DNA of 64,000 nucleotides from Lingula anatina (lineage: Eukaryota; Animalia; Brachiopoda). Each line of letters opens with the position of its first letter. Positions within the stretch are counted from its first letter, which is position 1. Below are positions 1-64,000 of this stretch, in pieces. A model generated the notes under the pieces. That model worked only from the letters and a program-made list of their open reading frames with translations. It had not been told where the DNA came from and ran no database searches. The stretch lies in the NCBI GenBank assembly GCA_051362555.1, contig CM120640.1, positions 32,817,967 through 32,881,966 on the forward strand, read 5' to 3'. The translations under genes and the position numbers were made by a program.

Positions 1-280
1 AGGCACACATCTAGCCACCAGTACACATTATGGATTCAGACCTCCCATAGCAAAACTAGACCCTCAGTGGCTGGTACTGTCAGTGTAAAGCAGGTTTCCA
101 AGACAGTTGGAAGTTGTGCACATATGACTTCAGTTCTGTGGTATATGGGGTTTGCCACGAGGCAGGGGTACAATAAAAATTATGTTGTGGCGAAGGCTGT
201 TTGGATGCCTCACATTTACCAACATCAAGTGGTGAGAGTATTAGCGAGACAGAAAGTGTTTCAGACAGCACATCTGATTA
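1..280 (+). pseudogene. Frameshifted C-terminal SWIM zinc-finger region of a decayed DNA-transposon protein
   Basis: Stitching frames gives RHTSSHQYTLWIQ..(shift)..SGWYCQCKAG(shift)SKTVGSCAHMTSVLWYMGFA..(shift)..CLDASHLPTSSGESISETESVSDSTSD*. The CxC...CxH pattern (GWYCxCK.G...GxCAH..SVLWY.G) matches SWIM fingers of animal transposon proteins as I recall them. Confidence 0.7.
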
Positions 281-2612
281 ATTATCTATTGTTCCTTTAC
301 ATTTTTTTAATTCTCATATTTATATATTTTGTATAAAATAACTCTTGCATTGCATTCTATACAAGGTCTTTATCACATACATAATCATATATGAAGTACT
401 TTTTAGGTGATTTAATTATCATTGTCACACAGATTATTGGCCATAACTGTTCTTACGTGTACTATATTTTCATTTGGTTTTTACTTTTACCTTATCATTA
501 TTTTGGTACAATTTATACCTTGTTTATTTCATGGTTAATGGAAACATTCCAAATAGCTGTTTCGAGTGCATTTAACGCATGATTTTTTGTGTTACTGTAA
601 CAGCCTTTTACTTTTAGCATTTTTTACTATTCCATAGAGCATTGTATAAAAAATGTGTATTGGTTAACAATACAATTATTTAGACCAACAAATGCTGGTC
701 TGTGAGAAAAGTTATATAAAATTAATAAATACGCTGAAACAAGTTTTTCTAGTTACAAGACTTTTATACAGTAAAGTGAAATCAGTGATGGTTTCTGTGA
801 GAAAATATCGTAATACACCACCCCTCCCTCTCTTCTCTAGGATTAAAAAAAAAACAATTACTTTCCCACTTACTTGTGCCACACCACAATTATTTAACAT
901 ATAACTCTTTTTCTTTTCACCACAAGACAAGTTTCATTAGAAAAAATTATTTAAGTAAGATGCTGAAATAAGTAGCTCTGATTCATATTAGACTGCATAC
1001 AACAGGTAAATCTGGTTACCCCCACCCCCACATATAACTCATTAAAAATACTAAGTTACGATGCCTGAAACCAAGTAATATTTTTTCACACAACAAATAT
1101 ATGCATAAACTTAATAATAGCAAATTATTTTAAAAAAATTGACGATGGGCACTTTGCCAATGGTTATCTGCACTCATCCTTTAATTTTTCACATATCGAC
1201 ATTTTCAAGGTGTCACTTTGAACTTCCATTGGCTTGAAGACCTTTGCTAGTCTGAATATCCGTGATATTTTTATTTTATTATTAAAATTGATGGTCATTA
1301 TGCTGTTAAGCATTATGTAATATTGCAACGAAAATGAAGAAACCTCTATTTTGGACACTGCTTTTATAGTAACCATTAAAGGAAAACCATGCCACTTACT
1401 CTTCTTAAACTTACAGGAGAGACACACAGGACTAAAATGCACCCTGTGTTGGAAAAGCAATCTAATTGGCTTCTTTTTCTGTTGTACATGTTTGTGAAAT
1501 TGTTATCTTTCACATATTGGCGTTTTCAATGTGAGACTTGGAACTCCCATGGGCATGATGCCCAGTGGTAATCACATTTTCTGAATGACCATGTTATTAA
1601 TAAAAGATAAATGGTGGTAATTATAGTTAATCATTATGTAATATCGCATCAAAATTGACAAAAAGCCAACTTCGTGCACTGTCATCACAAACGTTATGAT
1701 AAAAAGAAAACTGTGTTACTTATTATTTTTTTAGCTTAAAAGAATTATTCTTAGGATTGACATACAGCTCATATAAAAAAAAACAGCTCTATTGGATTAT
1801 CATTTTTTATTGAATTAATGCAACTTTTTGTGAAATTCTCATTTTTCTCATTCTGGCATTTTCTAAGTATGAACTTGAATTCTCATGGGCCTGAAGCCTT
1901 ATGCTTTTACTTTCATCGGTATTGCTATTGTGCATAATTTAAATTTGATGTTGACTTTGCAGTTAAGCATAATGTATTATTGCATCAGAATTGACAGTAT
2001 CCTATTTTGTGCATTATTATCTTCTGCTTTTTGTCTGTACATTTGACAGCTTTGCTGCCTTGTTCAAGGTGAAACTCAAAATTGTATTTGAAACTTTATT
2101 AGAGTTTTTGCTTTCAAGCACTTGCCTTCTTCGCCGCATAGTTCACCCATTCATTTGTTTTAATTTGTACATTTCCTGGAGGTTATTGAGTACAAATAAT
2201 GTGATTGTGTTCTTGCCCGATAATTAATTCATCAATGTCGCTGGCGTTAGAAAACTCAGGAAGTGGCCCATGCCTGCATAAATCCCTTGCTGTCTTCGAT
2301 TTGGATTTAATGGGATTTGTTGACTGCGTGCCACACGTTTCCAAAATCTGGTGCGTTCCACACAGGGCTTGATAATCTATTTCTGATATGCTGCGTCATC
2401 CTGAATTTCATTAAGCTATGCTTAATCGTTACTGCTATATGTGGAAATAAAAGCGATTTATGGACGTATTACCGCTATATTTGCATCCCGAAGTGGAAAA
2501 GCTTTTTACCGGTAATTTTCGTTTATTTTCTCCTAGAATTTATAAATATTTCAAATTTTAAGAGCGGTACTAAGGTTGAATGCTTATTTACTATAACGGC
2601 AGTTACCTTTAA
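1..2612 (+). mobile_element. 3' part of a DNA transposon, possibly Kolobok-type
   Basis: SWIM pseudo-ORF, then AT-rich sequence with a degenerate ~330-bp-period repeat, then a CpG-richer subterminal block ending GGCAGTTACCT|TTAA (2598-2612), which resembles a Kolobok end with a TTAA target site. The other terminus lies outside the window. Confidence 0.4.
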
Positions 2613-2746
2613 AAATCTGAATTTATTTTTCGAACAGAGGGACAAGCAGAATTCGTAAAGTAATTTGCCAATCGCCCGATAATTCTTTAGTGTCGGGGAG
2701 TGATTGGGTTGGGAGCGACTTGCCCATCTTAAAAATAGTCCTGACT

Positions 2747-2914
2747 CAGGGGCGGATTTAGGGCGTCTTCTGGGTCTTCCGGAAGACGGTCAGATTTTCA
2801 AGTTTACATTGACGGGTATCCAATTTTTTCTGTCGGAAGACGGTCAAAAATGAAGAACGGATCAACAAAGATAATTTGGAAGACTGTCAGAAAATATCTC
2901 TGAATCCGCCCCTG
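2747..2914. mobile_element. MITE with CAGGGGCGGATT terminal inverted repeats and a 5-bp TSD
   Basis: CAGGGGCGGATT at 2747 and AATCCGCCCCTG ending at 2914. TGACT flanks both sides (2742-2746, 2915-2919). Three internal GGAAGAC(G/T)GTCA repeats. Confidence 0.8.
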
Positions 2915-3303
2915 TGACTAGCTAATTATTATAGACAATTAGTTTCACCTAATCTTTAAAATTTTACATCTGGGTTTAGACGAGCAAACCCCTAAAATCT
3001 GGCTTTAAACGCGTTCTTTGCAATTAGATTTTACCTCTCTTTCTCGTCTACCGCCAATTTTGTTTACATTAACACGTTGTATTTTGCGATTGGAATTCAC
3101 GCAGGAATCGTCAGTGAATGGTAAATAGCAGACTAAAATTAAAGCAGACGGAAACCTACGCCTTTAAAAGGTCGGCGGGCTAAATACTACCTCTCTAAAT
3201 GCATTTATTTTTGAAAATTAAAAAAAAAATTGACGAATTTGTGCTTGCCCCAATACGTTTCAGTTTTAAACGTGTTTTTCCTATGAAGTTATCAACTAGA
3301 CTC

Positions 3304-3995
3304 CCAAAACTGCACCCCTGGGGGTAAGCGTACTCTCTGACCACAGGGTGCGCTCGTAGTTCGTTACAAAAATGTTGAATGGCTCACACTGTAATTTTGT
3401 ATACTGTTTTAGGAGCACCAGATATCAGAGGGCAGGGTAAGCGTACCATAAACAAATATGATCACTCCGATGTGTTGCTGCAAAAAAAGATGAGTATTGT
3501 AGATGCGCGGTACTAGTAGCCAACAGGTTTGCTGCAAAACCGATATAAAATTTTTCAGTCTTTTCAAGTTGGCAGTCAGATCGTCCGTACCACTCTTCAT
3601 AATCATATTGATCATCCAACTTCAACTTCGGTTATGTCCCGCTCTACTGGTCGCAATTTCAATCACCGTAGGGGATATCACAAATGAGAAATTCGTTTGG
3701 CAAGAACTCGCATAGGTAACATAAAGAAAATGATCTTGAAATGGCGCACCTGATCATTGAAATGAAATTAAAATGGGCTTATTTTAATAAAACCCGTTAA
3801 GATTTACAGTCAGGTGTAAATTAAGATGTGCCTCAAAATAAAATTTGATGTCCGTCAATTTTTATACTGCTCTACTGTGTTATATATCCTTTTACTGACG
3901 CCAATACTGGCCCCTTCCAAAGTTGCACCCCATGGGTAGCGTACCATTAACAATTTGACAAATATTATCACTCTGATGCGTTGTTGCCAAAGATA
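3304..3995 (+). repeat. Degenerate dispersed direct repeat
   Basis: ccaaaactgcacccctgggggtaagcgtac (~3304) and ggtaagcgtaccataaacaaatatgatcactccgatgtgttgctgcaaaa (~3436) recur as ccaaagttgcaccccatgggtagcgtaccattaac...aaatattatcactctgatgcgttgttgccaaa (~3917-3991). Confidence 0.55.
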
Positions 3996-4251
3996 GGCAA
4001 AAAAAGATACGAAACCTAGTTTAATATATTTATTTAAAAAAATTATTAATAGAGATAAATTTAAAGTGTACTCCCTCCCGAGAATTCTGGATCCGCCCCG
4101 GGTGAGTCAATGTGACTGTAAACTAAAATCTGATAGGCGCTTAATGTTATTTGGCAGTGGTCCTAACGACGGCATCGTCGATGGAAAAGGAATAAAGCTT
4201 TTGAGGCAGTGGGGTATTCAAGCTTGAAGCTGAGGAGTAATCTTGATAGAC

Positions 4252-6386
4252 ATGATGTGGCACTGGTTGTTCTTGACCGTCATATTCTCACCTCTGCTGG
4301 TGCTTTTTGTATTAAGGTTTTACCTCAGAAAGACGCGTTGGTGTACCAGCAAACGCAGATTGGATGGCAGAACCGCTGTTATTACAGGTAACTGAAAAAA
4401 TATCCATTTCAAGGCACATTTCGAAAAGAAAAAAGGTTCACCTTGACTCAACTTTCAATTTGAAAAGTAACATTTTGACAAACAAGTGTCAGTTAAAACT
4501 TATAACGAAAATAAAAATACGAATGTTTAATTGAAATATGTTCTGTAAGATGTGTAAAATGTGTTCCAAAATATGTGTTAAGTTATACTATCGTGGCTAA
4601 TAACGGCCTCAAATAATCCCGGCTAATGTTCCACTTAGAGAATACGCTTATCCAACCGTTACTCGCCTAAGTGGTCTGTAACAAAAGACTTGCTTATCCC
4701 TTCCGAATGCAAGAGCTGAAAAGTAGCACAAATTTCTCCATTAGCGTCATAACTCTAGACAACAGCATTTATCTGCATAAAACTATTTGAACTGACGCGA
4801 CATTGCAGTGTTGGAGATGTCGGATATTTTAAACATTAAAAAATGATTCAAACTAAGAACATTTCCTTAGACTTCGTTACATCTTCTGTAAGTGAAAAAT
4901 GAAGATGAAGATGGGGAAGGCTGTGTACCATTTGAAATACTTCGATTTTTGTTAAACTAAATCATAGCATTTGTTGCAGGGTCTAGCGGAGGAACAGGCA
5001 AGGCCATCGCACTCGACCTGGCCAAACGTGGCTGCAAGGTAATTCTTGCCTGCAGGAACCCCATCAAAGCCCAGGCAGCCGTCAACGAGATAAGAAAACT
5101 CTCTTCAAGCTCCAATGTGCATTTCATGAAGCTCGATCTTGCCAGTTTACGTTCGGTCAGATATTTTGTGAAGGAATTTGAAAGTTTGGAGGATAGGTTA
5201 GACTTGCTGATTAATAATGCAGGTGTGAAAATACTTTTTACCCTTGTCCGTTTACGAAATGGCCTGCCGCGAGAAAGTATTAATCTGTTAGTTTAATTTG
5301 GACAGGTAAATTGATAAAACAGAAAGCGCCTGCATCCGGTGTGCGTATGATAGTATACACTTTTTTTTTTTTTTTTTTTGTGATTGCTTCTTCATCACAG
5401 TTGGTCAATTTGAAAAAGCACAAATGATTAGGCCATTCTCTACTTTGACGAAAATCTAAGGCACCGATGAATTACAGCATAATGTGCAACAAGCCCATTT
5501 TCTTCAATTTTCAGGTTACTTAGGCCCGAGGTCAATAACCGAAGACGGATTTGAACGCAGCCTAGCGGTTAATTATTTAGGACATTTTTTGTTGACGAAT
5601 CTCTTATTACCAAAGTTAAAAGCGTCGGCTCCTAGTCGGATAATAAACGTATCCTCAGACGCTTTCCTTAAAAATTCCTGCTCGCTTGACCTTGAAGATC
5701 CTCATTACGAGAAGAACCCAGAAAGCTACACTTATTATGGCGCGTATGGACGCAGTAAATTAGCAGTCATGCTGTTTACCGCGGAACTAGCGAAGACATT
5801 AGACGGCACCCGGGTGATCCCCCTGTCAGTGCATACAGGTGAGAAAAGGAAATGTGCCGATTACGTCATGAAAATGCTGCCAAATTTCTTTAAGTACGTA
5901 AAGTACCCCTGACATGGCAAATGTCTGTATAACTCTCCTTGTCAAATAAACAGCGTTGAAGAAATAGTAGAGTTGAAAAGAGAGAGAGAGAGAGACTGAA
6001 AATAAAGCGGAAAAAATCGATCAAAAATATCTCTAAACTAAGTTCATATGTAAACGTTGTACATTTTTTCCCCATAAATATTTTTCTTTTCATTGAAAGG
6101 TCCCGTGAAATCGGATCTGTTGCGTTCGTGGCCAGGATTCGGGGGCTTTTTGCTTCGCCTTGTTGCTTTCCTCTGTTTTCGTTCCACCACCGAGGGCGCC
6201 CAAACCCCCTTGCATGCCGCATTATCTGACGGGATGGACGACTTCACTGGGTGTTTCATTGTCGATTGCCAAGTTCATGAACTACCAGCCCATGCCAAAG
6301 ACAAACAGATGGCTCAAAAGCTGTGGGCGTGGAGTGAAGCGGTGTGCGACATCAAGATAGAGAACGGCACGGCCACATATGCGTAG
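4252..6386 (+). CDS. Retinol dehydrogenase 12/13/14-like short-chain dehydrogenase/reductase (4 exons, ~329 aa)
   Basis: Exons 4252-4387, 4980-5222, 5515-5838, 6100-6386, all GT-AG, total 990 nt. N-terminal hydrophobic anchor, LDGRTAVITGSSGGTG Rossmann motif, LDLAS, LINNAG, NYLGHFLLT, catalytic YGRSK, EGAQT. Confidence 0.92.
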
Positions 6387-7513
6387 TGAGACGCACCGAT
6401 GGCACCCCAGTTTCTTGAGACAGTGGGAACTCACCTTCTACCTGATAGTGCATGTAGAGTTTCCAGTGATCTCTAAAAAAATCAGGGTGATCTTGGTCAA
6501 ATTTTTTGTAACTATTATGAAAGGAGTGACAGAAAGTAAGTAAATCAGAACAAAATTATGAGAATATTTGTAAACTCGGCTTTGATCAAACTGAACGAAT
6601 CAAATCGAAGCAACAGAGCCAGTTTCTGATTATTGATCCCATCGATTAAAACCAAGACGGTGGAATGTGTATAATTAAGAGACGACGTTGAAATAACTTA
6701 TCAGTTTGGTAGATATTGACGTTATCTAGTGGGCACATTCTGAATTTAGGAGAAATTGGCGGCGATCCTCCCGATACTTGTTAATGTGATTTAGCATTGA
6801 AATGTGTACTGACTAATATATAGAGACTTTGACAGATGAATTACATGGTGTAAATTCTTGAGTCAACGAAAAATCTGTATGCAATCCTTTACATGACCTA
6901 CCAAAATATCAAGTTCAAAGCTAATGTTACTACATGTGCAAGTGCTATTTAGAAGATGTACTCTGCGATTTAGGAATGTGGCCAGATTTTTTAGTCACAC
7001 GTTTTTAGTGTATTTGCACGGTTTGAGAAATGCCTTGTCTGCCCCTACGGTCATGTATTCAGTAATGTGTTGCATTAGGATTTTCTTTTTTTAGGCATTC
7101 GTCGCTGTTGGCGTATATGTCTTCATTATCAAAATAAATGATACCTTACATGTATAACAAATATAGATTTTATTGTTACATAAACATCACTTATCATAAG
7201 AGCAGTCATTGCTATATTTACATGTATCATTATTACTAAAAATAAACATAAGCTGACGGATGTTTTACTGCAGATCATACCACATTTTTGTGACAGTATT
7301 TAACTTGGAAAGATTGCACCCAAAATTACTGTTTTCATATAATAAAACCAAACTGCTTCCAAGCTGAAATGTTTCCAGTTATGATCAATATGTGGCAAAC
7401 CATACATGAACAGTGTTAAATATTTCACAATGTACATTGGCACCATAAATTTTTAAAATGATTTCTGCATTCATGCTCAGTTCTGTCACATACATATACA
7501 TATTCCTGTATGT

Positions 7514-7932
7514 CTATTGTGTTGATGTTCCTCCTATAGATGTAGCTGCTGCCTCTGACCTCTTAATTTCTGTAGTGATTTGTGTCAAGTCCTGGATGAA
7601 TGTCTGAATCTGTAAAGAAATCAAAGGAAATTGTACATTCTGGGCATTTTCCCTATTTCCAAAATTATCAATTTTCACAGCTCATATTATGCATTACTCA
7701 ACAGTTTGTTCAAAGTTGGGAGGTTCTGTGAAAAATCTGTTTACAAAACTACAACTAATTTCACATGGGTTAAAATGCTTACCTTGTTCAACTGTTCATT
7801 AGTATCCTCTGTCATTTCTGTTTGGCCTTGTTTCTGGTGTTTGTTTACCAACATGAATAAATTATGGGTGGCCCTGAAAAGAAACACAGGCACATGGAAG
7901 CTGGTCAGAATCTTAGAAAAAGTACTTCTAGA

Positions 7933-7986
<54 letters not shown>

Positions 7987-10900
7987 GATCATATCCTGTG
8001 TAATTTATGGGAGATCCTTAAACTTATAATCAATATATAAAATAAACTTTCTTTACATATGAAGAAAATTTCCAATTCACAGTGGCAATGAAAGATTTTA
8101 TCACTTACATCTTAATTTGACCTAATATAAGAGTTTTCTTGGCAGCAGTATTTTTGATGTGGGTCCACTTTGATTCCCATTTTACTGCAGCACTCTGGGC
8201 TTTGTCTAATCTTGTTTGGAGGCTTGATAAACGGTTGTTATAGCCTAAGATTTCATTGTGCTTATCCTATGGGAAAATATAATATCAAAACATAAAATTT
8301 AAAAAAATATACTTTTTCATGCAGGACACTTGCTAATATTTCTAACACTAGTATTTGTGAAATTAACAACTTTGCAAACATGTATGCACTTGAATATTAT
8401 CAAAGGGGATTACAGTTGAATTTTCATTGTATTCCTTCTGTACACTTACTTCTGTGTATTTCATTAAATCCTGTCTCATTTTTTCAATTTTTTCTTGATT
8501 AGCTTGATCTCTCTCCAATAAATCCTAAAAAATAAACAAATAAATAAATAAACAAAATAACTTGATGGGTCAACATAGTACTAGTACTGTGTATCAAAAT
8601 GACATTTTTCACTTTAATGACTTTAAAGTAATCTGATCCTTATCAAAAATGGTTTCATCTTCTTTCTATAAAATACTCCAGGTTTGAAATCTCTGTTAAT
8701 GTAATCTGGATTCAGAAACATGTAATGTGGTCTTAAAATAGATAAGCTAACACTAACCTAAATCTTTACATGACCCCCAAAACATTCAGAACCATTAGGA
8801 CAACCTGATAATTCATTTGTGGGGTAAGTGGTGAAATGTATTAGAAGACTTAAGAATAGATTTCTCTTCTGTGAATCAAAAGGTTACCTCATGAGTAGCA
8901 GTGAGCGTTGCATATCTTGCAATCACTTCTCGGATTTCACTAAATTCTTCTGAAGTCTCCAAGACCTTGTCTAAATACTTCTGGAAGATTACATGTTTTT
9001 CCAGTTTTGTTTGGAGCTTTTCCCTCTGCTTGGCAAACTCTGACGTCTCTTCTCTTAACCTGTAAGTGAAAAGTGAGTGATTTATCTTGTTTTCTATGCT
9101 ACAACTGCCATTAACAGTGGATAAGATGAAACCAAACATGGTCTTCTTGGTGCCAGGTAGTTCATAGAGAAAAAACAACACCTTACTATACACTAATCTA
9201 CTCACTGCCCAACAGACAATGTTGTGAGTATTTGTTTACAAGCAATTTGACAGGAACTGTACACTATCTATGGTAGAAATATATATGACATACTTGTCTA
9301 TGTCTTTTTCCTTTTGTTTACGCAGATCAATCTCATCATTGGCTTTCTTGACAGCTCTTGACCTTTTGGAGTCATTTTCCTAGAAAAAAATGTGATATAA
9401 GAATGTAAATACAGACAACATATCAGCACATCTGTCTAAATAGGAGACTCTAGTAATTTTTTCCAGAAATCACCTGATGGTTTCACTGGTAATTAGTCAA
9501 TCCTGATTACATGCCAATAGTGAATAACAGAAAGCATAATTCACAAGCTGTCATGTCTCCAGTTTTTTTTTTTGTGAGTGTGTGTGTGTGTGTCTTTTTT
9601 TCTTTTTTCTCTTTGCTTTGTGCTCCTGAAGTAAGCATTTAAAAATAGTGGCTAAAGGCTTTATGTGGACAGTATCATCAAATTGAACTTGGTAATAAAA
9701 TAATGGCTGATGTCAGTTTTTTTTTACCTTGAGAAATTTATCAAACTTCAAAAGAGCTTCTTTTAGTTGAAATTCCTTCCTTTCCAACTCCTCTCTTCTC
9801 TGTTGTAAACTTTCCATTTTCATTTGAAACTCCTCTTTTTGTGCTGCCAGAGCCTGTTCAACTTCAGCCATCTCACGTCTCTTCTCCAAGAGCCGGGTAG
9901 CAGGAGTAAGATGGTCATCTTCCCGCTCTGGCATCTTTCTATTTGAGGAGAATTAAAAATTTGAAACACTGATTTTGTATATATAAATATGTTAAAATAT
10001 ACAGTCATGAGACAAAATAACCAGTAAAATGCATTCATTATGCTACCAATCAATTTGTCACTTTCATCAGATGGTTTCTCTTATATGTGTAGTCAAATAA
10101 TTTTTCCCATACTTGGGTGATTGGTTGATTCCTTATGAATTAAAATATATCCAAATAAATGTTGTTCCAAGGTGTCATTTCAGTTTTTATTTATCTGATA
10201 ATTAATTTCAAAGAATATTTTTAAAACTGAAGCAGTTTCTGCTGTTATAAAGTTTTTATAATATGATCCATAACTTATGACAGCGTGTCTTATTTGTGTA
10301 CTTGTCAAACTTTGGAGGCAGATTCTTGAGTGTATTTATTTGAAAATAGAGATCAATGATAAAAAAAAATGAAATAACAATGAAAAGAGGGGCGAAATGT
10401 TGTCATCCATATCACCACCATCTTCAGAATCTTGAACATATCTTAGATACTGTAAGGGGTGGTGCACTGACTATCCTTATTTTCATGATAAAAACAGGAG
10501 CTATATGTACATGTATCCTGAAAAGTGGAAGTTCGTGCTTGATTAGGGGTACTGTTTAGTCTCATTTTCACATGCTTTTTCCTTTTCCTTTTCAGACAGG
10601 AATGCAATTTTCACCATGCATTCCATTCTGCAAATATTTAAAATGAGTTTCATGTTATTTTGATTTCACTGTAGCTTTTCATGTTGATGAAATAAACTCC
10701 CTAAATCTACAGCATTATCAGCAGCATTAACCCCTTGATTTTCAGTTGTGTGTGGCATACATGAATAGAGAGGTGAAAAATACGGAAAAGTATAAAGATA
10801 CTTCTGTTTGGAATGTAGGTCCAAACTGACAGTGATTTTCACATTAAAGATCATATGAAGCAAGAGTAAATGCCCTAAAACGTATATATATATAAACTAT

Positions 10901-11916
10901 CAGTACCAGTTTCTTTCACAACACAAATGAAGGCCACATGCCAAAAAACAACCTAAATTAATCTCTTGGGCAGCAGAAAAAAGGCTTTAAACTGCACCTT
11001 TTTTTAAATTCTGATAATAAATAAAATCTATTGAATATCCCTCCAGTCTGCAAACTTCAAAGCACAGAGAATAATCAGAAATTGTCTGCGTAAAAAAAAA
11101 CATTTTTCAGGAAATAATGCAGCCAAAGTTATTCTATTTGAAACTATGTGCTGGCATTTCATCAGGTGCAGCTACAATGATTTGACATAAGGGCTCACTT
11201 ACAATGCATCTGAAACTTTACCTTTTTTGTTTAGACTCAGGATTTTTAAAAATGTAAATTATATAGTGCTAGCTAGCAGCTAACTATTCAACCTAGGAAT
11301 TATTAAACTTATTCATTGGAACATCGCCAGTTTGATCAATTGAATAGAGGGTAAATCGGAAAGTTTGACAGCATACAATAGACAGCAAAGTTGGTGACAA
11401 TTCTAATCAGACAATTCTAATCTGGTGTGACAGTCCAACAAAAGGAAGCCCGAGGTCCCATTAGGGTTAGTTGGAGTCCCCTGTACAAATTAATGGGGAG
11501 TGGACTATGGCTCCTAGTGGTATATCATTCCTGCCACACTGGCCACATCATGCCAGACTCCTAGCTTTCATGACATGCTGTTTTGCCCTAGGGTTTATGC
11601 CATGGTCTACTGTAAATGCCTTGTCAAGTCAAAAAATATCAAGTCTTGATATTTATTGTCATATGATATTCTAATTTAGTTGTATGTGTACAGTGATTAC
11701 AAGCATTTGTGCATGCATAAAATACTAAACACCATCACTTAAAAGTAAAAAGTAAGTTGTTTTTATTGAAAACCCCACACATTGTTTAAAGTTGGGAATC
11801 TGACCTAAGTTTGCCTCAACAATTCTAAAAGTCAGGTTTCTGCTATCATTAAATACTTACACAAGGAGCTTGTCCTCGAAAGTTGTTGCAAAGTATTCTT
11901 CCAAATTAACTGTCAT
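7514..11916 (-). CDS. CCDC42: Coiled-coil domain-containing protein 42 / CFAP73 family, ciliary (8 exons, ~314 aa)
   Basis: Exons 11916-11861, 9938-9728, 9379-9294, 9059-8888, 8524-8450, 8266-8109, 7873-7783, 7609-7514, total 945 nt in frame. MTVNLEEYF...[15 protein letters not shown]...[18 protein letters not shown]...[24 protein letters not shown] is diagnostic of the family. Confidence 0.9.
7936..7981. repeat. Poly(A) tract
   Basis: About 45 consecutive A in a CCDC42 intron. Confidence 0.9.
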
Positions 11917-12073
11917 TTTGGCCGTGGGCTTAAAAATATTAATAAATAAAACAGTACAAGTGATTATGTGCTGTCACTTAATCCAATATGGCGCTGTTAC
12001 TATGCCCACGACGCTTTCCGAATGGTGGCGGATATTGACGAAGATACCAAACGACCTTGACCGAACTAGTAAA
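11917..12073. promoter_or_regulatory. Compact bidirectional promoter for CCDC42 and NipSnap with an RFX X-box-like site
   Basis: Only 157 bp separate the divergent ATGs. CpG-enriched. CCAAT at 11983-11987, YY1-like ATATGGCG, X-box-like GTTACTATGCCCAC at 11996-12009. Confidence 0.7.
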
Positions 12074-15000
12074 ATGGCTGTTCCAACCAAGGCACTTCTG
12101 CTGCGTAAAACTTTGTCTTTATCACCTGCACTTGCAAAATGTCATTGTCCGGTAATGCAACTTTCAAGGTAAGTATTATTCTGAGCTTGTGCCCTTCAGA
12201 TCGAAAGAATGTTAGAAAAATGCGCCACAATTTACAACGGTCATCAGATGTACCTTATTTTGCAAAAAGATGTTTACACATACTTGACTTGCTTAAGTTG
12301 TTGACGTTGTAAAATTATGTTTTCCTGTAGCTTTTCTCTGTGATTTATCTTCATCTTAATATGTGCTTACGTGGCGAATATGAATTCTCGGTGCATATTA
12401 TATTAACCTGCTATTGAAACTACTTTTTTCTTTTAAAACATTAAATGGGACATACTATGGAATGTGGCTTTTGTCGTTTTTTCCTCTATTCTCATAAGAT
12501 ATTATAGTATCTGCTTATACTAATGGGACAATGTCTTGACTTATCAACTAGCAATAGTCATTTTGCATTATATTCTACTATTTACTGGGTATGTCAATTT
12601 TTTTGCAGAAAAGTTTCTGCATCTGTGCCACTTTCTCAGTCTGGAGAAGGAACGAAGAAGCCTAGTATATTTAGCAAGCTATTTGTTCGTGAAGTAGAGA
12701 CTGGAAAGGAGCCCCAGTCAAAGGCCCTGTCTGACATGGAGAATGTCTATGAGATAATTAGTAAGAAGATTTCATAGGTTTGGGTAGCATGTAGTGCTCT
12801 GCTGAGTGTGTGTGCCCCAATCTTGCTTCCTTCCTTTCCTTCCAATATTTGGTATGAATGCACCAAATCCAATTTGCTTGCAGGCTTTTGAAAGCATGGT
12901 TGCCAACTGTATATATAAGGCTTGAAATTTGTATTTGGGCCACTTATTTCTTTTTTTTCTAGCATTATTCAATCAGAAATGACACAAGAGAAAACAGATG
13001 TACCAGTAGCTGTTTTGAAATCTTTGTTGGCAACCCTGCATACACTTTTTCATATCTTTTTTAACAGATTGAATTTCACAAATGTTTTTATGCACTTTAA
13101 ATATAACATTGTGTGCAGTGTTTATTTTTTCCCAGGTAGAAGAATGCCAATCTGCAATATGAAGACCAGGCTGCATTTTTGCATGATATTTTACAAACTT
13201 ATGTCTGGATAATATCTTTAATAGTGTAGAAACACTTCCCTTTTAGGTGCCTGTCCACAACATTTCCTGCATTTCAAGCAGATGGTGAAGATGGGAAGAA
13301 ACAAGGCCTTTTTAGCAGCTTGTTTGTTCGTAAAATAGAAGCTACTCATGTGACTCAATCTAAACTGTTGTCAGAGCCAGGAGATGTATATCAAATACAA
13401 TGTATGGAAATTTAAAAGATCAGTATATTATCAAAAATAGATTTGCTATATATGTATATATCTCTAGTACCTAGCAATGATTTTCTATAATGATTATTCT
13501 TTTGATTTGAATTAGCTTGATTTATATTTGTATTATTTAAAAGATATAAATAATTTCCTAGTTGTATTATTTGATTTCAGTCCATTCAGTGAAGCCAGAA
13601 TGCATGGAAGCATACCTAAAGCAGTTGTAAGTAGAGATTAGGTATTTTGAATAGTTCATGCAATGAAGATTGATGTAAATTCGGTATTTGTGACATTTGG
13701 CAGGATCCTCTCTTTTTAGTGTCAGTTATTTCAAGTTGTCTACTTTTATACAAGGTTCGTCTTTGATGAAGAATGCTTGTTTTTATCTTGTGTCCTTTTG
13801 TCTGTATCTTCAGTGGTACATTTGTGGATCTTATGAAGTCAAAAGATACTGGAGCAAGCTTAGTTGGCAGCTGGACAGTAGAGATTGGGGATCAAGATGA
13901 AGCAAGTATGTGTTATGTAGAAAACTTCTTCACGTGTACCATTCTGTTTAATCGAGTAAAGTAGCACAGTTTTAACCCTATTAGCAGTGTAAGTGTTTCA
14001 TTTATTTATTTTGCATTTATTTAATATTATTGTTTTTTTAATCTTAATTTATTTAACAATAAAAGTCTTTGTGAAGACCTGTTTTTGTTACTTTTTAGTT
14101 CATGTATGGAAATACGAAGGTGGATACCCTGTGTTGAATGATGCAACATATATATACAGGACAGATAAAGTAAGTCCCCCGGTGTGTATGTGTGTGTGCT
14201 TGTGTGCATGCCTGCGTTGGTGTGTGTGTAAAAACATTTTGTTATCTTGAATTGATAAACATATAGAGGATTTCATTGACTTTTGATTGCAAAGAAACAA
14301 GAGCACTTTTGTCCCTCAGGTCAAGAGTTGACATATTGTAATTCTTCATTCAGGACTTCATTGACTTCCGGTTGCAAAGAAACAAGATGTTGAGAGCACG
14401 CAGAAATCAGATAGTTCTCCGATTTAGTTTCTGGCCAGAGCCAGTACAGAAAGACCCTGGAAATATTTATGAAATGAGAACTTATACACTGAAGGCAAGT
14501 TTTCAAAAACCTCTTCATTTCGTTATTCAGTGGATATTTTATTCTAGATTGTGGTAGGTGTGATGGTTGTGTTTTCCAGAATTGAATATGCTGTTCCTAT
14601 ATTTACTTGAAAATTTACATTGGAACATGTATGTATGTAAACTAGCTGGATTTTCATTATGGAAGAAGTGTTTTTGATGTGTGTGGTATCTTTTACAGCC
14701 TGGCACCATGATTGAATGGGGTAATATTTGGTAAGTGGGTTGAAATTTCACTTTACTTGTACGTCTTTTCTGAAATACTTAAAATCGTGTCAGTGATTAA
14801 AAAAATTCTGAACATTTATGCAGTTGACGAGTGCTTGTGAAGATAACACCAAAATATTAGATTTCTCTATAATTATGTGTTGATGTATTAGGAAGAGAGA
14901 ATTTGGATTTGGATTTTTTAGTTAAAGGATTATAAATTCTCTATTATAGGCAGCGTGGAATTAAGCACCGTATGTCTGGAAATGAAGCAATAGCTGGATA

Positions 15001-15537
15001 TTTCTCACACATTGGAGATTTGCATCAAGTCCATCATTTTTGGTGTAAGTACCTTTATTATTGAATATTTATTTTTTAAGTAAAAGAATTTTAAATTGAA
15101 TTATTTAGAATTTGAATCTCTCTCCAATTGGAATTTCATTATATTGTAATCACATTTAAGTAGGATTTGTAGTAAGAATTCAGATTAAGCATAATTGCCA
15201 TGGTTATTGTAATGTTATTATACATATGATATTATCTCTTCTTTTGATTCACTTTATCATTTTGTTAGCCTATAAATCTCTCCAAGAGCGCAAGGAAATC
15301 AGGGAGAGTGCCTGGGTGAATCCTGGTTGGGATGAAACTGTTGCCTATACAGGTAAATCATTGGAATTAGTTCTGTTTGACTGTAAACTCCCATCTAAGG
15401 AAACCATTGAAACAAATGTATTTTATCAGGTATACAGATAAATAATATTTTTATAATAAACTTCATTTTTAGTGCCTCTTATAAGGACATTGCAGTCTAG
15501 GATACTGGTTCCAACCCCATTTTCTCCATTGAAATGA
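12074..15537 (+). CDS. NIPSNAP: Protein NipSnap (NIPSNAP1/2-like, mitochondrial), ~290 aa
   Basis: Exons 12074-12168, [12609-12760 or 13247-13401], 13581-13626, 13814-13905, 14099-14169, 14354-14494 (GC donor), 14699-14730, 14950-15044, 15269-15352, 15473-15537. Motifs HSVKPEC, LVGSWTVEIGDQDEA, IYEMRTYTLKPGTMIEWG, GWDETVAYTVPLI, PFSPLK*. The N-terminus is basic and free of acidic residues, like a mitochondrial targeting sequence. Confidence 0.93.
12609..12760 (+). CDS. NipSnap alternative exon 2a
   Basis: tttttgcag|...|gtaaga, 152 nt, phase 2 to 1. Encodes KVSASVPLSQSGEGTKKPSIFSKLFVREVETGKEPQSKALSDMENVYEII. Confidence 0.85.
12895..13038. mobile_element. Degenerate MITE / inverted repeat between NipSnap exons 2a and 2b
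   Basis: CATGGTTGCCAAC at 12895 is the near-perfect reverse complement of GTTGGCAACCCTG ending at 13038. It resembles hAT-type CAGGGTTGCCA ends. No TSD seen. Confidence 0.5.
13247..13401 (+). CDS. NipSnap alternative exon 2b
   Basis: ccttttag|...|gtatgg, 155 nt, phase 2 to 1. Encodes CLSTTFPAFQADGEDGKKQGLFSSLFVRKIEATHVTQSKLLSEPGDVYQIQ, homologous to exon 2a. Confidence 0.85.
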
Positions 15538-18500
15538 AGAAGCAGTACAACTGCTGGATGCAGACATGGGGCCCATTTGACAGACTGATGGCAGGCTACT
15601 GCTATAATCCTAACAGCTAAATCCTGCCGTCTAAAATTTTAATACCCTTGAGAATTGTGAAAGACAGTGGTAATGGTTGACATTGAAAATAAATAATTGA
15701 GGATGGTTTTGGAGTATTTTACCATTTCATATCGTAGCATACCTACTGTAAGTTGCTTTATGAAAATAAAATATCTGAAATATCCCCGACTTCATTTATA
15801 AAAATAATGCATCTCCCAGTTAATAGAAATCCATAATGACACATCTTTTTATGTGTGGTAGTGTCAGTTATATGTATAAATAATTTGATGATAAATACCT
15901 GTATTATTTACAGTAAAACTGTAAACTTGCACTTTTTCAGTGGAAATAAATACTGCCATGTTGACACATTTCATGTCAGGTTATCTAGTTATGTTTGTTT
16001 GTTTTTTTTTGTGAAACATTTTACAAATACAAGAATAAATATTGTTACTAATAGTGAATATGAATTACGAATAGTTTGATTAGTATCTTACATAAGATTA
16101 TTTTAAAATAATTCCCTTTGTCCCATATCTAATGCACATTGATGTCAGTCTTTAAGACTAAAGGTAAGTTAAGGGTGGAAATAACTCTCCTGAGCTCGTG
16201 TTATATCAAATATTTTCACTAAAATTGTAAGTATTGGAAAGATATTAGTTTAGCCAGTTACTACATGTGTGTATTTTACAAGCACTTTTCATAACAATCA
16301 CTTAGATTGTACAACCATCAAGTATTGTTAAGTTTTAGTATGTTTTTCTTTTTTGAAAGTTCTGTGCAAATTTATTTGGATCCAGTTGCGTGTTCATGGG
16401 GTCATACATCTTAAGGTGTGACAAGTACTTTTGTATTTATTTTACTGGTTTGTTTGATGTCGTTTACTTATTCTTCAATTATACGTAAGAGTGATAGGTT
16501 TTGATTTTGTTTCATGCATATAACTATGAAAAGATTGAGTTAAATAATAAAATTAATGATACCAATATTTGTGCTTTGTTAGCAAATGTCTGCAAAGAAC
16601 CCTTTCATGTTAACTCCCATAAACATTGAGCATAATTTTTCCTTAAAAACCAGTTGGTTTCCAAAACCCCGGAAATTATACTATATGCTCCTGATGGGTT
16701 ATATTATGTTACGTCCTCAGTATTTCTTCAGTCTGTCTATCCACAGGGATAAGGTTTTTTCAGCTACTGTATTTCTGACTGTTTGGGAGCCAAAAATATC
16801 TGCAACAAAAACTGTTGATGGGAAGGGAGGTAATTCAGAACCCATGCTATTTTTTTAGGCTTTTTCTTCTTAAATGGCAGTCTCATCCATGTATCCATCA
16901 ACAGAACTATTTGTCACATTTGTCTTCTTAAACTACAAGAGGGACTTGGTCAAAGCTTATACCCACCATACTTCTCTGTATATACGACTGAGGATGGAAA
17001 CTGGATATTGTGTTCACATGACCCCGTCTCTTAATTTTGACCCAACTTCCCCAGTGAAATGCACTTTCACAATTAACTAGACCTTATATTTCCAATGCTA
17101 GCAGAAACTTGAATAGCAAATCCTCTTCTGGTAATCCACCTTGAATTTGAACTTTGACCAATATTACAATGTGAAATCACTTTTCCAGTATTTTGACCCT
17201 TGTATCTCCAAAACTAGAAAATATGCAACCCAAGTTTTACTATAGAACTCGAACAAGAAATCACATATAGGTCTAAATGGCAATTAAAATATGACCTTGA
17301 ATTTTGACCTACATTTTATGGTAAAATGCACTCCCCCTCCCCCCCCCCCCCAATTTTATTTTTTTTTAATTTACCAAGAGGGTAGTAGTAGCACTTTTTT
17401 CAGTGAAACATTTTTCTGAAGATTGCTGCTGACCAGGTATGAATCACACAGGAATCTTTGAAATGCCCTGGTGAGACAAAGTGTGGTGACTGACAATAAT
17501 ATAGAACCGTACAAGGGTTCTTCACATTGCAATACCTTTGGCTGTATAATGCTGTGCTATGAAATGCTCAAATTTTCAAATGATCTACTAAAAGACTGAT
17601 TTTTTTTCACAAATTTATTCAATCAACTCATTGATACAGTACAAAGCTTTATAAATAGGCGGTGGCTTCTCAGTAGTTTCTTCTCGGTGTAAGTTTTTAT
17701 ATAATACTTGTATGTAAAAAATGTGTTAGTATGATACATCTATATTAAGTACACATAATTTACCAATATGATCAAAAGTATAGTTACCTATCCATGCTCA
17801 TCATATACAACTATTGCTACAAACTTTATCATTTTGAAATACTGAACTACCGCCAGGGAAGAGGTATTGTAGCATAATGTAGTGATTAAATTGATAGAAC
17901 ACAATATTTTACTGGCAATTTGATTTTTAAGAAGCTTAAAATGTCAAAATAATAACGAAGAAAGCAAGAAACAGATGGCTACAGTGTATTCCACAAATCA
18001 AAATGTGACTATACAGTGAGTAACATTTTCAAAATGCTTCACAGCACAACAAGAACTAAATGTAACGAACAAACCTGTTATACATTTAAAACGCGAGGTT
18101 CACACTAATGCTACCTTTTAAATGACACATTTTCTTGCAGCTGAAATGGCCTGCTTGGCAGGACATTTAAAAAGCATTTCTTGTAAAGTCAAATTTTGAT
18201 ATCTGCTATGGCATGTCTAAACTCAGAATTTTTTAAGTATTAGATTCACTAATAATTCCTAAAATCAGTTACATGTGTCATCTACTAGAGTAAAATATAA
18301 TACATTATCTTTGTTAGTTTGAAGGACAATCCTAAAACAATCCTATAAATATTGATACCATCAGTTTCATTAAAAGTTTGTTTTTTTAAAAAAGGAAAAC
18401 AATTGCAGTGGTGAATCACAGACAACTTGTGAATAAATCTGTTTCAAATCCACACAATTTCAAACATACCGTATCTATTACACAAAATGAGTGAGAGGTC

Positions 18501-18581
18501 CAAACTGAGCCTTATATTGAAAAAGAAAAATGGGTGGAACACGTAGCAAAATCAGCAAAGATATCATGGATTGTTTAATGC

Positions 18582-18582
18582 C

Positions 18583-18617
<35 letters not shown>
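18582..18617. repeat. (AAT)n microsatellite
   Basis: About 12 AAT units. Confidence 0.9.
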
Positions 18618-18618
<1 letters not shown>

Positions 18619-21392
18619 TTGCCCTTAATGCCCTTTAACTGACAAATTTAAGTGCTACTACTGGTAGGTTTCACCCAAATAGTGCAGTTGTACAAAATGC
18701 CAATCAGACAAGCTGATCATGACATAATAGTTCTAAGCCCCACATGTGAGGTACACCAAAAGAGGTCTTCTTTTCACCTTAAAATGGATCACACTAAACT
18801 AGATGTTCAGAGAGGCAAAGCTGCCTTCTAAGTACGTACCACCAGCTGGATTATGCATATAAAAGGGCAATAACACTAATAAAACGGGGTCAGAAAGGCA
18901 AAACTTTGTGACATACTTTTTGATAACTATTAAATTGGACAGGAAACAATAAAAAAAAAAAAAAAAAAAAAAAAAATGGACACCACAACAGGTTTTGCAC
19001 TCTGTGAGCTTTCCAGAAAGCAACATACAACAGGTCCCTACGTTTTGTGATTTTTAATAAAGGAGTTTTTAGTTTGCATCTGTTTCTCTTGTGAAAATGC
19101 ATCGTTCAATCCCAAACTCACACAACTGAATAGAGACTTTAAGTGTCATTTCTCACCATAATATAAGTGTGTGAGTCTATTAAGTTTCTGAAAATCAGCA
19201 CTAACATATTTCTTTTACACACAAAAAAGGAAAATAATAAAATAAAATTTTATCCCATTTGCCACTGAAATTTAGGTCAATGGTCAAATTGAAGGTCAGA
19301 CTTGAATATTAAACATAACTTTCAGACAGATTTCTGTAGGAACTGTTACCATATTTCTTGTGATTTGGGAGATATTAAACATTTAATATTAAAAAAAAAT
19401 ATGGATATGGATGCATTGTGACAAGTGTCACTGCTATGTAAATACATTGATTGAAACCAAAATCTAACATGTTCAAGTTGAAATATATTCATATATATTC
19501 ATAAGTTGAAGTTTCAATTTACTTTGAGGAGATGCAGTAACAGCTGACTTGTATTTACTGACAAGTGGTGGATGAGATGGCAATATGGTTAAACCATACG
19601 TACCCACAGCCCTTATGCTTGGGGTCCAATAATTCCATCACATAGATATGCAATATGAACTGTTTTTGGTGGAGGGAAAAAATATGGCACATTTCATACA
19701 AATATACAAAAAAATACAAAATGTCCTCCTTTGAAGTTGGAACTAAAACCACAATATTTTGAAGTTCATGCTACAGAAATTCAAAATTCTTTTCTTCTAA
19801 AATTACATGTAAGCACAAGAGGATAATGGCACTGCTCACTTTAACCTTTGCTTCATCATAATTTTTCTTAAAAAATCAGGATTCATAAGACTTTGTGTGT
19901 CTGTGATACTCAAGGAGAATAGTACTGAAAGTTATTCTAGCTATTTTAATTCGATATATATATTTACACAGAAATGATATAAAAAACACTGGATCAAGTT
20001 TTCTTACTGGCCATATATTGGAGCAATATAACCAATCTAGCATTGACTTGCTTACATAAAAAATGAAGCATAATATTCTTCTAACATTAAAAATTGTAAA
20101 CATATTTTGCTGAACATTTAATTCAAAAAGAAAAATCAGGAAATAACAAGGGTTCAAACTTATTAAGTAAATAATTATACAAGTTTCAAACAAAATCACT
20201 ATCACTAAAATTTAGTACTTTTGGCAAACTATGTAGATGGATATATCTAGTTACATAAGTAAGCCTTTTACATGATACTATCCCTTGCACAGAACATAAA
20301 CACATTAAGAGTACAGATAGACAAAATGTCTTATTCATAAATCACTATCTATTATATGTCACTGTACATAAAAATATACCTATATTAAATATAATTTTAC
20401 TAAAGGATATATAACAGTTTGATGGTTCCTAGTTCTACTGTAATGTACTGTAAGAAAAAATTAATTTACGACTATCTAAAACTTTTAAGATACTGTCACT
20501 GTATAGAATTTCCTTTGATTAATTCATTGTTACTGGCCAAATCATTAAGCACACTTTACATCAATGAACTCCACCAACATTCCTTCAAGCATCTATCATT
20601 CATTGGAATCTTATTCTTTCTCCCAAGTATACATACCTAACATTCTTATAACATATACATCTTACTAATACTCTTTAAAGTTAAACCACGCTTTAAAAAG
20701 AATTGGAAAAAACAACATGATAAATAAAAAATAATAAAATAACACCTATGTACTTCATTCAACATGTTCACTTTTCCACCAAATGACCTCCCATCAAAAG
20801 AATACTTGGTGATTTAGCTACAGATCAGCTGAACCATAAAATTTTGCACAGTGAACGACAATCAAAACCAGACACCATATTGCTATTTGGTATTGCTTAT
20901 CTACTCAAGAGAACAAAGAAGTATGCAAACAACAAGAATTCATACACAGCAGTTCTACTGCTAACATCAATGGTGTTGGATTGCAAAGGTATCTAAAGTG
21001 CATCAGTTGCAACACAAACAAAACTAGACCACGCGTTAAACATGGGCTTAAGTTACAACACAAGCATAAAAACAACAAGAAACCCTACCTATGTTCAGTT
21101 TTCTGACATTCAATACTATTTTCTACTTCTCAAAATACAGTTTCTTTACTATCAAACAATGGCAGATGCTTTGGCTCGGTTTACTGGCCGTTTCTTAGAA
21201 TAAACCTATTTCTTTACAAAATGTAAAAAAAATTATACAAAATATTGATTTGAATTAGTTGACACATGTCATCATCATCACAAAAAAAAAAAAAAAAAAA
21301 AAAAAAGATTTGACTTCAAACAACTAAAAACCCATTTGGATAAGGAGCAGATAATAGTGAAGGTTTTTCTATCCTGACCTCAGCACCATAAC

Positions 21393-24300
21393 TTAAGCCT
21401 GGACGTTTTGCACAGAAGCTGTAAGCTGAGGTGACCTAGTGGCTGGAAAGTAGACCACCTGCTCATTTGGATGGAACATTTCATAATGCTGCTTCACTGC
21501 ATACATCTCCATTAAAGGACGATAGTTACAAATGGGACACGCAAACCCTTTGTGAGTACTTCGCTTTTCATACATATGGTGTTCTAAATTCTTCATACTG
21601 TCAAACCAGTGGAAACAGAATCCACACTGGACAAGTGTAACTGGAAGTCCTGGATTGCCAGAAGCATCCTTGGTTGGGGCAAGAAAACACTGCTGGTACC
21701 GATAGCTGGGCCCCATCATCATAGCACCTCCATGTGGCATCAACATAGGGTTGAATGGCTGAGATGGCACTTGCTGATTGACAGGGATGGAAGTTGGCAA
21801 ATCAGTCTTTGTTTTGTCACTTTCTGGACACCTTGGGGCTTTTATGTTAAATACACTGAAATCTGGTATATTATTAGTTTTGTTTTTGGCAGACAGTGCA
21901 TCCTGATCACCAGTTGTGCTTGTAACTTTTGGTGAGCCATCTCCATTGTTTTCTCTTTGACGTACCCTTAAATCCTGTGGCTGGTCACCTTTTCTACCAG
22001 ACTGTTTTTCATGCTGTATGTGTGCTGTTGAAGTAGTAGTAGGTGGAAAATGACTCCTAGGGACATGGATCAATGGAGGTGGTGGCCGAAGTTGTCTCAC
22101 CAGAGGTTGGGTGACAATAGCAGACTGCTTCTGCATTTGTGTAGGATTGCAAATCTGCGCTCCAGAAACTGTTGTTATAGGTTGCTGCGATGTAATTGGT
22201 TGCGGCTGCTGTACTTGCTGTTGCTGGGACAATGGCATATACTGCTGTGCTTGTGGCATGGATTGTCTGTGAACAGGAGCCTGTTGGGTTCTACTTGGCA
22301 CTTGAGATACCACTCTGGTTGGAGAGGTATCTGACGCTCTCTGCTGACCTGGAATAGTTGATGGCTGCTGTGACTGACCAACTCCCATGCCCTGGCTATT
22401 ATGATAATAAGGTACCATAAAAGGTGACATTTGGCCTGTTGGCATCATTTGTTGGCCTTGACCAGCTGCCATCATAGACATCATAGGCATCATCATAGGA
22501 AATTGCTGAGGAATCATGGGCATGGCTTGGGCAGGCATTGCTAGAGGTGGAATAACCATGGAACTACTTTGTGAACCTGGTGATCCAAGACTTCCTTGGG
22601 CAGTTGTACTTTGTTTGTCAGTTGCTGCTCTCACAGCATTGTATGCTGTAGTTTTTCCTTGCTGCAGCTGTGAAACAGTCTGTGGTGACAATTGCCTTAT
22701 ACCTGAAAAAGCTTGTTGCCTTACACCAGTCATCTCAGGCGGCTGTTGAACAGCTTGCTGAACTGTGGCTTGATTTGTCAGGGGCTGTCTAATGTTTTGT
22801 TGGGGTTGTCTAAATGCTTGCAGTGTTTCATTCGGTACCGCTGAAGGCTGTACTCCATCTTTCTGGGGTACAAAACCAGCTTTTGATTGTTCCCTTGCTT
22901 GGGCAAGATATGCTCGATTGATGGCCACCTGGGAAGGATATCCTCCCCTTGGAGGATTGGATGTTTGTGCAACAGAATTGCTCCCCTGTTGCAGCTGTCT
23001 ATCAGTCTTTTTCAAGACTTCAGTAATAGTTGGATGGCTATCACTAAGTGGAGTTTTCCCCAGCTGTGGTAGGACATGTACAGATGTTTGCACTGTTGTC
23101 ATAATGGAAGTTGCCTGAGTCACTGCAACTGTATATGTAGAGCCAATATCTACAGAAGAGCCAGTACTGTGACTCATCGGTATTGTGACCATACTTACTG
23201 GGGTATGTGTGCTCAGTGCATTTTCTAAAATTTGCCTTTCAGCACCTGAAAGCGGTGCTCTTCTGAGCTGCTGTGGTACTAGAGATGACTGCAGAGAATG
23301 GTTTGGACTCGTGTTGTGATTTGCTGGAGGTTCGTGTAGTGTCAATGCTGCAGTAATTTCTGGCATCTGCTTGGATGTGCTGGTTTCTCTGCCTGTTGTT
23401 ACAACACTCTGTGGAATGCTGGGTATAGCTGTTGTTGCTGCTTGGCTCGAAACAGCAGTGTTATTTTGCATAAGTGACCCAGGCTGATGTGTTGACTTTG
23501 TGGCCATCTGTGAGCTCTGTGCTGAGGTTTTTGTTTGTGTGGCAACTGGTTGTTTTGGTTGTGGGTCCATGCCTATGAATATTACATCATCATCATCATC
23601 TTCATCATCAATCATACTGTCTGTCTGTGTTCCTATTGTTGCATACATAACCTTTTTCTTTTCCTTTTGAGGAGACCCTTGTGACTGTAAAGAAACAGAG
23701 CTTTTTGATGTCGTTGCATTGTTGTAGATAGAATGAAACTTGGGTTGCTGATTCAAAGCTTCTGATGGTGCTAATTCAGTGGTTGCAGGTATAGCATACG
23801 TTGACTGAAGTTCACGCAACTGGCTAACAGCTGTTGAAATTGCTTCAGATGAACTTATCTTTTTCTCTGGGCTTACTTGTCTAACGCGTTTGGGAGACAC
23901 GGTTTTAACAGGTTGGGCCTGATTCTTCTGTATGTCCTCAATATTACTCAAGGAAGCAGAAACAACAGATGCCATGTCCTCTTGCACTACTGTCTTCGAA
24001 CCTGTCGAGGTAGTGGCTGCAACAGGTTTAGCCATGCAAGCCGACTTCCTTTTCACAATTTCTGAAATACTGATTTGAACTGCCTCTTCTTGTATAGAGG
24101 GAGATTGCTTAGCAACACTTCCATCAACTTCACTTAAAGGGGCACTTGATACTGGAATGCTGGACTGGGTGGATGTCAAATTGGATCCTGTTTTTTTAAA
24201 CCTATTTCTTCGCCTTTTTCTATACCTCACTGCCCAACTCCTACGGCCAGCTCTTCTTCTGTTTTGCTTTGTCCTCTTAGGCTGTGTTGGAAAGGTGCTT

Positions 24301-27300
24301 CTCACAGTTGTTTCCTTTCTTTCTGTTAACCTTTCACTTAAATTATGGGTTTCAGATATTTTATGGTTTTCAGATGTATTTTCTTGCAAAGGGATACTTT
24401 CAATTGATGGCACTTGAAAAGACTGCTGCTGATCATCTGAAGCCTTTTTGTCATCCTCACTTGTGTGTTCTTGTGACACTGTGGGTGGAAAAGAATGAAC
24501 ATTTGGCTGGGTTTCAGATGATTCAGAGTCACGTGCAGTTTTTTCTACTGTGTCATTTTGCTTGTCTAAATTGTAATAATGTTGGATCTGCAATCCATGG
24601 GTGTTTCTTTGGACCTCCTTCAATTCCTGAAAATTTTCAATAAATTTTACTTTATTCAGAATTAAATAAAAAGACCAACCTTAAATGTTTAAAGACAGCT
24701 AAAATCTTTTTACTTTAGATTTAAAGGTATCAAAGAGAGGTATCAACGATTTGAGCAATAGTTCAAAACAAATCATGCCATTTCAAGAGTGACCTGCCCC
24801 TCCACTTTCTTTTTTTTTTTGTAAAATTCTCCATAATAAACACAGTTGTCTAATTTACTAGTATGCTGTAATTAAGACATTCTGAAACCATCCTACCTCA
24901 ATTTGCTTTTCTTCATGCTTTTCACTGAGCACACTAATGAAGTGGTCCTCTTCTTTACCTGACATAACACATTTTGACTGCTGTCCCATCCCAGGGTGTT
25001 CTGCATTTTGATGGGATGCCAAAGCAACTCGGCAGTCAAATTTGACTGAACAAGCATTACAGGCATAGGGCTTTATATTCAAATGTAAGCAGATGTGCTC
25101 ACACATAGCCTCCTTGTCATAAAGAGTCAATGGGCATTTCTTACACATATAGTATGTGCGGAATGGGCCAGAGAATGGTCTTGTGTATTCTGAAGAAGTT
25201 GGCAAGCCACTATCGTGATTGGAGGTGGATTTACCTGCAACAGGACTTTCAGATGCATTTGATGCAGCAACACTGTTTGAGGCACTATTGCTCACAGACT
25301 TCTTATGCCCTGAGACATAGGAGATGTAGTGTCTTTCATATGCAGTAAGAGACTTTCGAACAGTTTCAGAGGCTGATAATGTATTTTTCTTCTTCCTTTT
25401 GTTTTTCCTGACTTTGGTTTGTTGATTTGGGAACATACTGGATGATTGTTTGTCTTTATCAGCAGACTTTGGGAACAAAGATGGTAATGAATCTTTCATA
25501 CTGCAAGTCCAGTTTCTCTGAATGTCCTTTTTCAGCTTGAGTTTTGGTACTGCCACAGGGCTTTGAATTAGCTTTGGAAAGAAGTTTACTAATTTAATGA
25601 AACATGGTTTACACTGAGCTAACAATGCCTGTGAGGACTCGTTCAGTTCTACTTGGCTACAACTTTTTTGCAAGTCTTTTGTATCATTTGAAGATCTCTC
25701 TACCTCAACAGTGGTAGGATTATTCTGACTGTTAATGGAATCTTCTAAAATCCCTCTCACCTCACCAACTTGAGCATAGTTCTGACAAACCGCTGTGTCT
25801 TTGAAAGGCCTACTCAGTTCATCAGGGTTAGTGTTTTTCTTAGAATCTGTCAAATCATTTGTAGACTTTTCCAGTTTAGAAATACTCACAATTTGCTCTT
25901 TAACTTTCTCTTTGGAACTGCCACTAATCTGTTCATCAAAATTCTGTTCCTCACTTGTAGGTTCAAGCATTCGTTTCTTAAAAGCTCCAAAGTTGGTTGA
26001 TTTAAGTTTTCTTTTCAGTCCTCCAAAAGTCGATGCAAGTTTCGGATTAGCCATTGTCTCCTTTGTAGGTACTAATGAAGACTTTTCTTCTGCTTGCCCA
26101 ATGATGTCCACAACTTTCACCCTGAGCTCCCTTTCTTTTATAGTTGCATCTAAATCTGATAGCTGAAGTTTTGAAGATGCTTCCATATACTGCCAGAATG
26201 GATTTGTACGAGAAGATAGAGAACTAGATCCAGTAACACTACTTACAGTACTGGGTGTTTTGCTATATTCCTTGTCAGAGTCTTGATGACTTGTATTAAC
26301 TGGAATCTCAGAAACAGGTTTGGAGGGAGACGGTTTTAAAGCAGGCTTTTGGGATTCTGCTGAATTGCTGGTCTTCTGGGTTTTAGTTTGGTAATCAGCA
26401 GGAACAATGTTGTCTGTGGTAACAGCAGTATCTGTTGATTGTTTCTTTTCTAACACCTTACTGTTTTCACTTTGGACTTCATCCTTTTCGTGAAGTGTGC
26501 ATTTTTTAGGTTGCCCTTCCTTTGTCAATGGAACCACTTTCTTCAATGTACATTTCCTGGAACTTTTTTCTGGGCTCTCAGACACCTGAAAGAAATCAAA
26601 ATATTGGTTTAACTAAAACCCATATTTTGTCAACTTTAAATCACACTTCTTACAGAAAAAAATGCCAAAACTGAACAAAAATAAAATTTATTCTCATGGA
26701 AAAAAACTGCATCCAAACATGATCTTAAATAATGCCAAACCTGTGGAAAGACAAAATTTAAACATTAATCTGAGCCACATATTTTAGCAATGCTGTGAGA
26801 AACAAGTAAAGGCTTTCCAGAGAGCAACCTCATACTTGACAGTGATTAATTCCCATGTGACCATGATAAAAGGAACATGACCCATTATGCCTTACATGTT
26901 ATATTTTGCTGAACATTTTTTTCCGGCCAACTTTGTTAAGCTGGTTTTGTTAACACATTTCTATTCCTAAACGAGGCAGTTGTCTCTAATAGAAAACGTA
27001 CAAGATTCCGTGTAAGGTTTTGCCAATTTTTAGCAATAAGGGCTACAGTCAATGCACCAGAATGACTTAGAAAGCATTAATGAAGTAACAAACATTGTGA
27101 ATAAGTATGATTAAGCAAAAATGTTATTACACAGAACTTGTCAGAAAACTACCACAAAAATATCCATAAATTCGGTCAGCTTTTGTTCACTGCAGTCTGC
27201 TAGTCTGCCATTATTTTTGTTCCCACTCTCATCAAAATTCAGCAAAATTTTGTTTAATTTTAAGTTGGGAGACTGCAGGAAAACAGTCTGACTGGTACAA

Positions 27301-29035
27301 ATATATCAACTCATGAGCTAAACATCTGCACAAAGCAAATGTATATAAAAAGCTGCAAGTCAACTAGCCAATAACTAAATATAATCCATCAAACCATGAC
27401 TTAATGACAATGCTTCTTTGTTCACTCAAACTCTGTCTATTCAAACAAACCAGGATAAAAAATAGGATATAAAACCCTTAAGGAAGATGACAGTGTAACT
27501 TTTTGTAATATGATCCAAGCATTATAAAACACACTGCTTACATTTGGATAATTCCCAGACATTTTCCAGTGGTTCTACTTGTAAGTTGTCACCTATAACT
27601 GGAACAGTGTTCCTCCCACCTGGTTTAACTATCTACCTGTAGCCTCAATCAATGAGAACAATCCACTCTAATGTGATATCCAGTTAACTGGGGACACGAC
27701 TGAACCACCTGACTCTCTAAATTAAACACAGTTAGCTACTATCTTATCAGAAGAAATTTAAAATCTACTCTGGTTTCAGACCCTGTTCATATGCTTAATG
27801 ACCTACATGTGCAGCTTCTTTGAATGATATGTACTGCATTAACATTGCAAAATTGCCACATCAAAATCAGTTACAAGACTAAAAACTGAATAACCTGCAA
27901 ACCAGTGGAGTCATCAATTGCTGTAAAAAGTGAAGTGGCATCTTCCAAATAGGCTTATATTTCCATATTCAAAGACACAAAGTATATTAAATATAAATAT
28001 CCCACTTAATTAAATAACCATGACTATATGCCATTCGTGAGATGTTACCATGTCAATCATTGACACTGCTCTAAGTTAATGAGTAATTCTGATCTAGACT
28101 TCTATAGGGTTACAGTATGATTTAATATACGGCACCATTTTACAAACCACTAACGGAACACTGCTCAAGTACCACAGCGGATATGATCAGGCAACTTGGT
28201 TCCACAGCCTTAGGCTATAATTCAATAAAATGCGACTTCTTATGAAGAATATATAATTTATCCAAGCAAGGTTGTAAGCAGCATTACTGTCCACTTTAAT
28301 GGCACATTTTTGTTGGGTCAATCCAGCTGCAAGAAAAAACTGACCCAATAGGTTCTACTGACACATCTGGCCAGAATCTTGAAAACTGTAAAATGCACTG
28401 TAGAGTACTTGCCTTCTTTGTCCACCTCAGCAGAAGCTTGCTCTGAATCACTGGATTAGTAGCTCTAACATTATCTGACGCCTCATGTTTCTGACTGGTA
28501 TATTCTTTTTCACACATCTCATAACAAACTGTGAATGCAACTCATATAGTAGGTCAGTTAGTTAAAGCCTTTACACCCACTAGGGCCATATAATGAGACA
28601 GTGACCCACTTGCAAATGTAATCATCACAAGTAGTTGTACATATTAACATCATTTGCTACCCCACCATAAATCAAACTATCTGTATCAATTAAAGGTATA
28701 TAAAACAAGGACACATCAATAAAAAGCTCAAGAGATCAATAACACACCTTTTCTACAACTAGGTTGCACAGAAAAGCAATCCAATAATTAAAACATTTAA
28801 TATAAATTATATTCAAGGGATACACATTACTCATTTAGTCTAAAGATAACTGTTTCAACCACTCTTTAAAACAATACAGTATAATTCAACTTATATGCCA
28901 TCCAAGCCACCAGGATCTGACAATCTACTGACCAAACCAAACTTCAAAAAAGATTACTCAAATTAACACACTGAGGTTAAACAGGCTTCCTATTAAAAAT
29001 AAGAACAAAAACATGGGATTTTCAAAAGTTTATTA

Positions 29036-29088
<53 letters not shown>

Positions 29089-32000
29089 TATGTACATTTG
29101 ACCTAATCATTTATAAATGAATTGGAGTACATTTTACTGCTGAAAAATTCCACTGGCCCAGTAGGGCCAGTAACTGACCGATTTTCAGAAATTTCACTGG
29201 CCCAGTCCAATTTTAACTGCCACTGGCATTCGGGCCAGCGGTTAATGTCGCAGACTGATGCTACTGATAAAAAACTAAAAAGAAGCATAATGTGTTTTTT
29301 TTTGTGTGTGTGTTTGTGTGTGCATGTGTTCATAACTGTGTTCATTTTTGTACATATATACATAATTTATAAATCAGTTCTTTATTTTAGCTTGATGCTT
29401 TGGGATGCTTTGTCTACTTCCACTGACACTGTGGACAAAAATCAATCCAACGCTCTCTGTATCAGACCTTATAAACAGATTAGTCGTTTACTAACACTGC
29501 CCGCAGATCTTTTAGCACTAATGCCCAGAGAGGATAAATGTTAGTGCTAGGTATCGCTTTGCTGGTGCTAAATAATTTTAGGTGTTGGTTAATTTAAGAA
29601 TTTTGTGGTTAATATGGGCATTAGCGGTACAAGATCTGCAGGTAGTGTAAGTAACACCTAATCCGTCTATAAGGCCTGTGTATGGTTGGTTGAATCTTAT
29701 CTTGCCTATATAATTTCATCTTAGTTCAAAGGTTGACTGCACCTGTTACTGCTAGCATTTACATATCTTAAAGGTCAAAGATAACATTACTCTGTAACAA
29801 GTGCATTTTTTTAAATTAAATGACACGTAAAATAAGAAAATATTTAATCATGAAACTTATAATGATGCATTTGTAGTCACATTTTGCCATAAATTTTGCA
29901 TCTTTGATGTTGTAAATAATATAAATCTTGTTTATTCCAAGTGTGTGATGTAGTGAAAGTGGTGTTTTTGTATATCATTTCCCACTAAGACTGCTTTGTA
30001 TGCCCGCTTAAAATCTGAAGTATATATGATCCAAATGCGTGGTGGACCTAACAAATTTCCTCCACATAACAAGAAGTCCTTTGGTTACCATGGTCTTGAC
30101 ATGTCTCATGGTTACATCACATATCTCTTCAAGGTTTTTCCCCAGGATTGGATGGGTACAGGCTGTCTAACATTATCACCTATAACTTCCTACAAAATTC
30201 CAGGAAAGCAAAGCGATCATTTAAAAAAAAAAAAAAAATTCATAAGTCATCCAGCTATCTTTGAATACTGGCCATCAGGTGATGCCAGCAGCAGTCCAGA
30301 TGACGGTTGGATGATTTGCTAGGAAAAGCCTTGTATCCCTTATATCATTAAACAATTCCTATTTCGACTTGTGTCATACCGACCGGATGGCCTTGTGGTT
30401 AGAGTGTCCGCCTCCGGAGCGGGAGGACGTGGGTTCAAATCCCGTCCGGGGACATACCAGTCCTTTATAAACGGTACCTGCTGTCTCCCCGCTTGGCACT
30501 CAGCACTAAGGGGTTGAAGCAGGGGCCTGGTCAGGCAGTGCAGAAATGTTATATTAGCTATGAGCGCCTAATACGGCAGCCGAGCTGTATGCTCCCCAGG
30601 GAGGTGAGACCGTCTAAGGAGTGCACCAGTGCAAAAATGACCAGGCTTCCTTGACTTAAATATTCATATATATATATGTAATTGTATAACTTCAACCTTC
30701 GGGTTGCCATTCTCCAATAAATATTATTATTATTATTATTAATTCAAATCATAATTACCGCTGCGCACAGGAAGTAGTTGCAGATCGCAGATGTCCTAGT
30801 TACATCCTTACTGGAGTGTGGTTTAGAACTATGTCCTATGAGTATGACCATACTTCCCTGTCAGCATAAGTGAGTGACTCAGTTGCTAAATTCAGAGTTC
30901 ACCAAAAAAATATTTTTCAATTTGCTTTATCATACCTTATTGAAGACCCACTATATTAAACACCCAAGTTGAGCCCAGTATAAAATTGTGTAGATAATAA
31001 TCACTTTATCAGTATGACAAATTGTGACCTAATCAAATTAGGTCATGATTGTCCATAGTAAATCAGATCATGAAGGTTAAATACCTTAATTTGTCAAACA
31101 TTTGTACCTTAAAGCGGCATACAAACTGAGGGAGGGTGCTATCATAGTTGTTGAGATGATATAAGAGTGGCGTCTAAAATTATCTTAAATAATCATCACC
31201 ATTAGATGTATATATTATTCATCAAAGCACGATTTTAACTTTGTTTTGTGTCCGTTCTTTGCGTTCAGTTCTGCTGTCTTCGAAAACGATTTGCATGCGC
31301 ACAATTCATTCACTGTGCGCGTACCTTTTACTACAAATACTATTAGGGCTTCCTAACCAGCATGGCCATTGCATCATTTGACGTTGTCTAAGTACAAGGT
31401 TTCTGAAGGTCAAATGTCTTATTTACGTCTATTGACATATCATTGCCCTCTCTATTATAACCCTACTTTTATTCGTGCAAGTTTTGTGTTGTACTTCCTT
31501 CTGCTTTTTATCCCTCTTACGTGCTAAAAAGTTTTTTCTTTGCATTGTCCACCGCATTGACTTGTTAAATTAGGACAGTCGCATGGTACACCTGCTTACC
31601 CGACCTTCACCGACGGAAAGTAGGTTAAGCAGTTTTCCCACACTTCTTCCCACCCCCTCATTCATATGCTAGTATCTGAGTCACGTGACATGCAAGGTAT
31701 GTTACAATCGTGGGATGTAAGTGCAATTTTTAGTTCTTTATTTCTATGTACTTGGCGCGTGTTAGACGTTAAATTTGAAATGGATCTTGTTTAATTGAAG
31801 TGTTAGATGCTGTGGAAGTGACGTTTTTGTGAATAATTTCCAGCATACAAATCGCTTTGTATGCTGCTTTAAGTTTCTGTAATAATGTCTATTCAGAACA
31901 ATTCATTATCATCATCACCATCATTATCATTAATCAATTAATTAACTTTTCATGAAAAAGTTCATTTTTCTGAGTATTTTCAAACATGACATCCTTACTG

Positions 32001-35000
32001 GTGATGAAAAAACAGTCTTATATTGTTCACTCACTTTAACAGGCACCCAAACTTCAGTTTCTCTATGCCCACTCCTGAGCCATCTTTGTTTGGCTCTATG
32101 TCCACTTCTGGTGGTCACTTTGGCAGGAGGTGTAGCAGCAGCAGTCTGAAAAAGTAAAAGATAATTGCCAAATCATTTTTTTAACATTATACAGTATTTT
32201 CCTGTTAAGTAACTGTTATATTGCATAATTACCAAATGATATGTAGTTTTAAACACTGTAGAGAATTTTACAACTTTCGTGATTCCCAATTTATAGATAT
32301 AAGCATTTACTCAATCCACAGAAAATAATGCTTTGTGCCTTAGGTCTACTGCATTGATTTCTCACTGACTGCAAACAGATGTGAAAAGTACTTATGTCTT
32401 CCCTGCACAAATGAAAAATGCGGAAAGGAGTAGAAAGGAAACACTATCATATCAAAATCTACTTCTACTACACACAAATTGAAGCATTTTGTTTGTTGAG
32501 ATTGATCTACTACAACATTGTCAAAACCATGATATATAAAATGTGTTCCAGTTTTGCCATGCCTTAATGCTTCATCATTTATAAAATAAATTAAATTCAT
32601 TTCAAATCTAAACATGCATCCAAAATATGTATAAGAGCATGTGATCAGCACAGTAGTGTCTTGTTCATCTGCTTATTACTGCATACCTATTCCCTAAAGT
32701 TTTATGCCCTGTTAGCCAAAATCAGGCTACAAAAATAACTTAAACTGGTTGCTAACATACCAGCATAAAATGTTCATGACTTTTTTTGTCTTCAGAAAAA
32801 GGATGGTTATTTTGCTGATGATGTCATAGGAGTGTTTTGAGGGTGAAAGTGCCATTTTCGGTTTTTTGATGTTCTACCTTAGCTCAGATGAGAAAAATTT
32901 CTAAGGTAAATGAAAATTGTGAATGAGCATTATAGGGCAGTATAACTGATTTTTTTTTACAATGCACTCTGTTAAGATTTTATCAATAATAACTATATAA
33001 ATTACACCAACTGCAACTGATTTTTTACAATGCACTCTGTTAAGATTTCATTACCAATACCTAGATAAATTATACCTAATACCTAAATAATGGTTATTTA
33101 AAAATTGTTTAAATGATGTTATCAAAAATCAGTAGCACAAAATGGTCTTCACACCTTTGCCAATTACTACATCAATTTTGGAGATTTTATCTGCCGTGGT
33201 TGCAGAGTTATCTACCGCTACCTACGGCTACACCCAATTTGGATTATTGTGGTGTGGTCAAAAAATTCTCCAAGGTACTTCAAGAGGTCAAAATGGCAGC
33301 TTCGTACAATGACAGCCCTGCCTTCTACCAAAATAGCACAGTCCTTCAGGATATGCCTGATATAATGGATCAATACATAAATAAGAAATTACATTAGCTT
33401 ACATAATGATGGAAGGGTATATAAACTTAAGGGGAGGGGAGATACCTAGGATTTATCAAACCACCATCACTAGGCACAAACTACAAAGTAACATGATCCT
33501 TCACACTTAAGATACATTTTTACTAGCAGACTTGTTTTACAATCCTGGAAAATAAATATTTTGGGCTTAAAAATAATAAAAATTAGCTTACAAAAATGAC
33601 TACATGTCCCCATAAGCACCAGTCAATACAATTTTTACAGCATCATCTTGCTAATGAAAGAAGCTACAAAATATTCTCTAATATTCTTTTTTAAAAGTAT
33701 TGTTTAGATATTATCAGAAAAGTGTGAAATTCAGGAAATAGGTACAAGAAAAGAAAGAAAAAAAGCCTTAAAATCACACAGACCAGCAAACTTAGGAGGA
33801 TTTATCAGACTGTCCTATTCAAAATCTAGTCCAAAGGTAGAGTTCAAAGATGAAATCTATAGATAATGAAAAATCAACAACTACCTCTAGATAAAATTTC
33901 TAAGTCAAACAGAAAAGTCATGTAGCAGTATATATAAAGATATAGTGTGAAGGTATTTAACAGATGACCCAAGTCTACAAGATGAAAACTGTGGTATATG
34001 TGTATATGAGTGAGAAGCAAACCGTTTCAAGAATCAAGGGTCTGTCTCTCTCTTAGTTCTTAAAAATTTATTTTTTAATAATAGAGACATTTTGAATAAA
34101 GCAAGGTGAAACATGTACTCATTACTTCAGCATAACCAGGCATCTGATAATGTCCCCTCTTCTGTTCTAGCCTTCTATGTCAAGAAAACGGTTCCTACTT
34201 AAAGGGATTATAACTCTTCGTATGAGATCTATATTTCACAATAAAAACATAGAAATATAATATATTCTGTTTTACCATAAAAAACGGCAGTAATAGCTAT
34301 TACTCTGATATCTGAGCCTGTCATTTGACCCCGTGACCTCCATAGATGGCTATACACTGTAATAATCTCTTAAGAAATTATTATAAAAAAAAAAAAAACA
34401 AAACAAAACAGGGACTAACTTTGAATGTAGAAATGGATTCATTAACCATTTGTAAATATAGCAAAATTGTTGTTTACTCCAGGGAAATTCATTTTTTGGC
34501 CAAAAGGAACAGTTATTATCTCTTTAAGCAAAGGAAAAATTCTCTCTTGGATCCCACAAAATTGTTTAATGTGACTTTTAATACCCCTATGGACATTTCC
34601 ACACAATCATGTTCATCTTTTCTTACTTAAATAAAAATATATATACTGCTTCAAGGCTCTCAAATCAAACTTACGCATTTTGCATGAGGTTGACATTTAT
34701 TTTAAAATCGCTGTGTCAGCAGTTTTCTTTGATGTCATTACTTGGCACAAGTGAACAAGTACTTGTTCACGTATAGTAGCACATCCCACTTACCACTTCA
34801 ACCATTGCCACCATGATGTAAAGCTTAGTAGCACTTACAGTTTACTAGAAGTCAACATATGCCCAGGAATTCCATCTACCAAATTTTGTTCATACTATTT
34901 TCCCTTTTTATTTTATTTTTTGAAACAGGACCTGTGTCCAAATAAAATGAAATGATTATGAAGTGTTTGATACACTATTATGTGCTTCAGTTTCTTAAAC

Positions 35001-35197
35001 GATTACGTGAGAAATAATTTAAAACTGGACTTAAATCTTAGGCTAAATTAGTAAATAAATATCAAATTTGGTTACAAGACGGACCAAAACTATACTAACA
35101 CAGAGTGCCCAGCTAATGTGCCAGAGTTTTAAAAATGTAAAAAATCAATGTCTCAACATGTCTAGGCTATGAAACAACTACTCACCTTCAGCTTCAT
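21393..35197 (-). CDS. Large C2H2 zinc-finger protein with long disordered S/T/Q/P/M-rich regions (~1681 aa)
   Basis: Phase-0 exons 35197-35186 (MKLK), 32145-32035, 26585-24897, 24626-21393. Two C2H2 fingers mid-protein (CKKC..HICLH-LNIKPYA-CNAC..HQNAEH) and two near the C-terminus (CGFC..HH, CPIC..HYEMFH). The two large exons are solid. The 5' exons are inferred from splice sites and phase. Confidence 0.8.
29037..29086. repeat. Poly(A) tract
   Basis: About 50 consecutive A. Confidence 0.9.
29140..29257. mobile_element. Fragment (one end) of a non-autonomous DNA element
   Basis: Repeated CACTGGC/GGCCAG subterminal motifs ending GGTTAATGTCGCAGACTG, a CAG-type terminus on the minus strand. 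Confidence 0.35.
29463..29678. mobile_element. MITE with ~65-bp imperfect TIRs and 5-bp TSD TGTAT
   Basis: The left arm cagaccttataaacagattag...cagatcttttagcactaatgccca matches the reverse complement of the right arm tgggcattagcggtacaagatctg...ctaatccgtctataaggcctg. TGTAT at 29458-29462 and 29679-29683. Confidence 0.8.
30378..30740 (+). mobile_element. tRNA-derived SINE (probably with a conserved Meta/Nin-type central domain)
   Basis: A box TGGCCTTGTGG, anticodon-like hairpin tccgc-ctccgga-gcggg, B box GGTTCAAATCC. Body contains ggtacctgctgtctccccgcttggcactcagcactaaggg and ggcagccgagctgtatgctccccagggag. Ends in AATAAA and a (TTA)n tail. Confidence 0.8.
31240..31860 (-). promoter_or_regulatory. 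CpG-enriched intronic segment, putative internal promoter of the zinc-finger gene
   Basis: Local CpG excess, palindromic E-box GTCACGTGAC at 31680-31689, NRF1-like TGCATGCGCA at 31292-31301, minus-strand donor CGG|GTAAGC at 31600/31599. Confidence 0.45.
32943..33080. repeat. ~70-bp tandem duplication
   Basis: aactgattttt..tacaatgcactctgttaagattt..a(t/c)caata..ta(t/g)ataaatta(c/t)acc occurs twice in tandem. Confidence 0.75.
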
Positions 35198-35667
35198 TTC
35201 ACAAGGACAAAATATTCTCCCTCCAGTTTCCCGTTGTTATTGCTGTTGGTGATGGTCAATCCGCCATTTCTCTCCGCATTCCACACACTGGCCTCGTTTT
35301 TATTGAGCGTGTGGGCCAACTTCACATCGAAAATGAGGTTTTTGTTAACATGGCTCTAGCATTAAAAAGTGCCTGTCGAAATTATTGCGCCTAGACTCTT
35401 TGAAATCACCGCATTCTTTTAACAAAAAGTTTTTGTCGTTGTTATAGGAGCAAAGCCATACATGTTTACTTGTTTTTTTGAGGAGACAAAAAGGTCATGT
35501 GACTTATACACAGCCAATCAAAATCTCAGGTTTTGTCCAACCTGAGGCTGCGGTTGTAAATGGGTCAACATTTAAATGCCTTGTCTGTGCTCACTTTATG
35601 TTTTCCTATTCCCAACGAAGGTTCCCTGTTCTTTTTGTAGGCATATATGAGATAATACTTTCTTAGG
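35198..35667. promoter_or_regulatory. Bidirectional promoter for the zinc-finger gene and SETD8
   Basis: 470 bp between divergent ATGs. YY1-type CCGCCATTT at 35261, CHR-like TTTGAA at 35399, E-box GTCATGTGAC at 35494-35503, NF-Y AGCCAATCA at 35512-35520. Confidence 0.65.
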
Positions 35668-38600
35668 ATGGTCAAAGGTGAGGTTACATGTCATTTGTAC
35701 TTTTTTGTACGTATCAGTCATTTGATAGGGAGATCAAATAATATCCATAATCATTGCATGACAGATTCGTCGTTTGCATTACAATTTTCCCAAAATTCAA
35801 TCAAATAGGTCTACTAACTTTGATCAATGTCTCTGGTATTCAGATTAATTATATTGGAAATATATTTACGTGTAGAGGATACCACAAACTGTGACATCCA
35901 AGTCAACTTGTATTTATTCAATTTTCTAAGTACTTTGTTCAGTTTATTTTAAAAATTATCTTAATAAATTTTATTTTTTATTTTTGTATTATCAAGAATA
36001 TATAAAAATCAAATCCTGGAATGTACATATTAAAATTTAGTAAAAAACCAGCTATCAATGTCATACGTTTAGAAATTGTATAATCTTACAACATTTAACG
36101 TACATGCAGAATTTCACATGTTTCCAAGTTGCTGTATTTGTACAAATGTCCTCATTGAAAACTTGTTTTGGATCAGGATGTTGGTGTTGAAGATGCTTAT
36201 TCACCTTAATAAAAACTTTTCATTTATTTATATCATGTTGCAAAGACCTCGATAAGCAAAATCTCCTTAAATTTTAGGTAAAACTGCAGGTATAGTTGGA
36301 GGCAAGGAAAACCTGAAGAAAATCAAAGAAAATAGTACCACGGTTCAAGAGGTAATGAAGCACACCAATAATGTCTCTGTCTAAACTAGACTGTGTGAGT
36401 TATGCAGTTTTGTAAAGATTGTCATGTTTTGGTTTAAAGGTACATATATGAAGCAAGTGTAGATTCCCTATAGTGCATATATCAATAACTAGTACCTGTG
36501 TCTCACACAGCTTAAATAAAGTGCACATGGCAAAATATTAATCATTCAATCAGCAAAAAAAAAAAAAAAAAATAGATTTAAATGTACAGCATGTTTTGAT
36601 CAGAATAAATTTGATGAATAAGTTCTAAATAAAAATATCTTTTACAAAAGCAGTACTACTACTTGTGCTTTTAGGTTAAGAAAAGTATGGAAGATCAGAA
36701 AGAAATTTCAGATCCTCTTTCTCCAAGAATCACAAAATTCTTTCACACAACCCTGAAAGAAGTGGATGAAAGAAGTCTACCCAAAAGAGCTCTTTTGAAG
36801 GAACCAAGTCCTGTTCTTCAGTCAGGTAAACTAAATCAGGTGTCATATAATTAGATGATCTGAGTATGCAGGGTTAAGTCGATATAAAAGTGGAACACAC
36901 GCACAACGCTATTGGGTAAAATCGGCATCGCATCATGAGTCAATTTCTTTATATGGTAAATTGACCTTGCTATAATTAGATTGTATCCTAAACATAATCG
37001 GGTACATGTTAATGCTGTTTTCACAGTTGTGAGGAACAGTTATGGGAAGTTTGCGTACCTGGCTCGACCAGATATGCTTTCGCCAAATTTGCAAAATTAC
37101 TACGCTCATTTTTCAAATTTTTTTCGCCAAAGTCAATTTATCTTCGCATTTGGCGAAATTGGCGAGCGCTAGCCCGACCCCAGTCAGGAATAGCAGTATC
37201 AAACATTGTGCAGACCTAGCCAAGCACTCAGCAATACAAGATAAAGCTGGATAAAGCTAAGTTTTATAACATCCCATTTAATTTTCCGCTGATGATGTTT
37301 TTTTGTATTTTGTCTAACCGGAACTCATGAACCAAGCCAATGGGACATGCTCAGAGATTCTCCAGCTCCTCTGAACTGATAAATCTGCTCATGCGTGTGT
37401 GTGTGTGTGTTTGATTTATTTTTTTTTTTAAATGATCTCCTAATTTTTACATTATTTTTTTCTTGCAGATGGTGCAATAGATGTATCAGCCCAGCACACA
37501 TTTAATTGCAGCCAAAGTGACAGTATATCCAACTCACAATTGACCTCAAAACAGAACGAAGCTGATGTGACAATCCAAAGTGATAAACCAGGTATGAATC
37601 TCACCTATGCAAATGGGTTGTTGGTAGCTAACATCAGCAAATACAGATGCAGTACCCAATACCCTTGGGAGAGGGTGAGGTCATAGTCTTGTTCAGTGGC
37701 ATACCATTTGTTGAATGAACTACTGTTGGGTTTTTGATAGGTCACTCGTGTAAGTAGAATGAATTAAGTTGCCCATCAATTGTAAGAGCAGCTAAGAAAA
37801 TCTGAAGCCCATAAAAGCTCTGTCAAAGTAGTATAAATTCAATTCTTCTTGATAATGCTTAGCGTATTCTTAAGATTTGTTTAAATTTATTGAAACAGCA
37901 CCAGCTGCTGCAACAGCAGGGGCGAAGTTTAAGCAAGGCATTCGGGGTAAGAAAGGTTTGAAGAAGTCGAGCAGTGTGGCAGACAGTCCATCTCAACCAA
38001 GACCAAAGACAACAAAGAAGAAGTATGTACTTTTTACCTTAATGTGTTACTTTGGATAACTTTTTGTAACGTTGGTAAGCAAAATACTAATAATGTTGAA
38101 TTTTGGGCCATAATTCACTTATTAAGTGCACTGTTAATTTAGTGTAAACATCGTCCAGTGGTTATTATTTCAATACAGAATCATTTAAATCCACTTTAGA
38201 GCTGAAGAAGTTTTACACTGCTTCATATATCTGGGTTATTATATATTACTTTATTTTTTATTACTATTATTTTGTAGGAGAAGCACTACAGAAGTGAAAA
38301 GTCACATGGTAACAGACTATTTTCCTGTGAGAAGAAGTGAAAGAAGACCAAAGAAAGAGATAAAAGTAAAGCAAAAAGCTTGATCACAAAATTTTCCTGA
38401 TAATTGTTTATACAAATTCCAGCTATGTCAAACATTGATTGTGAAAAGCAATTTTTGGTTCTCGTATTAGATAGCCACTTAATATTTACATATAAGGTTT
38501 ATATTGCAAAAATTGCATTAATAGTGAAATACTGCTGTTTGATTATTTGGTCAGGAAGAAGAGCAGAAGCATCTTCATGAAGTTATATTGTCTGGAAAAG

Positions 38601-39612
38601 AAGAAGGTCTAAAGGTATGTCAAACATTCCAGCTGTATGTGCTCATAAAACGCAGTTTTTCCAGTAACACCCAACCATTTTCAATTGTAGGTAATAAAGA
38701 CCAATTTTCAAAAATGTCCTATAATGCCTGTATGATTTTCAATTTTAGATGCACAGTGAAGAATTCAAAGCCATGCTAAACAAGATGTATGGATGGTGTT
38801 TGTTTAAATTTATAATTGATATAATGCACATTGCAGGTTGTGGACTTTGAGGGAAAAGGTCGAGGGGTGGTAGCAACCAAACCATTTAAAAGAGGCGATT
38901 TTGTGGTGGAGTATGCAGGGGACTTGATAGACATTGAGGAGGCTAAGAGAAGGGATGCAAAATATGCCACAGATTCCAAGTATGGGTGCTACATGTACTA
39001 CTTTGTCTTCAAGAACAAAAAATACTGGTTTGTATCATATTTTACACAATAGACATAGTATTAATTTGTACATTAAAGACAATTGAAAAGGCAAGATTGA
39101 CTGGTGAAGCTTTCTTGTCATTCTTATATTTATATTTATTTTATTGTTATTATTATTAACGGTGTTGCCGTTTTACTTTGTCAGCAACATGCTTTCAATA
39201 TCTTGGTCGTTACAACATGGAAGACTGACTTCAGTAAAGGAAAATAATGCTAAATTTGTGAAGAAAATTTAGTGTTCATCACATTTTTGTGAATGGTTAT
39301 GGGTGACATGACAGTTGGATAGATATATGAGAAGCACTATAGAATTTATTGGATGCAAATTTCAAAATGCATTACAGAGAATCTGTATTCTTTTCCAGTG
39401 TTGACGCCACAGCAGAATCGGGTCGTCTTGGAAGGCTTCTGAATCACAGCAGTAAATCTGGGAACTGCACGACTAAACTTATAGGTGTAAATGATACACC
39501 ACATCTTATACTGGTAGCTGCTGTAGACATAAAATGTGGGGAAGAATTGACCTACGATTATGGAGATAGGAGTAGAACCTCCATAGAAGCACATCCTTGG
39601 TTGAAGTCCTGA
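35668..39612 (+). CDS. KMT5A: Histone H4K20 monomethyltransferase SETD8 / PR-Set7 (9 exons, ~344 aa)
   Basis: Exons 35668-35677, 36278-36351, 36675-36825, 37469-37591, 37899-38022, 38278-38365, 38555-38614, 38837-39027, 39399-39612, total 1035 nt. SET domain GKGRGVVA..GDFVVEYAGDLI..GCYMYYF..CVDAT.ESGRLGRLLNHS..GEELTYDYGDRS..AHPWLKS and PIP-degron VTDYFPVRRS. Confidence 0.95.
37030..37183. mobile_element. Fragment of a non-autonomous DNA element in a SETD8 intron
   Basis: Repeated TTCGCCAAA/TTGGCGA subterminal motifs ending GCGCTAGCCCGACCCCAG, CpG-rich relative to the flanks. Confidence 0.35.
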
Positions 39613-40579
39613 TAATGACATTTTTTTCAATAAAATTTACAAAATTTTTCTACGTTTTGAGTAGTGGATAGGTTACTCTTTTTCAAAGAAAAAAAAAAAA
39701 AAACTCAGTATTGTCATAAGTGCACAGTCTTTCTATGCTCAAATAAACATTTGATGAAAGAAACGCAGATAATACATTTAGTGTATATACTTTTAATGTC
39801 AGTGATCAGTCATTCTTCTCTCTTCGTGGGAAAGAATCTCAAGAGATTTTAGTTCTACGATGTCTGATATTTTATTTATATCCATTTTGACATTTTAGAA
39901 GAAGTAAAGTTAAGTGTTAGTGCCTTTTTCTGTCAGAAATTAACATATCTGAGTTGTAAACATTTTCAGTGGGATTCATTGAAGATAATTACTTAAATGT
40001 TGTAAATATATTTAGCCCAACAATTGATATAGTTTTAAATAGTCATATCTTATATAAAATTTCCAGTCTTACCATTTGAACGTCGTCTTAGCCTTATTGA
40101 TGTATTTTACAGATTAAGGTTACAGGGTTTTTTTTCTGACTGGGAGAACTGTTTGTATAACCGTAAGTCAGTTTGAGTAGGCTTGAAATATGTGAAACCA
40201 AAGTTTTAGAATATATATAATGTTTATTTATCTACAGTCTTGTTGATAATTTGGTGACATTATGAATGCTAAATACGGCTAAGTTACATTGATTGGCACA
40301 ATTTGGAATTATCCTGCAGAAACATTATTTCAAACAAATATTGACAGAGGGTTGGGTCCCACGGGTATCTGATATTGATTGCGAGATAAATGAACAAGTT
40401 AGTTATTTGATGACAGCAAGAAACACTTCTGATGAAAAATATTCTGATGAAGAAATTGCCAAACGTGTAACAATGAGCCTTCCCGTCAGAAAAAGAAAAT
40501 TGCGAAGACCTGATTTTCAGCAAAGTCGGCAATGCGGCGTTTCAACGTTTTGTAAGACAAAGAGCTTCAGCTCCCTTTA

Positions 40580-40776
40580 CACTGGACGGCGTCCTTTCTG
40601 CGTCCCGTAGTACGGCCCCGTTTGCGAGTAAAAAAATAATACTTTACGTGCCGATACCTGGCCGATCATTGAGCATTTAGTCTGCAATCGAAGCAATACT
40701 TGTGCCCCCTTTCTATGACCACAGCGATGCCAGCTTCATGGTCGCACAAAAGACGCAGAATGGACGCCTTTCAGTG
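40580..40776. repeat. GC-rich inverted repeat with CACTG...CAGTG ends (MITE-like)
   Basis: CACTGGACGGCGTCCTTTCTGCGTC matches the reverse complement of GACGCAGAATGGACGCCTTTCAGTG at 22 of 25 positions. Confidence 0.7.
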
Positions 40777-40821
40777 GGTCTTGGGAACTTGTACGGACAA
40801 TGCGTAAATGATCTATGAGAT

Positions 40822-43029
40822 TCAATGTCTAGAATGCTTAAGCTCCCGAAGTCTCTGGAAAGCCGTTTGCAGGGACATACCGGACCCCCCGTACACTGCG
40901 CGCATGTATCTGAAGCTCACGCTTTCCCCGGCGGACTGAGCTTGTCTGCGCCGTTCTTCCTCTTCTCTTTTCTTTCGTTCAGCCTCTTCCTTTTCTTTTT
41001 CTTGTTGTTCCTTGAGCTGCTGTTCTCTCTTTTGCTTTAGTTCTACCCTTTTCCTGTTTCTGAATGCGGCCAACTTCAATTCGTTTTCTCTTTCTTCGCT
41101 TTTCCGGGCATCGGACAATTCTTGCAGCTCTTTGACAAAAGTATCCACTCGGCTTTTGCAAACTACAGAAGTAGCTTTCTGAAGTAACAGAGCAATATTG
41201 TAATTTACTAAACATTGAATTTAAGACCGTGTTTCAATGTGACGTAGATAAATAACTAAAGTACTGAATTTGCACAATCTTATGACAGTTTTTGCCCTAC
41301 TGGCACTTACCAATTGTTCTCTCAGAATCGATCTTTTTCTCTCTCGGGCTAGATTCGCTGATCGACGGCGCCATGCATAACTGGGCTTAACTGGTGATAC
41401 CACAGTACTGTATGGTACAGAACTACGTCTTCCTTCCCCTGCCAAATGCTGGCCACTGACAGTAGCTCTGTCCATCATATTCCAAAACATACTTTCAGTA
41501 TCTCTTGCTTGAAGAGATCTCGGACTATTCCGACTATCTGCACTTTTTCGAGAAGGCTTGTGTCGTGGTGACTTTGTTTTCATTGAAGGAACTGATTTTG
41601 AGACTAACTCTATATCAGATGAGGGTAGGGTGTCGTCAAATTGGAAAGGGCGAATATTTGGAACTGATGCTGCTTGAACATTTGGTTGACTGGGTTCTCT
41701 TTCGATGCCAACTGATACTTCCTTTCGTTCCTCTACAATACATTGGCTACCATTATTCTTGTCCTTTGTTAGATCTTTCTCCCATGCAACTCTTGGTGTA
41801 CTTTTGTTTTTTGTCTTAGATAAATCACCCGACCTAGCTTGTATACCTTTGGGCTTGCCAATCTGCTCTTTCTTGCTTTTGTGTAGTTTCTCAAAGGCCT
41901 TTGTTTTCAGTGTGTATTCACTTTGTGGAGATCCCAGAAACGTACCACTTGGACCCGTGTGCCACACAGGACCGTCTTTTCGTTCAGAAGCAGTTTTGTC
42001 GAATCTGCCACCTGTATCAGACTCTAACTTCAGTTTGAACTCACACGCGACGCATCGGGAGTGTGAGCAACCCTTTCTTTTTGTTCTCCTTTTCGGGCTG
42101 CTCAATTTTGGACCATGTCCAAAGTTGGTGCTCCCGGGGGCAAATGCATATCGGTCTTCGTCTTCATGTCCATTGGCTATTTGACACAGGAGAATGTATG
42201 GGTCGTCATGTGAATGTGCACGGAGGAAAGACAATTTTTTATTGGAATATGGTCTCTGCGTCTTTCTCATGCTTTCCAGATAGTTTGTAATTTTTGTCAT
42301 ATCTTGTTGTATCTTTTTCAAATCTCTTTTTATTCTTACATCTTCAGGCACTGTTGAGTCTTCGTCTTCTTCTTTTGAATGATCTGAGACTGTCTCCGTT
42401 TTATTATTATGTACATTGCAAAAACCATGCAGCTCCTCCTTGAATGTGTCGCTGCCGTCTTGTTCAATAGTCGGGTGTGCGACAAAATCACTTGATTCAC
42501 CACATGGCTTAGGGAACGCCTTTTGGGTTGAGTTGTCTACTTCTTTCTTTTCATTTTCAAAGCCAACAAAAGGAAATTTCTCACTTTGATCAATCGAGTA
42601 CAGACCGTGGGGATCGTTGCGGAGCTCCCCGTTTGCTTTGTAGCGACTTCCAACTAACCTGTCATCGTACACGTCAGTATCTATGTCATCGCGGCCATAT
42701 TCGTATACGCCCGTTTTTGACATCATCCTCATTTTGTTTTGGGCAACTTGTACTAGGTGCATATCGTGATTTAGCTTCCTGTTGGCCTTGCATTTCAGTT
42801 GCTCAAGGCGGTCACATTCTACTAGTAGTTTTCGGAATTCTATGGCGTTTTTAGGGCACTCTACCACCCGTGCCCCGCGATAGGCAGACGTCAAATCTAA
42901 ACTGCGTCTGTCTGTCAAACGAGCCTTCTCAGATTGGCTCATATGGTGCTTGAAAATCATAATTTTGCTGTCCAGTGCCATTTTGAATAGTTTCCATGTA
43001 AACGTACAAATGCCTTGTTTTGACGTCAT
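40822..43029 (-). CDS. Uncharacterised two-exon protein (~691 aa), largely disordered with a C-terminal charged coiled coil
   Basis: Long exon 43029-41311 (donor TTG|gtaagt) joins in phase 0 to exon 41178-40822 (acceptor cttcag), giving ...SILREQL|KATSVVCKSRVDTFVKELQE...EKEKEEAERKKREEEERRRQ...RELKHSRH*. The true start may be ATG 42981. No family recognised. Confidence 0.75.
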
Positions 43030-44358
43030 AAAACGTGTAGACGAGAGACGTAACGTCGGTTTACGTAATATTTACATGTAGATCTTTGTCTATTTGCAAC
43101 AGGAAGTTAGTTTTTAAATCAATGAAATATGAATAATTAAAATATAAATATAACATAAACAAAATATTAATGATGATAACAGAAAATTGGTACTACAATA
43201 GCGTCGGAAAGGTGTGTCTCAACCAGTGTTGTTAAAACAAATAGTGAACATTATTTTGGCCTATACGTACGTTGCTGAATTTTGCAGGAAAGTTTTTCGC
43301 TACGTAATGATCTAATGCGCATTGCATGCTATTGATATCAACTATTATCATAATGGCGCAACATTTAACTGTAAGAACTAACTAACATTTTTCCTTGTTG
43401 CTCAAAAATCTGTCATAGACACTTTTCCCCGTATCCCCTAAGGACTCTCAATATTATAGACAATATTTTTTAAATTTAAAACAATTTCGGTAATTGAATA
43501 TAATTTGATATTAAGAAAATACGGTTTAAATTAATTGTTCACTTATAACTAAAAGCTGAAAACGTGATAGGTACATCCAACTTGTGGCTAAACCCATCTC
43601 ATGTTTCCAGCAGTTGGAAGGTTAATGGGAAAATTTCATGTTTGTCTGAACGTGATACGGCACTGGTAGGCCTACGTGTTCAGAATGTAAGCTTGTCTAG
43701 GCTTTAATATTGATTTAACTTTGACAAAAAGGGTCTAAAGCTGACGGGTCCAGGATATTACATTTACTAGTGTGTTCAGGATATCAAGAGAGAGAGGGGG
43801 ATGTGAGACATGCATTATCTTTTCCCTTTTTTAATCCAGGAAATCAAAACCATTGATACATGCCCACGTTTTAATACCACAAGCAATTCACTTGCAGTAA
43901 TCTAGAATTACTTGTTTCATGATGACATGGATTCCCAAAGAAAAACACAAATCAAACAATGAACAAAAATACATCTCATAAACGCAATGTGATATTAAAG
44001 TCATTCAAGCAATAAACGTTAAATTGTTTTCTCACTCTTCCAATATTTGGTTTGCGTTTTTGCAGATACAATGCGATGATGACAGTTTCATATGTACCAT
44101 GCACACATCAGGTTGAACACGATATATATGAACGTTTAACAATTCAAAGCATAGTTCAATAAGTCGGCCGATCAGTTGTGCAGTTGAAAAAATCCTGTCC
44201 ATTCTCAACTGCGACTTTGGTTTCTCTTGTTTTTCAGCGCCCCCATCGACCAGAATAAGTCGCACCTGCGCCATTTTGTCGAGGAAGGGAAGTAGAGTAA
44301 CTTGTAGGGTAATTTCAGACCCTCCCACATATTGTATAGCTGTAGTCAGGGCTTCACC

Positions 44359-62334
<17,976 letters not shown>

Positions 62335-64000
62335 ATACTCCACAGGCAAGTATGTGGACTTGCAATACACACTTCTTAGACCATCAGTTGTAGAACAAAG
62401 TCCGAGTTGACATGTGAGGCACTGTAGGAGACAGGAGAATGAAGGACTGCTGGCCTTGTATTAGGATATATGCTTTATAGATTCTGTTATCAAACACTAT
62501 GATAACTTGTGCTGTGATTTAGAGGGAGATCATTATAGACCATCAGTAAGGCTTGTAGACATCCTTTAAAAGACATTTGCAAGCTGATCAACTTGTGCTT
62601 TCCAATATCCAATCTGTGAAGGGCAATGATACTTGCTACAGCCAGTTGGAGATGTTGGTCTGTGATTGGATAGACTGTTCAACAGATTTATGAAAACTGA
62701 CCAGTAGAATCAAGTGTGTAATTTTGGGATCAACAGATCTGTTGTTCCAGAAGGACACGACTCACCTGTTTTCTTTGCACAGCGAAATAAAGACATAAAA
62801 ATGAATCTAGATTTCACAAAGACTGATTATCTTTTATTTTTCTCCCTGCACTAGTTTCTTTACAAAAAATATCTATATTGTAGTATTTAGTCATTAAATT
62901 GTCAAAATTATTAATTGATATGAATTGATGATTGTGGGGTTCACACATCATGTAGTGCTTTAATTTTGAATAAATTTGAATTGCTATGAAGTATTAACTA
63001 ACCATATAATCATTGATATTAAGGGAATGAATTTTTTTAAAATCAATTATTGAAAAAATCCTATATTAGTCTAGTATGGTCACAGTGACATTTTTTAACA
63101 CGAGAATTGTATCAACTAATGGAAATGCTGCATAATTCAGTGGAGCCTTAATTATAACAGTATCGAAGTGCTCTTTTTGGTTTATGTTGTAAGGGATTAG
63201 ATGCATGTTTTGAAGAAGAGAACTACAAAGTACATTTACTTGACCTCATAATAACAATGTTGTTATTACATATAAAGGTAATAATAGTACATTTCCTGTA
63301 CATGCCCCTTATTGTACTCTATTAGGCTGCAATTGAGATATACCTATAAAGACATTGTACAAATGATGTACATAATATTGAAATTATAGCCAGTTGATAC
63401 TTCAGTCAGGAGAAATATATATCTATTTGCATTTTGAATAATAAACACTACAGCACTGTCATAATGACAAAATGTTGTGCCTTTGTACTGCTATGTGAGG
63501 TTGGGCCGAGCTCAAGAGGGAGTCTTCGTAGACTGGTAACTTAGGATGCTTCTTACTTATTCAATTTAGCAGTAACAGAAGATAAAACCTTTGTGTGTAA
63601 CACTGAGTTAGTCTCTTTTTGCAGAAGTATATGTTTGTAAAATGTTATAAAATTGATTTGTTGTCTTGTTATATAGCTGTATATTGAGTACAATTTTTCT
63701 CGAAAGTTGTAAGATCTTATTATTATCATCATTATTATTAATTTTTTGACAACCTTTTTTTTTTGTACTGGAGCTTCCACTTTGTTTTTCATATCTAAGA
63801 AGCCAGTATAAAGATAGAAGCTGGAAATGTTGCCAACTAGTTTTTCTTTTTTGAAATTTGGAAAATTTGCCAAAACATTACATGTTATATATGTGTATGT
63901 TAACAACCTTTCTTCTTTATTGACCAAGCTTTTTTGTCTTACCATAACTGCCAGTTATAGTGTGTGCATTAAATAAAAAAAAGGAAGAAAATAAAAACAG

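What the first reader, a model, noticed from the sequence alone, without database searches (positions are those of the whole stretch)
12609..13401. Tandemly duplicated, mutually exclusive exon 2a/2b in NipSnap
Seen in sequence: two intact homologous exons (..KKPSIFSKLFVREVETGKEPQSKALSDMENVYEII and ..KKQGLFSSLFVRKIEATHVTQSKLLSEPGDVYQIQ). Both have canonical AG/GT ends, both are phase 2 to 1, and they are 152 and 155 nt long. Including both shifts the frame and reaches TAG at 13336-13338. Skipping both also shifts the frame, so exactly one must be used. Both frames stay open despite heavy divergence, which suggests both are under selection. Established: this segment corresponds to the vertebrate NIPSNAP1/2 region following the mitochondrial targeting peptide, and NIPSNAP1/2 act as mitophagy 'eat-me' signals. 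Inference: one gene makes two NipSnap isoforms differing in presequence cleavage, sorting or partner binding, paralleling by splicing what vertebrates achieved by gene duplication. I do not know of a description of this.
Basis: partly seen in the sequence, partly recalled or inferred. Interest (0 to 1): 0.85.

Follow-up and report, generated by a model that had tools for sequence, protein, structure and literature searches.

The report
NipSnap gene with either-or exon 2
A lamp-shell (Lingula) gene for the mitochondrial protein NipSnap carries two old, diverged copies of its second exon and RNA reads show one or the other spliced in, likely tuning what the protein binds; database records suggest molluscs, ribbon worms, an annelid and crabs duplicated other exons of the same gene.

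Summary
Observation confirmed. Exons 2a (12609-12760) and 2b (13247-13401) are homologous, GT-AG, phase 2 to 1; using both or neither ends the frame early. Across 8 RNA runs, reads join exon 1 to 2a (34) or 2b (156); no 2a-2b or skip joint was listed. Synonymous sites are saturated (pS 0.80, pN 0.35): an old, selected pair. The gene matches Lingula anatina NipSnap, and RefSeq already models both isoforms, so this is a new example of a known kind, undescribed in 10 paper searches. The vertebrate-parallel idea is not supported: NIPSNAP1 and 2 are 25-29 of 35 identical here, and both Lingula isoforms share the presequence arginine. They differ in the N-terminal arm and two conserved first-strand residues, so binding is the likelier target (inferred). 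The larger surprise: 11 of 21 NipSnap clusters examined show a swapped homologous exon, at different exons by lineage (2 brachiopod, 4/6/10 nemerteans, 8 molluscs, 9 Capitella, 9+10 crabs). Independent origin is likely, not shown. The scan held no earlier NipSnap finding, but similar exon pairs in other lophotrochozoan genes.

The parts
12074..12168 (+). Exon 1 coding part: start codon and most of the predicted mitochondrial presequence (net charge +4); shared by both isoforms; ends in phase 2 within the Arg32 codon
   Evidence: RNA joints from 12168
12609..12760 (+). Exon 2a, 152 nt, minor alternative (34 of 190 exon-1 joints; 0-53% by run); gives the 290-aa isoform (RefSeq X2 type)
12761..13246 (+). 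486-nt GT-AG intron between the two copies; branch-point-like motif 26 nt before 2b, so no steric block is evident
13247..13401 (+). Exon 2b, 155 nt, major alternative (156 of 190 exon-1 joints); gives the 291-aa isoform (RefSeq X1 type)
13336..13338 (+). Premature TAG reached if 2a and 2b are both included (8 junctions downstream)
13581..13626 (+). Exon 3 (46 nt), common acceptor of 2a and 2b; completes strand 1 of NIPSNAP repeat 1
13898..13900 (+). Premature TGA in exon 4 reached if both copies are skipped (6 junctions downstream)
13814..15537 (+). Constitutive exons 4-10 (13814-13905, 14099-14169, 14354-14494, 14699-14730, 14950-15044, 15269-15352, 15473-15537 stop), each single-copy here; intron 6 is GC-AG

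Best explanation
An old tandem duplication of exon 2 left two selected copies that RNA reads show spliced as either-or alternatives (2b major, 2a minor and variable between samples), giving two NipSnap proteins with the same predicted fold that likely enter mitochondria by the same presequence and likely differ in ligand or partner binding. Shown: the exon pair, the four productive joints, the frame rule, selection. Inferred: double-inclusion and skip transcripts are either not made or removed by nonsense-mediated decay, since the 486-nt intron gives no steric block. Inferred: the functional difference sits in the N-terminal arm (short helices 53-57 and 69-73) and in strand 1 of repeat 1. There the family pattern E81-x-Q83-x-H85 mirrors the invariant E193-x-R195-x-Y197 of repeat 2; 2a keeps E81 and loses Q83, 2b keeps Q83 and loses E81. 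Inferred: this duplication arose on the brachiopod line, as one of several separate exon duplications in protostome NipSnap genes.
For: Joints, summed over 8 runs: 1-2a 34, 1-2b 156, 2b-3 183, 2a-3 28 (4 runs); no 2a-2b or 1-3 listed. The 2a share differs among 7 runs with 6 or more reads (chi-square 27.0, p 1.4e-4; p 0.03 after halving for mates). pS 0.80 vs pN 0.35, Fisher p 4e-6; neutral decay kept an open frame and a family score of 25 bits or more in 0-3 of 1000 runs at 0.5 changes per site and 0 of 1000 at 1.0. AlphaFold models have the same elements for both isoforms, mean pLDDT 85.9 and 86.5, in a two-repeat dimeric alpha-beta barrel fold. Family counts in 56 rows: E81 46 (Q 1), Q83 48 (I 0), H85 56; repeat register from hhalign, probability 92%. 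Both copies lack W53 (53 of 56 rows W, 3 F) and share Q69 and K71 (6 and 4 of 56), which fits a duplication after the split from other lineages. Three genomic loci whose proteins resemble bryozoan NipSnap have a single exon 2 (L052, L074, L075). Homologous either-or exons are reported to alter binding rather than fold (PMC7954323, passages).
Against: No function was tested, and NipSnap's ligand or activity is not established in anything read here. That residues 81, 83 and 85 face a binding cavity is inferred from strand alternation and conservation; no contact map was available. Both copies are fast-evolving (branches 0.85 and 1.15 vs median 0.17), and the three variants listed in 2b all change the residue, against 8 of 9 silent in exons 3-10 (p 0.02), which fits relaxed constraint too. 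The tree does not recover 2a+2b as a clade (42% of bootstrap trees; AU p 0.35, not rejected). In one search the 2a-3 joint stayed under the listing limit in all 4 runs although 17 reads joined 1-2a. Tissue labels were not visible, and study P3 animals carry fixed variants, so the ratio differences may be genetic or technical. No other brachiopod or phoronid sequence was identified, so conservation of this pair in relatives is untested.
Confidence: 0.62

Rival explanations
1. The swap mainly changes presequence processing or sorting, for example how much NipSnap stays on the outer membrane as a mitophagy signal.
For: The residues right after the shared Arg32 differ: C33-L34 in 2b (17 and 19 of 56 family rows) vs K33-V34 in 2a (0 and 5 of 56). 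Exon 2 includes a low-confidence, likely flexible stretch up to about residue 60. I recall, without having been able to read it, that the Dev Cell 2019 study mapped a second targeting signal to about this segment of human NIPSNAP1.
Against: Exon 1 and Arg32 (54 of 56 rows) are common to both; both keep S35; first acidic residue at 44 vs 45; exon net charge -1 vs 0. Most of the reciprocal changes at conserved columns lie at 61-84, well beyond a cleavage site.
Confidence: 0.17
2. Both copies are kept in frame only because each must yield a working protein where it is used; the two proteins are functionally equivalent and the copies drifted apart under relaxed constraint.
For: Long branches for both copies; mean identity to 22 lophotrochozoan rows in the exon-2 core 0.37 and 0.42 vs 0.55 among the others; 3 of 3 listed 2b variants non-synonymous; vertebrate paralogues are described as redundant (PMC8981085, PMC12220710 passages).
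Against: A redundant minor exon would be expected to be lost long before synonymous sites saturate. Changes hit columns that are 82-86% conserved, and in a reciprocal way. The repeated appearance of such pairs in other lineages suggests a benefit.
Confidence: 0.17
3. 2a is a decaying copy caught by noisy splicing, or the pair is an assembly or allele artefact.
For: 2a is the minor form (1 of 45 exon-1 joints in X8); the 2a-3 joint was not listed; intronic reads after 2a in some runs.
Against: 2a reaches 9 of 17 joints in X5; it is at least as close to the family profile as 2b (33.4 vs 25.2 bits for the core); pN is far below pS; both exons join the same flanking exons in the same runs; RefSeq models both on one scaffold.
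Confidence: 0.04

Closest known systems
Homologous mutually exclusive exons made by tandem exon duplication (PMC9741552, PMC7954323, PMC5740500, PMC3923563; passages read)
   Same: Neighbouring homologous exons of similar length, same phase, canonical sites, one used at a time, fold kept; lengths not divisible by three, as in 60% of human clusters (PMC5740500).
   Different: NIPSNAP does not occur in the main texts of PMC9741552, PMC5740500 or PMC3923563, or in the supplements held for PMC7954323 and PMC9741552. It is a small soluble mitochondrial protein, whereas those sets are enriched in ion channels and muscle genes.
Voltage-gated calcium channel alpha-1 family: ten independent tandem-exon events in human and fly, each at a different exon (PMC9741552, passage)
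   Same: Recurrent duplication of different exons of one gene family in different lineages, as inferred here for NipSnap.
   Different: Those genes are very large with dozens of exons (recalled). NipSnap has ten exons and about 290 residues, yet six Lingula-numbered exons (2, 4, 6, 8, 9, 10; possibly 5) show swaps. Independence is not yet shown for NipSnap.
Muscle myosin heavy chain MXE clusters (PMC3912159, passages)
   Same: Many clusters in one protostome gene, with different sets by lineage.
   Different: Explained there by early gain and later loss, with several clusters per species. In NipSnap most species examined show one cluster, each at its own exon (Lineus two).
Vertebrate NIPSNAP1 / NIPSNAP2 (Pfam PF07978)
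   Same: Same family and two-repeat layout, about 46-49% identity; exon 2 matches the segment after the presequence.
   Different: Two genes rather than two exons; nearly identical to each other in this segment; mitophagy role untested in Lingula.

Membership tests
Homologous mutually exclusive exons (tandem duplication) | Adjacent exons with sequence homology | tested here: met
   Score 92 vs shuffle maximum 48; both match a family exon-2 profile built without Lingula rows at 36 bits
Homologous mutually exclusive exons (tandem duplication) | Similar length, same phase, compatible splice sites | tested here: met
   152 and 155 nt, phase 2 to 1, all GT-AG
Homologous mutually exclusive exons (tandem duplication) | Each exon is spliced to both flanking exons in RNA | tested here: met
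   1-2a in 7 of 8 runs, 1-2b in 8 of 8, 2b-3 in 8 of 8, 2a-3 listed in 4 of 8
Homologous mutually exclusive exons (tandem duplication) | No joint inclusion or joint skipping in mature RNA | tested here: met
   No 2a-2b or 1-3 joint listed in 8 of 8 runs; limit 3 reads per run, 6-30% of each run read. Rare forms removed by decay are not excluded.
Homologous mutually exclusive exons (tandem duplication) | Both isoforms made as protein, with regulated (tissue or stage) choice | tested here: inconclusive
   Ratios differ among runs but sample types are hidden; no proteomics
Sterically enforced MXEs (branch point under 50 nt from the upstream donor) | Short intron or distant branch point next to the first exon's donor | tested here: not met
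   486-nt intron; branch-point-like motifs at 13061 and 13218 only, by a simple motif scan
NIPSNAP family (PF07978) | Two NIPSNAP repeats above the Pfam cut-off | tested here: met
   143 and 147 bits vs cut-off 22.3, two stretches each
NIPSNAP1/2-like mitophagy 'eat-me' signal | Matrix import, outer-membrane build-up on depolarisation, binding of autophagy receptors | not testable with these tools
   Known for vertebrates from review passages; only a positively charged N-terminus is seen here

The most novel reading that the evidence does not exclude
NipSnap is a hot spot for convergent exon duplication: brachiopods (exon 2), two nemertean lines (4; 6 and 10), molluscs (8, kept from chiton to octopus), a polychaete (9, perhaps 5) and crabs (last exon) each separately evolved an either-or exon. 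Protostomes would then repeatedly be selected to make two NipSnap forms, and the swapped residues across six exons would map the still unknown ligand or partner surface of the protein.
Probability: 0.5. Interest if true: 0.68.

Novelty: new member of a known kind. Interest (0 to 1): 0.5.

Why it matters
The single exon pair is a clean but ordinary case of mutually exclusive splicing, already in RefSeq models. What lifts it is the family pattern: a small mitochondrial protein of unclear biochemical activity seems to have gained swappable exons several times, at different places in its two-repeat fold. Such recurrence is reported mainly for ion channels and muscle genes (PMC9741552). If it holds, it says many invertebrates need two NipSnap forms, and it supplies natural isoform pairs that differ by only 9-31 alignment positions, with which to find what NipSnap binds and how that ties to mitochondrial quality control.

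Tried and rejected
No whole genome is held for the window, so no genome-wide baseline for such exon pairs could be computed. The run search listed no RNA holder by index; raw-read runs of the same species label were laid instead, 8 of 9. Searches for the pair in other brachiopods or phoronids found nothing: 2b alone against longer proteins gave 1 hit among 3 candidates, Lingula itself; the 2a+2b alignment against 27-90 aa proteins gave no candidate; these word-based searches are weak. A tree of the exon-2 core (58 rows, 35 columns) left the origin open. Log-corrected dS could not be estimated because of saturation. Steric exclusion was rejected. Intron pairing as a selector was not supported: best 40-nt duplexes were within shuffle range for intron 1/2 and 2/3 and marginal for 1/3 (-21.2 vs shuffle minimum -20.1, 12 shuffles), and the hairpin at 12898-13035 has z -1.56. 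A 2a/2b to NIPSNAP1/2 correspondence was rejected. The 13903-14099 joint with two other letters is read as a silent allele at the end of exon 4, not a splice variant (sequence). An LIR-like motif unique to 2a lies inside strand 1 and is treated as chance. No solved eukaryotic NipSnap was found by sequence; 6 hits, all short single-repeat proteins. No complex prediction, representative search or Atlas search was run. Papers: 10 searches listed none on NipSnap exon duplication; the Drosophila MXE survey (Nat Commun 2013) and both Abudu 2019 papers were not held. The gene lists in supplements of PMC9741552 and PMC7954323 were only partly held as text, and MetazExp (PMC8728262, listing only) mentions Lingula, so the event or a fly counterpart may be tabulated where I could not see.

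Full report
Observation. The window holds a ten-exon gene on the + strand from ATG 12074 to TGA 15537. Exons 2a (12609-12760, 152 nt) and 2b (13247-13401, 155 nt) have AG/GT ends and phase 2 to 1. Their peptides are homologous (score 92; maximum 48 in 5000 shuffles). With 2a the frame gives 290 aa and with 2b 291 aa; with both it stops at TAG 13336-13338 (112 aa), and with neither at TGA 13898-13900 (75 aa) (one search used wrong downstream exon ends, so only its both-included stop stands). A family profile of exon 2 finds two matches in the whole window; profiles of exons 4, 5, 6, 8, 9 and 10 find one each.

Identity. The 2b peptide matches Lingula anatina 'protein NipSnap-like isoform X1' at 100%. 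Its cluster holds X1 (XP_013381635.1, 291 aa), X2 (XP_013381644.1, 290 aa) and XP_013410512.1. The window's 2b model equals the last exactly, and X1 and X2 equal the 2b and 2a models except M28I; run X4 carries that variant, so these are probably allelic scaffolds (inference). Both isoforms are therefore already in automatic annotation. Both pass Pfam NIPSNAP with two stretches.

RNA. Eight of nine listed raw-read runs were laid, 6-30% of each read. Exon 1 to 2a / exon 1 to 2b reads: X1 2/4, X2 0/1, X4 6/13, X5 9/8, X6 3/13, X7 9/36, X8 1/44, X9 4/37; totals 34 and 156. 2a to 3 was 4, 11, 5, 8 in X1, X4, X7, X2 and under the listing limit in the four runs; 2b to 3 totalled 183. No 2a-2b and no 1-3 joint was listed in any run (limit 3 reads from 2 starts). 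The 2a share differs among the 7 runs with at least 6 reads (X2 dropped; p 1.4e-4, or 0.03 when halved for mate pairs), and between studies P2 (18 of 52) and P3 (14 of 131). Sample types are hidden and P3 animals carry fixed variants, so tissue regulation is not shown.

Selection and age. Over 50 codon pairs, identity is 27, 37 and 18 at codon positions 1, 2 and 3; pS is 0.80 (saturated) and pN 0.35 (p 4e-6). Neutral decay without indels kept an open frame and a 25-bit family score in 3 and 12 of 1000 runs at 0.3 changes per site, 0 and 3 at 0.5, and 0 at 1.0. Against pure stasis: both copies have long branches, are among the least family-like exon-2 cores of 22 lophotrochozoan rows, and the three listed 2b variants (E46K, S74A, P76S) all change the residue while 8 of 9 in exons 3-10 are silent (one search hid 11 further variant rows). 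The one listed 2a variant is silent, at low depth.

What the exon encodes. Both AlphaFold models give a low-confidence tail, helices at 53-57 and 69-73, and a strand 78-87 that begins in exon 2 and ends in exon 3; all later elements are the same. The fold is a two-repeat dimeric alpha-beta barrel, close to bacterial NIPSNAP proteins and putative monooxygenases. Profile comparison aligns residues 81, 83, 85 of repeat 1 with E193, R195, Y197 of repeat 2, which are invariant in 56 of 56 rows; repeat 1 has E 46, Q 48, H 56 of 56. 2a reads E-I-H and 2b Q-Q-H. At 66, 67, 75 and 77 2a keeps the consensus, and at 61, 62, 72 and 84 2b does. That these strand residues line a binding site is inference from alternation and conservation. 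The presequence in exon 1 and Arg32 are shared; 2b follows with a family-typical C-L, 2a with an atypical K-V, so a processing difference is possible but is not the main signal. The vertebrate parallel fails: NIPSNAP1 and 2 rows share 25-29 of 35 core residues, 2a and 2b 15 of 33, and each copy is 10-16 of 33 identical to either paralogue.

How exclusion is kept. The intron between the copies is 486 nt with a branch-point-like motif 26 nt before 2b, so steric blocking (under 50 nt; PMC5740500, passage) does not apply, and no convincing RNA pairing was found. Splicing-factor choice with nonsense-mediated decay as a back-up is the likely means (inferred; 8 and 6 junctions lie downstream of the two early stops).

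The family pattern. I looked up 21 clusters, chosen for having several members or isoform names, so this is an enriched sample. Eleven show a homologous block swap: Lingula, Lineus, Tubulanus, Liolophura, Pomacea, Crassostrea (a partly fused model), Aplysia, Haliotis, a Capitella-like cluster, Octopus and portunid crabs. Ten do not: Watersipora, Bugula, spiders, butterflies and moths, centipedes, sharks and rays, and four unnamed clusters (at most 15 members listed per cluster). Of 16 same-source pairs picked from these results and (Argopecten) and scored on Lingula's exon map, 13 differ only inside one exon: 2 (Lingula), 4 (Tubulanus), 6 and 10 (Lineus), 8 (chiton, three Haliotis, Pomacea, Aplysia, Argopecten, Octopus) and 9 (two transcripts filed under Ancora sagittata that cluster with Capitella teleta, probably host RNA; inference). 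The three crab pairs differ only in 9+10. Five mollusc gene models hold two exon-8 copies in tandem (Nucella, Batillaria, Elysia crispata, Tegillarca, Crassostrea), and gastropod exon-8 copies group by copy type rather than by species in a weak 31-column tree (groups were named after seeing the sequences, and 4 named rows such as Argopecten X2 and Octopus X2 were missed by the extraction pattern, along with other rows). Contig L018 has two tandem last exons separated by a short spacer ending in AG. Capitella teleta and the Capitella-like transcripts also differ at 8 of 23 positions of exon 5 but 0 in exons 3, 4, 7, 8 and 10, which hints at another pair. For these other species I saw protein records only, not reads or gene structures.

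Independent or ancestral. For independence: different exons by lineage; Lingula has no second copy of the others apart from a recent 36-nt fragment of exon 6; bryozoan-like genomic loci show single copies of the exons they cover; the two Lingula copies share rare states (loss of W53, Q69, K71). Against or open: the tree does not resolve it, the myosin precedent favours early gain and loss (PMC3912159, passages), and earlier notes of this scan report similar exon pairs in several other lophotrochozoan genes (unchecked), so the background rate may be higher than in human or fly (236 and 154 events; PMC9741552, passage).

Literature. Ten searches listed no paper on NipSnap exon duplication. I read passages of PMC9741552, PMC7954323, PMC3923563, PMC5740500, PMC3912159, PMC8981085, PMC12220710, PMC13125379 and PMC12842286, and searched the held supplements of PMC7954323 (6 files) and PMC9741552 (1 file) without a hit. 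The fly MXE survey and the primary NIPSNAP mitophagy papers were not held.

Verdict. A real, expressed, old mutually exclusive exon pair: a new member of a known kind. Interest 0.5, mostly for the recurrent pattern across protostomes; 0.68 if independent origins and a rate above background are shown.

Noticed in passing
window 14267-14302: A 36-nt copy (89% identical) of the start of exon 6 in intron 5, with an in-frame stop and almost no RNA depth (zero bin 14212-14298): a recent partial exon duplication that has decayed, in the same gene.
   Followed up: partly
window 14495-14698: Intron 6 has a GC donor (GC-AG) and is spliced in RNA.
   Followed up: yes
window 12761-13170: Sense intronic reads between 2a and 2b in X2, X4, X5 and X6 (depth up to 4.8 in X4), more than in most downstream introns; may reflect slow splicing or retention around the exon pair.
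   Followed up: no
window 13371 and 13377: Two non-synonymous variants in 2b (S74A, P76S) are fixed in all three runs of study P3, with many fixed 3' UTR differences; these animals may be a distinct population or cryptic species.
   Followed up: partly
window 12898-13035: A 10-bp perfect inverted repeat in the intron between the copies; folding not significant (z -1.56).
   Followed up: yes
window 11900-12036: Stranded runs X1, X2, X4 and X6 show reads of the opposite orientation just upstream of exon 1, suggesting a divergent neighbouring transcript from a shared promoter.
   Followed up: no
L018 739-1056: Arthropod-like NipSnap contig with two tandem last exons (9+10 equivalents), the second preceded by an AG acceptor, like the crab isoform pairs.
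   Followed up: partly
proteins P0023, P0149 and unnamed annelid-like rows, exon 5 block: Two sequence classes of exon 5 among annelid-like NipSnap proteins, hinting at a further either-or exon.
   Followed up: partly
proteins P0029 and P0030: Babylonia areolata appears to have two NipSnap genes (79 differences throughout), one represented by each exon-8 type.
   Followed up: no
L064 10001-11389: Probably prokaryotic locus with tandem two-repeat NIPSNAP coding stretches.
   Followed up: no
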